A DNA stretch of 64,000 bases, from assembly GCA_963763775.1 (NCBI GenBank), contig CAVXPZ010000004.1, positions 320,001-384,000 on the forward strand, given 5' to 3'. The stretch is from an uncultured Chloroflexia bacterium (GTDB lineage: Bacteria; Chloroflexota; Limnocylindria; Limnocylindrales; CSP1-4). Of this stretch, positions 1 to 64,000 are shown one piece after another. The notes beneath the pieces are model-generated. The model was given only the letters and a program-made list of their open reading frames with translations, did not search any database and was not told the origin of the DNA. Position 1 is the stretch's first letter. The number at the start of each line of letters is the position of its first letter. Position numbers and translations under genes: made by a program.

Positions 1-1
1 C

Positions 2-1141
2 GAGGCGGTCCTCGGACCCGGCGATCCGGTGCCCGACGACGCCCTGCCGATCACCGTTCGCGGCGACTGGGTCGTCCCGGGTCTCATCGACTGCCACAGC
101 CACCAGATCGGCGAGATGGAATACGCGGGCATCCCGGCGATCGACGCCTCCCCCGCGCAGGAGGCGATGAGCGGCGTCCGCAACGCCCGCGACACGCTCC
201 GAGCCGGGTTCACGACGGTGCGCGATGTCGGCACGTTCTGGGCGTTCGTCGACGTGGCGCTGCGAGATGCCATCGACGCCGGCTGGACGCCCGGACCCCG
301 GATGCAGTGCGCGGGCGCCTACATCACGTGCCCGGGCGGCGGCGGCGAGGTCACGGGCGACGCCCCGTCGATGCGTCTGCCGGACGGGCTCCGGTTCGGC
401 GTGGTCCGCGATGCGGACGAGGTCCGCGCCAGGGTCCGGGCACTGGTCGCCGGCGGCGCCGACGTCATCAAGTGCATCGTCACGGGCGCGGTCCTCACGC
501 GCGGCACCGACCCGGATGCCGTGGAACTCGCCGAACCGCTGGTCCGTGCCGCCGTCGAGGAAGCCGCGGCGCATGGCCGGTTCGTGGCCGCCCACGCCCA
601 CGGCACCGAGGGGATCAAGGTCGCGATCCGCGCCGGCGTCCGGTCGATCGAGCACGGGTCGCTCATCGACGACGAGGGGATCGCGATGCTCGCCGACACG
701 GGGACCTACTGGGTTGCCGACGTCTATGACGGCGACTGGATCGCCGAGGAAGGCCGCCGGTCGGGTTGGCCAGCCGAGACGATGGCGAAGAACGAGGCGA
801 CCACCCAGGCCCAGCGCGACGGGTTCTCGAAGGCCGTGGCCGCGGGCGTCCGGCTCGCCTACGGCACCGACAGCGGCGTCTACCCGCACCGGATGGTCGC
901 GATCCAGCTCGGCTACCAGGTCCGGTTGGGTCAGACGCCCGCGGAAGCGATCCGCTCCGCGACCCTGACCGCGGCGGAGTGCCTCGGCTGGGACGACCGC
1001 GTCGGATCGTTCTCGCCGGGCCGCTTCGCGGACCTCGTCACCGTCGACGCGGACCCGCTGACCGACATCGAGGTCCTGCGCCGGCCGACGGCGGTCATGA
1101 AGGGCGGCGAGCTGGTGGACCTGGGAGCGGTCAGCGACTGA
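2..1141 (+). CDS. Metal-dependent amidohydrolase (Xaa-Pro dipeptidase-like subgroup), 5' end outside window
   Basis: Motifs PGLIDCHSH, GFTTVRDVG, AHAHG, SIEHG, GTDSG, GRFADLV. The frame is open back to the window edge. Confidence 0.9.
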   Translation, partial: EAVLGPGDPVPDDALPITVRGDWVVPGLIDCHSHQIGEMEYAGIPAIDASPAQEAMSGVRNARDTLRAGFTTVRDVGTFWAFVDVALRDAIDAGWTPGPRMQCAGAYITCPGGGGEVTGDAPSMRLPDGLRFGVVRDADEVRARVRALVAGGADVIKCIVTGAVLTRGTDPDAVELAEPLVRAAVEEAAAHGRFVAAHAHGTEGIKVAIRAGVRSIEHGSLIDDEGIAMLADTGTYWVADVYDGDWIAEEGRRSGWPAETMAKNEATTQAQRDGFSKAVAAGVRLAYGTDSGVYPHRMVAIQLGYQVRLGQTPAEAIRSATLTAAECLGWDDRVGSFSPGRFADLVTVDADPLTDIEVLRRPTAVMKGGELVDLGAVSD

Positions 1142-1400
1142 CCGCCGATCGGCGACCGGACCGCGAGCCCGTCCGGGATGGGCCGGGGATCATCGCGGAT
1201 CCGAGCGCGATCAGCCCACGACCCAGTCGAAACCGCACCCGCAGCACCGGCCCGACGTGGACCCCGGCGGCTGAGCCATCCGGACCGTCCACCGTCCGGA
1301 CGCGGTGGCGCTCGTCGTGGAAGCCCGCGATCCGATCGCTGACGGTCTCGAAGGGCAGGTCGAACGTCGAACGGGCTGGTTCCGGGGACAGGCAGGACAT
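1131..1400 (-). CDS. Small hypothetical protein (89 aa), possibly last gene of the DUF2089 operon
   Basis: ATG at 1400 preceded by GAGGAG RBS. Contains an RFRLGRGLIALG amphipathic segment and is co-oriented with the upstream operon. Confidence 0.5.
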   Translation of the reverse strand: MSCLSPEPARSTFDLPFETVSDRIAGFHDERHRVRTVDGPDGSAAGVHVGPVLRVRFRLGRGLIALGSAMIPGPSRTGSRSGRRSAVSR

Positions 1401-1467
1401 CAGGGCACTCCTCACGTGGTGGCCGGGGCGTCGAGTCGGCGCTGGACGCGGGACGAGACGGACTCGT

Positions 1468-1872
1468 TCATTCGATCGCGATCCGGACGCCGTCGCCGTC
1501 GTCGTCGATCTGGACGATCGGGCCCTTGAAGCCCGACGCGAGGGCCGCGCGGATGCGGTCGGCCATCGACTCCGTCAGGCCCGGGATGCTGTCGATCGCG
1601 GCCCGGCCCAGCGCGAGCGGGACACGCAGGTTCACGACCTGGCGGCCCTCATCGCTGATCTCGATCCGGATGGCGCGCGCGGGGGCGTCGTCGGAGGACG
1701 CCTTCGACGCCCCCTCGAACGCGCGCTGGTCGGAGTCGGTGTCATAGGGGGCGGCCGCCTCGGCGGCGGCCGACCGGCCATCGAGGGCATCGAGGATCGG
1801 GCCGGCCTCCTCGGCCGTGAGGCGACCCTCGGCCACGAGGCGGAGGACCTGGTCGAGCGCGTCGTCAGGCAT
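1468..1872 (-). CDS. Hypothetical protein with N-terminal SHOCT/YvlB-like helix pair
   Basis: MPDDALDQVLRLVAEGRLTAEEAGPILDAL N-terminus; VNLRVPL...VRIAIE C-terminal domain; start overlaps the stop of the DUF4097 gene. Confidence 0.8.
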   Translation of the reverse strand: MPDDALDQVLRLVAEGRLTAEEAGPILDALDGRSAAAEAAAPYDTDSDQRAFEGASKASSDDAPARAIRIEISDEGRQVVNLRVPLALGRAAIDSIPGLTESMADRIRAALASGFKGPIVQIDDDGDGVRIAIE

Positions 1873-2953
1873 CGGTCGAGTCCTCGGCGGGCGCCGCGAT
1901 GACGCCATCGGAACCGGGATCTGGATCGGCCGTCGCGGCCGTCGCCTCGGCCGGGATGTCCGCATCGAGGGAGGCGTCCCCATCGAGTCCGTCCAGCCGA
2001 CGCGTGGCCTCGTCGATGTCGATCTCGCCACGCTCGAGGGCGCGGAGGATGGACAGTCGCGCGGCTTCGGTCGGGTCCGCATCCGCGGCCACGTCATCGC
2101 TGACGGAGACCGCGGCCTCGCCACCATCGGCGTCGGCGGACGGTCCGGGGGCCGATATCAGGGCCTCGGGATCGGCATCGGGGCGAACGACCGGCGACGG
2201 TCGGACGAGCCGTACGTCGCCCGACGTGGACCGAACGTTCAAGGTGGGTCCGCCACGCCCGATCGTCACCGACCGGTGCCCGCGACCGCCGTCGGATCGG
2301 CCGTCCACCTCGGAGCGGAGGTCGCCCGTCACCGATCGCAGCTCCACGCGGACGTCGCCCGCGAGCGCGAGCAGCGCGTCGCCGCTCACGGTCTCGATGG
2401 AGAACGGTCCCGGGCCGGCAAGACGGCCGGCGATACGCAGGTCACCGCTGGTCGTGGACGCCCGGAGCGACGCGATGGTCGCGGCCCGCAAGGCGAGGTC
2501 GCCCGAGACGGTCCGGGCCTGCAGGAACGCATCGTCGACGACCGTCGCCTCGACGTCGCCGGACACCGCCTCGATCGTGAGGCGTCCAGCCACGCCGCGC
2601 AGCCGGACGTCGCCGGATGCCGTGCGGTATCGCTGCTCCCCGAGCAACCCCTCGACGACGATCTTGCCGCTCGCGGACTCGACGACCACGCTGGCCGATG
2701 CCGGGACGTCGATCTCGAGGTCGACCGAGCCACGACGGGATCCACCCGTGAACGGGTCGACGCCCGTACTGACGGCGAGGCTGCCGTCGCCCTTTTCGAT
2801 CTGGAGCGCCGAGCCGGTCTCGCCGTTGCCGTGGATCCGGACGGTGGTGCCCTCGACGCCCCGCAGTCGCACGGCGCCATGCCGAGTGCGGACGGAGACG
2901 ACGCCCCTCGCGCCGATGTCGTGGGCGAGCTCGATGGGGCTGGCCGCGGTCAT
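1865..2953 (-). CDS. DUF4097 family beta-strand-repeat protein with C-terminal SHOCT-like motif
   Basis: Repeated T(A/V/T)SGD(V/L) units; C-terminal RLSILRALERGEIDIDEA. Confidence 0.85.
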   Translation of the reverse strand: MTAASPIELAHDIGARGVVSVRTRHGAVRLRGVEGTTVRIHGNGETGSALQIEKGDGSLAVSTGVDPFTGGSRRGSVDLEIDVPASASVVVESASGKIVVEGLLGEQRYRTASGDVRLRGVAGRLTIEAVSGDVEATVVDDAFLQARTVSGDLALRAATIASLRASTTSGDLRIAGRLAGPGPFSIETVSGDALLALAGDVRVELRSVTGDLRSEVDGRSDGGRGHRSVTIGRGGPTLNVRSTSGDVRLVRPSPVVRPDADPEALISAPGPSADADGGEAAVSVSDDVAADADPTEAARLSILRALERGEIDIDEATRRLDGLDGDASLDADIPAEATAATADPDPGSDGVIAAPAEDSTDA

Positions 2954-3366
2954 CGTCGGGACCTCCCGAGCGCGCGGATCGCGGTGGCCGCGTCCTCGGC
3001 GCTCATCTCGTGACGGGCCAGCATCCCGAGGATCTCCTCGCGAGATTCCGGCGCGTTCGTGACCACGGTCGGGTCGTCGATCTCATCGGCGTCGGCGCGC
3101 GCTCCGAACCCGAGGGCTCGGACCAGGGCCTCGACGCGGGACCGGACCGTGGGATAGCTGATGCCGAGCTCGCGCTCCATCTCGCGGAGGTTGCCCCGCG
3201 ATCGCAGGAAGCTCTCGAGCAGCGCCAGCTGCTCGCGGTTCAGGCGGCCGAACCGGCCGACGCTGAAGTCGCCTTCCAGCGCGGTCCCGCAACTCCGGCA
3301 GTGCAGACGTGTGACGGAGAGCTCGCCGGCGCACACCGGACAGGTGGAGATGACGTCGTGTGCCAT
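2950..3366 (-). CDS. DUF2089 family protein (Zn ribbon + HTH + SHOCT-like)
   Basis: CPVC...CRSC zinc ribbon; GNLREMERELGISYPTVRSR HTH signature. Confidence 0.9.
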   Translation of the reverse strand: MAHDVISTCPVCAGELSVTRLHCRSCGTALEGDFSVGRFGRLNREQLALLESFLRSRGNLREMERELGISYPTVRSRVEALVRALGFGARADADEIDDPTVVTNAPESREEILGMLARHEMSAEDAATAIRALGRSRR

Positions 3367-3403
3367 AAGGTCGGTCCTTCGGTTCCTCGTGCGTGTGGCA
3401 CCT

Positions 3404-3450
3404 GTTGTAATACACGCCTTTCACTTTGTCAATATCCAACATCACTTTGT
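3404..3450 (-). promoter_or_regulatory. Sigma70-type promoter of the DUF2089 operon with a direct-repeat operator candidate
   Basis: Minus-strand TTGACA (3432-3427), 17 bp, TACAAC (3409-3404). ACAAAGTGA direct repeats at 3421-3429 and 3442-3450 lie in an AT-rich patch. Confidence 0.6.
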
Positions 3451-3643
3451 GGCATGTCGCACCGGTGCAACGGCAACAGCGCCGTTCGCGCATCGTCAAC
3501 CGTCCATCCCGGGTCGGGAGCGTTTGCCGGGGCGACGAACCGGCCTTCGTCCGCTGGTCCGGATCGGGCCGTCGGCGAGACTGCTGGACATCGGGGTGAC
3601 CGGATGCGTCACCCAGGTGCAGGACCGGAAAGGAGACGAACCG

Positions 3644-3763
3644 ATGTCCGCTCACCAGCAGATCGTCCGGGCAGACCCACTCGGCGCCGTGCCGGCCGCC
3701 CTGGTCGTGATCATGGCCATCCTCGCGATGCTCGGCGTCATCGCCCACGCGGCAGTCCTCTAA
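3644..3763 (+). CDS. Small single-pass membrane peptide (39 aa)
   Basis: Strong RBS GAAAGGAG, ATG at 3644, TAA stop; MSAHQQIVRADPLGAVPAALVVIMAILAMLGVIAHAAVL. Confidence 0.6.
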   Translation: MSAHQQIVRADPLGAVPAALVVIMAILAMLGVIAHAAVL

Positions 3764-3885
3764 GGGCTCGCCCTCGTCGACGCCGACGCTCCTCAGCTCT
3801 TCCCGGCCCCGGCAGGACGTCAGCCCTGACCGGGGCCTCCGTTCGCCCTGGGCGAGCTCGAGCGACGGCCGCAGCGGGGCGCTCA

Positions 3886-4379
3886 TCGGATCGCCGTCCG
3901 CCGTGTCTCTGCTCGAGCGCGGGCGTTCGTCGGATCCCGCGCGCAGTCACCAGGTGCGTGCAATGCCAGTCAGGCGGTGCGGGATCCCTGAAGCGCGCCT
4001 CGAACTCCCGGCGCTCAGTCACCTGGTGACTGGTGGCACGTCGATCGGGCGTTTGAGACGTCGCTGGCTGCCCGGCGGCGTGGATAGGAGTCACCCCATG
4101 ACTGCGGCGCCGGCTCGGGTCACATCGTCCGGCGTGCTGGCGCGCGGCGAGGTGGAACAGCCGAGGCCCGCCGGCCCGGGTCGACCTGAACGGCCTTCTT
4201 CCGGTTCAGTCACCAGACGGGGCCTGTGTGCGCGGCTCCGGCGGATCTCGCGCTGCCGAGTCCTGGGGTGACTACGCAGCAGGCGAATCGACCCGATCTG
4301 GCCTTGGGAGCCTCCACAGGGGTCGACTGGTGACTGCGCGAGAAGGACGAGACACGGGCAGCGCGGACCGTGGATCCGA
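3886..4379. repeat. Palindromic repeat element: six degenerate CAGTCACC-N-GGTGACTG units inside nested long-range inverted repeats
   Basis: Units at 3944, 4016, 4088, 4207, 4258, 4320. Perfect inverted pairs 3940-3953/4327-4340 (14 bp), 3901-3909/4349-4357 and 4089-4098/4264-4273. Confidence 0.7.
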
Positions 4380-4430
4380 GGGCGGCCGCGGATCCGAGGG
4401 CGGCGCGCCCGGCCGTCGCGGACCAGGGGC

Positions 4431-4480
4431 TTGACACGCCGCCATTCACCGCCTACCGTCCGTTCAACAACTATTGAACG
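4431..4480 (+). promoter_or_regulatory. Sigma70 promoter plus palindromic operator for the ArsR-MFS operon
   Basis: TTGACA 4431-4436, 17 bp, TACCGT 4454-4459. Inverted repeat CGTTCAA-N6-TTGAACG at 4461-4480 covers the predicted TSS. Confidence 0.75.
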
Positions 4481-4491
4481 ATGGTGACGAA

Positions 4492-5142
4492 GTGAACGCC
4501 GAACACGTGATGAACCCGAGCGAGACCCCGGCCGATCTCGGGCCGGAACCCATCCCCGAACTCCGCATCACCGACGTCGAGACGATCAAGGCCCTGTCCG
4601 ACCCGCTCCGGCTCCGGATCCTCGAGATCATGACCGCCGGCCAGGCCGAGACCTTCACCGTCAAGCGCCTGGCGGGCATGCTCGGCGTCAACCCGACCAA
4701 GCTCTACCACCACATCAACCTGCTCGCCGACCGGGGCCTGATCAACCCGGCCGGCCAGCGTGTCGTCTCCGGGATCATCGAGACGAGCTATCGAATCGCG
4801 CAGCTCAAGATCAACCTCGATCGATCCCTGCTGGCCAACGACAGCCCCGAACTGCACGACGTCCTCGTGACCGTCTTCGACGGCGCGCGGGACGACATCG
4901 AGCGCGGACTCCGGTCCGGCGCCATCGGCCTGTCCGAGGACGCCGAGCCGATCACCAGGCTGCTCCTCTCCAAGGGCATCGCCCGACTCTCCGCCGACCG
5001 GGCGGTGGAATTCCGGACCCGGATCATCGAGCTCTTCGAGGAGTTCGACACGGACCAGCTCGACGCCGAGGCCAGGCCCTATGGGCTCGTCTTCGGCTTC
5101 TATCCGATGCCGGACCTGGCATCGGCGGAGGATGACGAATGA
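4492..5142 (+). CDS. ArsR-like winged-helix transcriptional regulator (start 4492 GTG or 4510 ATG)
   Basis: KALSDPLRLRIL...TVKRLA...KLYHHINLLADRGLI wHTH signature. Confidence 0.85.
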   Translation: MNAEHVMNPSETPADLGPEPIPELRITDVETIKALSDPLRLRILEIMTAGQAETFTVKRLAGMLGVNPTKLYHHINLLADRGLINPAGQRVVSGIIETSYRIAQLKINLDRSLLANDSPELHDVLVTVFDGARDDIERGLRSGAIGLSEDAEPITRLLLSKGIARLSADRAVEFRTRIIELFEEFDTDQLDAEARPYGLVFGFYPMPDLASAEDDE

Positions 5143-6470
5143 CCGACCAGCCGGCCGCCGCGGCGATGAACGTGCGCGGCGTGCTCCGACTCCCCGACTT
5201 CCGACGCCTGTGGGGCGCCCAGGCGATCTCCGACGTCGGCGACGGCCTGACGATGCTGACGCTGATGCTCGTCGTCAACCAGCTGACGCACTCGACCCTG
5301 GCGCTCGCGGCCGTCGCGATCGCCCTGGCGATCCCGCCGCTCACGATCGGCATCGTGGCGGGCTCCTACGTGGACCGCTGGGACCGTCGTCGGATCATGA
5401 TCGTGGCCGACGCGTCGCGGGCCGTCATCGTGCTCGGCTTCGTGCTCGCCGCCCGGGCGGAGATGATCCCGCTGGTCATCGTCCTCGGCTTCGTGCAGTC
5501 GTCGATCGGCACGTTCTTCAGCCCGGCACGCGGGGCGCTCGTCCCGCGAGTCGTCCCCGCCGAGGGTCTCCTTGCGGCCAACTCGATCACCCAGGCGACC
5601 CGGGTGATCGCCGGTGTCCTCGGCAGCGCGATGGCCGGGATCATCGTCGGCGTCGCGGGCATGACCTGGCCGGCCTTCGTCATCGATGCCGCCACGTTCG
5701 CCATCTCGGCGCTCATCATCCTCCGGGTGACCCCCGCGCTCGGGCGCCCGACCGCCAGGGAGCGGCAGGCGGTCGGCAGTGTCGGAGCCTCCGTGATGGA
5801 GGGCCTGCGGTTCGTCGCCGGCTCACGTCTCCTCGGCACGACGCTTCTCGCGCTGACCGTGGTGATGCTCGGCCTCGGCGCCATCAACGTCCTGTTCCTG
5901 CCGCTCATCGTCAACGTCCTCCAGGTCAACCCGGCCTGGCTCGGGGCGGTCGACCTCGCCCAGAGCGCGTCCATGATCCTGTCCGCCGGCCTCGTGGCGG
6001 TCCTTGCCGCGCGCATCCGGCCGACGACGCTCGTCACGGTCTCGATCCTCGGCGTCGCCGTGCTGATCGGGCTCGTCGGCGCCACGACCCATGTCGCGCA
6101 GGTCCTTCTGCTCCTCTTCGGGATCGGCTGGTTCGTCACCCCGGTGCAGGCCGCCGTGGTCACGATCTTCCAGACCGGGGTCCCGGACGAGAAGCGCGGA
6201 CGCGCGATGGCCACGCTCCAGGCGGCGATGTCCGGCGCGAGCGTCGCCTCGATGGCGCTCGCCGGGATCTTCGGGGAGCTGGTGGGCGTTCGGACCGTCT
6301 TCTTCCTGGGGGCCCTGGTCGTCGCCACCGGTGGCATCGCGGCCGCGTTCCTCTATCGCGGCCTGCCGAAGGACACGGCCGAGACGGCCCCCGACGGCAC
6401 GCAGGCCGACGGTGCCGTGGACGAGCGGTCGGACGGCCCGATCGACCTGGGCGAGGGCGCCACCGCCTGA
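5139..6470 (+). CDS. MFS transporter (DHA3/MFS_3-like efflux)
   Basis: FRRLWGAQAISDVGD; motif A GSYVDRWDRRRIM; about 12 hydrophobic segments; ATGA overlap with the regulator. Confidence 0.9.
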   Translation: MTDQPAAAAMNVRGVLRLPDFRRLWGAQAISDVGDGLTMLTLMLVVNQLTHSTLALAAVAIALAIPPLTIGIVAGSYVDRWDRRRIMIVADASRAVIVLGFVLAARAEMIPLVIVLGFVQSSIGTFFSPARGALVPRVVPAEGLLAANSITQATRVIAGVLGSAMAGIIVGVAGMTWPAFVIDAATFAISALIILRVTPALGRPTARERQAVGSVGASVMEGLRFVAGSRLLGTTLLALTVVMLGLGAINVLFLPLIVNVLQVNPAWLGAVDLAQSASMILSAGLVAVLAARIRPTTLVTVSILGVAVLIGLVGATTHVAQVLLLLFGIGWFVTPVQAAVVTIFQTGVPDEKRGRAMATLQAAMSGASVASMALAGIFGELVGVRTVFFLGALVVATGGIAAAFLYRGLPKDTAETAPDGTQADGAVDERSDGPIDLGEGATA

Positions 6471-6511
6471 CCCGGCGACCGCGCCACGTTCGGGCCCCGA
6501 GACGGCCCTCG

Positions 6512-6549
6512 GAACAAACCAGAAGCCCGGCGTCGAGACGCCGGGCTTC
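6512..6549 (-). terminator. Intrinsic terminator hairpin between convergent genes
   Basis: 13-bp inverted repeat GAAGCCCGGCGTC/GACGCCGGGCTTC (6522-6549), followed on the minus strand by TGGTTTGTT. Confidence 0.7.
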
Positions 6550-6576
6550 GTCGTGGGCCGATGCGTGCGGCCGAGG

Positions 6577-7422
6577 TCAGCTGCCGGCGCGCACCTGGCT
6601 GGCGGTCACGGTCAGCTTGCCGATCACGGAGTGGTAGTACCGACTCGCCGCGTACGGGTCCATCCAGGCCGTCGTCCCGGGCGTCCGGCTCGACGCGAAC
6701 TTGAAGTCGCGGGTCCCGGTCCAGGCGGGATCGACCCGGAAGATCTCGCCGATCGTCTTGTTCGACAGGATGAGCGACTTGATGATCGTCGAGATGCTGT
6801 CGATGCCGTTGGCGAAGACGGCGCTCGCCCCGGCGCGGAGGAAGCCGGCGCCGTAGTTGTCGACGCGCTTCTTCGCGGTGGTCTTCGTCGGATTGGCCCG
6901 GCCCCACTCCGAGTCACCCGAGGCGTAGCAGAGGCGGTTCAGGATGAAGACCGCGTTCTTCTGCACCTTGAGCGTCTTGACGTAGTCCTCGCCGTAGTAC
7001 TTGGTGTTGTTGTTCCCCTTCGCGGCAAGCGCGTTCAGACCGAACCCGTCCTTTCGGTCCGAGTAGAAGGCGCCGTACGGGCTGGGATGGCCGTTGCCGT
7101 GCCCGAGGTAGATCACGATGTTCGCCCCGACCGCCGCGGCCTTGACCTTGGCCCACGTCGCGTTGGGGGTGTAGACCTCTTTGACGGTGGCCCCGTAGGA
7201 GCGGGCCTGCGCGGCGTAGCGCTTGGCGTTCGAGAGGTAGTTCGCGGTGCTGGAGCCGACCGGGCCGACGATCACGACCACCTTGACCGAGGCGGCGGAG
7301 GCTGGGGTCGGGTCCACCGCGAGGCCGCCGAAGGCGACGACCGCGGCGAGGATGGGCAGGACCGACAGGCGGAGCCATCGGCTGGAAGACGCCCGCTGGG
7401 CGCCGTTGTCGTGGACCTGCAA
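6577..7422 (-). CDS. Secreted hypothetical protein with His-Gly/Cys signature (paralog of 47111-47960)
   Basis: TTG start at 7422 after GGAGGAGG; signal peptide ending ASA; motifs KVVVIVGP, YLGHGNG.PSPYG, LNRLCYASG. Confidence 0.8.
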   Translation of the reverse strand: MQVHDNGAQRASSSRWLRLSVLPILAAVVAFGGLAVDPTPASAASVKVVVIVGPVGSSTANYLSNAKRYAAQARSYGATVKEVYTPNATWAKVKAAAVGANIVIYLGHGNGHPSPYGAFYSDRKDGFGLNALAAKGNNNTKYYGEDYVKTLKVQKNAVFILNRLCYASGDSEWGRANPTKTTAKKRVDNYGAGFLRAGASAVFANGIDSISTIIKSLILSNKTIGEIFRVDPAWTGTRDFKFASSRTPGTTAWMDPYAASRYYHSVIGKLTVTASQVRAGS

Positions 7423-7834
7423 CGCTCTTGCCTCCTCCCTGCCGGAACACCGCGCGGGGGCGCGGCGACGGTGGGTGTTGCCGCCGGCGACAGGAGGGTG
7501 CGGACGACCGACTCGTTCGCGAGGGCGTGGATCGGGTGAGCCGATCCGGGGCCGTCGGGTGGGGGTTCCCGACGAGGTGACAGGGTCCTGCCGTGGGGGG
7601 CGGCGGTCTTCGATTGTGCCTGTCTGTGGGCTCTGGCCTTGGGGGCTCACCACGAAGTATGCCAGTCCGGGAGGCTGCCTGCCGAGGACGACCTTCGGGT
7701 CGTCGGAGCCAGCCGAACGGGCTGCGCACGGGCGCACCACCGGTTTTGGGCTATGCTCGCGACGCCCGGGCGTCTCCGGGCCACGGCCCACACCGCCGTG
7801 ACGTGCCCCCAAGATCCCGCCCAGGAGCCCCCGC

Positions 7835-9097
7835 TTGACCTTCGATACGCTCGGCCTGTCGGCCGATCTCCTCCGCACCGTCGCGGAAGAGGGCTATGAG
7901 GCCCCCACCCCGGTCCAGGCCCAGGCCATCCCGTACGTGCTCGAGGGACGAGACGTCCTCGCTGCGGCCCAGACCGGCACCGGCAAGACCGCGGCCTTCG
8001 TCCTCCCCATCCTCGATCGCCTCCGCGGCCAGGCCAACACGAGCTTCTCGCCCGCTCGCCATCCCGTGCGCTCGCTCATCCTCGTCCCGACGCGCGAGCT
8101 CGCGATGCAGGTCGACGAGAGCGTCCGGACGTACGGCCGGACGGTGCCCCTCCGGTCGACCGTCGTCTACGGCGGCATCCCGATGGACCCGCAGATCAAG
8201 GCGCTGCGAGGCGGCATCGAGATCCTGGTGGCCACGCCGGGCCGGCTGCTCGACCTCGTCGGCCAGAAGGTGGCCAACCTCGGCCAGGTGGAGATCCTCG
8301 TCCTCGACGAGGCGGACCGCATGCTCGACATGGGGTTCCTCCCCGACATCCAGAAGATCATCGCGCTGCTGCCGCCCCGCCGGCAGAACCTCATGTTCTC
8401 CGCGACGTTCTCGGACGACATCCGGCGGCTTTCGGGGACGATCCTCCGGGACCCGGTCACGGTCGAGGTCGCGCCGCGCAACACCGCCGCCGAGGCGGTC
8501 GAGCAGCTCGTCTACCCGGTCGACCGCGACCGCAAGGAAGCGCTCCTCGCCCACCTGATCCGGTCCCGCGACATGCACCAGGTGCTCGTCTTCACGCGCA
8601 CGAAGCTCGCCGCGACGCGGCTCGCGAACCGGCTCGACCGCGAGGGCCTCGATGCCGTCGCGATCCACTCGGACCGCTCGCAGCCCGAGCGCACGAAGGC
8701 CCTCGAGGGATTCAAGAACGGCGACATCCGGGTGCTCGTCGCCACGGACGTCGCGGCACGCGGGCTCGACATCGAGGACCTGCCGGCCGTCGTCAACTTC
8801 GAGCTCCCGTGGAACCCGCAGGACTACATCCACCGCATCGGCCGGACGGGACGCGCCGGCGCGACCGGCGAGGCCATCTCGCTCGTCTGCATGGACGAGG
8901 TGGACCTGCTGCGCGGCATCCAGCGGATGCTCAAGCGAGCGATCCCGTGGACCGTCGAGGAGGGCTTCATCCCGGACCGCAATGTCGAGGCGCGGCCGCT
9001 CTCGATGCGGGCGGGGCACGCCCGGACGGGGACGGAGCATCACGCCCACCGTAAGCCGGTCCGGCGGACCGGGCGGGTGGAGAGCGGTCGTCGCTAG
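7835..9097 (+). CDS. DEAD-box ATP-dependent RNA helicase (RhlE-like)
   Basis: Q motif PTPVQ, AQTGTGKT, PTRELA, TPGR, DEAD, SAT, ARGLD, HRIGRTGR. Confidence 0.95.
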   Translation: MTFDTLGLSADLLRTVAEEGYEAPTPVQAQAIPYVLEGRDVLAAAQTGTGKTAAFVLPILDRLRGQANTSFSPARHPVRSLILVPTRELAMQVDESVRTYGRTVPLRSTVVYGGIPMDPQIKALRGGIEILVATPGRLLDLVGQKVANLGQVEILVLDEADRMLDMGFLPDIQKIIALLPPRRQNLMFSATFSDDIRRLSGTILRDPVTVEVAPRNTAAEAVEQLVYPVDRDRKEALLAHLIRSRDMHQVLVFTRTKLAATRLANRLDREGLDAVAIHSDRSQPERTKALEGFKNGDIRVLVATDVAARGLDIEDLPAVVNFELPWNPQDYIHRIGRTGRAGATGEAISLVCMDEVDLLRGIQRMLKRAIPWTVEEGFIPDRNVEARPLSMRAGHARTGTEHHAHRKPVRRTGRVESGRR

Positions 9098-9127
9098 GCG
9101 TCCCGCCAGGCGATCGCCGGTCTGCCG

Positions 9128-9640
9128 CTAGGCGGTCGCCGCCGCCGGGTCGTCCATCGCGGCGCCCGGGAAGAAGAACCCGAGCATGAGGTCCGCTGCC
9201 ACGCGGTCGACACCGTAGCGGTTGACCAGCGCGTGATGGCACTCGATCGCCTGGGTCGGATCGGCCAGCAGCGCGAGCCGGACATCGCGCAGCATCACGA
9301 ACTCGCCGCTGGGTCGGGTCAGCGCGCGGCCCGGGTCGAACCCGGGCAGGGTCGGGAGCTCGCCGGCGAGGCGATACGGCCCCACGTCGAGCTCGAGGCT
9401 GTGCCAGGCGGCATGCGCCGCGAGGAACGGGTCGTCGTCGGAGACGACGATCAGCACGTCGTCGCTGGCGATCGTCGTGTCGCCGGCCGGCCCGGTCGCC
9501 ACGCCGTCGAGGGCCTGCCAGGTCGTGCCGGTCATCGGGAGCTCGCTCGCGGTCTCGAGGAAGTCGCGCAGTTGCCCGACACGGGCGAACGTGCCGGAGG
9601 CGATGCCCTCGCTCATGTACGCGTCCACGTGGATCGGCAT
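9128..9640 (-). CDS. Hypothetical protein (DUF6812-like; homologous to 61785-62487)
   Basis: GPYRLAG...PGFDP.R.L.R...F...D...LVNRY aligns by eye with the second copy. Family name is from recall. Confidence 0.7.
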   Translation of the reverse strand: MPIHVDAYMSEGIASGTFARVGQLRDFLETASELPMTGTTWQALDGVATGPAGDTTIASDDVLIVVSDDDPFLAAHAAWHSLELDVGPYRLAGELPTLPGFDPGRALTRPSGEFVMLRDVRLALLADPTQAIECHHALVNRYGVDRVAADLMLGFFFPGAAMDDPAAATA

Positions 9641-9734
9641 CGAGCAACCTCGAGCGTGGCCGCACTGTGCGCCACGCGCGCGCGCCCGGGAACGACCCGT
9701 CCGTACCCGATCCCAGCCGCCGGAGGTACGGTCG

Positions 9735-10976
9735 TCAGCGGTTCGCGCGGCAGTCCGGACAGCCGCTCGGCGGCGCCAGGACCAGCCGGAGGAGCGACCG
9801 CGCGATGATGGCCGGGTCGGTCCGTGACTGGTTGGACAGGACCGCGATCGCGATCCGCTCGTTCGGGAGCCAGCGCATCAGCGACCGAAAGCCCAGCAAT
9901 CGGCCGGAGTGACCCCACGCGGGGTGCCCGCCGAGCTCGATGGCCTGCACGCCGAGGCCGTACGGGATCGCCGGACCCAAGGGGGCCGTCCGGGCGACGT
10001 CGTCGAACATCGCCTGGACCGAATCGGGCGACACGACGTGGCCGTTGTACAGGGCACGGGCCCAGTAGACGAGGTCCATGGGAGTCGAGGCGATGGCGCC
10101 GGCGCCGCCGGCCGCGGTCACGACCGACGTGAACGGCGCGACCGTGCTCCCGTCGGAGAGATCGATGGGCGACGCGTGCCCGGGCGCGAATCGATAGCCG
10201 TGGGCGACCGGACCGGCAGGCTTGTGGTCCACCTGGTCGAACGTGTGGGCCAGCCCGAGCGGGCCGAAGAACCGCTCCTGGAGCTGCTGGCCGAGCGGCG
10301 CCCCGCCGACGCGCTCCGCGAGCATCCCGAGGATCAGGTAGTTCGTGTTCGAGTAGTGCCACCCCTTCCCCGGCGGGAAGTACGGCTTGCCGACGTATCG
10401 GAACGCGCGCGCCGCACTCCACACGCGGCCGCGATCCGTGAGCAGGGCATGGTCGATGCGCGGGTCGAAGAAGAAGTCGCGCAGCCCGCTCGTGTGGTCG
10501 AGCAGCTGGCGGACCGTGATCCGCCGGTCGATCGGCAGCGACGGCAGGTATCGCCGCACGGGCAGGTCGAGGCCGATCTTCCCGTCGTCGCGGAGGGCCA
10601 TGATCAGGGCCGCGGTGAAGGTCTTGCTCACGCTCGCGAGCGCGAACGCGGTGTCCGGTGTCACGGCCGTCCCCGCGGCGACGTCGGCCAGGCCGCTGGT
10701 CCCGAGCCAGCTGGTCCCGTCGGGGAACAGGATCGCGACGGAGACCCCGGGCACGGCCTCCTTGACCGCCAGGTGGTCGAGCCGTCGCTGGAGGGCGGCA
10801 CGGAGGGCCGGTGTGGAGGTCGGCCCGCTCGGAACGCGAACGGACCGGGCATCGATGACGTCCGGCTTGTCGTCCGGCGTCACGGCCCCGGCAGCCGGGG
10901 CGGCGAACGAGGCGGCGACCGCCGCGACGAGCGTCCCGAGGATGAGGCGGCGCACGAGGCGGCGGCGGGGTCGCAT
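9735..10976 (-). CDS. Secreted serine hydrolase, beta-lactamase/DD-carboxypeptidase family
   Basis: Signal peptide; SxxK (ASVSKT), LLDHTSG, YSN, GHSG motifs; ATG at 10976. Confidence 0.9.
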   Translation of the reverse strand: MRPRRRLVRRLILGTLVAAVAASFAAPAAGAVTPDDKPDVIDARSVRVPSGPTSTPALRAALQRRLDHLAVKEAVPGVSVAILFPDGTSWLGTSGLADVAAGTAVTPDTAFALASVSKTFTAALIMALRDDGKIGLDLPVRRYLPSLPIDRRITVRQLLDHTSGLRDFFFDPRIDHALLTDRGRVWSAARAFRYVGKPYFPPGKGWHYSNTNYLILGMLAERVGGAPLGQQLQERFFGPLGLAHTFDQVDHKPAGPVAHGYRFAPGHASPIDLSDGSTVAPFTSVVTAAGGAGAIASTPMDLVYWARALYNGHVVSPDSVQAMFDDVARTAPLGPAIPYGLGVQAIELGGHPAWGHSGRLLGFRSLMRWLPNERIAIAVLSNQSRTDPAIIARSLLRLVLAPPSGCPDCRANR

Positions 10977-11021
10977 GTCGGTGGCACGATAGCGCAGGCG
11001 TCCCCGAGTACCATCCGGAGC

Positions 11022-12249
11022 ATGACCCCCGACCGTTCCGCCGCCGCCCTGCTTCGTGCCGTCGATCTCATGGCCGATGGGCCGGTGCCCTGGGGGCGTC
11101 CGTTGCCGCCCACGGGCGCCGGCGTCTTCGTCGTGGAGCTCGCGGACCCACGCCCGTCCGCGCCCATCGAGCTGTCGCGGGTCGGCAAGTGGATCGAGCG
11201 CGTGCCGGATCTCCGTCTCGACGGCGAGCGGCCCGCATCGCGTGCGCTCTCCGCGCGGCTCGCCGCGTTCTGGATCCCTTCGGCGCCCGTGCTGTACATC
11301 GGGTCGTCGACGCAGTCGGTCAGCCGGCGCGTCGCGGCCATCCAGGGCACGACCCTCGGGGACCGGCGGCCGTCCGCCGGCGGGCACTGGCTGCAGACCC
11401 TCACGATGCCGCCGAGCGCACGGGTCTGGTGGGCGACCACCGCGGCCGTCGAGGAGTACGAGGACGCGCTGCTCACCGCGTTCGCCTCGGCCCTCGAGGC
11501 CGGCGATGTCGCCTCGCTTCCGGACCGTGACGTGATCCTGCCGTTCGCGACGCTCGCCCGGCCGACCGGCGAGCGCAAGCGGACCGGGCTCAGCGGGTCG
11601 CTGCTGCCCGAAGCCAAGGAACCGCCGCGCCCCCCGACGCGGATCGTCAACGTGCCCGACGGCGATGCCGAGGGCGCGCATGGCGAACCGCCGGCCCCGC
11701 GATCGACGGCGCCCGTCGACGGGGGCACGGAAGCCGGCGGCGACCGCGGTCGCGGCGGGCTCGGTCCCGCCCGGACCGGCGCCGATCGCCCCGGACGCGA
11801 CGCACCTCACGGTCGATGGCGAGGCGCGCCTGCGCGCCGAGCTGGACGGCCTCATCCGCGTCAAGCGGCCCGAGGTGATCGCCCGGATCCGCTCTGCGAA
11901 GGAACTCGGCGACCTGAAGGAGAACGCCGACTACAGCGCCGCGCGCGAGGAGCAGTCGTTCCTGGAGGGCCGCATCCAGGCCATCGAGGCGCGCCTGCGG
12001 ACCGCCAAGGTCGTCGAGGCGCCGGAGGCGGGGGGACGCGTGGGGCTCGGGTCGGTCGTCACGCTCGAGCTCGACGGCGAGGAGGATCGCCTCACGATCG
12101 TCGGGACCGCCGAGTCGGACCCGACGACGGGCCGGATCTCCTCGGCGTCACCGGTGGGGCGAGCCCTGCTGGGTCATGCGTCCGGCGACGAGGTCGTGAT
12201 CGTCACCCCGATGGGCGACCAGCGCTATCGGATCGTGGCGGTCGACTGA
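11022..12249 (+). CDS. greA: Probable fusion: N-terminal GIY-YIG-like domain, linker, and transcription elongation factor GreA (one apparent +1 insertion near 11712)
   Basis: The C-terminal frame has the GreA signature GDLKENADYSAAREEQ...ISSASPVGRALLG. The N-terminal frame has GVFVVE...LYIGSS...SRR...EDAL...LPFATL. No RBS-supported start precedes the GreA domain. Confidence 0.8.
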
Positions 12250-12280
12250 CCGCGCTGGACGCGGCGGCGCGCCCGGAGCG

Positions 12281-12946
12281 TCAGGCCTGCGGCGTATCCA
12301 CCATCTTGTGCTCCACGGCGTACAGGGCCGCCTGGGTGCGGGACGCCAGGCCGAGCTTGCCGAGGATGTTCGAGACGTAGGTCCGGGCGGTCCGCTCCGT
12401 GATGAACAGGGTCGCGCCGATCTCCTTGTTGCTCATCCCCTGCCCGAGCAGCCGGAGCACGTCCTTCTCGCGATCCGTGAGCGGCTCGGCGAGGTCGTCG
12501 TCCGACGACTTGCGAGTCCGCATCCGCTGCGCGAGCAGTCGGGCGACGGCCGGGTCGAGATGGACCTCGCCGGCGTAGGCCGCGCGCACGGCGGCGGCGA
12601 CCTCCTCGGCCTCGGCGTCCTTGAGGACGTACCCGGACGCGCCGGCCTCGAGGGCGGCCGTGACCTTCTCCTCCTCGATGAAGGAGGTCATCGTCACGAT
12701 CTCCGTCTCGGGCCGCTCCGCCTTGATCCGACCGATGGCCGTGATCCCGTCCATGTTCGGCATCAGGAGATCCATCAGGATCACGTCCGGCTCGAGCCGA
12801 CGGGCCATGGCGACGCCTTCGGAGCCGTCGGCGGCCTCGCCGACGACCTCGAGATCGGGCTGGAGGTCCAGGAAGACCCGGAGGCCCGTTCGGACGACGG
12901 AGTGGTCGTCGACGATCAGGACCCGGATGGTGGTCGGCTCGGTCAC
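12281..12946 (-). CDS. NarL/LuxR-family response regulator
   Basis: VLIVDDH, DVILMDLLMP, GYVLKD, LTDREKDVL...SNKEI HTH; GTG start after GGAGG. Confidence 0.95.
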   Translation of the reverse strand: MTEPTTIRVLIVDDHSVVRTGLRVFLDLQPDLEVVGEAADGSEGVAMARRLEPDVILMDLLMPNMDGITAIGRIKAERPETEIVTMTSFIEEEKVTAALEAGASGYVLKDAEAEEVAAAVRAAYAGEVHLDPAVARLLAQRMRTRKSSDDDLAEPLTDREKDVLRLLGQGMSNKEIGATLFITERTARTYVSNILGKLGLASRTQAALYAVEHKMVDTPQA

Positions 12947-13019
12947 GTGTCCTCCGGACGGGTGCGGCGCGCGATTCGGGAGCAGGGACGAGTCTATCAA
13001 AGGAGCACCCTCGATCCGG

Positions 13020-13421
13020 TCATGGGACGGCCTGTCGGCCGGTCGCGATGATGGCCGCGACGAGCTCGCTCGGTCGGAACGTCTTGCGCACGATGCCGTC
13101 CGCCTTGGTCGCGAGGGTCTCGCGGTCGGGGCAGTCCGACTGGCCCAGGACGAGGATCCGCACGTGCGGCGCCGCCGCCCGAAGCCGGTCGATGCAGTCG
13201 AGGCCGTCCTCGGTCGCCGGGAGCCTCGGGTCGATGACGACGACGTCCGGCGACGCCGACGCGACGAGGTCGATGGCGGCGCTGACCTTGCCCGCGCTGC
13301 CGACGACCACGACGTCGTGCCCGATCCCCAGCAGCCCGGTCAGGCTCTCCCGTACCCGGTCGTCCGAATCGACGATCAGGACCCGGAGCGGTGCGGCGGC
13401 CCGGATGACGGGTTCGTCCAT
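13020..13421 (-). CDS. Stand-alone receiver-domain protein
   Basis: LRVLIVDSD...DVVVIDPRLP...GIVRK; no output domain. Confidence 0.85.
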   Translation of the reverse strand: MDEPVIRAAAPLRVLIVDSDDRVRESLTGLLGIGHDVVVVGSAGKVSAAIDLVASASPDVVVIDPRLPATEDGLDCIDRLRAAAPHVRILVLGQSDCPDRETLATKADGIVRKTFRPSELVAAIIATGRQAVP

Positions 13422-13509
13422 ATGCCCGTCATGGTCGGGGCGGCGACGAGGGCCACGGAACGGACGCTTGCCGAGGGACGCCTCGGCCGAACGACGGCCG
13501 CGACCTACG

Positions 13510-16500
13510 TCATCGGTCGCGGATGGACGGCGTCGGGGCCGGCCCGCGTCGGGCGCCGGGCTCGGAGCCCGCCCCGAGGGTGGCGTCCGGGACGAGGACC
13601 TCGATCGTGGTGCCCTTGCCCGGCACGCTCTTGCAGGTGAAGGTCGCGCCGATCCGCGCCGCGCGGGCCTCCATGCCCGCGAGCCCGAGATGACCCGCCG
13701 GCACGGACGCCGGGTCGAACCCCCTGCCGTCGTCCTGGACCCGGAGCCGGACGCCCGCGCGCGTCCGGCCGAGCTCGACGCGCACCTGCTGTGCCGTGGC
13801 GTGCTTCACGACGTTGTGCAGCGCCTCCTGCGCGATCCGGTACAGCGCTTCCTCCACGGGCAGCGGCAGGCGCTCCTCGAGATCGCTCTCCACCACGACC
13901 GGCAGCCCGATCCGACCCTGGAGCGCGGCCGTGTGCGTCTTGAGCGCGCGCGACAGGCCGTCCTGCTCGAGGTTGCCGGGGCGCAGCTCGAAGATGAGCG
14001 CGCGCATCTCGGCGAGGGCCTCGCGCTGGAGCTCGCGCAACTGCGTGATCTGCGCCTTCGCGGCGTCGACATCGCGCTCGAGCAGGAGCTCGACGGAGCG
14101 CGAGACGAGCGTCATCGAGAACAGTGCCTGGGTCACCGAGTCGTGCAGTTCCCGGGCAAGGTGGGCGCGCTCCTCGCCGGCCGCCAGCTCGCCGGCCTGG
14201 CGGCGAAGGTCGCGTTCCAGGCGCTCGCGCTCGCCGACGTCCCGCGCCGCTCCGTGGGCGCCGACGAAGCGGTCCTCCTCGACCATGCCGATGCCGTTGA
14301 TCTCGACGAGGACGTCGTGGCCGTCCGCGTGCCGGAACGGCAGACGGGAGCGGTGCACCGACGTCGGGTGCCGGCTCAGCCACTTGAAGCGGACCTCGGC
14401 CTCGCGCCGTGAGCCTTCCGCGAAGACCTCCCAGTACTCGCGGCCGATGAGCACCGAGGACGGCATGCCCAGCATCGACTCGGCGGCCTCGCTCACGAAG
14501 GTGAGGCGGCCGCCGGCGTCGGTGACCCACACGAGGTCCGGCGAGGACGACACGAGGTAGCGGTAGCGCTCCTCGGAGCTGCGCAGCTCGCGCTGGAGCC
14601 GCTCGCGCTCGGAGATGTCGCGGGTCGCGCCGTGGATGCCGGCGAACCGCCCGTCCGCGCCCACGATCCCGATCGAGTGGACCTCGACCGGCGTGCGCCG
14701 GCCCTCGCGGCCCACCAGGACCAGCTCGGCCACCTGCTGGGTCCCGGGATCGGCCATGAGCCGTTCCCAGCGGTCGGCCGCGACCGCCAGGGACGCGGGG
14801 TCGACGATGGTCGAGAAGTGCCGATCCGTCAGCTCGGCCGGGCTGAAGCCGGTCATGCCCTCGATCGCCTCGGAGAGGAACGTGAACTGGCCGTCGGGGT
14901 CGGTCGCGAAGACGACATCGGGGGAGTTCTCGACCAGGAAGCGGTAGCGCTCTTCCGACTCGCGCAGTTCCCGCTCGAGGCGCTCCTGCTCGCTGACGCC
15001 CCGGACCGTGCCCTGGACGCCGGCGAAGACGCCGTCCTCCCAGACCGAGACCGACGAGATCTCGCCCGGGAAGACCGTCCCGTCCCGATGGCGGAGGAGG
15101 TAGCGGAAGCGCCGGATGACGTCGCGTTCCTCGTGCTGCTCCTCGAAGTTCGCGATCGCCTCCTGAAGCGACTCGGGCGCGGTCAGGTCCGCGAAGGTCA
15201 GGTCCGCGGCCTCCGCCGGCGTCCACCCGAAGAGCGCCTCGGCGCCCTCGGCCACGAACAGGAAGCGGCCCTGCGCGTCGCAGCGATAGATGACGTCGGG
15301 CGTGGTCTGCACGAGCTGGCGGAACCGCGTCTCCGACTCGCGCAGCTCCCGCTCCAAGCGGTCCCGCTCGCGCATGTCCCGCACGGAGCCGTTCGCGCCC
15401 GCGAACTGGCCGCGCTCGTCGAGGAGGGCGGTCGCGATGAACTCGGCGGGGACCGCCTCGCCGTCCCGACCGAGGAGGTTGACGCGCCCCCGGAGTTCCT
15501 GGCCGCTCTCGGCGAGGCCCATGGTCCAGTCGAGCTCGGCGACGTCTCGGGAGGTGTCGTGGAGCAGGACCCCGAAGTGCTGGCCGAGCAGGTCCTCGGC
15601 GAGCCGGCCCGTCATCCGCTCGACCGCGTCGGACAGGAACGAGAGCCGGGAGTCGGGACCGATCGACCAGACGAGGTCCGGGGCGTTCTCGACGAGGTAG
15701 CGATAGCGCTCCTCGGACTCCGTGAGGCGCGTCAGCAGCGTCGAGTTCGTGATCGCGATGGCCGCCTGGTCGGCGAGGCCCTGGAGCAGGTCCAGCTCGT
15801 CGGCCTGGAATTCGCGCGGCGTCCGGGACGACACCGCGAGGGTGCCGATGACCTCGCCGCCCGGCGCCCGGAGCGGCGCGGCGGCCATGCCGCGCAAGCC
15901 GAGCTTCTCCGCGACCTCGACGTCCTCCGGCTCCTGCGGGATGCGCGTGTCGCGCAGGTAGTCGGCGGTGGCCACCGGGACGCGCGCCTGCGCGGCGAGG
16001 CCGTTGATGCCACCGCCGAGCGGGAACTCCATCGAGAGCAGCCACCCCTCGGTCTCGCTGTCCGCCCCGCCCTGGAGGACGACCGGGATGAGGTACGTGC
16101 CGTCCTCGGACATCCGCGTGAGATGGGCCGCGTCGGTGCCCAGCAGGCGCTTCGCCTCGTCGACGACGCGCTCGAGGATGGCGTCGGGCTCGCGCAAGGC
16201 GGCGATGCTCGCGGTGATGTCGCGGAGCGACCGCTCGGTGTCGGCGCGGCGCTCGATCGCCAGTCGCGAGCGCTCCAGCTCCTCGATGAGCCGGGCGTTC
16301 GTGATGGCGATGGCGGCCTGGTCGGCGAGGCCGCCGAGGATCGCCTCGTCGATCGCGTCGAAGCGGTAGGCGTCCTTGCTGTACACCTCGATGGCTCCGA
16401 GGGGGCCCTCGTCGCCGATGATCGGCGCGACGATGAGGTCGCCGATGCCCGTGGACGCCGCCATCTCGTCCGACGCCGGGACGTGCTCGAAGTCGCCGGT

Positions 16501-19500
16501 CAGGTAATCGCCTGCGGCGATGACCCGGCGCTCGAGCATCGCCCGTCCGGCGAGGCCCTCGCCCAGGTGGAGCCGTGACGTGGCGACGGCCGCCTGCTGT
16601 TCCGGCGTCAAGCCGGCGTGGTACGCGGTGACCAGGACGCCCTCGACGGTGTCGAATTCGTCGATGACGGCGCCATCGGCCCGGAGCAGCCGGAACGCTT
16701 CGTCGACGATGCGCTGGAGGAGGCCGATCGGCTCCCGGATCGACGTGATCCGCGTCGCGATCTCGCGCAGCGCGTGCTCGGCCACCGCCCGGCGCTCGAG
16801 GTGATCCCGTGACCGGGCGAGCTCGTCCATGAGCCGCGCGTTCCGGATGGCGATCGACGCCTGCGTGGCCAGCGCGGTCAGGACCTCGAGGTCGGCGTCG
16901 TCGTAGGCACCGGACCGCCGCGAGACGACCGAGATGGTCCCGATGGGCCCCGCCTCGGCGGAGAGCGGCGTGGACATCACCGCACGGATCCCCATGGCGC
17001 GGATGAAGGCGTCGATCTCGGGCTGATGGTCGAAGCGCTCGTCCTCGAGGTAGTCGCGCGTCAGGATCGCCTGTTGCTCCGCGAACGCCCGGCCGGCGAC
17101 GGCCTGGCCCGGCTTGAGACCGCCGCTCTGCGCCCAGTCCGGGACGACCGACATCGCCTCGCCGGCGGCATAGGACCAGCGGAGCGCGTCGATCTCCGGG
17201 TCGTACTGGTCGATCCGAGCGCCGTCCGAGTCGAGGAGGCGAGCGGCCTCCTCCACGATCCGCTGGAGCACCTCGGCCGGGTCGAGGATCGCGGACACCC
17301 GGGCGGCGATCTCGCGCAGCGTCCGCTCCGAATCCGCGCGGCGGGCGATCTCGGACCGCGAGCGCTCGAGCTCGTCGATGAGGTTCGCGTTGGCGATGGC
17401 GACGGCCGCCTGGTCCGCGAGGGCCGCGAGCAGGCCCGCATCCGCCTCGTCGAAGGCCGCGACCCGGTCGCCGTAGACCGTGATCGCCCCGATGACGATG
17501 TCGCGGTGGATCAGTGGCGCGGCGATGACCGACCGGATCGCCGCGGCGCGGACGAAGTCGTCGCGGCCGGGCGTGTGGGTGAACCGGTCGTCCGCGAGGT
17601 AGTCGTCGGTCCACTCGACGCGGCGCGTGGTCAGGGCCAGGCCGGACACCCCGGCGTCGGCCTGGAGCTCGACCTCGCTCAGGAGGGGCTTGCTGGCGAC
17701 CGCTCGCTGACCGGCTTCCTGGGCCGTCCAGACCTCGGCCATGGCGGCGTCGCCGACCATGTCGATCATGGCGCCGGTGGCCCCGAGCAACCGGACCGAG
17801 GCGTCGATCACCGACTGGAGGATCTCGTCCTTGTCGCGCATGGCGCTGACCCGGGCGGCGATCTCGCGGAGCGTCCGCTCGGCGTCGGCGGTGTGGGCGA
17901 GGTCCTCCCGGGAGCGCGCCAGCTCGTCGATGAGCCGGGCGTTCGTGATCGCGATCGCCGCCTGGCTCGCGAGCGCCCCGATGAGCGAGGCGTCCGTCTC
18001 GGTGAAGGCGTCGCGGCGCCGGGAGTAGACCTCGATGACCCCGAGCGGCCCGGCGTCGCCGGTGATCGGCGCGGCGATCATCGAGTGGAACCCCGTGCGT
18101 TCGTAGAACTCGGTGGACTCGGGCGACGGCGGGAACTGGTCGACGAGGTCGCCGCCGGCCAGCACGACGCGGTCCTCCGCGACGGCGGTGCCGGTGGCCC
18201 CGACGCCGACCGAGATCCAGAGCTGACGCCGTTCCTCGTCCGTGAAGATCTCGCGGAGCCCGTCGTCGAAGGCCCAGTGCAGGTTCCCGGTCGAGGGGTC
18301 GAGGAGGTCGAGGATCGCCCCGTCGCCGCGGACGAGCCGGACGGCCTGCCCCACGACGTCCTGGAGGATCTCGTCGGGCTCGCGCATGACCGTGATACGG
18401 GCGGCGATCTCGCGCAGCGCCTGCTCCGCCTCCGCGCGCCGGCCGAGGGCGTCGCGGGACCGGTCGAGCTCGTCGATCAGGCGCGTCGTCGTGATGGTGA
18501 TCGCGGCCTGGTCCGCGATGGCGACGAGGAGGGCGGCGTCGGCGTCGGACCACGCGTCGGGCCGGTCCGTGTAGATCGTCACCGCACCGAACGGGCCGGC
18601 CTCGCCGATCAACGGCGCGGCCATGACCGACTGGATCCCGGTGCCAGAGATGTAGGTGTCGGCGCCGAGCCCGTGCGGGAACCGCTGGTCGTGGAGGTAA
18701 TCGCCCGTCCAGGTCGCGCGGCCGTGGACCACGGCCTGGCCGGCCACGCCCTGCTCGAGCGTCTCGTCGGGATCGTCCGGCCACTGCTCGTCGTCGGGGC
18801 GCTGCGCGCCGGAGGCATAGGCCCAGCGCAGCAGGCCGGAGACGGGATCGAGCAGGTCGATCCGCGCGCCGTCGGCCCGGAGGAGGCGTGCCGCCTCGTC
18901 GACCGCGCTCTGCAGGACCGCGGGGAGGTCCGACGCGGCGCTGATGCGGGCGGCGATCTCGCGCAGCGAGCGCTCGACCTCGGCGCGCTTGGCGAGTTCC
19001 ACCCGGGAGTGGTCGAGGGCGTCGATGAGTCGGGCATTCGCCATCGCCGCGGCGGCGTGGTCCGCGAGCGCCCGGACGAGCGCGACCTGCGGCGGGTCGA
19101 AGGCGGCCGGCTTGGCGCTGAACGCCCCGAGCGCGCCGTAGATGGTGCCGCCGTTGATCAGCGGCGCCGCGACCATCGAGCGGATCCCGATGTCCGCCAC
19201 GACGCGATCGGTCCCCTCGGCATGCTCGATCGCCGGGTCGGCCAGGTAGTCGTCGGTCCCGACGACGTTGCGCTCCGCGACCGCCCGGCCGAAGATCCCC
19301 ACCCCCATCGGCAGCACGATCGAGCGGACCCAGGCCCGGCTTCGTGGACTCCGGATCCCCGCGTCGTGCGCGAACCGCAGGTGGCCCGTCTCGGGATCGA
19401 CGAGGTAGACCATCGCGCCGTCCGCCTCGAGCAGCCGGGCGGTCTCCGCGACCGCCGAGACGAGCTGGTCGTGGATGTCGCCGTGCCCGCCGTCGGGGTC

Positions 19501-19608
19501 ACCGGGACCTCGCGGCGAGGCCGCCTTCGGGGAGGTCGTCCGCCGCTTGGGCGCGACCTCGCCGGGCGGCTGCCTGGGCGTTCGCGCGCGCGGGATCTGT
19601 GTGGCCAC
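13510..19608 (-). CDS. Giant cytoplasmic sensor histidine kinase: 7 GAF + 4 PAS + HisKA_3 + HATPase_c
   Basis: Seven GAF units, each ending in an ALA.QAAIAI.NARL-like helix; four SEERYR.LV...PD PAS units; ERAHLARELHDSVTQ; QEALHNVVKHA, DDGRGF, GLAGM. GTG 19608 lies 6 nt below TATCCT (alternative start 19644). Confidence 0.92.
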   Translation of the reverse strand: MATQIPRARTPRQPPGEVAPKRRTTSPKAASPRGPGDPDGGHGDIHDQLVSAVAETARLLEADGAMVYLVDPETGHLRFAHDAGIRSPRSRAWVRSIVLPMGVGIFGRAVAERNVVGTDDYLADPAIEHAEGTDRVVADIGIRSMVAAPLINGGTIYGALGAFSAKPAAFDPPQVALVRALADHAAAAMANARLIDALDHSRVELAKRAEVERSLREIAARISAASDLPAVLQSAVDEAARLLRADGARIDLLDPVSGLLRWAYASGAQRPDDEQWPDDPDETLEQGVAGQAVVHGRATWTGDYLHDQRFPHGLGADTYISGTGIQSVMAAPLIGEAGPFGAVTIYTDRPDAWSDADAALLVAIADQAAITITTTRLIDELDRSRDALGRRAEAEQALREIAARITVMREPDEILQDVVGQAVRLVRGDGAILDLLDPSTGNLHWAFDDGLREIFTDEERRQLWISVGVGATGTAVAEDRVVLAGGDLVDQFPPSPESTEFYERTGFHSMIAAPITGDAGPLGVIEVYSRRRDAFTETDASLIGALASQAAIAITNARLIDELARSREDLAHTADAERTLREIAARVSAMRDKDEILQSVIDASVRLLGATGAMIDMVGDAAMAEVWTAQEAGQRAVASKPLLSEVELQADAGVSGLALTTRRVEWTDDYLADDRFTHTPGRDDFVRAAAIRSVIAAPLIHRDIVIGAITVYGDRVAAFDEADAGLLAALADQAAVAIANANLIDELERSRSEIARRADSERTLREIAARVSAILDPAEVLQRIVEEAARLLDSDGARIDQYDPEIDALRWSYAAGEAMSVVPDWAQSGGLKPGQAVAGRAFAEQQAILTRDYLEDERFDHQPEIDAFIRAMGIRAVMSTPLSAEAGPIGTISVVSRRSGAYDDADLEVLTALATQASIAIRNARLMDELARSRDHLERRAVAEHALREIATRITSIREPIGLLQRIVDEAFRLLRADGAVIDEFDTVEGVLVTAYHAGLTPEQQAAVATSRLHLGEGLAGRAMLERRVIAAGDYLTGDFEHVPASDEMAASTGIGDLIVAPIIGDEGPLGAIEVYSKDAYRFDAIDEAILGGLADQAAIAITNARLIEELERSRLAIERRADTERSLRDITASIAALREPDAILERVVDEAKRLLGTDAAHLTRMSEDGTYLIPVVLQGGADSETEGWLLSMEFPLGGGINGLAAQARVPVATADYLRDTRIPQEPEDVEVAEKLGLRGMAAAPLRAPGGEVIGTLAVSSRTPREFQADELDLLQGLADQAAIAITNSTLLTRLTESEERYRYLVENAPDLVWSIGPDSRLSFLSDAVERMTGRLAEDLLGQHFGVLLHDTSRDVAELDWTMGLAESGQELRGRVNLLGRDGEAVPAEFIATALLDERGQFAGANGSVRDMRERDRLERELRESETRFRQLVQTTPDVIYRCDAQGRFLFVAEGAEALFGWTPAEAADLTFADLTAPESLQEAIANFEEQHEERDVIRRFRYLLRHRDGTVFPGEISSVSVWEDGVFAGVQGTVRGVSEQERLERELRESEERYRFLVENSPDVVFATDPDGQFTFLSEAIEGMTGFSPAELTDRHFSTIVDPASLAVAADRWERLMADPGTQQVAELVLVGREGRRTPVEVHSIGIVGADGRFAGIHGATRDISERERLQRELRSSEERYRYLVSSSPDLVWVTDAGGRLTFVSEAAESMLGMPSSVLIGREYWEVFAEGSRREAEVRFKWLSRHPTSVHRSRLPFRHADGHDVLVEINGIGMVEEDRFVGAHGAARDVGERERLERDLRRQAGELAAGEERAHLARELHDSVTQALFSMTLVSRSVELLLERDVDAAKAQITQLRELQREALAEMRALIFELRPGNLEQDGLSRALKTHTAALQGRIGLPVVVESDLEERLPLPVEEALYRIAQEALHNVVKHATAQQVRVELGRTRAGVRLRVQDDGRGFDPASVPAGHLGLAGMEARAARIGATFTCKSVPGKGTTIEVLVPDATLGAGSEPGARRGPAPTPSIRDR

Positions 19609-19834
19609 GGTCCGAGGATACGACGCCGCCACGAGCGCGGGCATCGCCGTTCGCCGATGCCGTCTACGTCATCCGGCCGAGGCTGACCCCGACGCCCGTC
19701 GGGCGCCCGAGGGGCGCGACCGTCGCCGTCAGATGAGGACGACCGCCCACCGTCCCCGGGGAGCACCGCTTCCACGATGCCGATCACCGGCACCTGCTCG
19801 CCGGACCTTCGAGAGCACAGAGGTCACCAACGAG

Positions 19835-20263
19835 ATGTTCGCCTCCCGAACCACGCTCCGCGCGTCCGACGTCGCGCTCCGCGCCATCATCGTCGTCCTG
19901 GCCCTGTCCACGGGCTACATCCACTCCACGCTCGGCGGTCTGCTGTTCACGCTGAACGCCGTGGGCTACGCGACCTTCGCCGTCGCGATGATCATCCCGC
20001 TCGCGCTCGCCGTCCGGTTCCGCTGGGCCATCCGCCTGGCGCTCATCGGCTACGCCGCCACCACGATCATCGGCTGGGCGATCCAGGGCCCGTACTTCTC
20101 GACCGCGTACGTCGCGAAGGCCATCGAGGTCGCCCTGATCGTCGCTGTCGCCGTCGACTTCGCCCGCATGGACGGCAACCCGGTCGACGTCGTCAAGGGC
20201 GAGCTGGCCGCCTTCGGCTCGTTCGTGGCCAGGGTCCGCGGCACCGCCGCCGCCGGCGCCTAG
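19835..20263 (+). CDS. Small integral membrane protein (about 4 TM)
   Basis: Four hydrophobic helices; TGYIH and KAIEV motifs; ATG at 19835. Confidence 0.8.
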   Translation: MFASRTTLRASDVALRAIIVVLALSTGYIHSTLGGLLFTLNAVGYATFAVAMIIPLALAVRFRWAIRLALIGYAATTIIGWAIQGPYFSTAYVAKAIEVALIVAVAVDFARMDGNPVDVVKGELAAFGSFVARVRGTAAAGA

Positions 20264-20294
20264 TCCCATCACGCTCGATCACCAGGAGTCCGAC

Positions 20295-20696
20295 ATGAAG
20301 CGCCTGACCCTCTCCATCGGCCTGGTCGCCCTGGCCGCCGTGCTCGCCGCCTGCTCGGGCGCGTCGGCCGCTCCTGCGGTGACCGACGCTCCGGCCGCCA
20401 CGACCGATCCCGCCGGTCCCTCCGGCACCACGGTCGCCATCGTCGCCAAGGACATCAAGTTCCAGCAGACCGACGTCGCGGTCGCCGCGGGCCAGCCGGT
20501 CACGATCGACTTCGACAACCAGGACGGGGCGCCGCACAACATCGCGATCTCGGATGCCTCCGGGGCCCAGGTGTTCAAGGGCGACATCGTCGCGGGGTCG
20601 AAGGTCACGTACTCGGTCCCGGCCCTCGCCGCCGGCAGGTACACCTTCGTCTGCGACGTCCATCCCGACATGAAGGGGACGATCACCGCGAAGTGA
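20295..20696 (+). CDS. Cupredoxin-domain (type-1 copper) lipoprotein
   Basis: Lipobox LAAC; PHNI and YTFVCDVHPDMKG supply His/Cys/His/Met ligands; AGGAG RBS. Confidence 0.9.
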   Translation: MKRLTLSIGLVALAAVLAACSGASAAPAVTDAPAATTDPAGPSGTTVAIVAKDIKFQQTDVAVAAGQPVTIDFDNQDGAPHNIAISDASGAQVFKGDIVAGSKVTYSVPALAAGRYTFVCDVHPDMKGTITAK

Positions 20697-20818
20697 TCGC
20701 TCGCCAGCACGCATCCCGAGGTCCCGGTCATCGGCCGGGACCTCGGCGTTTGTCCGGTCGGCGACGGGTCGCCATCATGGTGACTCCCGGCACGCCCGCA
20801 ACGAGGAGCCCACCATCG

Positions 20819-21736
20819 ATGCTTGAAGTCCGCGACCTCGCCAAGCGCTACGGCGCCGTCGTCGCGCTCGACGGCGCGAGCTTCGAGGCGCGGCCGGGCC
20901 GGATCGTCGGCTTCCTCGGCCCCAACGGGGCGGGCAAGACCACCACCATGCGCTGCATCTTCGGGCTCGCCTTCCCCGACCGCGGCGAGGTCCGCTGGAA
21001 GGGGGCGACCGTCGAGCGCACGGCGCGTCTGCGGTTCGGGTACATGCCGGAACAGCGCGGCCTGTACCCGAGGATGCGCGTCGCCGAACAGCTCAGCTAC
21101 TTCGCCCAGCAGCACGGGATGCGCGGCAAGGACGCCGATGCCGCGGCCGCGCGCTGGCTCGACCGGATGGGCCTCGCCGACCGCGCGAAGTCCAAGCTGG
21201 AGGAGTTGTCGCACGGCAACCAGCAGCGCGTGCAGCTCGCCACCGCCCTCGTCCACGACCCGGAGCTGCTCGTGCTCGACGAGCCGTTCTCCGGCCTCGA
21301 CCCCATCGGCATCGCGACGATGACCGAGGTCATCCGCGAACGGGCGTCGGCCGGCGTCGGCGTGGTCTTCTCCAGCCACCAGCTCGACCTGGTGGAGGAC
21401 GTCTGCGAGGACGTCGTGATCATCGCGCGCGGCCGGATCGTGGCCGCGGGCGGGATCGACGAGCTCAAGTCCGCCTCGGGCCGTCAGCATCTCGAGATCG
21501 AGGTCGTCGGCTCGGGCGGCGCGTGGCTCGACGGTCGCGCCGATCTGTCCGTGCTGGAGCGCGACGGCGACTCGGTGAAGCTCCTGGTCGACCGTTCCGT
21601 CGACCTCGACCAGCTCCTGTCCGCGGCACGTGCGGCGGGCGTGGTCCGGCGGTTCGCCTACCAGCCGCCGAGACTGTCCGAACTGTTCATGGAGGCCGTC
21701 GCCCCGACGGCGGCGGGTCAGGAGGCGGAGCGATGA
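20819..21736 (+). CDS. ABC-2 exporter ATP-binding subunit (NatA/YhaQ-like)
   Basis: GPNGAGKT, LSHGNQQ, LDEPFSGLDP; GAGGAG RBS before ATG 20819. Confidence 0.92.
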   Translation: MLEVRDLAKRYGAVVALDGASFEARPGRIVGFLGPNGAGKTTTMRCIFGLAFPDRGEVRWKGATVERTARLRFGYMPEQRGLYPRMRVAEQLSYFAQQHGMRGKDADAAAARWLDRMGLADRAKSKLEELSHGNQQRVQLATALVHDPELLVLDEPFSGLDPIGIATMTEVIRERASAGVGVVFSSHQLDLVEDVCEDVVIIARGRIVAAGGIDELKSASGRQHLEIEVVGSGGAWLDGRADLSVLERDGDSVKLLVDRSVDLDQLLSAARAAGVVRRFAYQPPRLSELFMEAVAPTAAGQEAER

Positions 21737-22929
21737 GCCGATGGCGCAGCGTCTGGCTGGTCGCCAGGCGGGAGATCCTCGAGCGCGGTCGTAGCCGCGG
21801 GTTCATCCTGAGCGTGGCCTTCACGACGCTCATCGTCGTCGGATCGTTCGTCGTCCCGGCCCTCCTGTTCAGCGGGCCGGACGTCGCCAAGGTGGGCGTC
21901 GTCGACCCGCCGCCGACGACCCTCGAGGCGACGATCACCGTCATCGCGAAGGGCGCCGACCGGGCGCTGGTGTTCGTGCCGTTCGCCGACCGGGCCGCCG
22001 CGGAGGCCGCCCTGAAGGCCGGCGATGTCGAGGCGGTCGTCGACGTCCCGGCCGACCTGTCGCGGCCGGGCGAGGTCGTCTACAAGGCGTCGGCCGACGA
22101 CTTCCTCCAGAGCGTCATCGGCGGCGCGGTGGCGTCGTTGCGGACGAACGCCCTGCTCGCGGGGAGCGGCGTGGACCCTGGCGCGCTGGCCGACGCGGCG
22201 GCCCAGCCGAAGGCCATCGAACTGGATCCCCAGACCGACGCCGATCGCGCGCGGTTCCTCGTCGCGAACATCGGCGCCGTGCTCATCCTCGTGGGCATCT
22301 TCTCGTTCGGGTTCACGGTCCTGACCGGCGTCGTCGAGGAGAAGCAGAGCCGTGTCGTCGAGGTCGTCCTATCCACCGTGCGCGCGCGCGACCTCCTCAT
22401 GGGCAAGGTCCTGGGCATCGGCGTCCTGGGCGTCGTGCAGCTGGGGGTGTTCGTGGTCGCGGCGCTGATCGCGGCCCAGCTGACGTCGCGGCTCGTCCTG
22501 CCGAGCACGACGCCCGGCGCGATCGCGCTCCTCGCCGTGTGGTTCATCCTCGGCTACACGCTCTACTCCACCGCTTTGGGCTTCCTGGGGGCGCTCGCGT
22601 CCAGGATGGAGGAGGCCTCCAACGCGTCGACCCCCGTGACGATGATCGCGATGATCAGCTACTTCGTCGCGATCTTCGCGGTCGCGTCCGACCCGAGCGG
22701 CATCGTGGCCACGGTCGCGACGTTCCTCCCGCCGTCGGCGCCGTTCGTGGTGCCGCTCCGGGCGGCGTTCGACGCCATCCCGCCGTGGCAGATCGGGCTC
22801 TCGATCCTCGTGACGATGGCCGCGATCTACCTGCTGTTCGTCATCGGGGCGCGCGTCTACGCCGGGGCGGTGCTCCAGATGGGCGGGCGCATGAAGATCC
22901 GCGACGCGTGGCGGTCGGCCGGCAAGTAG
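21733..22929 (+). CDS. ABC-2 exporter permease (NatB/YhaP-like)
   Basis: VARRE N-terminus; VVEEKQSRVVEVVLS...GKVLG signature; multiple TM segments. Confidence 0.9.
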   Translation: MSRWRSVWLVARREILERGRSRGFILSVAFTTLIVVGSFVVPALLFSGPDVAKVGVVDPPPTTLEATITVIAKGADRALVFVPFADRAAAEAALKAGDVEAVVDVPADLSRPGEVVYKASADDFLQSVIGGAVASLRTNALLAGSGVDPGALADAAAQPKAIELDPQTDADRARFLVANIGAVLILVGIFSFGFTVLTGVVEEKQSRVVEVVLSTVRARDLLMGKVLGIGVLGVVQLGVFVVAALIAAQLTSRLVLPSTTPGAIALLAVWFILGYTLYSTALGFLGALASRMEEASNASTPVTMIAMISYFVAIFAVASDPSGIVATVATFLPPSAPFVVPLRAAFDAIPPWQIGLSILVTMAAIYLLFVIGARVYAGAVLQMGGRMKIRDAWRSAGK

Positions 22930-22947
22930 TCCGGACCGGCTGCGCGG

Positions 22948-23926
22948 TCAGTCGAGCGGCTCGAACAGCCCGGGCGTCCCGCCCGCGTGCCAGAAGACGA
23001 CGGTCTCGCCGTCGATGACCCCGGCCTGCGCCCGCGCGACGAGCGCCGGCGAGGGCCTTGGCCGTGTAGATCGGGTCGACGAGGATGCCCTCGGTCCGGG
23101 CCAGGAGCCGCGCGGCGACGTCGGCGGCGATGGTCGGCCGGCCGTAGCCGTCGCCGAACTGCGAGGCATCGAGCTCGACGGGCATGGCCATGGCGTCGAC
23201 GCCGGCCGTCGCCGCGAGCGCGGCCACGCTGGCCTCGATCTCCGGCCGGATCTCGGCTTCCGAGCGTGCGACGAGTACGCCGGTCACCGCCGTCCCCTGC
23301 CCCGCCACGGCGCTGCCGACGATCAGGCCGGCCTGCGTCCCGCCCGTCGCCGACGGCACGACGATCCGGGACGGCCGGATCCCGGCCGCCACCGCCTGGG
23401 CGGCGAACTCGAGGGCGGCGAGGGCCTGGCCGGTCGCCCCGACGACGCCGCTGCCGCCGGCGCCGATGACGAACGGCCGGTGCCCGGCCTCGCGCAAGCC
23501 GTCGACCACCTCCGCGAGCAGGCTCTCGCGCTGCGAACGGTCGGCCGATTCCGTCTGGTGGACGGTCGCGCCGAGCATCTCGTCGAGCACGATCCCCGGG
23601 TTGGGCGGATCGGTCGCCGGCCCGGACAGGACGAGATGCACGCCCAGGCCAGCCGCCGCCCCGGCCGCGGCCGTGAGCCGGCAGTGGTTCGACCACCTTC
23701 GACCGACGGTCACCAGCGTGTCGGCGTCGTCGGCGAGGGCCGCCCCGACGAGGAACTCGAGATTCCGGAGCTTGTTCCCACCGAAGGCGAGCGGCAGCAG
23801 GTCCTCGCGCTTGGCCCAGACCTCGACCCGCCCGCCCAGGGCGGCGCTGAAGCGCGGCAACGCGTGGAGCGGCGAGGGACCGTCGAACAGGCGGAAACGC
23901 GGCAGGTCCGGCGTCCACGTGGTCAT
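22948..23926 (-). CDS. D-cysteine desulfhydrase / ACC deaminase family PLP enzyme (apparent +1 insertion near 23047)
   Basis: KREDLL..FGGNKLRNLE, SNHCR, DPIYTAKA. The C-terminal VFWHAGG lies in a shifted frame. Confidence 0.88.
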
Positions 23927-23957
23927 CGAGTCGATGGTAGCCCCGTATCATCGGCCG

Positions 23958-24374
23958 ATGGCGACTCGGATCACCCCCGCCGACCGGTTCACGTCCGTCG
24001 GCCAGCACGCCGGGATGGAGCGGTCCATCGCGATCTCGACTCCGCTCGTCGGCAGCGTCCGGCTGTACTCGTCGATCGTGTCGACCGCGCCCGGCGACAA
24101 GACCCGGATCCACCACCATGGGGAGTGCGAGACCTCGATCTACATCCTGTCGGGGCGGGCGCGCTACACGTACGGCCCGACGGGCCTGGAGCACGGCTTC
24201 GACGGCGAGGCGGGCGACTTCATCTACATCCCGGCCGGCGAGATCCACGTCGAGGAGAACGCGTCGAGCACGGAGCCGCTCGTCGTGGTCCTGACGCGGA
24301 ACTGCCCGGATTCGCACGTCGAGTACATGGACGACGGACCGGACGGCTCGCTCGACGTCCCGGCGCCGTGCTGA
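23958..24374 (+). CDS. Cupin-domain protein
   Basis: HHHGECETSIYILSG and GDFIYIPAGEIHVEEN cupin motifs. Confidence 0.9.
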   Translation: MATRITPADRFTSVGQHAGMERSIAISTPLVGSVRLYSSIVSTAPGDKTRIHHHGECETSIYILSGRARYTYGPTGLEHGFDGEAGDFIYIPAGEIHVEENASSTEPLVVVLTRNCPDSHVEYMDDGPDGSLDVPAPC

Positions 24375-24399
24375 GCGGGCGACCGACACCGCCGCGCGC

Positions 24400-25521
24400 G
24401 TGACCGGCTGGCGGGACCGGCCGCTCGCGGACCTGCTCGACGCATCCGGCCTCGCCGGCGTCGCGGAGCAGCCCCTCGCGACCGACGGCTGGTCCGGGGC
24501 GACCTTCACGACGCTCGAGCGCGGCGACGAGCGTTTCGTCCTCAAGCGGGCGTCGCCCGCGACCGACTGGATCGTCCGCGCGACCGACGACCGCGCCATC
24601 CGGGAGGCGTGGCTCGCCGGCCAGGGCCTCCGCGACGAGCCCTGGCTCCGGCCGGCCGCGGCGCCCGTGACCGTCCCGTTCCTCGGCGCCGCCGCCGACC
24701 CGGCCGGGGCCGCCGTCATCCTCATGCCCGACCTCTCGCCCCAGCTGACCGCCTGGGCCCGCGTCGGCGACGGGCCGGTCCTCACCGCCGAGGCCGCCGA
24801 CCGCCTCATCCGGGGCATCGCGGCCCTCCACGCCCTGCCGTGGAGCGAGATCCTGGCGTCCCGGGCCGACCGGGACGGGGCGCCCGCCCCACCGTGGTGT
24901 CCGCTCCCGGAGCGGCTGACCCTCCTCACGCCCCGGTCGGCCGCCGGCTACGCGGCCCACGGCAATCCGGTCGGGGCGCGGTTCCTCGCGGGATGGGATG
25001 GCTTCGGCCGCCACGCGCCCGCCGCGGCACGCGACCTCGTCGAGCGACTCGCCGACGACCCCGGTCCGTTGGTCCGGGCGCTGGCGACCCTCCCCGTGGT
25101 CGGCCTCCACGGCGATGTCAAGCTCGCGAACGTCGCCCGCCACGCCGACGACACGCTCACGTTCATCGATTGGCAGATGACGCTCCGGGCGCCCGTGGCC
25201 GTCGAGCTCGGCTGGTGCATCGTGACCAACAGCGCCGAGCTGCCGGAGCCCCCCGACGCGGTGCTGCATCGCTACCGGGAGGCGATCGGTGCCGTGGCGG
25301 GCGGATGGCAGTTCGGCGGCGAGGTCCGCGGCCTGGACGCCCTCGTGGGCGACTGGGATCTCCAGGTCGATCTCGCGATGATCGTCGGGCTGCTCCTGCG
25401 CGGATGGCGCAAGGGCCTCGACACCGTGGCCGGCGCGACGCTCGGCTCCGGCATCGCGGCCGCGGACGACCTCGCCTGGTGGTGCGAGCGGGCGGTCGAC
25501 GCGGCGGAGCGGCGCCTCTAG
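24400..25521 (+). CDS. Aminoglycoside-phosphotransferase-like small-molecule kinase
   Basis: FVLKR, LMPDL, LHGDVKLANV, FIDWQ motifs. Confidence 0.85.
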   Translation: MTGWRDRPLADLLDASGLAGVAEQPLATDGWSGATFTTLERGDERFVLKRASPATDWIVRATDDRAIREAWLAGQGLRDEPWLRPAAAPVTVPFLGAAADPAGAAVILMPDLSPQLTAWARVGDGPVLTAEAADRLIRGIAALHALPWSEILASRADRDGAPAPPWCPLPERLTLLTPRSAAGYAAHGNPVGARFLAGWDGFGRHAPAAARDLVERLADDPGPLVRALATLPVVGLHGDVKLANVARHADDTLTFIDWQMTLRAPVAVELGWCIVTNSAELPEPPDAVLHRYREAIGAVAGGWQFGGEVRGLDALVGDWDLQVDLAMIVGLLLRGWRKGLDTVAGATLGSGIAAADDLAWWCERAVDAAERRL

Positions 25522-25525
25522 CCCG

Positions 25526-26329
25526 TCAGGAGGGCGCGGCGAGGTCCCGGCGCGGGAAGACGACCAGCGCGGCCGCCACGGCCACGACGATCACCGCGAT
25601 CAGCACGGCGAAGTCGGCCGTGTGCGGCAGGCCGGCGAGGTCGGCCTTCGCGTCGACGTAGTGGAAGAGCGAATACGGCTGCAGCCAGGCGGCCGCGGGC
25701 CACAGCGACCCGATGACCTCGAGGAAGTACGAGACCAGCACGAACGCGAGGCTGATCCCGATCGCCGGGGTCAGGCGATCGGACGCCGATGACGCGAGCA
25801 GGGCGATCGCGCCGAACGCCCAGAACAACAACGAGCCGTTGAACCACAGGATCGGCAGGTTCGCGGCGCCGAGCTCGGCCGTGCGGCCGGTGATGGCGGC
25901 GCCGAGCAGCGCACCGAGTGACAGCGCAGCGATCGTCACGGCCACGAAGGCGGCCGTCGCGAACGCCAGCGTCAGATAGACCCCGCGACGGCTGATCGGT
26001 CGAGAGAGGAGGACTTCGAGCGTCCCGCGCTGTCGCTCGCCGGCGATCGCGCTGGCCGCGAACCCGAGGGCGAAGACCAGGTTGAGCCCCACCGCGATGG
26101 GGTGGACGAAACCGACGGCGACCGAGCCCGCGAGGCTGAAGATGTCGCCACCGCCGAACTGGGCGAATTGGGGTGGGAGCGCACCGCTGTCGAACAGGTC
26201 CTGGAACTGCGACCCGAAGGCGTCGAACACGATGGGGAGCACCGCGCCCCAGGCGAGGAGCGCACCCGACACGACGAGCAGGCGCCAGCGGTTGGCGCGC
26301 CAGGTGTGGGCGAGGAGGGCGCGGTTCAT
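25526..26329 (-). CDS. ABC-2 transporter permease
   Basis: IAGERQRGTLEVLLSRPISR; about 6 TM; C-terminal FPRRDL. Confidence 0.88.
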   Translation of the reverse strand: MNRALLAHTWRANRWRLLVVSGALLAWGAVLPIVFDAFGSQFQDLFDSGALPPQFAQFGGGDIFSLAGSVAVGFVHPIAVGLNLVFALGFAASAIAGERQRGTLEVLLSRPISRRGVYLTLAFATAAFVAVTIAALSLGALLGAAITGRTAELGAANLPILWFNGSLLFWAFGAIALLASSASDRLTPAIGISLAFVLVSYFLEVIGSLWPAAAWLQPYSLFHYVDAKADLAGLPHTADFAVLIAVIVVAVAAALVVFPRRDLAAPS

Positions 26330-27288
26330 GCCACCGCCCCGGTGCCGGCGCCTGTGCCGGCCGTGTCGCCAGGGCCGCTCGCGGCCGGTGACGGGTCGTC
26401 GGTCTCGTAGAACTCGAGGAACGCCTCCTCGAGGCGAGCCGGCTCGATGGTCATGTCCGTGATCGGCGCGCCGGCGATCGCCGCGAGGAACGGGCCGACA
26501 TCGCCCTCGAGGCGGCAGGTGAGCCGCCCGTCCGCGACCCGCACGTCGGAGACGCCCGCGACCCCGTCGAGAGCCGGCGCCGGCCCGGTCAGACGCAGCT
26601 CGACGTTCCGCTTGCGCCGGGCGAGCAGGGCCGGGATCTCTTCGAGGGCCACGAGACGCCCGGCGCGGACGATGGCGACGCGGTCGCAGACTCGCTCCAC
26701 CTCCGAGAGGATGTGGGACGAGAAGAAGACCGTCCGACCGGTCGCGCGCAACTCGTCGAGATACTCGTAGAAGGCTCGCTGCATCAGCGGGTCCAGGCCC
26801 TCGGTGGGCTCGTCGAGGATCGCGAGCTCCGGGTCGTGCTGGAGGGCCTGGACGATCCCGACCTTCTGGCGCATCCCGCGCGAGTAGTCGCGTACGGGTC
26901 GGCGCAGCGTGGCCGCCGACAGCTCGAGGCGCTCGGTCAGCTCCGCGCGCCGGACCGGCGGACGGCCCGAGAGTCGGGCCAGCTCGTCCAGCAGGCGCTC
27001 GCCGGTCAGGCCGTCCCAGAACGCGATGCCGCCGGGCAGGTAGCCGACCTGGCGGCGGATGGCCACGGAGTCGCGGACGATGTCGCGGCCGAGGACCGTC
27101 GCGCTGCCCGTCGTCGCGTGGAGGAAGCCCAGCAGCAGACGGATCGTGGTGCTCTTCCCGGCCCCGTTCGGCCCGAGGAAGCCGAAGATCTCGCCCTCCT
27201 GGACATCGATCGAGAGGTCACTCAGCGCAAGGGTCTCTCCCGAGCGCCCGTACCGCTTGCCCAGACCCCGCGTCTCGATGACCGCCAT
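26326..27288 (-). CDS. ABC transporter ATP-binding subunit
   Basis: GPNGAGKST, YSRGMRQK, LDEPTEGLDP, SSH. Confidence 0.92.
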   Translation of the reverse strand: MAVIETRGLGKRYGRSGETLALSDLSIDVQEGEIFGFLGPNGAGKSTTIRLLLGFLHATTGSATVLGRDIVRDSVAIRRQVGYLPGGIAFWDGLTGERLLDELARLSGRPPVRRAELTERLELSAATLRRPVRDYSRGMRQKVGIVQALQHDPELAILDEPTEGLDPLMQRAFYEYLDELRATGRTVFFSSHILSEVERVCDRVAIVRAGRLVALEEIPALLARRKRNVELRLTGPAPALDGVAGVSDVRVADGRLTCRLEGDVGPFLAAIAGAPITDMTIEPARLEEAFLEFYETDDPSPAASGPGDTAGTGAGTGAVA

Positions 27289-27325
27289 GAGGCACAGTAT
27301 CGGGGTATCGCAGCAGGAGAGACCG

Positions 27326-27706
27326 ATGCCCAAGACCGTGCCCCAGGGACCAGGGATCGAGGCGAGTGCCCTGCCGTTCAGCCAGGTCGTGGAGGCGAAC
27401 GGGTTCGTCTTCCTCGCCGGTCAGGTCGGCGGTGCCCCCGGCGGCAGCGGTGCCGTGCCGGGCGGCATCGAGGCCGAGACGCGCCAGATGCTCGACAACG
27501 TCGGCCGCCTGCTTGCGGCCGTCGGCCTCGGCTTCGGCGACGTCGTCAAGGCCACCGTCTACCTGCTCGACTTCAGCGAGTTCGCCGCGATGAACGCCGT
27601 CTACCGCGAGTACTTCCCGACCTTGCCGCCCACCCGTGCCACGGTCGGCGTGACGGCGCTCGCGGCCGACTACCGCGTCGAGATCGAGGTCATCGCCGCC
27701 CGCTGA
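27326..27706 (+). CDS. ridA: RidA/YjgF family enamine-imine deaminase
   Basis: FSQ...FLAGQ, VVKATVYL, FAAMNAVY, PTRA (catalytic Arg), VEIEVIA; AGGAG RBS. Confidence 0.88.
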   Translation: MPKTVPQGPGIEASALPFSQVVEANGFVFLAGQVGGAPGGSGAVPGGIEAETRQMLDNVGRLLAAVGLGFGDVVKATVYLLDFSEFAAMNAVYREYFPTLPPTRATVGVTALAADYRVEIEVIAAR

Positions 27707-27709
27707 CCG

Positions 27710-28237
27710 TCACCCGCTGACGGCGAGTCCACCGAGGAAGGCCGCGACCCGGTCCAGCACGTCACCGAGCACCGGCTTCAGGGTGTGCCCGAGCCGCGGG
27801 TAGGTCACGAGCTCCCCGTGCGCGAGGCGTGGGACCGCGGCGCGCAGCAGGTCGATCCGCGCGAACGGGTCCGACTCGCCCGACAGCAGCAGGACGGGGC
27901 ACCGGATGGCCGGCCAGTGGGCGATCCGGGCGTCGGTCCGCTCCGGGGCGCCGGGCGGGTGGAGGGGATAGCTGAAGCACACGAGGGCCGCGTACGGGGC
28001 GCCTTCCGCGGCCGCGGCGAGGCTGGCCACGCGGCCGCCGAAGGAGTGCCCGCCGACGACGACGTCCGCGGCGGTGGGCACGGCCAGATGGAAGGCGGGC
28101 AGCGCGTCCTCGGCCTTGCGCCGAGGCAGGTCGATGGCCGTCGCCACGAGACCGCGAGCCCGCAGGCCGTCGACGAACGGCGCCATGCTCGCGGCCGTCC
28201 CGCTCGCTCCGTGGCCCAGGAAGATGCGCATGCCCAT
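27710..28237 (-). CDS. Alpha/beta-fold hydrolase
   Basis: GHGA, GGHSFGGR nucleophile elbow, SYPLHPPG, GESDPF, GH. Confidence 0.85.
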   Translation of the reverse strand: MGMRIFLGHGASGTAASMAPFVDGLRARGLVATAIDLPRRKAEDALPAFHLAVPTAADVVVGGHSFGGRVASLAAAAEGAPYAALVCFSYPLHPPGAPERTDARIAHWPAIRCPVLLLSGESDPFARIDLLRAAVPRLAHGELVTYPRLGHTLKPVLGDVLDRVAAFLGGLAVSG

Positions 28238-28334
28238 GCCGACAGGGTAGCCTTGTCGTCGGTCACCCGGGGTAGGACGTCATGGTCCCGTCGGGTCATG
28301 GTCGTCCCCAGGCCGCCGGGTCATCCTCCGGGTC

Positions 28335-29721
28335 GTGTCCACTCGAGGAAGCCCATTGCCCGTCGCCGCACCGCATCGGTCGCGTCCGCCGCTCGCTCAC
28401 CGCTCGGCCGTCCTGGCCGCGATGGCGTCGGTCCTGCTGGTCGTCGTCGGCGCGCTCGCCGCGACCCCCGTGGTCCGGGCCGCGGATCCGGCGCCGTCCG
28501 GTCCGACCGTCCTCGGCGCGAAGGTGACGTTCTCCGGTCGCGGCTACGGCCACGGGGTCGGGATGTCGCAATACGGCGCGCGCGGCCGGGCGATCGACGG
28601 CCAGGACGCCGCCACGATCCTCGCGCACTACTACCAGGGCACGACGCTCGGCGAGCTCACGCCGGCGCCCGACATCCGGGTGATGGTCCTGTATCAGTGG
28701 AAGGCGACGGCCTCGAAGCCGTTCACGCTCTTCGGCCGGGCCACGGACTGGAGCATCGTCGGGATCGCGGGCGATCTTCCCGGCCGATGCCCGATTGACC
28801 ATGACCCCGACCACGACGACCGCCGGCGGCACGACGGCGACCACCTGGCGCCTGCGGATCGTGGCCCCGACCGGCGAGGTGCTCCTGGACCGGGCGTCCG
28901 CGGGCAAGATGACGCTGCGCGGCGTGGACGAGACATCGCGGTTCCAGGTGACGTCGAGACCGGGCACGAACGACCTGTACCGCGGGTCGCTGCGCGTGCT
29001 CGGGTCGGCGGTCTCGCCGACCGTGTCGGTCGTCGACCGGCTGCCGCTCGAGCAGTACCTGCGCGGCGTCGTGCCGGCCGAGATGCCGACGAGCTGGCCG
29101 ATCGAGGCGCTGCGCGCACAGGCGATCGCCGCGCGGTCGTACGCGGCGCACAAGCTGCGGCCGGGCGTCTCCTATTTCGACACGTGGGACGACAGTCGCT
29201 CGCAGGTGTACCGCGGCGTCCTGGCGGAACGTCCGGCCACCGACGCGGCCATCGCCGACACGGCGGGGATCGTCCTGTGGAGCGGCAAGAAGGTCGCCAA
29301 TGCGATGTTCCACTCCACGGGCGGCGGCGCGACCGAGAACAACGAGAACGTCTACGTCTCCGCCACCGGCAAGAAGGTCGCCGGCGCGGTGAGCTACCTG
29401 CGCGGGTCGCCCGACCGGCGCGAGGACGGCACGGCGTACGACGACGCGGCGCCGTACGCGACGTGGACGATGAAGGCGTACAAGCGCACGACGCTGTCGG
29501 GATGGTTCGCGGCGGATCCACGGACGAACGTCGGCACGTTGACGGCGCTCGACCTTCGGCACCGCGGCGTCTCGGGGCGGCTCATCAGCGTGACGCTCAT
29601 CGGATCGAAGGGGAAGAAGACCGTCTCGGGTGACGTGTTCCGGTCGATCCTCGACCGCGCCCGGCCGACGGGCGACCCGATGCTCCGCAGCACGCTCTTC
29701 GACACGTCTCCGATCCCCTGA
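28335..29721 (+). CDS. SpoIID/LytB-domain protein, secreted (apparent +1 insertion near 28770)
   Basis: GRGYGHGVGMSQYGA...ILAHYY in the first frame; YLRGVVPAEMP...ALRAQAIAARSY, SQVYRG, FHSTGGG in the second frame. Confidence 0.88.
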
Positions 29722-29762
29722 CCAGGACGCGAGCCTGACCGGCGACGGTATGCTCGACGGCG

Positions 29763-30353
29763 ATGGCCGACATCGACCCCCGACCGCGATGCGCCTGGTC
29801 GAGCGCCTCGAGCCCGAACCCGGACCCCTTGATGGTCGCCTACCACGACGACGAATGGGGCACGCCCGTCACCGACGACCTCGAGCTCTTCGAGCGGCTG
29901 GCCCTCGAATCCTTCCAGGCCGGCCTGTCGTGGTCGACGATCCTTCGCAAGCGCGCGACCTTCCGCGCCGCGTTCCGAGGATTCGAACCGGGCACTGTCG
30001 CCCGGTTCGATGACGCCGATCGGGACCGGCTGATGGCCGATGCGGGGATCGTCCGCAATCGCGCCAAGATCGATGCCACCATCTCGAACGCCGGCTTGTT
30101 CCTCGAGACGTCGGCGGCGTTCGGGTCCTTCGATGCCTACCTGCGCTCGGTGGTGCCGGGGCCGCCGGCGCGACTGCCGCGCAGCGCGGGCTTCGGCGAC
30201 ATCCCGGCGACGACGACGGCCTCGGACGCGCTGTCGGCTGACCTGCGCCGGCGCGGCTTCCGGTTCGTCGGCTCGACGATCGTGTACGCGTTCATGCAGA
30301 GCGTGGGCCTCGTCGACGACCACGTGTCGACCTGCTTCCGGTACCGCGGCTGA
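29763..30353 (+). CDS. tag: DNA-3-methyladenine glycosylase I
   Basis: RCAW, YHDDEWG, LESFQAGLSW, IVRNRAKI, GFRFVG, DHVSTCF. Confidence 0.95.
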   Translation: MADIDPRPRCAWSSASSPNPDPLMVAYHDDEWGTPVTDDLELFERLALESFQAGLSWSTILRKRATFRAAFRGFEPGTVARFDDADRDRLMADAGIVRNRAKIDATISNAGLFLETSAAFGSFDAYLRSVVPGPPARLPRSAGFGDIPATTTASDALSADLRRRGFRFVGSTIVYAFMQSVGLVDDHVSTCFRYRG

Positions 30354-30361
30354 GCCATCGC

Positions 30362-31213
30362 TCACAGATCCCGGCGAGCCAGGCGCCAGCCGGCGAGCCC
30401 GAGCACGATCGCGACCCAGACGACCGACCAGAGGACGAATCCCAGCGGCGGCGACTGGAGGGCGAAGAACGGGTTGGCGGCCAGCCCCTCAGGGCTCCGG
30501 CCGGTGGCGAGCAGCGCGGCGGCGGGTGGCTCCAGGCCGTAGACGACCCCGCGCCAGAGGCCGTCGCTGGGAAAGAGCCACCGGCTCGCTTCCGCGGCGC
30601 CAGCGAGCGACTGGAGGTCGAAGGCCGACGCGACGGCGGCCATCACCCCCGCCATCCAGCCGACGCCGAACGCCACCACGGCCACCGCCCCGGCGCCGAT
30701 GGCCGGCAGGACCGATCCGAGGGCCAGCGTCAGCGACATGAGGAGCACGGCCTGCGCGGCGAGGAACGCCAGCGCCAGCACGGGCTGCGGTGGCCCGAAC
30801 CCGCTGATCGCGGTCACGACGAGGATGGCCAGCGCCCCGGATGCCGCGGTGTAGAGGACCACCACGAGGGCCAGGCCGAGCCATCGGCCCAGGAGGAAGT
30901 CCGCGCGGCGGATCGGACGCGCGAGCAAGGCCAGGGCCACGCCGGATTCGATGTCGCCGCCGATCGCCGGTGCTCCCAGGAAGGCCGCGGTCATCGCGAG
31001 GACGAAACTGAACATGAAGGCGATGAGGATCAGCACCTGCGAGACGCCGACCCGGATCTCGAGCTCAGGGACTCCCTCCTCGCGCGCGAGCGTCACGAGG
31101 CGCTCGACCCCGAAGGCGACGAGCCCCACGGAGACGATCGTCAAGGCGGCGAGCAGCCAGACGATCCGTCGGCGGACGAGCTCGCGGATCGTCAGCCGGG
31201 CGATGACGATCAC
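30362..31213 (-). CDS. ABC-2 transporter permease
   Basis: IARLTIRELVRRR; DIESG...LLARPIRR; C-terminal RRDL; multiple TM segments. Confidence 0.88.
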   Translation of the reverse strand: MIVIARLTIRELVRRRIVWLLAALTIVSVGLVAFGVERLVTLAREEGVPELEIRVGVSQVLILIAFMFSFVLAMTAAFLGAPAIGGDIESGVALALLARPIRRADFLLGRWLGLALVVVLYTAASGALAILVVTAISGFGPPQPVLALAFLAAQAVLLMSLTLALGSVLPAIGAGAVAVVAFGVGWMAGVMAAVASAFDLQSLAGAAEASRWLFPSDGLWRGVVYGLEPPAAALLATGRSPEGLAANPFFALQSPPLGFVLWSVVWVAIVLGLAGWRLARRDL

Positions 31214-32142
31214 GGGACCGGCGCCCCGCGGTCGTGGCCGACGAGTTCGAGGAACCGCGCTTCCAGCGAGCCGCGGCCGGGCTCGACGGCATGGACCCGG
31301 CCACCGGCCGCGACGATGGCCGCCACGAGGTCAGGGACCCGGTCGGCCGCCAGGGGATGGAAGGTCAGCCACTCGCCGTCGTCCTGGGGCGAGCCGAACG
31401 ACCCCAGCGTCGAACGCGCGTCGCCAGCCAGACCGGTGACGCGGATCCGCACGCCGTCGCCGGCGACGATGTCGTCGAGGCTGCCGGAGGCGACGACCCG
31501 GCCGTGGTTGACGATGACGACACGGTCGCAGACGCGCTCGACCTCGGTGAGCAGGTGCGAGTTCAGGATGACCGTGGCGCCGCGGTCGCGCGCCGCGCGG
31601 ACGATCTCGCGGACATCGGTCCGACCGACCGGATCGAGGGCGGACGTGGGCTCGTCGAGCAGCACGAGGTCCGGGGATCCGAGGAGGGCGACGCCGAGGC
31701 CGAGTCGCTGCTGCATCCCCTTGGAGAACGCGCCGACGGCGTCATCGGCGCGGTCCGCGAGGTCGACCTGGGCGAGGGCCTCCACCGCCGCCGTGGCCCG
31801 GCCTGTGGCCGGGATCCCGGCGAGTTCCGCGTGGAGGAGCAGCACCTCCCTGGCCCGGAGCCACGGCTGGTACCGGAAGAGTTCGGGGAGGTAGCCGATC
31901 CGGCGTCGCGCGGCGCGGTCGCCGAGCGGCGCCCCGAGCACGCGACCGGACCCGCTGGACGGCCGCGACAGCCCGAGCAGGAGTTTCACGGCGGTGGTCT
32001 TGCCGGCGCCGTTGGGACCCAGCAACCCGACGAGTTCGCCGCGGCCGACATCGAGGTCGATGGCGTCGAGCGCGACCGTCGACCCGTACCGCTTCGTGAC
32101 CGCGCGAAGCTCGATCACCGGGTCTGACACGCTAGCTGTCAC
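31210..32142 (-). CDS. ABC transporter ATP-binding subunit
   Basis: GPNGAGKTT, FSKGMQQR, LDEPTSALDP, NSH. Confidence 0.92.
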   Translation of the reverse strand: MTASVSDPVIELRAVTKRYGSTVALDAIDLDVGRGELVGLLGPNGAGKTTAVKLLLGLSRPSSGSGRVLGAPLGDRAARRRIGYLPELFRYQPWLRAREVLLLHAELAGIPATGRATAAVEALAQVDLADRADDAVGAFSKGMQQRLGLGVALLGSPDLVLLDEPTSALDPVGRTDVREIVRAARDRGATVILNSHLLTEVERVCDRVVIVNHGRVVASGSLDDIVAGDGVRIRVTGLAGDARSTLGSFGSPQDDGEWLTFHPLAADRVPDLVAAIVAAGGRVHAVEPGRGSLEARFLELVGHDRGAPVP

Positions 32143-32201
32143 ACGACCCCTCGAAGCTTCGGTCCGATGGCGGATGCCCCGCCGGGACGGGAGACCGAGC
32201 G

Positions 32202-32345
32202 ATGCTCATCGTGGATTGCCCCTGGTGCGAGGACCGGATGGTCCTCGATGATGCGCCGACGGCGGTCGGCACGTGCGAGACCTGCGGGATCAGCGCGGAC
32301 GTCTCGTTCGAGGCGGCGGCCGACGCGATGCCCCTGGCCGCCTGA
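32202..32345 (+). CDS. 47-aa zinc-ribbon microprotein (not in ORF track)
   Basis: GGGAG RBS, ATG at 32202; MLIVDCPWCEDRMVLDDAPTAVGTCETCGISADVSFEAAADAMPLAA*; two CxxC pairs. Confidence 0.65.
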   Translation: MLIVDCPWCEDRMVLDDAPTAVGTCETCGISADVSFEAAADAMPLAA

Positions 32346-32354
32346 GGGACGCCC

Positions 32355-33620
32355 TCAGCGCGGTTGGAGTGACGTCATCCGGAGGACGCGCACCGGTGCG
32401 CACGCGAGGCTGACGAGGCAGATCGCCACGCCCATCGCGCCGATCACGGCGGACCCGGACGTGAGGTCGATGACGGCGCCGCCCACGATCAAGCCGATCG
32501 GCTGCAGGCCGAGCGACACCGTCCGGGCCGTGCTGGCGATCCGGCCAAGCAGCTCGTCGGGCGAGTACGAGGCGCGGACCGTGATGTAGGTCAGGAGCAC
32601 CATCATCTGGGCGATCCCGGCGACGAACGCGGCCCCGACAAGGGCCGGCACGCTCGTCACGGTGGCCACGATCACCAGGCTTGCGCCCATCAGCACGTTG
32701 CCCCCGAGCAGCATCGGCCCGATGCGCCGGCGGTTCGAGGTACGTGCCGTGATGAGTGACCCGATGACCGTGCCTGCCCCGTAGCCGGTGAGGATCACGC
32801 CCAGGACCGCCGGCGGATCGCCGAGGTCGCGGGTCACCATGACCGCGAGCGCCGTGACGAGCGGTGCGGTCAATGTGGAGATCGCGCCCCAGAACAGGAT
32901 CACGGCGCGCAGGACCGGGTTCTTGGCGATGTAGTCGATGCCCTCGCGGATCTCCGCGAGGAAGCGCCCGTGCACGCGGTCGATCGGGGCCCGCAGGTCA
33001 CGCCGAACGAGGAGCAGGCCGGCGGCGGAGATCGCGAAGGACACGGCGTCGATCGCGAGCGTCGGGCCAGGGCCGATCGAGGTCGCAAGGAGGCCGGCGA
33101 TCGCGGGGCCGATGATGAAGCTGACCGAGTAGACCGCCTCGAAATAGCCATTGGCGCGGCCGATCTGGGGGCGGCCGACCAGCGCGGGCACTGACGCGAT
33201 GTACCCGGCCATGAAGAACGAGCGGAGGACGCTCATCGGTCCCGCGACCAGGAGGATGACGGCCATCGTCGGACCGCCGACGTGGATCGAGATCGGGATC
33301 AAGGCGGTCAGGACCGCCCGGCCGAAGTCGGCGAGCAGCATCATCCGCTTGCGGTCGCTCCGGTCGGCGATGACGCCAGCCACCATCGCGAACGCGAGGT
33401 CCGCGAGCGCCTGGATCGCGCTCACGACACCCATGGCCAAACCGGACCCGGTCAGGGCCAGGACGAGCAGCGGCAGGGCCGTGAACGTGACGGCGTCCCC
33501 GAGCGACGAGATGCTCTGCGTCGCGAGGACGACGATGAAGTCGTGGTTCCGCGAGAGCGGCTCCGGGCGCGGCTCGGCGCGGGCCACGGGCGTGGGCGAT
33601 GCGTCGATGGCCTCGGACAT
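32355..33620 (-). CDS. MFS transporter (DHA3/MFS_3-like)
   Basis: QSISSLGD, GVIADRSDRKRMM, EIREGIDY, PDELLGR; about 12 TM. Confidence 0.9.
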   Translation of the reverse strand: MSEAIDASPTPVARAEPRPEPLSRNHDFIVVLATQSISSLGDAVTFTALPLLVLALTGSGLAMGVVSAIQALADLAFAMVAGVIADRSDRKRMMLLADFGRAVLTALIPISIHVGGPTMAVILLVAGPMSVLRSFFMAGYIASVPALVGRPQIGRANGYFEAVYSVSFIIGPAIAGLLATSIGPGPTLAIDAVSFAISAAGLLLVRRDLRAPIDRVHGRFLAEIREGIDYIAKNPVLRAVILFWGAISTLTAPLVTALAVMVTRDLGDPPAVLGVILTGYGAGTVIGSLITARTSNRRRIGPMLLGGNVLMGASLVIVATVTSVPALVGAAFVAGIAQMMVLLTYITVRASYSPDELLGRIASTARTVSLGLQPIGLIVGGAVIDLTSGSAVIGAMGVAICLVSLACAPVRVLRMTSLQPR

Positions 33621-33694
33621 CCCGCGATGGTAGCGGCGGGTCGCGGCCTGTCGGCGATCGCATCGGCGTCGTGCACGGCGGCTAGGATGCGCGA

Positions 33695-34330
33695 ATGGAA
33701 CTCGCGCACGCGGCCGAGTCGATGATCGCGTCGGGTCGACGCCTCGGTCAGCGTGGGCTGATCTCGGGCGCCGAGGGCAACCTGTCGATCCGCCTCGACG
33801 CGGACCGGCTGCTGACGTCCCCGACCGGCCGTCGCAAGGACGAGCTCGACGCCGACGACCTCGTCATCGTGTGGCTCGGTCATCCGGATCGCGACGCGCG
33901 GTCGGTCTCGGGCCTGCCGCCGTCGTCGGATCTCGCGATCCACCTCGCGCTGTATCGGGCCCGTCCCGACATCGGGGCCGTGGTCCACGCCCATCTGCCG
34001 GCCGCGATGGCGCTCACGGTGGCCGGCGAACGGCCCGATCCAGCGATGCTGCCCGAGACCGCCTTCCACCTGCCCCGACTCCCGGTGGTCGCCGGCGGGG
34101 AGATGGGCAGCGTCGATGTCGCCGACCGCGTGGCCGCGGCGCTCTCGGAGCCGCCGGCGCCCCTGCCGAACGCGGCGATCCTCGAGCGGCACGGGGCCTA
34201 CTCGGTGGGCGAGGACCTCGTGGTCGCCGTCGACCGACTGGAGCTCGTCGAGGTCCTCTGCCGGACGTGCCGCGATGCGCTCCTGATTCGCGCGGCACGC
34301 GCCGCGGTGGGTATGGTGTCCCCGGACTGA
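33695..34330 (+). CDS. Class II aldolase/adducin family protein
   Basis: EGNLS, PSSD..IH, AVVHAH, ILERHG metal-binding motifs. Confidence 0.9.
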   Translation: MELAHAAESMIASGRRLGQRGLISGAEGNLSIRLDADRLLTSPTGRRKDELDADDLVIVWLGHPDRDARSVSGLPPSSDLAIHLALYRARPDIGAVVHAHLPAAMALTVAGERPDPAMLPETAFHLPRLPVVAGGEMGSVDVADRVAAALSEPPAPLPNAAILERHGAYSVGEDLVVAVDRLELVEVLCRTCRDALLIRAARAAVGMVSPD

Positions 34331-34366
34331 CGCCTTCGGCGTCGGAGGGAATCCACGGGAGGGCAC

Positions 34367-35080
34367 ATGAATACGCGCGCCTATCTGGCGGAGTTGGTCG
34401 GTACGACCCTGTTCCTGACGCTGGGCTATGCCTCGGTCGGCGCGATCACCGCCGCCTCGGTCCCGACGAGCAATCTGCTCGTCGTCCCCTTCGCGTTCGG
34501 CCTGGGGCTGCTCGCGGCGGTCTTCATGTTCGGGCACGTGTCGGGTGGGCACTTCAATCCGGCGGTCACCATCGCCATGGTCCTCGACAAGCGGACCACC
34601 CCGATCGATGCCATCGGATACATCTCGGCGCAGATCATCGGCTCGCTGATCGCCGCGGTCATCGTGATGGTCGCGGTGAGCCAGAAGACCGTCGCCGACG
34701 GGATCACCAAGCCGGGCACGGGCATGACGGACGCCGGCGCGTTGATCCTCGAGACCGTCTTCACGGCGACGTTCCTGCTGGTCATCCTGACGGCCACGAA
34801 GCGGGCTCCGGCCCTCGCCGCGCTCGCCATCCCCCTGACGCTGGTCGCGATCCACTTCGCGGACGCCACGCTGAGCGGCGCCTCGGTGAACCCGGCCCGC
34901 TCGATCGGCTCGGCCGTCGTCGGCGGCGATCTGACGGGGATCTGGATCTACATCGTCGGCCCGATCCTCGGCGGCATCATCGGCTGGGGCATCTGGCGCG
35001 GGATCGACGGCGGCAAGGAGACGTTCGAACCGGCGATCGTCGTCGGGGAACTGGAGCGGACAGAGATCGCCAAGGGGTAG
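34367..35080 (+). CDS. Aquaporin (MIP family)
   Basis: HVSGGHFNPAVT and SVNPARS NPA boxes; 6 TM. Confidence 0.95.
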   Translation: MNTRAYLAELVGTTLFLTLGYASVGAITAASVPTSNLLVVPFAFGLGLLAAVFMFGHVSGGHFNPAVTIAMVLDKRTTPIDAIGYISAQIIGSLIAAVIVMVAVSQKTVADGITKPGTGMTDAGALILETVFTATFLLVILTATKRAPALAALAIPLTLVAIHFADATLSGASVNPARSIGSAVVGGDLTGIWIYIVGPILGGIIGWGIWRGIDGGKETFEPAIVVGELERTEIAKG

Positions 35081-35106
35081 CTCGCCCATCGCGAACCGAA
35101 CGCCCG

Positions 35107-35664
35107 TCAGAGGTCCTCGAGGCTGAACCGACGGGCGTTCCCCATCTGTCCCCAGACGCGGGCCTGGGTCACCGCGAGCATCTGGCGGACGTGGTTGCGG
35201 TCGTGGTGGACCCACTCCCCGAGCAGCTCGTCGACGCGCAGCGGTCCCACGTCCGGGTGCAGGCCCACACGACCGAGGTCCGCGGCCGTCAATCCCCGGA
35301 CGAGCTCGACGCCGTCGCGACGCAGCCCGGCGAACTCGGCCGCCAGGTCGGCTCCCGGCCTCTCGTGGTCGCGCCGGGCCTCGGCGACCGCCGGCGGGTC
35401 CCACGCCTCGAGATCCGGCGGGATGTCGGGACGGTCGCCCGACAGGATCAAGCGGATCCGGCCGGCGAACCCGCGCCGTTCGGCTTCGATCAGGTGCCCG
35501 ACACACTCGTTGGCGCTCCACTCGCCCGGCTCGGGCCGCCAGCCGCCGTCCGGGCCGAGGGCGCCGAGCTCGGCGAGGATCGTGGCGCTCGAGGCGGCCA
35601 GAAGGTCGGCGACGACCGCCGGCGGCAGCGCCGCCATCGCGGGCGCGTCGGCGGCGTCGGTCAT
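35107..35664 (-). CDS. DinB/YfiT-family protein
   Basis: WSANECVGHLIEAE and HHDRNH His-triad pattern; start overlaps the oppF stop. Confidence 0.88.
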   Translation of the reverse strand: MTDAADAPAMAALPPAVVADLLAASSATILAELGALGPDGGWRPEPGEWSANECVGHLIEAERRGFAGRIRLILSGDRPDIPPDLEAWDPPAVAEARRDHERPGADLAAEFAGLRRDGVELVRGLTAADLGRVGLHPDVGPLRVDELLGEWVHHDRNHVRQMLAVTQARVWGQMGNARRFSLEDL

Positions 35665-36890
35665 CCGGCGGCGGCGCCGGGCGGCGGCGTGGCGGCGGGA
35701 GCCTCGGCGGCGGCAGTCGGCGCCGTAGGCGCGGCGGCGTCCGGTGCCGCACCGTCGGTCTGTGGCGCGCCGTCGGTCGGAGCGCCGTCGGGGGCCGCGT
35801 CCTCTGCGGCCGGGCCCGCGGCGCTGTGAGCGACCGCGACCGCGGACACGCCCACCGTCTCGGCCGGCGTCCGCGACGGCATGACCGGCAACGCCCGGCC
35901 GCCCTCGGCGAGCCAGCATGCCGCCGACTGCCCTGCCCCGACGTCGAAGAGCGGCGGCTCATCGGTCTTGCAGCGGTCGAACGCCAGCGGACAGCGCGGG
36001 TGGAACCGGCATCCCGACGGGACCCGCGCGGCATCCGGCGTCTCGCCGACGAGGATCGTGCGACGCGGGCCGCCCTCGGAAGGCGGTTCGGGGGTCGGCG
36101 ACACCGAGACGAGGGCGGCCGTGTAGGGATGATGCGGGGAGCGGATGACCTGGTCCGCAGGGCCGATCTCCATGATCTTGCCGAGGTACATCACGGCGAT
36201 CCGGTCGGCGATCACCCACGCGAGTGACAGGTCGTGGGTGATGAACAGATACGTCAGGCCGCGCTCCTGACGCAGGTCCAGCATCAGGCGAAGGAGCTCG
36301 GTCCGGATGGAGACGTCGAGCATCGAGACCGGCTCGTCGGCCACCACGAGCTGTGGCCCCATCGCCAGGGCCCCGGCGATGACCACGCGCTGACGCTGGC
36401 CGCCCGAAAGCTCATGCGGATATCGGAACGCGAAGTCCGCCGGCAGCCCGGCGGATTCCAGCGCCGACCGCACGCGGGCCTCGCGGTCCGCGAGCTGTGG
36501 GGCGATGCCGTTGACCTCGAGCGGTTCGGCGACGAAGTCGTGGATCGTCTGCTTGGGGTTGAGTGTCTCGTACGGGTCCTGGAAGATCAGCTGGACCCGC
36601 TTGCGATACGCCCGCAGCGCCTTGGTCCCCCACAGGGTCGAGACGTCCTCACCGTCGAACGTGATCGTCCCGGCCGTCTGCTTCGTCAGCTTCACGATCA
36701 CCCGCCCGACCGTGGTCTTGCCCGACCCGGACTCGCCGACCAGGCCAAGGACTTCGCCTTCCTCGATCGCGAGTTCGATGCCGTCCACGGCGCGGACGGC
36801 GCCGCGCGGACGTCGCTGGATCGAATCCATGATGCCGGCCCGGATCGGGAAGTGGACCTCGAGACCGGCGACGCGGATGAGCTCCTTCAC
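35661..36890 (-). CDS. oppF: Oligopeptide ABC transporter ATP-binding subunit
   Basis: GESGSGKT, LIFQDPY, LSGGQRQR, HPYT, CRFHPRC; GTG at 36890. Confidence 0.9.
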   Translation of the reverse strand: MKELIRVAGLEVHFPIRAGIMDSIQRRPRGAVRAVDGIELAIEEGEVLGLVGESGSGKTTVGRVIVKLTKQTAGTITFDGEDVSTLWGTKALRAYRKRVQLIFQDPYETLNPKQTIHDFVAEPLEVNGIAPQLADREARVRSALESAGLPADFAFRYPHELSGGQRQRVVIAGALAMGPQLVVADEPVSMLDVSIRTELLRLMLDLRQERGLTYLFITHDLSLAWVIADRIAVMYLGKIMEIGPADQVIRSPHHPYTAALVSVSPTPEPPSEGGPRRTILVGETPDAARVPSGCRFHPRCPLAFDRCKTDEPPLFDVGAGQSAACWLAEGGRALPVMPSRTPAETVGVSAVAVAHSAAGPAAEDAAPDGAPTDGAPQTDGAAPDAAAPTAPTAAAEAPAATPPPGAAAG

Positions 36891-38224
36891 GCCGGCGCCT
36901 CGGCCGTGGCGACGGCCGCCGCCGAGGTGGCCGCCGGCGCGCTCGCGCCGCTCGTCGGCCCGGACGTGCCGTTCCCGGACCCGACCCCTGCGGGGTAGCC
37001 GCTGCTTCGGCGTGACGCGACGTCCTCGGCGCTGATCAGGACCCCGCCGGACTGGCCGGCGGGATGCAGGTGGCAGGCGACGCGCACGCCGTCCGGGAAG
37101 AGCACCTCGGGCGGCACGACCTCTCGGCAGATGTCCATCGCGGCCGGACACCGCGGATGGAACCGGCAGCCGGGCGGCGGCTCGCGCAGGTCGGGCGGCG
37201 TCCCGGGGATCGTCTCGAGGTTGCGCCGGTCCGCGCTGATGTTCGGGAAGGCCCCGAGCAGTTTCTGCGTGTACGGATGCCGGGGCGCGGTGAAGATCCG
37301 CCGGACCGGCCCCTCCTCGGCCACCTTGCCCGCGTACATGATCAGCGTCCGGTCGCAGGTCTCCGCGATCACCGATAGGTCGTGGGTGATGAGCATCAGC
37401 GAGAGCCCGAGCTCGCGCCGCAGGCGCTCGAGCAGCTCGAGGATCTGCGCCTGGACCATGACGTCGAGCGCGGTCGTCGGCTCGTCGCCGATGACGATCG
37501 CCGGGTCGCAGGCCAGGGCCATGGCGATCATCGCGCGCTGGCGCATGCCGCCGGAGAGCTCGTGCGGATAGGCGTCGGAGCGCTTGCGCGGGATCCCGAC
37601 GAGCTCGAGCAACTCCCCGGCGCGCTTGCGCGACCGGTCGCGCGACTCGCCCAGCCGGATCTCGATCGGCTCCGCGATCTGCTCGCCGACCCGGCGGACC
37701 GGGTTCAGCGCGTTCATCGCCCCCTGGAAGACGATGCTGATCTCGCGCCATCGGTAGCGTCGGAGCTGCTCCTCGGTCTTCGGCACCAGGTCGATGCCGA
37801 ACAGCTCGATGCTGCTCCCCTTCCGGATGCGGGCGTTGGCCGGCAGGATGCGGACCATCGAGAGGGCGGTCGTCGTCTTGCCGCAGCCGGACTCGCCAGC
37901 GAGCCCGAGCGCCTCACCGTCGTTGAGCCGGAACGAGACGCCGTCGACCGCCTTCACCCAGCCGCTCTCGAGCTTGAAGTGCGTGCGCAGGTCCTTCACC
38001 ACGAGGAGCGGCGCCGTCGGGTCGGCGAGCTTCGGCAGCGGCCACTGGCGACGGCCGCGGATGGTCTCCATGTCCGCATGCAGCAGTCCCGGGTCCACGG
38101 GCGTGTCGCCGCCCGTCGCGGCGGCGATCCGGGCGGCCTCCAGCGCCTCGGCGTCCTCCTCGATCACGTGGTCGTGATCGCGCAGTTCGCGGGCGACGCG
38201 CAGTTCCTCGCGAGGGTCGGTCAC
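36887..38224 (-). CDS. oppD: Oligopeptide ABC transporter ATP-binding subunit (N-terminally extended)
   Basis: [33 protein letters not shown]; GTG 38224 overlaps the oppC stop. Confidence 0.9.
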
Positions 38225-39180
38225 CGGCGCACCTGCGACTTCGGGTTGAGGATGTCGTCGAGCGCGTTGCCGACGAGGGTGAAGGACAGCACCACGAGCA
38301 CCACGCACACGGCGGGCGGCGCGATGTACCACCACGCGCCGAGGCCCGGCGCGCCGGCCTGCTGCGCCGCGTCGAGGATCTGGCCCCAGGACGGCGCGAA
38401 CGGGTCGCCGAGGCCGATGAAGGCCAGGCTGGTCTCGATGAAGACCGCCGCCGCGAAGGTGATGACCGCCTGGGCCACGATGAGATTCACGACGTTCGGG
38501 AAGATGTGCCGCCGCATGATGTGGCCGGGGCCGCTGCCGATGACCCGCGCACGGTCCACGAACATGCGCTCCCGGATCGAGAGCGTCTGCGAGCGGATGA
38601 TCCGGGCGGTCGTCGCCCACGAGGTGATGCCGATGACGATGACGATGACGAGCAGCGTCGCCCGGAGCCCCATGAACTCGGCCTCCGGCCCGATGATGTC
38701 GAGGATGACGGGCGCGAGGATGATCGCGAGGACGAACGTCGGCAGGACCAGGAAGAAGTCCGTGACCCGCATCAGGCCGCTGTCGGTCTTGCCGCCGACG
38801 TAGCCGGCGATGACGCCGATCAGGGCGCCGACGAAGACCGTGATCACCGTCGCGAGGAGCCCGATCGACATCGAGATCCGCGCCCCGTGGACCGTGAGGT
38901 TGAGGATGTCGCGACCGAGCTCGTCCGTCCCGAAGATGTGGGCGGCCGACGAGGGCTCGAGTGCCGTGCCCGTGGCGGTCGTCGCCGTCTCGAGCGGCCC
39001 GACGAACAGCTGCGGCGCGATCGCCATCACCGAGAAGAACAGCAGGATGATGAACCCGATCACGCCGTCGCGACGTTGCGAGAACCGGCGGATGAACGTC
39101 CGGGCACCCTTCGCCCGGAGACGCCAGCGCTCGGCCCGGAGCTCACGGGCGGTCGGGGCCGCCGGCGTCAGCGCGCTCAT
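38221..39180 (-). CDS. oppC: Oligopeptide ABC transporter permease
   Basis: FGTDELGRD, GARISM, RHIFPN, SWGQIL, GNALDD. Confidence 0.92.
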   Translation of the reverse strand: MSALTPAAPTARELRAERWRLRAKGARTFIRRFSQRRDGVIGFIILLFFSVMAIAPQLFVGPLETATTATGTALEPSSAAHIFGTDELGRDILNLTVHGARISMSIGLLATVITVFVGALIGVIAGYVGGKTDSGLMRVTDFFLVLPTFVLAIILAPVILDIIGPEAEFMGLRATLLVIVIVIGITSWATTARIIRSQTLSIRERMFVDRARVIGSGPGHIMRRHIFPNVVNLIVAQAVITFAAAVFIETSLAFIGLGDPFAPSWGQILDAAQQAGAPGLGAWWYIAPPAVCVVLVVLSFTLVGNALDDILNPKSQVRR

Positions 39181-40151
39181 GCCCGGACCCGTGGATCGAG
39201 CCGGCCGTAGACGAGGTCCGCGGCCAGGTTGCCGAGCACGACCGTGACCGAGAGCAGCAGGAAGATCCCCTGCAGGACCGGGTAGTCGCGGGCGTCGAGC
39301 GCGTCGACCGTGAGCGTCCCGAGCCCCGGCCAGTTGAACACGACCTCGGCGGTGATCGCCCCGGCGACCACGTACCCGAGGTTGATCGCGATGATCGTCA
39401 CCATGGGCAGCATCGCGTTCGGGAACGCATGCTGTCGGAGGATCCGGCTGTCCTTGAGGCCCTTGGCGCGCGCCGTGGTCACGTAGTCCTCGGAGCGGGT
39501 CTCGATGATCGCCGACCGCATGATGATGCTGTACCCGCCGATCAGGCCCAGGGTGATCGTGGTCAGCGGCAGCACGAGGTGACGCAGGAAGTCGAAGAAC
39601 TGCGCGGCCGGTGACGCGAACTGCGCACCCGGGGTGAGCATGCCCGACGTGGGGAACCATCCGAGGTTGGCGGCGAAGATGATGATCAGCGGCATGCCGA
39701 TGACGAAGTACGGCATCGAGTAGAGGATCAGGCCGACGCCGTTCCCGACCCGGTCGCCGGTGCTCCCCCGTCTCCAGCCCGAGTACGACCCGATCGCGAG
39801 ACCCACGAAGATCGCGATGAGCTCGGCCAGGCCGATGAGGATGACGGTCGGCCAGAACCGGCTGCCGATGACCTCGGCGACGGACTGGCCCCGGAACTTC
39901 AACGAGTAGCCGAGGTCACCGGTGAGCGTGGCCTTGACGTAGCCGACCAGCTGGTCCGGGACGAGCGGCTTGTCCAGCCCCCACTCCTTGCGGACCTGCT
40001 CGATCTTCTCCGCGGTCAGATACGGGTTGCGCAGCAGGACCCGCTCCGGCGAGCCCGGCATCATCCGGAACAGCAGGAAGTTGAGCAGGACGATCGCGAA
40101 GATCGTGACGATCGCCTGTGCCGTCTTGCGGGCGATGTAGCGGCCGCTCAT
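39177..40151 (-). CDS. oppB: Oligopeptide ABC transporter permease
   Basis: MPG, GDLGYS, DYVTTARAKGL, HAFPNA, RDYP, LDPRVR. Confidence 0.92.
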   Translation of the reverse strand: MSGRYIARKTAQAIVTIFAIVLLNFLLFRMMPGSPERVLLRNPYLTAEKIEQVRKEWGLDKPLVPDQLVGYVKATLTGDLGYSLKFRGQSVAEVIGSRFWPTVILIGLAELIAIFVGLAIGSYSGWRRGSTGDRVGNGVGLILYSMPYFVIGMPLIIIFAANLGWFPTSGMLTPGAQFASPAAQFFDFLRHLVLPLTTITLGLIGGYSIIMRSAIIETRSEDYVTTARAKGLKDSRILRQHAFPNAMLPMVTIIAINLGYVVAGAITAEVVFNWPGLGTLTVDALDARDYPVLQGIFLLLSVTVVLGNLAADLVYGRLDPRVRA

Positions 40152-40208
40152 CCCACGTGGACCCTCAGGCGGTCATTCGACGCAGGGTGCAGCAGCCGCT
40201 ACCGTCCA

Positions 40209-42184
40209 TCACTCGTCCTCGTCGTCGTCCGGCTTCGAGCCGCCGCTCCGACGACGGGCCAGGCCCACGCCCACGACGACGACCACCACGAGCACCACGA
40301 TCGCGAGCAGGATCGGCGTGTTGTCCGAGCTCGACGAGCCCGAGCCGGTGCCGCCCGAGGCGGCCGGCGTCGGGGCGGCGGACGCGCCGGCCGAGGCCGA
40401 CGCCGACCCCGACCCGGACGGGGCTTCCGCGGATGGCGCCGCGGATGGCACGGCCGTGGCGTCGGTCAGGAGCGTGTAGCCGAGCGTGCCGTAGGTGAAC
40501 AGCGGCGTCCCGTTGGCCGTCGGCTGGTTCTGCCAGCCCGTGAAGACGTCGGTGCGATAGGCGTCGAGGTTCGAGTCGTAGAACAGGATGTCGTACGGCG
40601 CCTGGTCGTAGATCATGTCCTGCATCTGCTTGAGGATCGCCTTGCGCTCGTCGTCCGACGCGGCGTTGAGCTGCTGGTCGTAGAGCTTGTCGAACTCCGG
40701 GTTGCAGTACTGGCTGTCCGACGAGCTGCCGATGGCGTCGCACTTGAAGATCTGGAGCAGGGCGTTCGGGTCGACGTTGCCGCTCCAGCCCCAGAGCTCG
40801 ATGTCGTAGTTGGCGGTGTAGCCGTCGCCGGCCTCGGGCGGCAGCACCTTGTCGCCGAGCGTGGCCGAGTCGAGGACCTGGGTGGTCACCTTGATGCCGA
40901 GCTGCTTGTACCAGTCGACGATGAACGCCGCGGCCTTCGGGTAGGTGTCGTTGGTGTTCGGCATGAACATCCGGAGCGTGATCGGCTTGCCTTCCTTGTC
41001 GAGGCGGTTGCCGTTCGCATCGAGCGGGTAGCCCGGCCGCGTCGAGCTTCTGCTTCGCGAGCTCGATGTCGAAGTGGCCGCGGCGTGGTCGGGTCGTCGT
41101 GCCACTGCGTCAGGACCGGGCGGGACGATCGTCGTACCCGGGGTCGCCGAAGCCGCCGAGGACCTTGTCGACCAGGAGCTGACGGTCGACCGCGTAGCCA
41201 AGCGCGTCACGGAAAGCCGGGTCGAGCAGCGCCTTGGTGGACGGCCCGCCGCCCTTGATCGTCTTGCCCGTCCCGGTGCCGTAGGTGTTGAACGCGAGCT
41301 GCGTCCAGCCGTTGGCCGAGCCGACGACGGTCTGGATGTTCGGCTCGGTCTTGAGCGCCTTGAGCTGCTCGGCGTTGATGTCGTGCGCGTAGTCGATCTC
41401 GCCGGCCTTGAGCGCCTGGACCATCGTGTCCGCGGTCTTGAAGATCTGGATGACGACCTCGTCCGGCGAACGGCTTGGGGCCCCAGTAGTTCGGGTTCCG
41501 CTCGAACCGGACGAACTGGCCGGTCTGCCACTCGACGGCCTGGTACGGGCCGGTGCCGACGAGCGCCTCGCCGTCCTTGAGCGGCGCGTCGAACTTCGCG
41601 TCGCCGATGGTCTTGCTGGTCTCCTTGCCCCAGATGTGCTTGGGGATGATCGGGAGATAGGTCTCGAGGACGCGGTCGGAGGCGTCCTCCGTGTAGGCGA
41701 TCATCGTGGAGTCGTCCGGGCACTCGACCTTCGTGACCTTGGCGTCGTCGAGGCCGGGGTCCAGATAGCCGGCGCCGAGGCTGCCGGCGCCGCCGTCCTT
41801 GATGGCGTCGAGCGCGAGCTGCCACGAGAAGCAGGCGTCGGCCGAGGTGGCCGGCGTGCCGTCGGACCACTTCATCCCGTCGCGGATGTGGAAGGTCCAG
41901 GACTTGCCGTCCGCGGCACGCTCCCACTTGTCGGCGAATCCGGGGATCGGCTCGAGGTCCGGGCCGAAGTCGACGAGCAGGTTGTAGTTGAGCTGGAACG
42001 CCTCGTACCCGACGACGAGCAGCGTCGCGTACGGGTTGAGGGAGTCGAGGTCCTGGGTCGTGCCGACCCGCAGGATGACGGGGTCGGCGGCCGCGGCTGG
42101 TGTGCCGGCGGGGAGCACGAGCGCGGCCGCGATGGCGCCCGCAGCCAGGACTCGCGCCGTTCGGGCGCGAAGGGATGATCGCAT
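40209..42184 (-). CDS. oppA: Peptide ABC transporter substrate-binding protein (SBP_bac_5) with C-terminal TM anchor; five apparent +1 insertions (about 41465, 41140, 41117, 41078, 41034)
   Basis: DSLNP, KWSDGTP, VGTGPY, RNPNYWG, FRDALGYAVDR, YCNPEFDKL read across frames; AGGAGG RBS; terminal ILLAIVVLVVVVVVGVGLARRR. Confidence 0.88.
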
Positions 42185-42305
42185 CAGTCGAGTCTCCTCC
42201 TGAGGGGCCCTCCCGCCCGAGTGCGGCGTACGTTGGCACAGGCTGGCGAGGCGTGCAAGGACGGGCTCACTTGACGGGCCGGGAACCGTCGTGGGCCCTC
42301 GGGGA

Positions 42306-43487
42306 TCAGACCATCCAGGTCGTTGCCGGCGCCGTCTCGAGGAGGATCGGCCGGTCGATCCGGAACTGCCCCAGGTCGCCGGCCGACGGCGAATCGCCGT
42401 CCAGGCTGAGCTCGGCCGCGATCCGTCCGAGCACGGAGGCGTACTTGAACCCGTGCGCGGCCCCGAGGACGACGGTGATGCCCGGCGCCTCCGGCAACCG
42501 GTCCACCACGAAGTCGCGATCCGGCGTCAGCGTGTAGAGGCAGGTCTTCGTCAGGATGTCCGGCCCGACGGCACCCGGGAGGTGGGCCTCCATGAAGGCC
42601 CGGACGCGAGCGTACGCCGGCTCGTCACGATCGAACGTCCGCCCGTCGGGGGTCGTCGGCTGGCCGCCGCAGTCCTGGGCCGCCTTGGGACCGGCCTCGC
42701 CGTACGTGGGGAACCCGTAGAACGACGGCTCGTCCATCCAGATCCAGACCGGGAACCGATCCGGCGCGAACGCGGCAGGGTCCGGCGCCGCGAAGTAGGT
42801 CACCTGCTCCTTCGTGACGGTCAGAGGCAGCTGTCGGCCGAACGGGGCGAGCAGCTCGTTCGTCCATGCGTCGGCCGCCAGGACCACCTTGCCGGCTCGG
42901 TGGACCGTGCCGCCCGCGTGGACTTCGAGCTCGCCGCCGACCTCGCGGATCGCCGTGACCGGGGTCCGGTCGAGCAGCGTCGCGCCGTGCGCCGTCGCGA
43001 GTCGCCGATGCGCGGCATTGCCCTTGTACGGGTCGGCCAGCCCGCCCTGGGCTTGCCACATCGCGGTGACGTCGTCGGTCACGCGCCACTGCGGCCACCG
43101 CCGTCGGACCTCGGCCGCGTCGAGCAGGTCGTACGGAACGCCCTCGGCAGTCAGGCTCTCGGTGTAATCCGCCTTCGGGATCGCCGGGTCGGCCGGCCAC
43201 AGGTCCAGCCCGCCCGTCACGGTCACGATCCGCTCGCCCAATTCCGCCTCGACCGCGGACCAAGTCTCGTAGGCACGCTTCGCCAGACGCACGTAGTCGG
43301 GACGGTGGTACGACAGTCGGATGATCCGGCTGTGGTCCGCGGAGGCGCCGTTCGCGTGTCCGAACTCGAATCGTTCGAGGCCAAGGACGCGCGCGCCAGG
43401 GCGAGTCGAGGCCCAGTAGGCAGCTCCGGACCCGAGCGCCCCGAGCCCGACGACGATGAGATCCCAGTCACGACGGTCGGCGGTCAT
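42306..43487 (-). CDS. solA: N-methyl-L-tryptophan oxidase / monomeric sarcosine oxidase
   Basis: VVGLGALG, SADHSRIIR, CLYTLTPD (covalent FAD Cys), AHGFKY. Confidence 0.88.
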   Translation of the reverse strand: MTADRRDWDLIVVGLGALGSGAAYWASTRPGARVLGLERFEFGHANGASADHSRIIRLSYHRPDYVRLAKRAYETWSAVEAELGERIVTVTGGLDLWPADPAIPKADYTESLTAEGVPYDLLDAAEVRRRWPQWRVTDDVTAMWQAQGGLADPYKGNAAHRRLATAHGATLLDRTPVTAIREVGGELEVHAGGTVHRAGKVVLAADAWTNELLAPFGRQLPLTVTKEQVTYFAAPDPAAFAPDRFPVWIWMDEPSFYGFPTYGEAGPKAAQDCGGQPTTPDGRTFDRDEPAYARVRAFMEAHLPGAVGPDILTKTCLYTLTPDRDFVVDRLPEAPGITVVLGAAHGFKYASVLGRIAAELSLDGDSPSAGDLGQFRIDRPILLETAPATTWMV

Positions 43488-43540
43488 GGCCGGATGGTAG
43501 GGCGGAGCGCGCGGTGCCGCTGTGCGTGTCCCGGATGAGC

Positions 43541-43584
43541 GTGCGCACGACCATGCACTATGATGTGCGCATGAACGTGCGCAC
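43541..43584 (+). promoter_or_regulatory. Leaderless promoter and operator palindromes of vapBC
   Basis: TATGAT at 43559-43564, 6 nt before ATG 43571; GTGCGCAC at 43541 and 43577, GTGCGCAT at 43565. Confidence 0.6.
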
Positions 43585-43825
43585 GAACCTGCTGCTGTCC
43601 GAGGAGCTCGTCAAGGAGGTCGACCACTTCGCCGGTCCGCGCGGCCGCAGCCGATACGTGACCGAGGCGCTGGAAGCCAGACTGCGACGAGACCGGCTCC
43701 GGGAAGCGATCGATGCCTCCGCTGGCCTTTGGAAGGACAACCCGCTGTTCCCGACCGACGAGTCCGTCGTCGAGTGGGTCCGCGAGGGGCGTCGCCAAAC
43801 GCGCGATCCGTGGGCCGATGACTGA
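43571..43825 (+). CDS. VapB-like ribbon-helix-helix antitoxin
   Basis: RTNLLLSEELVKEVD...RSRYV..AL RHH pattern; stop overlaps the toxin start (TGATG). Confidence 0.85.
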   Translation: MNVRTNLLLSEELVKEVDHFAGPRGRSRYVTEALEARLRRDRLREAIDASAGLWKDNPLFPTDESVVEWVREGRRQTRDPWADD

Positions 43826-44205
43826 TGGCGGTCTATCTGCTGGACGCCTCCTTCCTGATCGACCACCTCCGCGGAGTCACCGCGGCAACAGATCGATTCC
43901 GCGCGATCAACGAAGGCGGCGAGACCTTGCTGGTCTGCGACGTCTCCGCCGCGGAGGTGTGGTCAGGTCGCCGGTCGGAACACCGCGAGGTCGACCGACT
44001 CCTGCGCTATCTCGAGTTCGTCCAGCCAGGGCCCGCGACATCGAAGCTGGCGGGCGTCTGGCGCGCAGATGCGCGGCTCCGAGGCCGATCGCTGGACATC
44101 CCCGATGCGCTCATCGCCGCCAGTGCCTTCGAGCTTGGAGCGGCCGTCCTGACCCGGAACGTGCGCGACTTCGAGTCGACCCCCGTCCGGATCGAGACCT
44201 ACTGA
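43825..44205 (+). CDS. vapC: VapC PIN-domain ribonuclease toxin
   Basis: YLLDASFLID, AEV, DALIAASA, TRNVRDF acidic PIN residues. Confidence 0.92.
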   Translation: MAVYLLDASFLIDHLRGVTAATDRFRAINEGGETLLVCDVSAAEVWSGRRSEHREVDRLLRYLEFVQPGPATSKLAGVWRADARLRGRSLDIPDALIAASAFELGAAVLTRNVRDFESTPVRIETY

Positions 44206-44786
44206 GGGTCGGTCGGCCCGGCACGACGGTCCAGCGCGACCCGCTGGATGGCCACGACGCTCATGGCGTCGGAGATCCGGCCGTCGAACGTCATCGCCAG
44301 TGCGTCCTCGAACGGGACCCATCGGATCGCGAGCGCCTCCGTCGGCTCGGGCTCCGCGTCGCCGTGGATCAGCCCGGTCGCCAGGTACAGCACGGCGACC
44401 TCGTCGCTGACCGAGTTCGAGAGGTCCACTCGGACGAGCTCCCGCCACTCGGTCGCCTCGACCCCGGTCTCCTCCCGGAGCTCGCGCTGCGCCCCGGCGA
44501 GCGGGTCCTCCCCGTCAGGCACGCCACCCTCCGGGATCTCCCACGAATACCGGTCCAACGTGTAGCGGTATTGGCCGACGAGGACGATCCGGTCCGCTAC
44601 ATCGATCGCGACGACGCCGGCCGCGACGTTCGCGAAATGGACGACGCCGTAGATGCCCGCGCTGCCGTCGGGTCGAGTGACCTCGTCGTGGTAGATCGTG
44701 ATCCACGGGTTCTCGTACGCGAGCCGGCGTGATGTCTGGAACCAGTCACGGGCGTCGTCGGGGCTCGGGGTCGGCAGGTCCTCCAT
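44199..44786 (-). CDS. NUDIX hydrolase (ADP-ribose pyrophosphatase-like)
   Basis: QYRY, WEIPEGG, Nudix box AQRELREETG. Confidence 0.92.
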   Translation of the reverse strand: MEDLPTPSPDDARDWFQTSRRLAYENPWITIYHDEVTRPDGSAGIYGVVHFANVAAGVVAIDVADRIVLVGQYRYTLDRYSWEIPEGGVPDGEDPLAGAQRELREETGVEATEWRELVRVDLSNSVSDEVAVLYLATGLIHGDAEPEPTEALAIRWVPFEDALAMTFDGRISDAMSVVAIQRVALDRRAGPTDPQ

Positions 44787-44854
44787 CGCCGCATCGTCGC
44801 ACGCGGCGGTCGGCCGTGCCCGGCCGCGGGCCGTCGCCCGTAGACTCGCCGACC

Positions 44855-46934
44855 ATGACGACCGAGGATCGCCGCGCCAGCCCGCCGACGCGGGCCCCCC
44901 TCGTCGAGTGGGACGTCCGGATCCGCGCCCGGGACGGCATCGAGCTCTCCGCGAACATCTGGCGGCCGGCTGACGCCGTCGGCGATGACGGCCGGGTGCC
45001 GGCCATCCTCGAGATGATCCCGTACGGCAAGGACAACTGGCGCCGCAACGCCGACACGGCTCGGGGCGAGTGGTTCGCCGCCCGCGGCTATGCCCTGTGC
45101 CGGGTCGATGTCCGCGGGACCGGGTCGTCGGACGGCGTCGCCCTCGACGAGTACACCGCGGTCGAGACGCAGGACGGGTACGACGCGGTCGAATGGCTTG
45201 CGGCGCAGCCGTGGTGCACCGGCCAGGTGGGGATGTGGGGCATCAGCTACGGGGGCTTCACCGCGATCCAGGTGGCGGCGCTCCGGCCGCCGCACCTCAA
45301 GGCGATCGTCCCCGTCCAGGCCACCGACGATCGCTACCGCACCGACGTCCACTACATCGGCGGCTGCGTCACCGCGAGCGAGCTCTCCCAGTACGCCGTC
45401 AGCCAGGTCGCGATGAACGCGATGCCGCCGGACGCGGCCTTCCGCGGTCCGGGCTGGCTTGACGAGTGGCGTTCGCGACTCGAGGCCACGCCCCCCTGGC
45501 TGATCGAGTGGGTCCGCCAGCAGGCCGACGGGCCGTATTGGCGCACCGGCTCGCTCGCCCCCGACTACGACGCCATCGAGGCGGCGATCCTGAGCGTCGG
45601 CGGCTGGAACGACGCCTACGTCGACGCGGCCTTCCGGATGCAGGCCCGGTGCAGCGCCGCCGCACCGCACGCTCGTCGGGAACTGGGTCCACGGGTGGCC
45701 CTCGAGCGCGAACCCGGGGCCGAACCTCGATGAACTCCACGAGGTCGCGCGGTTCTTCGATCGATGGCTGAAGGGCGAGACGAACGGCATCGACGACGAG
45801 CCGGCGGTCGTCTGGTTCGAGCGCGACTACGCCGAGCCGGAACCCTATCCGGCCGAGTGGCCGGGCCGCTGGCGCGCCGCGACCGCCTTCCCGCACCCAT
45901 CGACGCGCGAGGTCGCGTGGTGGTTCACCGGCGGGCCGCTGCCGTCCGTGGGCGGCCTGGCGCCGGAGGGCGACTCGATGCCGATCGCGACCGGCATCGA
46001 CCGCTACCGGCATCGGCCGGCACTCGGGACCCGCGCCGGTCTGTCGTGGGGGTCGGGCAGCGAGCCAAACGGGCTCGCGCGGGACCTCCGCCCGGACGAG
46101 AGCCTGGGTCCGACCTATACGAGCGAGCCGTTGGTCGAGCCGGTGTCGGTCTTGGGCGAGCCGATCGTCGTGCTCCACCTCGCAGTCGACGCGACCGTCG
46201 CGACGGCGGTGGTCCGCCTGACCGACGTGGCCCCGGACGGCACGTCCTCCTGGGTCAGTGCCGGGATCCTGAACCTCACGCACCGGCGGTCCGACACCGA
46301 CCCGGAGCCGATGCCCCTCGGTGGCGTGGAGGAGGTCCGCGTCCCGCTCCGGCACGCCGGCTACCGATTCGCGCCCGGCCATCGCATCCGCGTCTCGGTG
46401 GCGTCCTCGGCCTGGCCGGTGATCTGGCCGTCCCCCTATCCGGCCACCTTCCAGCTGCACCGCGGGCCGGCGACGCCGTCCCGGCTGGTGCTCCCGGTCA
46501 TCCCGGACGAGACGGTCGCGGGCGATCCGGACGTCCCGGCCTTCAAGACCACGCCACCGGACCTCCGGGATGTCGGCGGCGAGGGGATCTACGACGAGCC
46601 GGCGTGGACGATCGAGGAGGACGTCATCCGCGGCACGACCGCCGTGACGATCCATGACGGCGGTGAGGACGTCCTCGAGGACGGTCGACGGCTCTATGCG
46701 GCCGAGACCCTGCGGCTCACGGCGTCGGACCGCGAGCCCGCGACGGCGACGCTCGATGCCGACGTCGTCTACCGCTGGACGGACGCCGGACGAGCGATCG
46801 AGATCCGCGCCCGGAGCCTCCAGACGAGCGACGTCGCGGCCTTCGACCTGACGGTCGACCTCGATGTGACCCTCGACGGCGAGCCGTTCTTCGATCGGTC
46901 CTGGCAGGAGCGCATCCCGCGGCGACTCGTCTAG
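44855..46934 (+). CDS. CocE/NonD family hydrolase (apparent +1 insertion near 45660)
   Basis: PYGK, DVRGTGSS.G, GMWGISYGG nucleophile, GGWND; GNWVH and the PepX_C-like C-terminus in a shifted frame. Confidence 0.9.
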
Positions 46935-47110
46935 CGGGCGGTGCGCCGGGCGGTGCGCCGACGCGCTGACCCATCTGCCGCGCCCGACCGGGCGGATGGT
47001 CGGGGTGGGCGTCTCCCGCGAGCCTCGACATACTTGGGCGACCCCCGGGTGCTGCGCCGCTCACCGGCGCCGACCGAACACCGCCGTCTCGACGGCAGGA
47101 GGCACGGGTC

Positions 47111-47960
47111 TTGCTGTTCCCCACGACCGACGTCCGACCGACTTCGCCATCCCGATCGATGCGCCTGCGTGGCGCTGGCGGTCCTCGCCGCTGTCGTCGC
47201 CGTGGGCGCGATCGCCCTGGCCCCGAGGCCGATGGCCGCGGCGGCGGCGGTCAAGGTGGTCGTGGTGGTCGGTCCAGTCGAAGGCAACACGGCTCGCTAT
47301 GTCCGGATCGGGAAGTCCTACGCCGCGCTGGCGCGCTCGTACGGCGCCCAGGTCGTCGAGGTCTACAGCCCGCGGGCGACGTGGTCGAAGGTCAAGGCCG
47401 CCGCGAAGGGCGCCGACGTCTTCATCTACCTCGGCCACGGCAACGGGTATCCGAGCCCGTACGGGCCGATGTCCGCCGCGCGGCGCAACGGGATGGGGCT
47501 GAACGCCTCGTTGTCGCACGGCAATTCGAACGTCAAGTATTACGGGCAGTCACCGGTCTCGACCGGGCTCGACCTGGCGCCGAACTCCGTCGTGCTGCTC
47601 AACCACCTCTGCTACGCCTCCGGCAATTCCGAGCCGGGACGCGCCAAGCCGGGACCCGGCACGGCCAGGCAGCGTGCCGACGGGTACGGCACCGGGTTCC
47701 TGCGGACCGGCGCGCGGGCCGTCTTCGCCAACGGGCACGGGAGCCTGTCCTCCGTGCTCACCGACATCTTCACGAGCGACAAGACCGTCGCCCAGATGTT
47801 CCAGGACGACCACGCGTTCGTCGGGACCCGGGACTACACCTTCGCCTCGAAACACACGTCGTGGGCGACCGTCTGGATGGATCCGTCACCCGGCGCCGCC
47901 TACTACCACTCGCTCAACGGCGACCTCACGCTGACCGCGGCCCAGATCCGCGGCGGCTGA
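47111..47960 (+). CDS. Secreted hypothetical protein with His-Gly/Cys signature (paralog of 6577-7422); apparent +1 insertion near 47168
   Basis: GGAGG plus TTG 47111 mirrors the paralog start; KVVVVVGP, YLGHGNGYPSPYG, LNHLCYASG, GFLRTGA motifs. Confidence 0.78.
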
Positions 47961-48043
47961 GACGGCCGCCGGCCGTCCGCTCGACCTCGGCAGGGCGTCG
48001 CGGGACGGTCCGTCGGGCGGCCAGCCCGCTACACTCTCGCGCC

Positions 48044-49222
48044 ATGACGCACGCACGCATCTCGGCGAAGGCGGCCAGCTTCACCGAGTCGGTCATCCGC
48101 GAGATGAACCGGCAGGCGACGATCCGTGGCGCGGTCAGCCTGGCCCAGGGGTTCCCCGATTTCGCGTGTCCGCCCGAACTCAAGGCGGCGGCCGCGGCGG
48201 CCGTCCACGAGGACATCAACCAGTACGCGATCACCTGGGGCGCCAAGACGCTTCGCGACGCGATCGCGTCCTCGACCGTGGCGCACTTCCCGGGCTGGGG
48301 CGCCATCGATCCCGAGACGCAGGTCACGGTGACGTGCGGCGCGACCGAGGCGATGGTCGCGGCGATGCTCGGTCTGCTCGACCCCGGCGACGAAGTCATC
48401 GTGTTCGAGCCCTACTACGAGAACTACGGGCCGGACGCGATCCTGTCCGGGGCCGTGCCTCGCTACGTCACCCTCCACGAGCCCGACTGGTCGATCGATC
48501 CGGACGAACTCCGCGCGGCGTTCGGACCGAAGACGCGCGGCATCGTCATCAACTCCCCGCACAACCCCACCGGCAAGGTATTCACGCACGACGAGCTCAC
48601 CTTGATCGCCGGCCTGTGCGTCGAGTTCGACGTCATCGCCTTCACGGACGACATCTACGAGCACATCGTCTTCGAGGGCGAGCACATCCCGCTCGCGACG
48701 CTGCCCGGGATGGCGGACCGCACGGTCTCCATCCACTCGATGTCGAAGTCGTACTCCGTGACCGGCTGGCGTATCGGCTGGACGATCGCCGCGCCGGACC
48801 TGACCGTCGGGATCCGGCGGGTCCACGACTTCCTGACGGTCGGGGCCGCCGCACCGCTCCAGGCAGCGGCCGTCGTCGCGCTCGGCTTCCCGCAGGCCTA
48901 TTACGACGACCTCGTGGCCGGCTACCGGGCGCGGCGCGACCTGCTGCTGCCGGCCTTGCACGCTGCGGGGTTCCGCGTGTCCGACCCGGCCGGCGCGTAC
49001 TACGTCATGACCGACATCCGCGACCTGACCGACGAGGACGACGTCACGTTCGCGATGCGGCTCATCGACGACCCGGGGGTCGCGGCCGTCCCGGGCTCGT
49101 CGTTCTACTCGGACCCGCGGCTCGGCCGGACGAAACTCCGGTTCGCGTTCCCCAAGCGCGACGAGACGCTGCGAGCGGCGGCTGACCGTCTCGCGCGCAT
49201 CGAGGCCGCCGTCCGGCCCTGA
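48044..49222 (+). CDS. Class I/II PLP-dependent aminotransferase (methionine/kynurenine-type)
   Basis: LAQGFPDF, GATEA, NSPHNPTG, DDIYE, SMSKSYSVTGWRIG. Confidence 0.93.
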   Translation: MTHARISAKAASFTESVIREMNRQATIRGAVSLAQGFPDFACPPELKAAAAAAVHEDINQYAITWGAKTLRDAIASSTVAHFPGWGAIDPETQVTVTCGATEAMVAAMLGLLDPGDEVIVFEPYYENYGPDAILSGAVPRYVTLHEPDWSIDPDELRAAFGPKTRGIVINSPHNPTGKVFTHDELTLIAGLCVEFDVIAFTDDIYEHIVFEGEHIPLATLPGMADRTVSIHSMSKSYSVTGWRIGWTIAAPDLTVGIRRVHDFLTVGAAAPLQAAAVVALGFPQAYYDDLVAGYRARRDLLLPALHAAGFRVSDPAGAYYVMTDIRDLTDEDDVTFAMRLIDDPGVAAVPGSSFYSDPRLGRTKLRFAFPKRDETLRAAADRLARIEAAVRP

Positions 49223-49236
49223 CCGCCGTCAGAGGC

Positions 49237-49384
49237 GGGGTGCGAGCGCATGCAGGGACGCCACTCACAGTACCTGTTTCGACACGAACTCCTCGTGGAT
49301 CGACGAAGATTGACCGAACGCGTCGGATCGTAGGCACGACCACGCTTAGATGTTCGCGAACCGGTACTGGCCGTACCGTGCCCC
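49237..49384 (+). ncRNA. Candidate rod-shaped structured RNA (family unassigned)
   Basis: Nested pairings GGGGTGCG/CGTGCCCC, CAGTACC/GGTACTG, CGAAC/GTTCG, CGTGG(A)TCG/CGACCACG; lower GC; lies between convergent genes. Confidence 0.4.
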
Positions 49385-49435
49385 GCGTCGGGACGGCTGT
49401 CTCGGATCGAGGCGACCGTCCGCTCCTGAGCCTCG

Positions 49436-50944
49436 TCAGAGGCGCGCGATCGCGTCCGCGATGACCCGGCGGGCGTCGCTCGCGTCGAGCCGCGCGAGCG
49501 GGTCGGGGTCGATCCGGTGCTCGGCCATCAAGCCGCCCTTCCGGGTGAACAGGATCGGGTAGATGGCCCCGGACCCGTCCGCCTCGAGGGTCGCGGCGAC
49601 CGCGTCCGCCCCCTCCGCATCCAGGATGTGCGACAGGGGCTGGATGCCCTCGTCCCGGAACCCGCCAGCCGGGTCGACGGTGAGCAGCCGGGCGAGATAG
49701 CCGCGCTGATGGAAGACGTCCGGCCCCTCCGCCAACTCGGTGACCAGGCTGTCCACCACGTCCGACGGCGCGATCAGCGGCCGGGCGACCTCGACGCCGT
49801 AGCGTGTCGACGCGATGTGCCGTGCGAGCACGCGGGCGTTGTACCTCGCCCCATGGACCGCCCCGGAGTTGGCCGGCAAGCCGTGCCGTTGGAGGCCCTT
49901 CGCGGCCTGGCCGAGCGTCCCGGCGACGAAGATCCCGGGGAGCGTCGTGCTCTCCCACCATGCCGACACGACCGGCAGCCGGCTCGCGCCGAACGTGGTC
50001 AGCCCGAGGTCGGGGAGGTCGCCGAGCGGCGCCACGAACCCCGTGGCCGAGATGACGTCATCCACGGTGACGAGAACGTCGCCCGCCCCGTCGGTCCGCC
50101 GGAGCCGGACGTCGAGCGCGCCGTCGGCCGTCCGCTCCACGCGGTCGATCGCCGCATCGAGGATCGACACGCCCCCGCCCAGCACGTGGTCCTCGTATGG
50201 CTGCACGTAGCGGGCACGGACGCCGACGAGCGACTTCGTGTCCACCGACAGCTTCGCGTGCGATGGCGAGACCAGGATGATCTGGCGCGCCCACGGCAGG
50301 AGCCCGTTGGCCAGCTCGAACCCGGAGTTCTGCTTGCCGATGATGCAGATCCGCCGACCCGCGTATGTCTCCGCCGGACGGACGTCCGCGTAGTGATAGG
50401 CGAACTCCATCCCGGGCCCGGGCGGCGTGTACGGCTCGGCGACCCCGACGGCGAGGACCAGGGTGCCGCAGGTGTAGGTCCCGTCGGTGGTCTCGACCGC
50501 GAACCGGTCACCGCCTTCCGGCCCGTCGAGGAGCCGCGTGCCTGTCCACCGGCAGTCGTAGCGGATCTCGAGCTTCGCCCGTTCCGCGAAGGCCGCGAGG
50601 TTGGCCTCCATCTCGGGGCGGGACGGGAAGTACGACGAGCCGTCCATGAACGTCGGGGCGATCGCGCAGGTCTCGGGCTCCTCGCCAAGCAGGCTGTTCC
50701 AGTCGAACCGCTCGTACGCCGGCGTCCCGCGTTCGGCCGGCGCGTAGGGCTTGGTCCACGACAGCAGTCGCTGGAAGAACGGCCAGCGCCGGAACATCCC
50801 GCCGGCCGACGGGTCGGCCGACAGCACGGCGTGCGAGACGCCGTGCCGGCGCAGCGAATAGGCGACCTGCAGTCCGCCGGGTCCGCTGCCGATGACGATG
50901 ACCGGATAGGACCCGGGCGGGAACGGGCGCGTCAGCTCCGCCAT
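49436..50944 (-). CDS. FAD/NAD(P)-dependent oxidoreductase (flavin monooxygenase / TrxB-like fold)
   Basis: VIGSGPGG, IIGKQNSG, ATGF, GIFVAG motifs. Confidence 0.85.
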   Translation of the reverse strand: MAELTRPFPPGSYPVIVIGSGPGGLQVAYSLRRHGVSHAVLSADPSAGGMFRRWPFFQRLLSWTKPYAPAERGTPAYERFDWNSLLGEEPETCAIAPTFMDGSSYFPSRPEMEANLAAFAERAKLEIRYDCRWTGTRLLDGPEGGDRFAVETTDGTYTCGTLVLAVGVAEPYTPPGPGMEFAYHYADVRPAETYAGRRICIIGKQNSGFELANGLLPWARQIILVSPSHAKLSVDTKSLVGVRARYVQPYEDHVLGGGVSILDAAIDRVERTADGALDVRLRRTDGAGDVLVTVDDVISATGFVAPLGDLPDLGLTTFGASRLPVVSAWWESTTLPGIFVAGTLGQAAKGLQRHGLPANSGAVHGARYNARVLARHIASTRYGVEVARPLIAPSDVVDSLVTELAEGPDVFHQRGYLARLLTVDPAGGFRDEGIQPLSHILDAEGADAVAATLEADGSGAIYPILFTRKGGLMAEHRIDPDPLARLDASDARRVIADAIARL

Positions 50945-51354
50945 CGGTTCGCGGCCCGCAGCCGGCGTGCCTGGGCCTGGAGCATCCGGAACATGACGCG
51001 CGGATGCGTGATGAGGAAGCCCTCGACGGCCGGGCCGGCGAGGACCAGGCAGCGCATGGGTCGGGTGACGACCACGTCGGCGATCGGCGTCTCTCCCAGC
51101 AGGATCGACACTTCCCCGAAGAAGTCGCCACGAGCCAGGCGGGCACGCTCGGTGCCGTCGACGACGATCGCGGCCTCGCCCTCGAGGATCACGTGGAACC
51201 CCGACCCGGAGAGCCCCTGACGGAGGACGCGCTCGCCCTCGCTGAAGACCGCCTCATCGAAGGTATGGACGATCCCTTCGAGCTGCGGCGACGTCAGGTC
51301 CGCGAACAGCGCGAACCCGGCGATCGCATCCATGAGTTCCTCGCGACCGGCCAT
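50932..51354 (-). CDS. Stand-alone cyclic-nucleotide-binding domain protein
   Basis: LFADL, RQG, VILEG, GDFFGEVS, IADV (PBC Arg absent); overlaps the oxidoreductase start by 13 nt. Confidence 0.9.
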   Translation of the reverse strand: MAGREELMDAIAGFALFADLTSPQLEGIVHTFDEAVFSEGERVLRQGLSGSGFHVILEGEAAIVVDGTERARLARGDFFGEVSILLGETPIADVVVTRPMRCLVLAGPAVEGFLITHPRVMFRMLQAQARRLRAANRWRS

Positions 51355-51481
51355 CCGATCCCCTCTCGCGCGTACGCGTGCGACCCTGTCGTCCGTCTTC
51401 GCACATCGTGCCACCATCCGCGTCGACGTGGAGGCCGGACGTGCGGCCGGGAGGGCCTTCCGGCCCGGCGGCGCGCTCGTG

Positions 51482-51510
51482 TTGACGCCCCCGTCACGGC
51501 AGCGCAGCAT
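51482..51510 (+). promoter_or_regulatory. Candidate promoter with palindrome over -35 for the cNMP-cyclase operon
   Basis: TTGACG, 17 bp, CAGCAT; palindrome TGACG-CCCC-CGTCA at 51483-51496. Confidence 0.45.
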
Positions 51511-51552
51511 GGCAGTCGAGGCGCGGCCATCCCCAGGCCGACGGGAGGATGC

Positions 51553-51981
51553 ATGACCCTGACCAGCGACCGACGCGTGGCGCTCCTGGCGGCGACGCCG
51601 CTGTTCGCGGACCTCGACCCTGCCGGCATGCAGATGATCGCGGAGCGGGCGATCGAGGTGGCGTTCGACGGCGGTCACGTCATCGCGCGCCAGGGCGACA
51701 TCGGGACCGGGTTCTTCGTGATCGTGAGCGGTGCCGTCCGGGTCGTCCGGGACGGGCAGGAGGTCGCGCGCCTCGGCCAGGGCGAGTTCTTCGGCGAGTT
51801 GTCGGTCCTCGACGGCCGGCCGCGGACCGCCCAGGTCGTCGCCGACGGCCCGACGACGTGCCTGGCGCTCGCCTCGTGGGACTTCGAGGCGGTCGTCGGC
51901 GCCCAGCCGGCGGTCGCCCTCGCCGTCATGCGAGTCCTCGCCCGTCGCCTTCGGGACCTGACCGAAGGGTCCCGGCACTGA
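51553..51981 (+). CDS. Stand-alone cyclic-nucleotide-binding domain protein
   Basis: PLFADL, RQGD, GEFFGELSVLDGRPRTA intact phosphate-binding cassette; GGAGG RBS. Confidence 0.92.
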   Translation: MTLTSDRRVALLAATPLFADLDPAGMQMIAERAIEVAFDGGHVIARQGDIGTGFFVIVSGAVRVVRDGQEVARLGQGEFFGELSVLDGRPRTAQVVADGPTTCLALASWDFEAVVGAQPAVALAVMRVLARRLRDLTEGSRH

Positions 51982-52003
51982 CGCGACCACCGCGATCCGC
52001 CCG

Positions 52004-54742
52004 ATGACCGTCGACGGCTCCGGCGCGGGTGCCACCCGGACCTTCCTGTTCTCGGATATCGAGGGGTCGACGCGGCTCGAGGAGCGGATCGGCACCGAGC
52101 GGTATGCCGCGATCCGCGAACGGCACCGAGCCCTCCTCCGGGCCGCCTTCGCCGCCGCCGGGGGCGAGGAGCAGGGCACCGAGGGCGACTCCTTCTTCGT
52201 CACCTTCGGCAGCGCCCGGGGCGCGGTCGCGGCCGCCGTGGACGCGCAGCGCGCGCTGGTCGCCGAGCCGTGGCCCGAGGATGCGACCGTCCGCGTCCGG
52301 ATGGGGATCCACACCGGCGAGCCCGAGTGGGCCGGCGGATCGCTCGTCGGCCTGGACATCAACCGGGCGGCCCGCATCTCCGCGGCGGCGCACGGCGGCC
52401 AGATCCTGGTCTCGGACGCGACCCGCGCGCTCGTCGCCGGGGCGCTCCCGCCGGACGTCCGCCTCCGGGAGCTCGGGGAGTTCCGGCTGCGGGACCTCAC
52501 GATGCCCGAGCGGCTGTCGCAGGTGGAGGCGGACGGCCTGCCGGCCGCCTTCCCGCCGCCGCGCACGCCGGACGCCCGTGTCACGAACCTGCCGAGCCAG
52601 CTCACGACCTTCGTCGGCCGCCAGGAGGAGCTGGCGGAAGCCGCGGACCTGCTCGAGCGGACGCGCATCCTCACCCTCACCGGCCCCGGCGGCACCGGCA
52701 AGACCCGGATGTCGCTCGCGCTCGCGGAGATGGTCGCGGACCGCTTTCCCGACGGCGTCTACTTCGTGGCGCTCGAGCCGGTCCGCGACCCGATGCTCGT
52801 GCCGTCGCGGATCGCCGCCGCGGTGGGGGTCGCGGAGATCGGGAGCCGGTCCGTCCTCGAGCTGCTCATCGAGTGGCTGGGCGATCGCCACGTCCTGCTC
52901 GTCCTCGACAATTGGGAGCAGGTCATCGAGGCGGCCCCGGTCGCCGCGGAGCTGCTCCGCGCCGCGGACCATCTCAAGATCATCGCGACCAGCCGGGCGG
53001 CGCTGCGAGTCTCCGGGGAGCAGGAGTTCCCGGTCCCCGGTCTCCCGGCCCCGCCGGACCCGTCGGAGCTCTCGACGCTCGAGCGGATGAGCCTGCCCGG
53101 CGGTGCCCGGACCCTCGACGCCGAGGCGATCGGGCACTACGCCGCGGTCAGGCTCTTCATCGAGCGCGCCGTGGCGGTGCGGCCGGGGTTCCGTGTCACC
53201 AACGAGAACGCGCCGGCCGTGGCGGCCATCAGTGCCCGGCTCCACGGCATGCCGCTCGCGATCGAGCTGGCGGCCGCGCGCGTCAAGCTCCTGGCGCCGG
53301 ACGCCATCCTCGCCCGCCTCGAGCACCAGCTCGACCTGCTCGCGGCGGGAAGCCGCGACCTGCCCGCCCGGCAGCAGACACTCCGCGGCGCGATCGCCTG
53401 GAGCTACGACCTGCTCGACGACGGTGCGCGCCGGCTGCTGGATCGCATGTCGGTGTTCGCCGGCAGTTGCGATCTCGAGACGGCCGAGGCGATCTGCGGT
53501 CCAGGGGCCGAGGTCGGTGGCGATGTCGCCGACGGTCTCATGGCCCTCGCCGACCAGAGCCTCATCCGCATCGAGGAGACCCCGAGCGGCGAGCCGCGCT
53601 TCCGGATGCTCGAGTCGATCCGGGAGTTCGCGGCCGAGCGCTTGACGGAACGGGGCGAGACCGACCTCGTCCGGATCCGGCATCGCGACTGGTACCACGC
53701 GCTGGCCGAGTCGGCCTCGGCCGAGCTGTCCGGTGCCGACCAACGGCGCTGGCTCGACCGCCTCGAACTCGAGCACGACGACATCCGCACCGCGCTCGAT
53801 CTCGCCGTGGCCACCCCCGACCCGCCGGTCGCGGTCGGCATGGCCTTCGCCCTGTGGCGGTTCTGGCAGAAGCACGGACACCTGGCGGAGGCGCGCCGCC
53901 GGCTCGATGCGATGGCCGCGGCATCGTGGTCGCACGACGACTCACGGCTTCGTGCCCGCATCCTCGAGGCGCTCGGCGGCGTCTGCTGGTGGCAGGCGGA
54001 CCTGCCGGTGATGCAAGCCTGCTACGAGGAGGCGCTGGCGATCTGGCTGGAGCTTGGCGACGAGCACGAGATCGCCAATGCGTACTACAACGCCTCGTTC
54101 AGCTACGGCCTGTGGAACCAGGCCGGACACGTGTCCGACCCGGAACAGGACGCGATCGGCCGGTCGTACGCGACGGCCGCCCTCGAGGGCTTTCGTCGCC
54201 TGGGCGACCGGCGCGGCGAGGCGAACGCGTTGTGGGGTCTCGGGAACGCCGCCTACTTCCACAGCGAACCGGGGGCCGGGGTCGAGGAGTTCCGGGCCGC
54301 CCTGGAGATCTTCCGCGCCGATGGCGACCGGACGATGGAGGCGTGGTCCCTCCACATGCTCGGCACCGCGCTGATCCGCCAGGGCGACGCGGAGGAGGCG
54401 CGCGGCCACATCGTCCACGCGATCCGCCACTTCGACGCCGCCGGTGATGCCGCCGGCCTGACCCTGACCCTGTACGACATCGCCGCCGTGTCCGTCATGG
54501 AGGGCGACCTGTCGCGGGCGGCGCGGCTGCGCGGGGCGGCGCGGAACCTGAGCACCGAGACCGGCGCGACGCTCGCCACGTTCGTGGAGGACATCTTCGA
54601 GGAGGGGATCCGGCCGAGCGTCCGCGGGGCGCTCACCGAGGAGGAGATCGAGCGGTTAGGCGCCGAGGGCGCGGCGATGACCATGGAGCAGGCCGTGCGG
54701 TACGCCCTCGAGGGCGCCGGCGACGGGTCCGACGAGGCCTGA
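52004..54742 (+). CDS. Class III nucleotide cyclase + STAND (NB-ARC-like) ATPase + TPR protein
   Basis: FLFSDIEGST, TEGDSFF, RMGIHTG, INRAAR; FVGR, GPGGTGKTR, LVLDNWE, GMPLAIELAA; C-terminal TPR-like helices. Confidence 0.92.
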   Translation: MTVDGSGAGATRTFLFSDIEGSTRLEERIGTERYAAIRERHRALLRAAFAAAGGEEQGTEGDSFFVTFGSARGAVAAAVDAQRALVAEPWPEDATVRVRMGIHTGEPEWAGGSLVGLDINRAARISAAAHGGQILVSDATRALVAGALPPDVRLRELGEFRLRDLTMPERLSQVEADGLPAAFPPPRTPDARVTNLPSQLTTFVGRQEELAEAADLLERTRILTLTGPGGTGKTRMSLALAEMVADRFPDGVYFVALEPVRDPMLVPSRIAAAVGVAEIGSRSVLELLIEWLGDRHVLLVLDNWEQVIEAAPVAAELLRAADHLKIIATSRAALRVSGEQEFPVPGLPAPPDPSELSTLERMSLPGGARTLDAEAIGHYAAVRLFIERAVAVRPGFRVTNENAPAVAAISARLHGMPLAIELAAARVKLLAPDAILARLEHQLDLLAAGSRDLPARQQTLRGAIAWSYDLLDDGARRLLDRMSVFAGSCDLETAEAICGPGAEVGGDVADGLMALADQSLIRIEETPSGEPRFRMLESIREFAAERLTERGETDLVRIRHRDWYHALAESASAELSGADQRRWLDRLELEHDDIRTALDLAVATPDPPVAVGMAFALWRFWQKHGHLAEARRRLDAMAAASWSHDDSRLRARILEALGGVCWWQADLPVMQACYEEALAIWLELGDEHEIANAYYNASFSYGLWNQAGHVSDPEQDAIGRSYATAALEGFRRLGDRRGEANALWGLGNAAYFHSEPGAGVEEFRAALEIFRADGDRTMEAWSLHMLGTALIRQGDAEEARGHIVHAIRHFDAAGDAAGLTLTLYDIAAVSVMEGDLSRAARLRGAARNLSTETGATLATFVEDIFEEGIRPSVRGALTEEEIERLGAEGAAMTMEQAVRYALEGAGDGSDEA

Positions 54743-54779
54743 GTGGCCGTCGGCGGTTGCCGCTAGACTGACCCTCCTG

Positions 54780-55664
54780 ATGACGGCCCAGACCATCCCG
54801 CCCGCATCGCCCGACGCCGCGGGGCCGGCGCGCGCGAAGACGGCGATCCCCAAGAACCCGGGGCGTCGCGACCTCGGGATGAAGGCGACGCTGCTCTTCC
54901 CCGACCGCGAGATCGTCGAGAAGTTCTACGTCCCGGTCATCTACACGGCCTGCCGGACGTGCTACTCCGAGCAGGCGCCCGAGGAGATCTTCGACCGCGC
55001 CGTCGCGGGCGACTTCGACGCGCTCAAGATGCAGAAGCTCATCTCCTCGGTCATCGAATCGGGGCATGGCTCGACCATCGAGCATGTCGTCTTCACCTTC
55101 GCCATCACCGGCGTGTCGCGGACGCTGTCGCACCAGCTCGTGCGGCACCGCGCCGGGGTCGCCTTCGACCAGCAGAGCCAGCGCTACGTGAAGTACAAGG
55201 GCGCCGCCGCGATGCTCCCCCACTCCATCGCCGAGGGCGACGACGAGCTGCGCGAACGATACGAATCGCAGGTGGACAGCGCCCTCGAGCTGTACGGCGA
55301 GATGCTCGGCGCGGGCATCCCGGGCGAGGACGCGCGCTTCGTGTTCCCGAACGCCACCCGGACCAACCTCGTGATGACGACCAACCTCCGGGCCCTGATC
55401 CACATGTCCGGCCTGCGTCTGTGCACGATGGCCCAGTGGGAGATCCGCCGCCTCTTCCAGCTGATCCGCCACGAGATCTTCGCGGTGTCGCCGTTCCTCG
55501 GGTCGTTCCTGGCGCCCAAGTGCGTGCCGCTCGGCTATTGCGACGAGTTCAACAACCGCGATGGCCACTGCCCGATCCGGCCGCACAAGGACCGGGTCCT
55601 CGAAGCCTGGGCAGAGAAGGCCGCGGCCGCCAAGGCGTCCGGCCGGGAACTGCCGCAGGCCTGA
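54780..55664 (+). CDS. thyX: FAD-dependent thymidylate synthase
   Basis: GHGSTIEH, HQLVRHR...QQSQRY, EDARFVFP, AQWEIR. Confidence 0.93.
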   Translation: MTAQTIPPASPDAAGPARAKTAIPKNPGRRDLGMKATLLFPDREIVEKFYVPVIYTACRTCYSEQAPEEIFDRAVAGDFDALKMQKLISSVIESGHGSTIEHVVFTFAITGVSRTLSHQLVRHRAGVAFDQQSQRYVKYKGAAAMLPHSIAEGDDELRERYESQVDSALELYGEMLGAGIPGEDARFVFPNATRTNLVMTTNLRALIHMSGLRLCTMAQWEIRRLFQLIRHEIFAVSPFLGSFLAPKCVPLGYCDEFNNRDGHCPIRPHKDRVLEAWAEKAAAAKASGRELPQA

Positions 55665-55693
55665 GACCGGGCCGGGGCGGGGACGAGACCTCC

Positions 55694-56429
55694 ATGAGCG
55701 AGTCCGCGTGGGCGCGTCTCACGGACGCCGTCCAGCGCGATCCGGCGGTGGTCGGCCTCGTCCTCACCGGTGCCCGCGGCAAGGGCGTCTGGACCGACCA
55801 CTCGGATTTCGACGGCCTGCTCGTGGTCGAGGACGCGGCCGTCGAGGCGTGGCGGTCGCGCGACCTCGGCGACCTCGACCTGACGGTGCTCGGCGCGACC
55901 GCCTTCGAGACCTACGCCGAGCCGTTCACGCCCATCGCGTGGCGCGGCTACGACTTCGCCCGATTGACCGCCGTCGTCGACCGCGGCGGCTTCCAGGCGG
56001 CGCTTGACCGGAAGGGCCGGCTCGCGCCGGCCGCCGCCGAAACGATCGCCGAGGAGGCCATCGGCGGGGCGCTGAACCAGCTCTACCGGGCGGCCAAGAG
56101 CCACCGGGACGGATCGGTCCGCGCGGTCCGCCTCGACCTGCTCGAGTTCGTCCCGTACCTGCTCACGAGCCTGTTCGCCCTCGAGGGCCGGCATCGGCCG
56201 TACAACAAGCTGCTGGCCTGGGACCTCGGCGAGGAGCCGCTCCGGGCCGTCGACACCCCGACGCTCCTGACCGATGTCGACGCGGTCGCGATCCATAGCG
56301 GACCTCGCCGCGGCCTGGCGCCTCGAGGCGGTCCTCCAGGCGTCCGGCGCGGCCGCAGGCGTCACGCGCGAGCTCGAGGACTGGGAGGACCACCTCGTGG
56401 TCGTCCGGCCGATCCTCCCGTCCGGCTGA
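55694..56429 (+). CDS. Nucleotidyltransferase-fold (Pol-beta superfamily) hypothetical protein; apparent +1 insertion near 56300
   Basis: LVLTGARGKG...SDFD motif; RPYNK. The shifted frame gives a plausible C-terminus ending TGA 56429 without overlapping punA. Confidence 0.7.
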
Positions 56430-56456
56430 CCGAGGCGGGCCGGGCCGGACCGGCCC

Positions 56457-57341
56457 TCAGAGGTCGGACACGAACCGCCGGATCACGCGCGCGAGCCGCG
56501 GACCCGCGACCTCCCCCGAATCCATGACCTCCTGGTGCGTCAGCGGTGCCCCCGTGTACCCGGCACCGGCGTTCGTCACGAGCGAGACGCCGCAGACCTC
56601 CAGGCCCACCCAGCGGGCCGCGATGCACTCGAGCACCGTCGACATCCCGACCGCGTGGCCACCGAGTCCAGCCAGCATGCGCACCTCGGCCGGCGTCTCG
56701 TAGTTGGGACCGGTCAGGCCGATGTACACCCCGTCGGCGAGGGGCACGTCCTCGGCGACACCGGCCGCGTGGAGCCGCTCGTTGAGTCGCGGGCTCCAGG
56801 CATCGGTGAGGTCCGGGAAGCGCGGCCCGAGCGAGTCCGCGTTCTGCCCGATGAGCGGGTTGAGCCCGGTCAGGTTGATGTGGTCGGTCATGACCATGAG
56901 CGTCCCCGGGCCGAACGACGGGTCCAGCCCGCCGGCGGCGTTCGTCAGGACGACGATGGACGCGCCGAGTCGTTGGAACAGCAGCACCGGCTCGATGACC
57001 AGCCCCGGATGGTTGCCCTCGTAGAGGTGGAACCGGCCCTGGAGCAGCACGACCGGCGTCTCACCCAGGGTCCCGAGGAGTAGCCGCCCGGCATGCCCTG
57101 GGGCCGTCGCGGCCGGCCATCCCGGCAGCTCGGCGAACGGGATCGCCACCGGGTCCTCGAGGTCGTCCGCGATGGCACCGAGCCCGGAACCCAGCACGAT
57201 CCCCACCCGGGGCACGAGATCCGTCCGCTCGCGGACCGCCGCCTCGAGCGCGGCGAGGCGCGCCGGCTGCGCGACCGGCGGGATCGGGCGCGTCGGGTCG
57301 AGGGGCCGGCCGGCGTCGGCGGGGAGCGGAAGATCGGACAT
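56457..57341 (-). CDS. punA: Purine-nucleoside phosphorylase (trimeric type)
   Basis: VLGSGLG, GHAG, QGRFHLYEG, TNAAGG, GPNYETPAE, VGMSTV, VTN. Confidence 0.95.
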   Translation of the reverse strand: MSDLPLPADAGRPLDPTRPIPPVAQPARLAALEAAVRERTDLVPRVGIVLGSGLGAIADDLEDPVAIPFAELPGWPAATAPGHAGRLLLGTLGETPVVLLQGRFHLYEGNHPGLVIEPVLLFQRLGASIVVLTNAAGGLDPSFGPGTLMVMTDHINLTGLNPLIGQNADSLGPRFPDLTDAWSPRLNERLHAAGVAEDVPLADGVYIGLTGPNYETPAEVRMLAGLGGHAVGMSTVLECIAARWVGLEVCGVSLVTNAGAGYTGAPLTHQEVMDSGEVAGPRLARVIRRFVSDL

Positions 57342-57585
57342 GCGGGCCTCCAGGAAACGCGTCCAGGGGGTAGACGGCCGAGGCCCGCAGACTTCGTCGG
57401 CCCGACGGAAGTATCGACACCGGGATGCCGATCACGTCCCGTCGGGCGCGAACCCGCGGGGGAGACCGTGGTGAGACAGCCACCCGAGCTGGGCAACGAA
57501 GCGCCCGAAGCGACCGGCGCTGGATCGAAGGTCCTTGATGCGATCTCGGGTCCTGCGGTCCTGTCGGCCCCTTCGGGCAAGACCT

Positions 57586-57696
57586 ACGTTAGGGGCGACC
57601 CGGTGGACAGGTCAACGCGGTTATCCACGAAGTTCCGGTGCGGGGCGGCAACCGTATCCACGAAGTCGTCCGCGAGTGTGGACAAGGTGTGGACGA
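57586..57696 (-). promoter_or_regulatory. DnaA-box cluster overlapping a sigma70-type promoter
   Basis: Boxes at 57602 (rc CTGTCCACC), 57621 TTATCCACG, 57654 GTATCCACG, 57677 (rc TTGTCCACA), 57688 (rc TCGTCCACA). Minus-strand TTGACC (57615-57610), 18 bp, TAACGT (57591-57586). Confidence 0.7.
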
Positions 57697-57711
57697 TGCC
57701 GACAGCGGCGG

Positions 57712-58761
57712 TCAGCCGCCCATCGCGAACATCTCGACCTTGGGCAGCGTCGAGGTGGCCGCCGAGCGGAGCTCCGAGTAGCGGTCCCCCCGGCGAAGCC
57801 AGATCCGCTCGATGAACGCCGCGAGTTCCGCGTCAGAGGAACCGTCGCGCAGCCGCGCCCGGATGTCCTGTCCGTCCACGGCGAACAGGCAGGTGTAGAG
57901 CTGGCCCTCGGCGGACAGGCGCGCGCGCGTGCAGTCCCCGCAGAACGGCGTCGTCACCGACGTGATGACCCCGAACTCGCCGCGGCCATCCTCGTAGACC
58001 CAGCGGCCCGCGACCTCACCCCGGTAGGACGCGTCGGCCGGGGCCACCGGCCATCGGGCCTTGAGCATCTCGACGATCTCCCCGGCCGGGACCACCTCGT
58101 CGAGTCGCCAGCCGTTGGAATGGCCGACGTCCATGTACTCGATGAACCGAAGCGTGACCCCGGTCTCGCGCGCCCACTCGGCCATCGGCACGATGCTCGC
58201 CTCGTTGATGCCGCGACGCACGACCATGTTCACCTTGACCGGCGCGAGCCCTGCCTCGATGGCGGCATCCACCCCGTCGAGGACGCGCGCGACGGGGAAG
58301 TCGATGCCGTTCATCGCCCCGAAGACCGCGTCGTCGAGCGAGTCGAGGCTGACGGTCACCCGTCCGAGCCCGGCGTCGGCGAGGGGGCGGGCCAGGGCAC
58401 GGAGCGCCGACCCGTTCGTCGTCAGTGTCAGGTCGACGGGCTCGCCGTCCGGCCGGCGGATCGCGGCGAGCATGGCGATGAGGTCCGGGAGGTCGCGGCG
58501 CACGAGCGGCTCCCCGCCGGTGATGCGCAATTTGTGGACACCGAGGCCGACGAAGGTCCGAGCCGCCCGCTCGATCTCCTCGAACCGCAGCACCTGGTCG
58601 CGCGGCAGGAAGGCGTAGTCCCGGCCGAAGACCTCCTTGGGCATGCAATACGTGCATCGGAAGTTGCACCGGTCCGTCACGGAGATCCGCAGATCACGCA
58701 GGGCCCGGCCCCGGGTGTCGATGACGCCGGGGCTGCCGTCGAAGGTGGCCGAGGGATGCAT
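57712..58761 (-). CDS. moaA: GTP 3',8-cyclase (Moco biosynthesis radical SAM)
   Basis: LRISVTDRCNFRCTYC, TGGEP, FCGDC.R.R, C-terminal GG. Confidence 0.96.
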   Translation of the reverse strand: MHPSATFDGSPGVIDTRGRALRDLRISVTDRCNFRCTYCMPKEVFGRDYAFLPRDQVLRFEEIERAARTFVGLGVHKLRITGGEPLVRRDLPDLIAMLAAIRRPDGEPVDLTLTTNGSALRALARPLADAGLGRVTVSLDSLDDAVFGAMNGIDFPVARVLDGVDAAIEAGLAPVKVNMVVRRGINEASIVPMAEWARETGVTLRFIEYMDVGHSNGWRLDEVVPAGEIVEMLKARWPVAPADASYRGEVAGRWVYEDGRGEFGVITSVTTPFCGDCTRARLSAEGQLYTCLFAVDGQDIRARLRDGSSDAELAAFIERIWLRRGDRYSELRSAATSTLPKVEMFAMGG

Positions 58762-59098
58762 CCGCCTATCGTAGCCCGCGCGCCCGCGAACGCCCATCAA
58801 CGCGGGACCCGTCGCCGACCCGCCCGGACGGTGGTGGCGGGTCACGCCTGCGGCTCCCGCGAGAACCCGTTGACCGGGCGCGCCAACGCCTGTTGCCCGG
58901 GTGCGCCACCACGCGGGTCCCCCGACCCGCCGGTACCACCGGCGCCCACCGCTTGGTACCTCTAGCCAACTGCACCTTTCCGAACCCCGCTGGCACGATG
59001 CCCTCCAGTCCCGGATGCCCGGCCCCCCAGGCCGTCCGCCCTAGACCACTCGACCCAAGCACACCGATCGACCAGCCAACCAGCGAGGACCCCGACGC

Positions 59099-60476
59099 AT
59101 GGCAACGACGGACACGCGACCCGGCTTCCGACTTCCGTGGAGCACCAACGGTGCGGACGCGGAAGGGAACGGCGGCGAGCCAGCCGAGGCCGCTCAGGCG
59201 ACCGACGTCGAAGCGACGGCCGCCCCCGTGGCCGACGCCCCGGCGACCGAGAGTGACGCGCCCGCGTCCGAGGCCCAGGCTGAGGCTCCCGTGGCCGAGC
59301 TCACGCCCGAGCCGGTGCAGCCGGATCCCGAGCCCGAGCCGGTCGTGAGCCCCGAACCGGCGCCGGCGCCCGCCGCCAAGGCGGCGCCGAAGAAGCCGAG
59401 CAAGTTCCTCGCCGACCTCACCCGCGCCATGCAGGCGACGGCCGAGACGTCGCGCAACGAGACCATGGAGCGCTTCTCCGCCGAGGCGAAGACCGCTTCC
59501 GAGCGCGTCCACGCGGTCGCCGCCGACGAGGCCACCGAGCTGCGCCGCGTCGCGGACGACGATGTCGCCGGGATCCGGGACTGGTCGAAGGCCGAGATCG
59601 CCCGCATCCGCGAGGAGACCGAGAACCGCATCTCCGGCCGCAAGGGCGACCTGGAGCACGAGCTCGAGATCCATGCCGGCACCGTCGAGGCTCGCCTCGA
59701 GCGCGTGAACGCCCGTGTCGCCGCCTTCGAGGCCCAGGTCGCCGCGTTCTACGAGCGGCTCTTCGCCGAAGAGGACCCGACGCGCTTCGCGGAGCTCGCC
59801 GAGCAGCTGCCCGAGCCGCCCAGCCTCGATGTGGACGAACTCGATGACGAGATCATGATCGGGATGCCCGCGAAGGCGGTCGCTCCCGTCGAGGAGCCGG
59901 CCGCAGAGGTCGAGGCGGACGTCGCCGAGGCCGAGGCGGAGATCGTCGCCGAGCCCGTCGAGGCCACCGCCGAGGTGAGGCGCTGCGGCGCCCGCCGAGG
60001 CCGTCGCCGAGCCCGCACCGGAGACCGGTGTCGACCCGCGCGTCGCGATGCTCGAGCTCACCCCCGATTTCGAGGCCGCAGAGGCCGAGGCGGCCCTGTC
60101 CGCCGAGACCGACGCCGCCGTCGCCGACGAGATCCCGACGATCGCCGACGAGGTGCTCGCCGCTCGACTGGCCGGCCTCGTGCCGGACGAGAACTCGGGC
60201 TCGAATCCGATCCAGACCACCAAGGTCGTCGTGACCGGCCTCGTCAGCGTGGCCAGCATCGCCGGCTTCAAGCGCCACCTCGGACGCCTCCAGGGCGTGA
60301 CCACGGTCGGCGTGTCCTCCGGGCCGGACGGCGAGTTCGTCTTCTCGGTCCACCACCTGCCGACCATGGACCTCGCCGCGGGGATCCAGGGCCTGCCGGG
60401 CTTCGAGAGCCGGATCACCAGCCAGAGCGATGGCGCCATCGAGGTCGCGGCGCGCGACCCTGAGGCTCACGACTGA
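59099..60476 (+). CDS. Acidic coiled-coil hypothetical protein with small C-terminal alpha/beta domain; apparent +1 insertion near 59978
   Basis: N-terminal GFRLPWS, Ala/Pro/Glu-rich linkers, long heptad-like helix; C-terminal VVVTGLVSVASIAGFKRHL domain in a shifted frame. Confidence 0.75.
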
Positions 60477-60506
60477 CCCCAGCGCGACCAACGAAGAGGA
60501 GATAGC

Positions 60507-61739
60507 GTGGCCCGACCTGCCGTCGTCGTCGCCCTGCCGAAGGGCGAGTCCAGCCCGGTCGTTTCCGAGCTGGCCGACGCCGGGTTCGAAGCCCTCGAGG
60601 TCGGCACCCCCGCCGACCTCGAAGCCGTCCTGTCGTCGCGCACCGACGTCGGCGTCGCCATCCTCGATGGCGAGACCGACTTCGACGAATCCCTCGAGTA
60701 CTACAGCGTCCTCCACGATGGCGGCCGGTCGATCCCGGCGCTCATGGTCGTGTCGCCGCGCTCGTTCGACCGCCTGGTCACCGGGGCCAGGGAGACGGCC
60801 GAGGACGAGTACCTGACCCGCCCCTACTCCGCCGAGTCCATCCGCTGGCGGATCGAGGCGATGTGCATCCGTAGCCAGACCGTCGACGACGGCAGCGGGC
60901 CCGTCCTCCAGAACGGCGCCATCACCCTCGAGGGTTGGAGCCGCCGCGCGACGATCGTGGTCGTCTTCAACCCCAAGGGCGGCGTCGGCAAGACGACCAT
61001 CGCGACGAACCTCGCGTCGGCGCTCCAGATCCGCCGCGGGCGCAATGTCCTCCTCGTCGATGCCGACACCGTGACCGGCCACGTGACGACGTCCCTCGGG
61101 ATCGAGGCCGTGCGGACCGTCGCCGACAGCTGGCGCGACGAAGCCGAAGGCGGCTCGATCGAGACGCTCACCGAGATCGCGGCGGCGCACGCCTCCGGGA
61201 TGCGCGTGGTCTCGCTCACCGACTCGCCGCTCGAGACCGACATCCTGGACCCGGCCCGCGTCGCGGCCGAGATCCAGGCCGCGCGGACCGCCTATGACGT
61301 GATCGTCATCGACCTGCATCCGTCGTACAGCGACCTGAACCAGGCCATCTTCCAGATCGCCGACCGGATCATCGTGCCGGTCACCCCGGACGTGCCCGCG
61401 ATCCGCGCCGCCGTCCAGCTGCGCGACGTCGCGACGAATGACGGCTTCCGCGAGCGTCTCGCGATGGTCGTCAACCGCGCCAACAGCGGCGTGGGCGTCC
61501 AGGACATGGAGCGCACGGTCGGGATGCCGGCCCTCGCGCTGATCCGCTCGGGCGGCCTGCTCTTCGTCCGCGCCGCCAACGAGGGCCGGACGGTCATCGA
61601 GATGTTTCCCAAGGAGCGCATCACGGCCGACTTCGATGCCCTCGCCGACGCCCTCTTCGGCATCACGCCGACGGCGGGCGTGCCCGCGAAGCCGGGGCTG
61701 CGGCTGTTCGCCCGCCAGAAGGAAGCCGTCAGCGCCTGA
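60507..61739 (+). CDS. MinD/CpaE(TadZ)-like ATPase with N-terminal receiver-like domain
   Basis: Deviant Walker A NPKGGVGKTT, LLVDAD, DVIVID, VVNRA, AANEG; GAAGGAG RBS. Confidence 0.85.
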   Translation: MARPAVVVALPKGESSPVVSELADAGFEALEVGTPADLEAVLSSRTDVGVAILDGETDFDESLEYYSVLHDGGRSIPALMVVSPRSFDRLVTGARETAEDEYLTRPYSAESIRWRIEAMCIRSQTVDDGSGPVLQNGAITLEGWSRRATIVVVFNPKGGVGKTTIATNLASALQIRRGRNVLLVDADTVTGHVTTSLGIEAVRTVADSWRDEAEGGSIETLTEIAAAHASGMRVVSLTDSPLETDILDPARVAAEIQAARTAYDVIVIDLHPSYSDLNQAIFQIADRIIVPVTPDVPAIRAAVQLRDVATNDGFRERLAMVVNRANSGVGVQDMERTVGMPALALIRSGGLLFVRAANEGRTVIEMFPKERITADFDALADALFGITPTAGVPAKPGLRLFARQKEAVSA

Positions 61740-61784
61740 CGCGAACGCGCGTCGGACCGCCGGCCGCGCACCGGCACGGTCGAG

Positions 61785-62487
61785 CTAGGACTCCTCGGAC
61801 TCGGGCCCCTTCGACTCGGACCAGCCGACATTCCCGGGGCTTCCCGCGGTCAGGCCCGGGATCGGCTCCGGCTTGTCGCCCGTGGCACGATCCACCTGCT
61901 CGACGCCGCGCAGGTAGAAGCGGTTGATCAGGATGTCGTTGACCCCGTTCGTCTCGATGTCGACGCCGCCGAGCGAGGCCCGCGCATCGACGACCGGCAG
62001 GAACATCTCGCTCGAGCGATCCAGGAGCCTCGCAGGCTCGGACCCCGGGAAGAGGAAGACCGTCCCGATGACGCGGAACGGCGGCGCCTCCAGGGAGAGG
62101 TCGTAGCTGACCTTGTGGATCTTGTGGGCGTTCTTCTCCGCGTCGGTCATCTCGGGGAGGGACCCCTGCCCCGCGATCACGATGATCAGGTCGTACGGGT
62201 CGATGCTCTTGAGGCCCGGCGCATCGCTCAACGCGGACGAGCCGTCGATCGGCCCCCACTGGACGTCGCTGATGGCGATCGGCTCCCGCTTGTTGAGCGC
62301 ATCGGAGAGCCGACCCTCGACGGCCATCCGGCCGACCAGGTGCCATTCCTCGCTGAACCCGTCGAAGGTGTGACCTCGACCGGCTGCGGCGGCCTCCGGC
62401 GCGGGGCCGGCCGCGCCCGACGCGCTCGCCGGGCGCGACGGCATCGGCCGTGTCGTCCTTCTTGCGCTTCAGGAAGTCGAATGGCAC
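61785..62487 (-). CDS. Hypothetical protein (DUF6812-like; homologous to 9128-9640); apparent +1 insertion near 62432
   Basis: GTG 62487 after GGAGG in the acs 3' end gives MPFDFLKRKK. The body RLSDALN...PFRVIG...PGSEP...ILINRFY is in a shifted frame. Confidence 0.72.
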
Positions 62488-62488
62488 G

Positions 62489-64000
62489 TCATTCCTCCGC
62501 GGAGCCCGAATTGGTCCGGATCGTGTCGACGACGTTCGTGTCGGCGAGCGTGGTCGTGTCGCCGAGACTACGACCCTCCGCGATGTCCCGCAGGAGCCGC
62601 CGCATGATCTTGCCGGAGCGCGTCTTGGGCAGGTCCGGGGTGAACATGAGGAACTTGGGCTTCGCGATCGGCCCGATGACCTTTGCGACATGCTCGCGCA
62701 GCTCGGCCGCGAGCTCGGCGTTGGCTTCGACCCCGACCTTCGGGATGACGAACGCGAAGATCGCCTGGCCGGTGATCGGGTCGTTCTTGCCGACGACCGC
62801 GGCCTCGGCGACGGTCGGGTCGTCGACCAGCGCCGACTCCACCTCGATCGTGCTGATGCGGTGGCCGGACACGTTCATGACGTCGTCGACCCGGCCGAGC
62901 AGCCAGAGGTAGCCGTCCGAGTCGCGCTTGGCGCCGTCGCCGGCGAAGTACATCCCCGGGAAGCGGCTCCAGTACGTCTGCTTGTACCGCTCCGGGTCGC
63001 CGTAGATGCCGCGGAGCATCGCCGGCCAGGGTCGCTTCAGGACGAGGTAGCCGCCCCCGCCGAACGGCACGGAGACCCCGTCGCCATCCACGACGTCCGC
63101 GGCGATCCCCGGGAACGGGAACGTCGCCGATCCGGGCTTGGTGGTGGTCACGCCGGGCAGCGGGGTGATCAGGATCATCCCGGTCTCGGTCTGCCACCAC
63201 GTGTCCACGATCGGCGTACGGCTGGCGCCGATGTGCTCGTGGTACCAGAGCCAGGCCTCGGGGTTGATGGGCTCCCCGACCGAGCCCAGGACGCGGAGCG
63301 ATGACAGGTCGTGCGCCTCCGCGTACTGCGGGCCCTGCTTCATGTGGGCGCGGATGGCGGTCGGGGCGCAGTACAGGATCGAGACCTTGTAGTCCTCGAT
63401 GATCTGCCACCACCGGCTCCAGTCCGGCGTGTCGGGCGTGCCTTCGTAGAGCACGCTGGTGGTGGCGTTCGCGAGCGGGCCGTACACGATGTAGCTGTGG
63501 CCCGTGACCCACCCGACATCGGCGGCGCACCAGTAGACGTCGTCGGGCTTGACGTCGAAGACCATCTCGTGGGTGTAGCTCGCGCCGAGGAGGTAGCCCG
63601 CGGTCGTGTGCATGATGCCCTTGGGCTTCGCCGTGGTCCCCGAGGTGTAGAGCAGGTACAGCATGTGCTCCGAATCGAGGGGCTCCGCCGGGCAGTCGTC
63701 GGGCTGGCGGTCGACGATGTCGTGCCACCAGACGTCACGGCCGTCGGTCATCGCGGTGCCGCCCTCGAGCGCCTCGCCGACTCGCCGCACGACGAGCACG
63801 TGGTCGATCGAGGGCGTGGTCTCGAGAGCCTCGTCCACCGCCGGCTTGAGAGCGGCGGCCTTGCCACGCCGCCAGCCGCCGTCCGCGGTGATCACCAGCT
63901 TGGCCTGCGCATCGTTGATCCGGTCCGACAGCGCCTCGGCGCTGAACCCGCCGAACACCACGGTGTGCGGCGCCCCGAGCCGGGCGCAGGCCAGCATCGC
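62489..64000 (-). CDS. acs: Acetyl-CoA synthetase (5' part outside window)
   Basis: [42 protein letters not shown]. Confidence 0.96.

Follow-up and report, generated by a model that had tools for sequence, protein, structure and literature searches.

Gre factors are textbook modules, and so are GIY-YIG nucleases. In GreA of E. coli the two acidic residues at the tip of the coiled coil (the D and E of GDLKEN) have a functional role. In the homing endonuclease I-TevI a long flexible linker separates a GIY-YIG module at the N-terminus from a targeting module at the C-terminus. GreA sequences also form the C-terminal part of the proteins described by two NCBIfam models, NF004969 (718 positions, named 'transcript cleavage factor/unknown domain fusion protein') and NF011309 (906 positions). 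A search of the literature for a fusion of GIY-YIG with GreA found no description, and a 2006 survey of the GIY-YIG superfamily makes no mention of GreA.

The sequence analysed here, termed the window, is a stretch of 64,000 nt of contig CAVXPZ010000004.1 from an uncultured Chloroflexia bacterium. Positions 11022–12249 (plus strand) are probably one gene that encodes a two-module protein of about 408 aa, with a GIY-YIG-like domain at the N-terminal end and GreA at the C-terminal end; 'probably' applies here to the whole of the explanation given below, taken jointly. The public annotation of homologues of the fusion is simply 'transcription elongation factor GreA'.

The GreA module is situated at 11797–12249 (plus strand, frame +1, stop codon at 12247–12249) and is recognised by Pfam, by TIGR01462, by alignment and in a structure model. 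The N-terminal coiled-coil domain (PF03449) is found at approximately 11806–12012 with 85.1 bits (cut-off 24.5, profile positions 3–71 of 71) and the C-terminal globular domain (PF01272) at approximately 12031–12243 with 78 bits (cut-off 26.9, profile positions 3–75 of 77). The full-length GreA model TIGR01462 gives 155.9 bits against a cut-off of 139, and 156.4 bits in the genome search. The tip motif GDLKENADY is at 11908–11934, and its G, D, L, K, E and N are invariant in all 38 relatives aligned. The GreA part of a model made for an intact relative displays a pair of long helices and, after them, a beta domain, with a pLDDT of about 90. Similarities to canonical GreA/GreB (TIGR01462; PF03449 plus PF01272) comprise C-terminal 150 aa that score above the cut-offs, a retained acidic tip, and a coiled coil and beta-rich globular domain in the predicted structure. 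The fusion differs in having about 260 additional residues at the N-terminus (the domain and the linker) and in being a second paralogue. Whether the genome carries a separate canonical greA was a question raised by an earlier, sequence-only reading of this DNA, and it does: a profile search shows two greA matches, the fusion and the canonical gene, and the fusion is 49% identical to the canonical one. The fusion gene is thus a second Gre paralogue beside canonical greA. In the same genus, two to three greA matches are present in 9 of the 10 genomes with a match and one in the tenth, while 2 of the 12 genomes searched have none; in the sister family all 8 genomes show a single match.

The likeness to NF004969 and NF011309 is confined to the C-terminal GreA. 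The window protein matches profile positions 570–710 of the former and 761–899 of the latter, but scores 48.5 bits against a cut-off of 697 and 86.7 bits against 714. Since the N-terminal domain matches no NCBIfam model, the N-terminal modules of these proteins and of the window protein are unrelated.

The N-terminal domain (residues 1–180; 11022–11561, plus strand, frame 0) is delimited by sequence, an AlphaFold model, structural matches and hhalign. In the model (pLDDT 87.6, pTM 0.81), for which the input alignment was limited to relatives with 62% or more identity to the window, strand 1 is GVFVVE and includes F36 (11127–11129). An insertion of two helices, about 50 aa, separates it from strand 2, VLYIG, with Y92 (11295–11297). 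R103 (11328–11330) is in the helix that follows strand 2, VWWAT forms strand 3, and E147 (11460–11462) is in the helix after strand 3; the sequence PFATL carries T177 (11550–11552), a position that is Asn in most relatives (all plus strand).

A structural search of 48,161 PDB chains gave Z of at least 2 for only 10. The top seven are all GIY-YIG proteins with Z from 7.7 to 4.1, on a scale where, by the tool's own statement, 7–8 is the typical best score for models without a clear match: T4 EndoII (2wsh, Z = 7.7), the UvrC GIY-YIG domain (1ycz, 6.1), a plant Grx N-domain (6.0), I-TevI (1ln0, 5.5), Hpy188I (4.5), Eco29kI (4.3) and PD-T4-3 (4.1). For this reason the fold call rests on the seven top rows belonging to one superfamily, combined with profile comparison. 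When a profile of 204 family members was compared with 20 UvrC GIY-YIG domains by hhalign, the match had a probability of 83.6% and E = 8.2e-6 over 81 columns, and the 21 controls gave E = 0.032 (reversed profile) and E of at least 0.043 (20 column shuffles). The alignment, which excludes strand 1, pairs Y92, G94, R103, H122 and E147 with their UvrC counterparts. In the aligned ranges of the structural matches, G34-V35-F36 coincides with the start of I-TevI, while residue 177 adjoins the end of the UvrC domain; residue equivalences given in this paper are based on these ranges and on hhalign, not on superposition. Among 30 protein-atlas neighbours, the only Pfam families named in the listed sets are GIY-YIG families (PF01541, PF20815), and one stand-alone member reaches PF20815 at E = 0.003. 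From the structural matches, the UvrC profile–profile match and the atlas neighbours, the N-terminal segment of about 180 aa is assigned the GIY-YIG nuclease fold, as the sequence-only reading had proposed.

Searches with the N-terminal domain against Pfam and NCBIfam gave nothing at E ≤ 1, and a profile of it gave nothing at E ≤ 10 among PDB sequences; a PF01541 search of the genomes examined returned UvrC only. The domain thus defines a GIY-YIG family matched by no Pfam or NCBIfam model. Such results would also suit a resemblance due only to convergence of a small alpha/beta fold, with the domain an unrelated module, e.g. a protein-protein or small-molecule-binding module that regulates the Gre paralogue. 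Z does not exceed 7.7, and Foldseek finds no PDB match at E ≤ 0.001 (best E = 0.87, with Eco29kI at ranks 21 and 27). The cut-offs of the curated GIY-YIG Pfam models are reached by none, the best being a distant member with 18 bits against 22.4, and the clade as a whole has lost two of the six catalytic positions. Convergence is nevertheless quite improbable, as it leaves unexplained why almost nothing outside one superfamily scores in the structural search, why the UvrC match stands far above its 21 controls with the YIG Tyr, the Gly, the Arg and the catalytic Glu in register, and why a full Y, Y, R, E, N set is found in 41 of 88 stand-alone representatives.

A GIY-YIG domain is thus the favoured assignment, and UvrC, T4 EndoII and I-TevI are its closest described relatives in predicted fold; UvrC also shares the residues in register named above. 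The window domain differs from all three in its insertion, in Phe for the first Tyr, in an aliphatic residue at the His/Tyr position and in the lack of a Pfam-level match. UvrC itself is encoded separately, once per genome.

The two modules are found in different frames. The ATG at 11022 opens frame 0, which by the ORF reading stays open, out of register, up to 12380, and its translation contains GVFVVE, VLYIGSSTQSVSRRV, GGHWLQ, VWW, EEYEDALL and LPFATL. A complete GreA is encoded in frame +1 at 11665–12249. When the intact 410 aa relative P0003 (83% identical) is used as a tblastn query, the window answers with two pieces in consecutive frames, residues 1–228 and residues 242–410, so that frames 0 and +1 each encode half of a single gene rather than overlapping by chance.

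Between the modules lies, first, an extension of residues 181–226 (11562–11699, plus strand, frame 0), which a 123-sequence alignment shows to be conserved. It consists of RPTGERK.TGL.GSLL and an acidic motif, VPDGDAEGA.GEP; G183, R185, A216 and G218 are invariant, and conservation reaches 90% or more at D213, G214 and D215. The frame break follows at 11700–11709 and is placed from the tblastn pieces, a short-read contig and the frame translations. Next is a variable basic Ala/Pro-rich linker (11707–11796, plus strand, frame +1), which is gapped and unconserved in the alignment. The pLDDT falls to 49–61 from residue 190 in the N-domain model and is 36–47 over the linker (residues 210–259) in the model of the intact relative. 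The modules are thus joined by approximately 80 residues predicted to be poorly ordered, in which the conserved acidic motif precedes the variable basic linker.

At the break the homologous reading runs in frame 0 through ..PRS and continues in frame +1 with RRPST.., and the relative P0005 reads RRPSTRARKP at the matching site. A short-read contig spanning 11665–11816 (record 14 of run X3; 151 nt, 7 mismatches, 95% identical) omits one base at 11706, although this is a single record at a depth of 2.9, from another strain and another data set. The ORFs, the P0003 pieces and this contig bear out the earlier proposal that the frame-0 ORF from 11022 is joined to a complete GreA by removing one base. 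The extra base had been put at a C near 11712; one extra base there is, but the contig places it at 11706, an A in the window, and the in-frame reading is regained by deleting the base at 11706 or at about 11712.

One continuous open reading frame is the rule among relatives, and the question of whether they encode two separate genes is answered in the negative. Of the 120 best homologues listed, 113 are 393–426 aa long and contain both GreA Pfam domains. Same-genus complete loci give a single full-length tblastn piece in six of six cases, and one continuous ORF is found by tblastn in 72 of 80 species-representative loci or genomes.

The extra base at about 11706 most probably reflects an error in a long-read-type assembly and not biology. 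Shifts of +1, at differing places, break 6 of 47 relatives from assemblies whose contigs are named contig_N, versus 0 of 33 from other assemblies (one-sided Fisher p = 0.036). The genome assembly of the window itself consists of 4 contigs yet holds only 87% of marker genes. The sequence-only reading had counted seven other genes of the window as interrupted in the same way. Two further frame breaks were confirmed, both in one SBP_bac_5 gene (40.2–42.5 kb, minus strand), where Pfam profile positions 1–146, 147–245 and 240–360 are read in three frames. A GC3 frame-switch scan of the window did not pick up the break at 11.7 kb; of the several candidates that it gave, a pair near 41,056 and 41,473 was verified. 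A scan candidate near 59,988 was rejected, there being no Pfam support for it. In practical terms, the window serves as a warning of gene-splitting single-base insertions in its assembly.

It is unlikely that the frameshift is real in the strain, i.e. that the locus is a pseudogene or a recent gene split, which would leave a GIY-YIG-like protein with a lengthy out-of-frame tail and possibly a separate GreA from the ATG at 11680. The base is present in the assembly. The best sequencing runs contain at most 0.10 of the sampled words, their reads being from strains other than the window's own; runs X1 and X2 leave large portions of the gene uncovered, and no RNA run with window words is among those listed. 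Loss of the fusion gene could also be tolerated, because a canonical greA exists. The GreA frame was said to have no RBS-supported start, which is too strong a statement, since there are ATGs at 11665 and 11680 and the latter is preceded by GAGG 6 nt upstream; GAGG and ATG are, however, by-products of the conserved coding motif DAEGA.GEP. Against a real lesion there is also the retention of the N-terminal domain in all 23 genomes sampled from the family, the 72 of 80 intact loci with all six broken ones from one assembly type, and the frame-broken state of an ordinary transporter gene in the same window. Moreover, each half keeps 83% identity to the intact relative and shows no other damage.

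The breaks share a direction, and in five of the seven broken copies (window included) they fall within the linker or at its edge. A programmed shift there, by +1 ribosomal frameshifting or transcriptional slippage, would yield an N-domain-only product together with the full fusion. This is close to refuted: 72 of 80 relatives need no shift, the break sites differ in sequence and have no common slippery motif, and at the exact site the contig with 95% identity reads in frame. The linker is the most GC-rich and repetitive part of the gene, where consensus errors are expected, and the breaks in loci L057 and L100 fall inside folded domains. An assembly error remains the most likely explanation of the extra base.

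The residues that form the catalytic site in enzymes of the I-TevI/I-BmoI type are listed in PMC3161791. The first Tyr ('GIY'; I-BmoI Y6, Eco29kI Y49) is F36 in the window; close relatives carry Phe in 111/114 and Tyr in 2/114, and Tyr is found in 29/41 stand-alone relatives. The title of a PDB entry calls the Y49F form of Eco29kI, which corresponds to F36, an inactive variant. The second Tyr ('YIG'; Y17, Y76) is present as Y92, is Tyr in 106/114 and pairs with the Tyr of UvrC YVG. The Arg of the first helix (R27, R104) is present as R103 (Arg 106/114, Lys 8/114) and pairs with the UvrC Arg. The His/Tyr four residues further on (H31, H108) is replaced by I107, close relatives having Met (52), Ile (51) or Leu (9), and stand-alone relatives Tyr (16/41) or Phe (8/41). 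The metal-binding Glu (E74–75, E142) is present as E147, with Glu in 113/114 close relatives, 37/41 stand-alone relatives and 22/22 in a third count, and pairs with the second Glu of UvrC EALLLE. The C-terminal Asn (N87–90, N154) is T177 in the window and Asn in 102/114 close relatives; according to PMC1564403 this Asn is not universal in GIY-YIG, being absent in Slx1 and Asp in COG1833. The domain had been described as possibly degenerate, with Tyr of GIY changed to Phe and Asn to Thr. Both changes are confirmed, the Phe as a rule of the clade and the Thr as a departure from it. All five of Y, Y, R, E and N occur together in only 2 of 115 close members versus 41 of 88 more distant representatives, and a triad of Phe36, Glu39 and an aliphatic residue at 107 in 135 of 135 Phe36 sequences. 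The missing catalytic Tyr and His argue against classical GIY-YIG cleavage chemistry.

By analogy with Gre factors, the GreA module would dock in the secondary channel of RNA polymerase. If it does, the docking would keep the GIY-YIG-like module on a long leash beside paused or backtracked complexes, where the module may handle nucleic acid: downstream or non-template DNA, the RNA:DNA hybrid, or extruded RNA. The clade appears to have swapped the first catalytic Tyr for Phe and the His/Tyr after Arg for Met, Ile or Leu, to have kept Tyr92, Arg103, Glu147 and usually Asn177, and to have fixed Glu39. Binding without cutting, or with much reduced cutting, has a little under an even chance. An active nuclease with a remodelled site is somewhat less likely, and some other role, e.g. 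a protein contact, is unlikely. A coupling of transcription rescue to repair or R-loop processing, as first suggested, may be entertained.

The design is similar to that of the homing endonucleases I-TevI and I-BmoI in its N-terminal GIY-YIG module, flexible linker and C-terminal targeting module. It differs in that the targeting module would be an RNA-polymerase-binding protein and not a DNA-binding domain, and in that the fusion is a conserved chromosomal gene with fixed synteny and not a mobile element. A nuclease-fold domain leashed to the secondary channel would bear directly on the way cells cope with stalled polymerases, R-loops and transcription-coupled repair. The most far-reaching version is improbable as it stands: a new class of secondary-channel factor, with a Gre paralogue present throughout one family of soil Chloroflexota delivering a GIY-YIG nuclease, remodelled yet active, to RNA polymerase that is paused or backtracked, where the nuclease cuts DNA or an RNA:DNA hybrid. 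If true, this would be a one-polypeptide device for transcription-coupled incision or for R-loop or conflict resolution, without the Mfd-UvrABC hand-over, and Phe36, Glu39 and aliphatic 107 would be the signature of a novel catalytic variant of the fold.

The fusion architecture, apparently unstudied, is common to a whole family of uncultured Chloroflexota that public records label as Limnocylindrales or Limnocylindria. Among the genomes sampled, all 23 of this family carry the N-terminal domain or the fusion, compared with 1 of 377 elsewhere in the phylum; the single case is among 16 genomes from another family of the class, and the remaining 361 have none. Conservation in 23 of 23 genomes implies that the gene is doing something. 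Its neighbours, a DEAD-box helicase, a beta-lactamase-family gene, a LuxR-type response regulator and a giant histidine kinase, are conserved in synteny; no repair or defence partner was found among them and they suggest no pathway.

The N-domain family consists of approximately 970 sequence clusters at 50% identity, stand-alone actinobacterial proteins included. Besides the fusion, the domain occurs as a stand-alone protein (about 200 aa), with C-terminal tails of two further types (in 7 and 6 representatives) and, in a single case, together with a weak HARE-HTH match. The stand-alone homologues share the domain, its insertion and a C-terminal K.HGITG-type motif with the window protein; they differ in carrying no GreA and mostly have the canonical Tyr at 36 and Tyr/Phe at 107. 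By their atlas labels they are mostly from Actinomycetota, with E down to 1e-43 against the N-domain profile. A search of phages with one of them, P0222, gave no match. Its one plasmid match, which provides no lead to a function, is carried on pMYCSM02 of Mycobacterium sp. JS623, where it is annotated as a hypothetical protein and situated among hypothetical genes.

The ATG at 11022 opens a frame (frame 0) that meets no stop until 12380 in the GC-rich DNA of the window, and this frame encodes all of the motifs quoted in the sequence-only reading. Frame-0 residues 1–243 give no match at E ≤ 1 to Pfam or NCBIfam. An open reading frame at 11665–12249 lies in frame +1, and a complete GreA makes up its C-terminal 150 residues, with matches to PF03449 (85.1 bits), PF01272 (78 bits) and TIGR01462 (155.9 bits, cut-off 139). 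The GreA tip motif GDLKENADY is present intact at 11908–11934.

A search with the N-terminal part as query yields 1117 proteins at E ≤ 1e-3 (8000 candidates scored). Among the matches listed, 113 of 120 homologues carry both GreA Pfam domains and are 393–426 aa long; five shorter ones have no GreA domains and two show the GreA N-domain only. The intact relative P0003 (410 aa) is 83% identical to the window's protein. By tblastn, P0003 aligns as a single full-length piece in all six complete same-genus loci, a seventh being cut by a contig end, and on the window it aligns as two pieces in consecutive frames, residues 1–228 and 242–410. At the best 80 loci of 195 species-representative genomes, 72 show a single frame, a +1 shift interrupts six, and contig ends truncate two. 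Thus the relatives carry one continuous open reading frame, as the proposal of one gene rather than two had it.

The homologous reading follows frame 0 up to ..GEPPAPRS and frame +1 from RRPST.. on. A 151-nt contig, assembled from an unrelated run of short reads, spans 11665–11816 with 7 mismatches to the window; the base at 11706, and no other, is missing from it, and its absence restores the frame. The extra base proposed from the sequence is therefore borne out, but its place is 11706 and not about 11712. The short-read contig is from another strain, at a depth of 2.9, and settles the place of the break, not its cause. The break in the window's copy is most probably a consensus error, a reading favoured by four observations. 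Broken relatives make up 6/47 of the assemblies with contigs named contig_N and 0/33 of the others (one-sided Fisher p = 0.036). The breaks of the six split relatives are at different, non-homologous places. The window's genome consists of just four contigs and has a marker-gene score of 87%. Finally, the ABC-transporter substrate-binding gene at 40165–42526 (minus strand) matches PF00496 (SBP_bac_5) in three frames, with profile positions 1–146, 147–245 and 240–360 each in its own frame; its two further single-base breaks, near 41,473 and 41,056, fit an error-prone consensus. A real lesion in the window's strain is an unlikely alternative to such an error. Were the break genuine, translation could, from the sequence, begin at the ATG at 11680 and give a GreA extended by about 40 aa; GAGG is found 6 nt upstream of this ATG, which is in frame with GreA (window 11670–11682). 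Both GAGG and ATG arise incidentally from the conserved coding motif DAEGA.GEP. It is very unlikely that the shift is programmed.

A GC3 frame-switch scan shows further candidate frame changes without an intervening stop at 59045–60476 (plus strand), and more at about 35,139, 36,573 and 22,489. The pieces flanking the candidate switch at 59,988 have no Pfam match. In two same-genus genomes (G001:C4:266160-266730 and G004:C141:4599-4970) the N-domain is split between frames or has an internal TAA, and in G001 the canonical-type greA match is likewise in two pieces.

The N-domain belongs to the GIY-YIG superfamily as a divergent member, in which some 50 aa are inserted between strands 1 and 2, and no curated model covers it. 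The AlphaFold2 model (123 sequences; pLDDT 87.6, pTM 0.81) displays the order strand, two helices, strand, helix, helix, strand, helix. Foldseek gives nothing significant for this model against the PDB. In a structure-based scan against 48,161 representative chains, only ten reach Z ≥ 2, and the seven best (Z 7.7–4.1) are all GIY-YIG proteins: T4 EndoII, the UvrC N-domain, the plant GRX N-domain, I-TevI, Hpy188I, Eco29kI and PD-T4-3. We take entries 2lwf and 9u75 to be GIY-YIG proteins; their titles do not say so. The scan agrees with three independent lines. An hhalign comparison of 204 family members with 20 UvrC GIY-YIG domains from related genomes has a probability of 83.6% and E = 8.2e-6; in the controls, reversing the alignment gives E = 0.032 and none of 20 shuffles does better than 0.043; and the alignment pairs Y92 and G94 with the YVG Tyr and Gly of UvrC, R103 with the Arg, H122 with a His and E147 with the catalytic-region Glu. 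The GIY-YIG-like assignment of the sequence-only reading is thus upheld. In a protein atlas, the first neighbours are unnamed actinobacterial clusters of about 200 aa, and in the sets listed for the 30 neighbours, GIY-YIG families are the only ones that Pfam names.

The accepted catalytic set, as given in a passage of PMC3161791, is Y6, Y17, R27, H31, E74 and N87 in I-BmoI, with the Eco29kI equivalents Y49, Y76, R104, H108, E142 and N154. The window has F36, Y92, R103, I107, E147 and T177, so that Phe replaces the GIY Tyr and Thr the Asn, in line with the suspected degeneracy of the site. At position 36, Phe is found in 111/114 close fused relatives and Tyr in 29/41 stand-alone ones; at position 107 the fused relatives have Met, Ile or Leu (112/114) and the stand-alone ones Tyr or Phe (24/41). 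At the remaining positions the counts for fused and stand-alone relatives, in this order, are Tyr92 in 106/114 and 34/41, Arg103 in 106/114 (Lys in 8) and 39/41, Glu147 in 113/114 and 37/41, and Asn177 in 102/114 and 37/41. Sequences with Phe36 have Glu39 and a non-aromatic residue 107 in 135/135 cases; as these sequences are related to one another, the figure is descriptive and does not serve as a test. PDB entry 3nic names Eco29kI Y49F in its title as an inactive variant, which makes classical GIY-YIG chemistry in the fused clade doubtful. The C-terminal Asn is not universal across the superfamily, according to a passage of PMC1564403. Arg, Glu, the second Tyr and many polar residues specific to the family are strictly retained, which shows, at the level of sequence, a pocket still under selection.

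In the model of the intact relative, some 70–80 low-confidence residues connect two modules predicted with confidence (pLDDT about 90), and the pTM of 0.49 indicates that the modules as predicted have no fixed mutual orientation. The start of the connector is conserved (RPTGERK.TGL, VPDGDAEGA.GEP) and the remainder is variable, basic and Ala/Pro-rich. VPDGDAEGA.GEP (residues 212–223, window 11655–11693) is acidic and nearly invariant among the relatives; it is situated in an otherwise disordered connector, with a basic patch after it, and is confined to the GreA-fused form.

The comparisons demonstrate which parts are present and in what order, how well they are conserved, and that the Gre tip is intact. 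By analogy with established Gre biology, the GreA coiled coil would insert into the secondary channel of RNA polymerase, with the globular domain gripping the rim, and the GreA N-terminus would be left outside the mouth of the channel. On its leash of about 80 residues, the GIY-YIG-like module could then come within reach of DNA or RNA at a paused or backtracked complex. The module may quite plausibly bind nucleic acid without cutting, or with much reduced cutting; somewhat less probably it is an active nuclease whose site has been remodelled, and something else altogether is improbable.

The fusion is a real, conserved domain architecture and apparently an undescribed one. A literature search, with subscription-only papers outside its scope, found no paper uniting GIY-YIG and GreA modules, and a search for a Gre factor fused to a nuclease domain at the secondary channel gave nothing relevant among the matches listed. 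A term search of the text of the 2006 GIY-YIG superfamily survey shows no occurrence of GreA. Public databases give the fusion proteins the plain name GreA. Both modules are of known kinds; it is their combination that appears to be new.

Synteny around the fusion gene is conserved. A DEAD-box helicase is upstream in 62/67 loci and a beta-lactamase-family gene is divergent. Convergent with the fusion gene are a 2044-aa open reading frame (13510–19644, minus strand), by appearance a GAF/PAS-rich sensor kinase, then a receiver (13020–13421) and a LuxR-type response regulator (12281–13000); the kinase-like frame keeps its position in 53/67 related loci. The fusion gene looks monocistronic, and its conserved neighbours in the 67 related loci include no telling partner.

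The window's genome also has a separate canonical greA (174.8 bits), a possibility raised beforehand, and it is 49% identical to the fused GreA. Two or three greA matches are found in 9 of the 10 same-genus genomes having any, and one match in 8/8 genomes of the sister family. The N-domain is present in 9/12 genomes of the genus, the three without it being 59–69% complete, and in 0/8 of the sister family. Among 400 genomes sampled across the phylum, it is found in 23/23 of the window's family (11 genera), in 1/16 of another family of the same class and in 0/361 of the rest. Public titles of carriers name Chloroflexota, Limnocylindrales or Limnocylindria MAGs, and one Saccharimonadales.

When 1.84 billion cluster representatives are searched with the profile, 968 match at E ≤ 1e-3. 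Of the best 150, GreA is present in 32, many consist of the domain alone at about 200 aa, two groups (of 7 and 6 representatives) have other C-terminal tails and one has a weak HARE-HTH match. Thus a predicted nuclease-fold module is joined to varied partner modules, a variety like that of modular GIY-YIG enzymes. The unannotated tails are found in P0231, P0234, P0236, P0244, P0257, P0259 and P0260, and in P0132, P0145, P0182, P0189, P0245 and P0255; one tail, a domain some 90 aa long, bears the motifs G.IR.P...K.L.P and W.PR, and the other is helix-turn-helix-like. The HARE-HTH match is in P0250. A stand-alone homologue, annotated as hypothetical and 37% identical to the stand-alone P0222, is found on Mycobacterium sp. 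JS623 plasmid pMYCSM02 (L112) at 8007–8621, where its neighbours are small hypothetical genes, a WhiA-like gene, a DNA methyltransferase, RNase HI and an RNA ligase.
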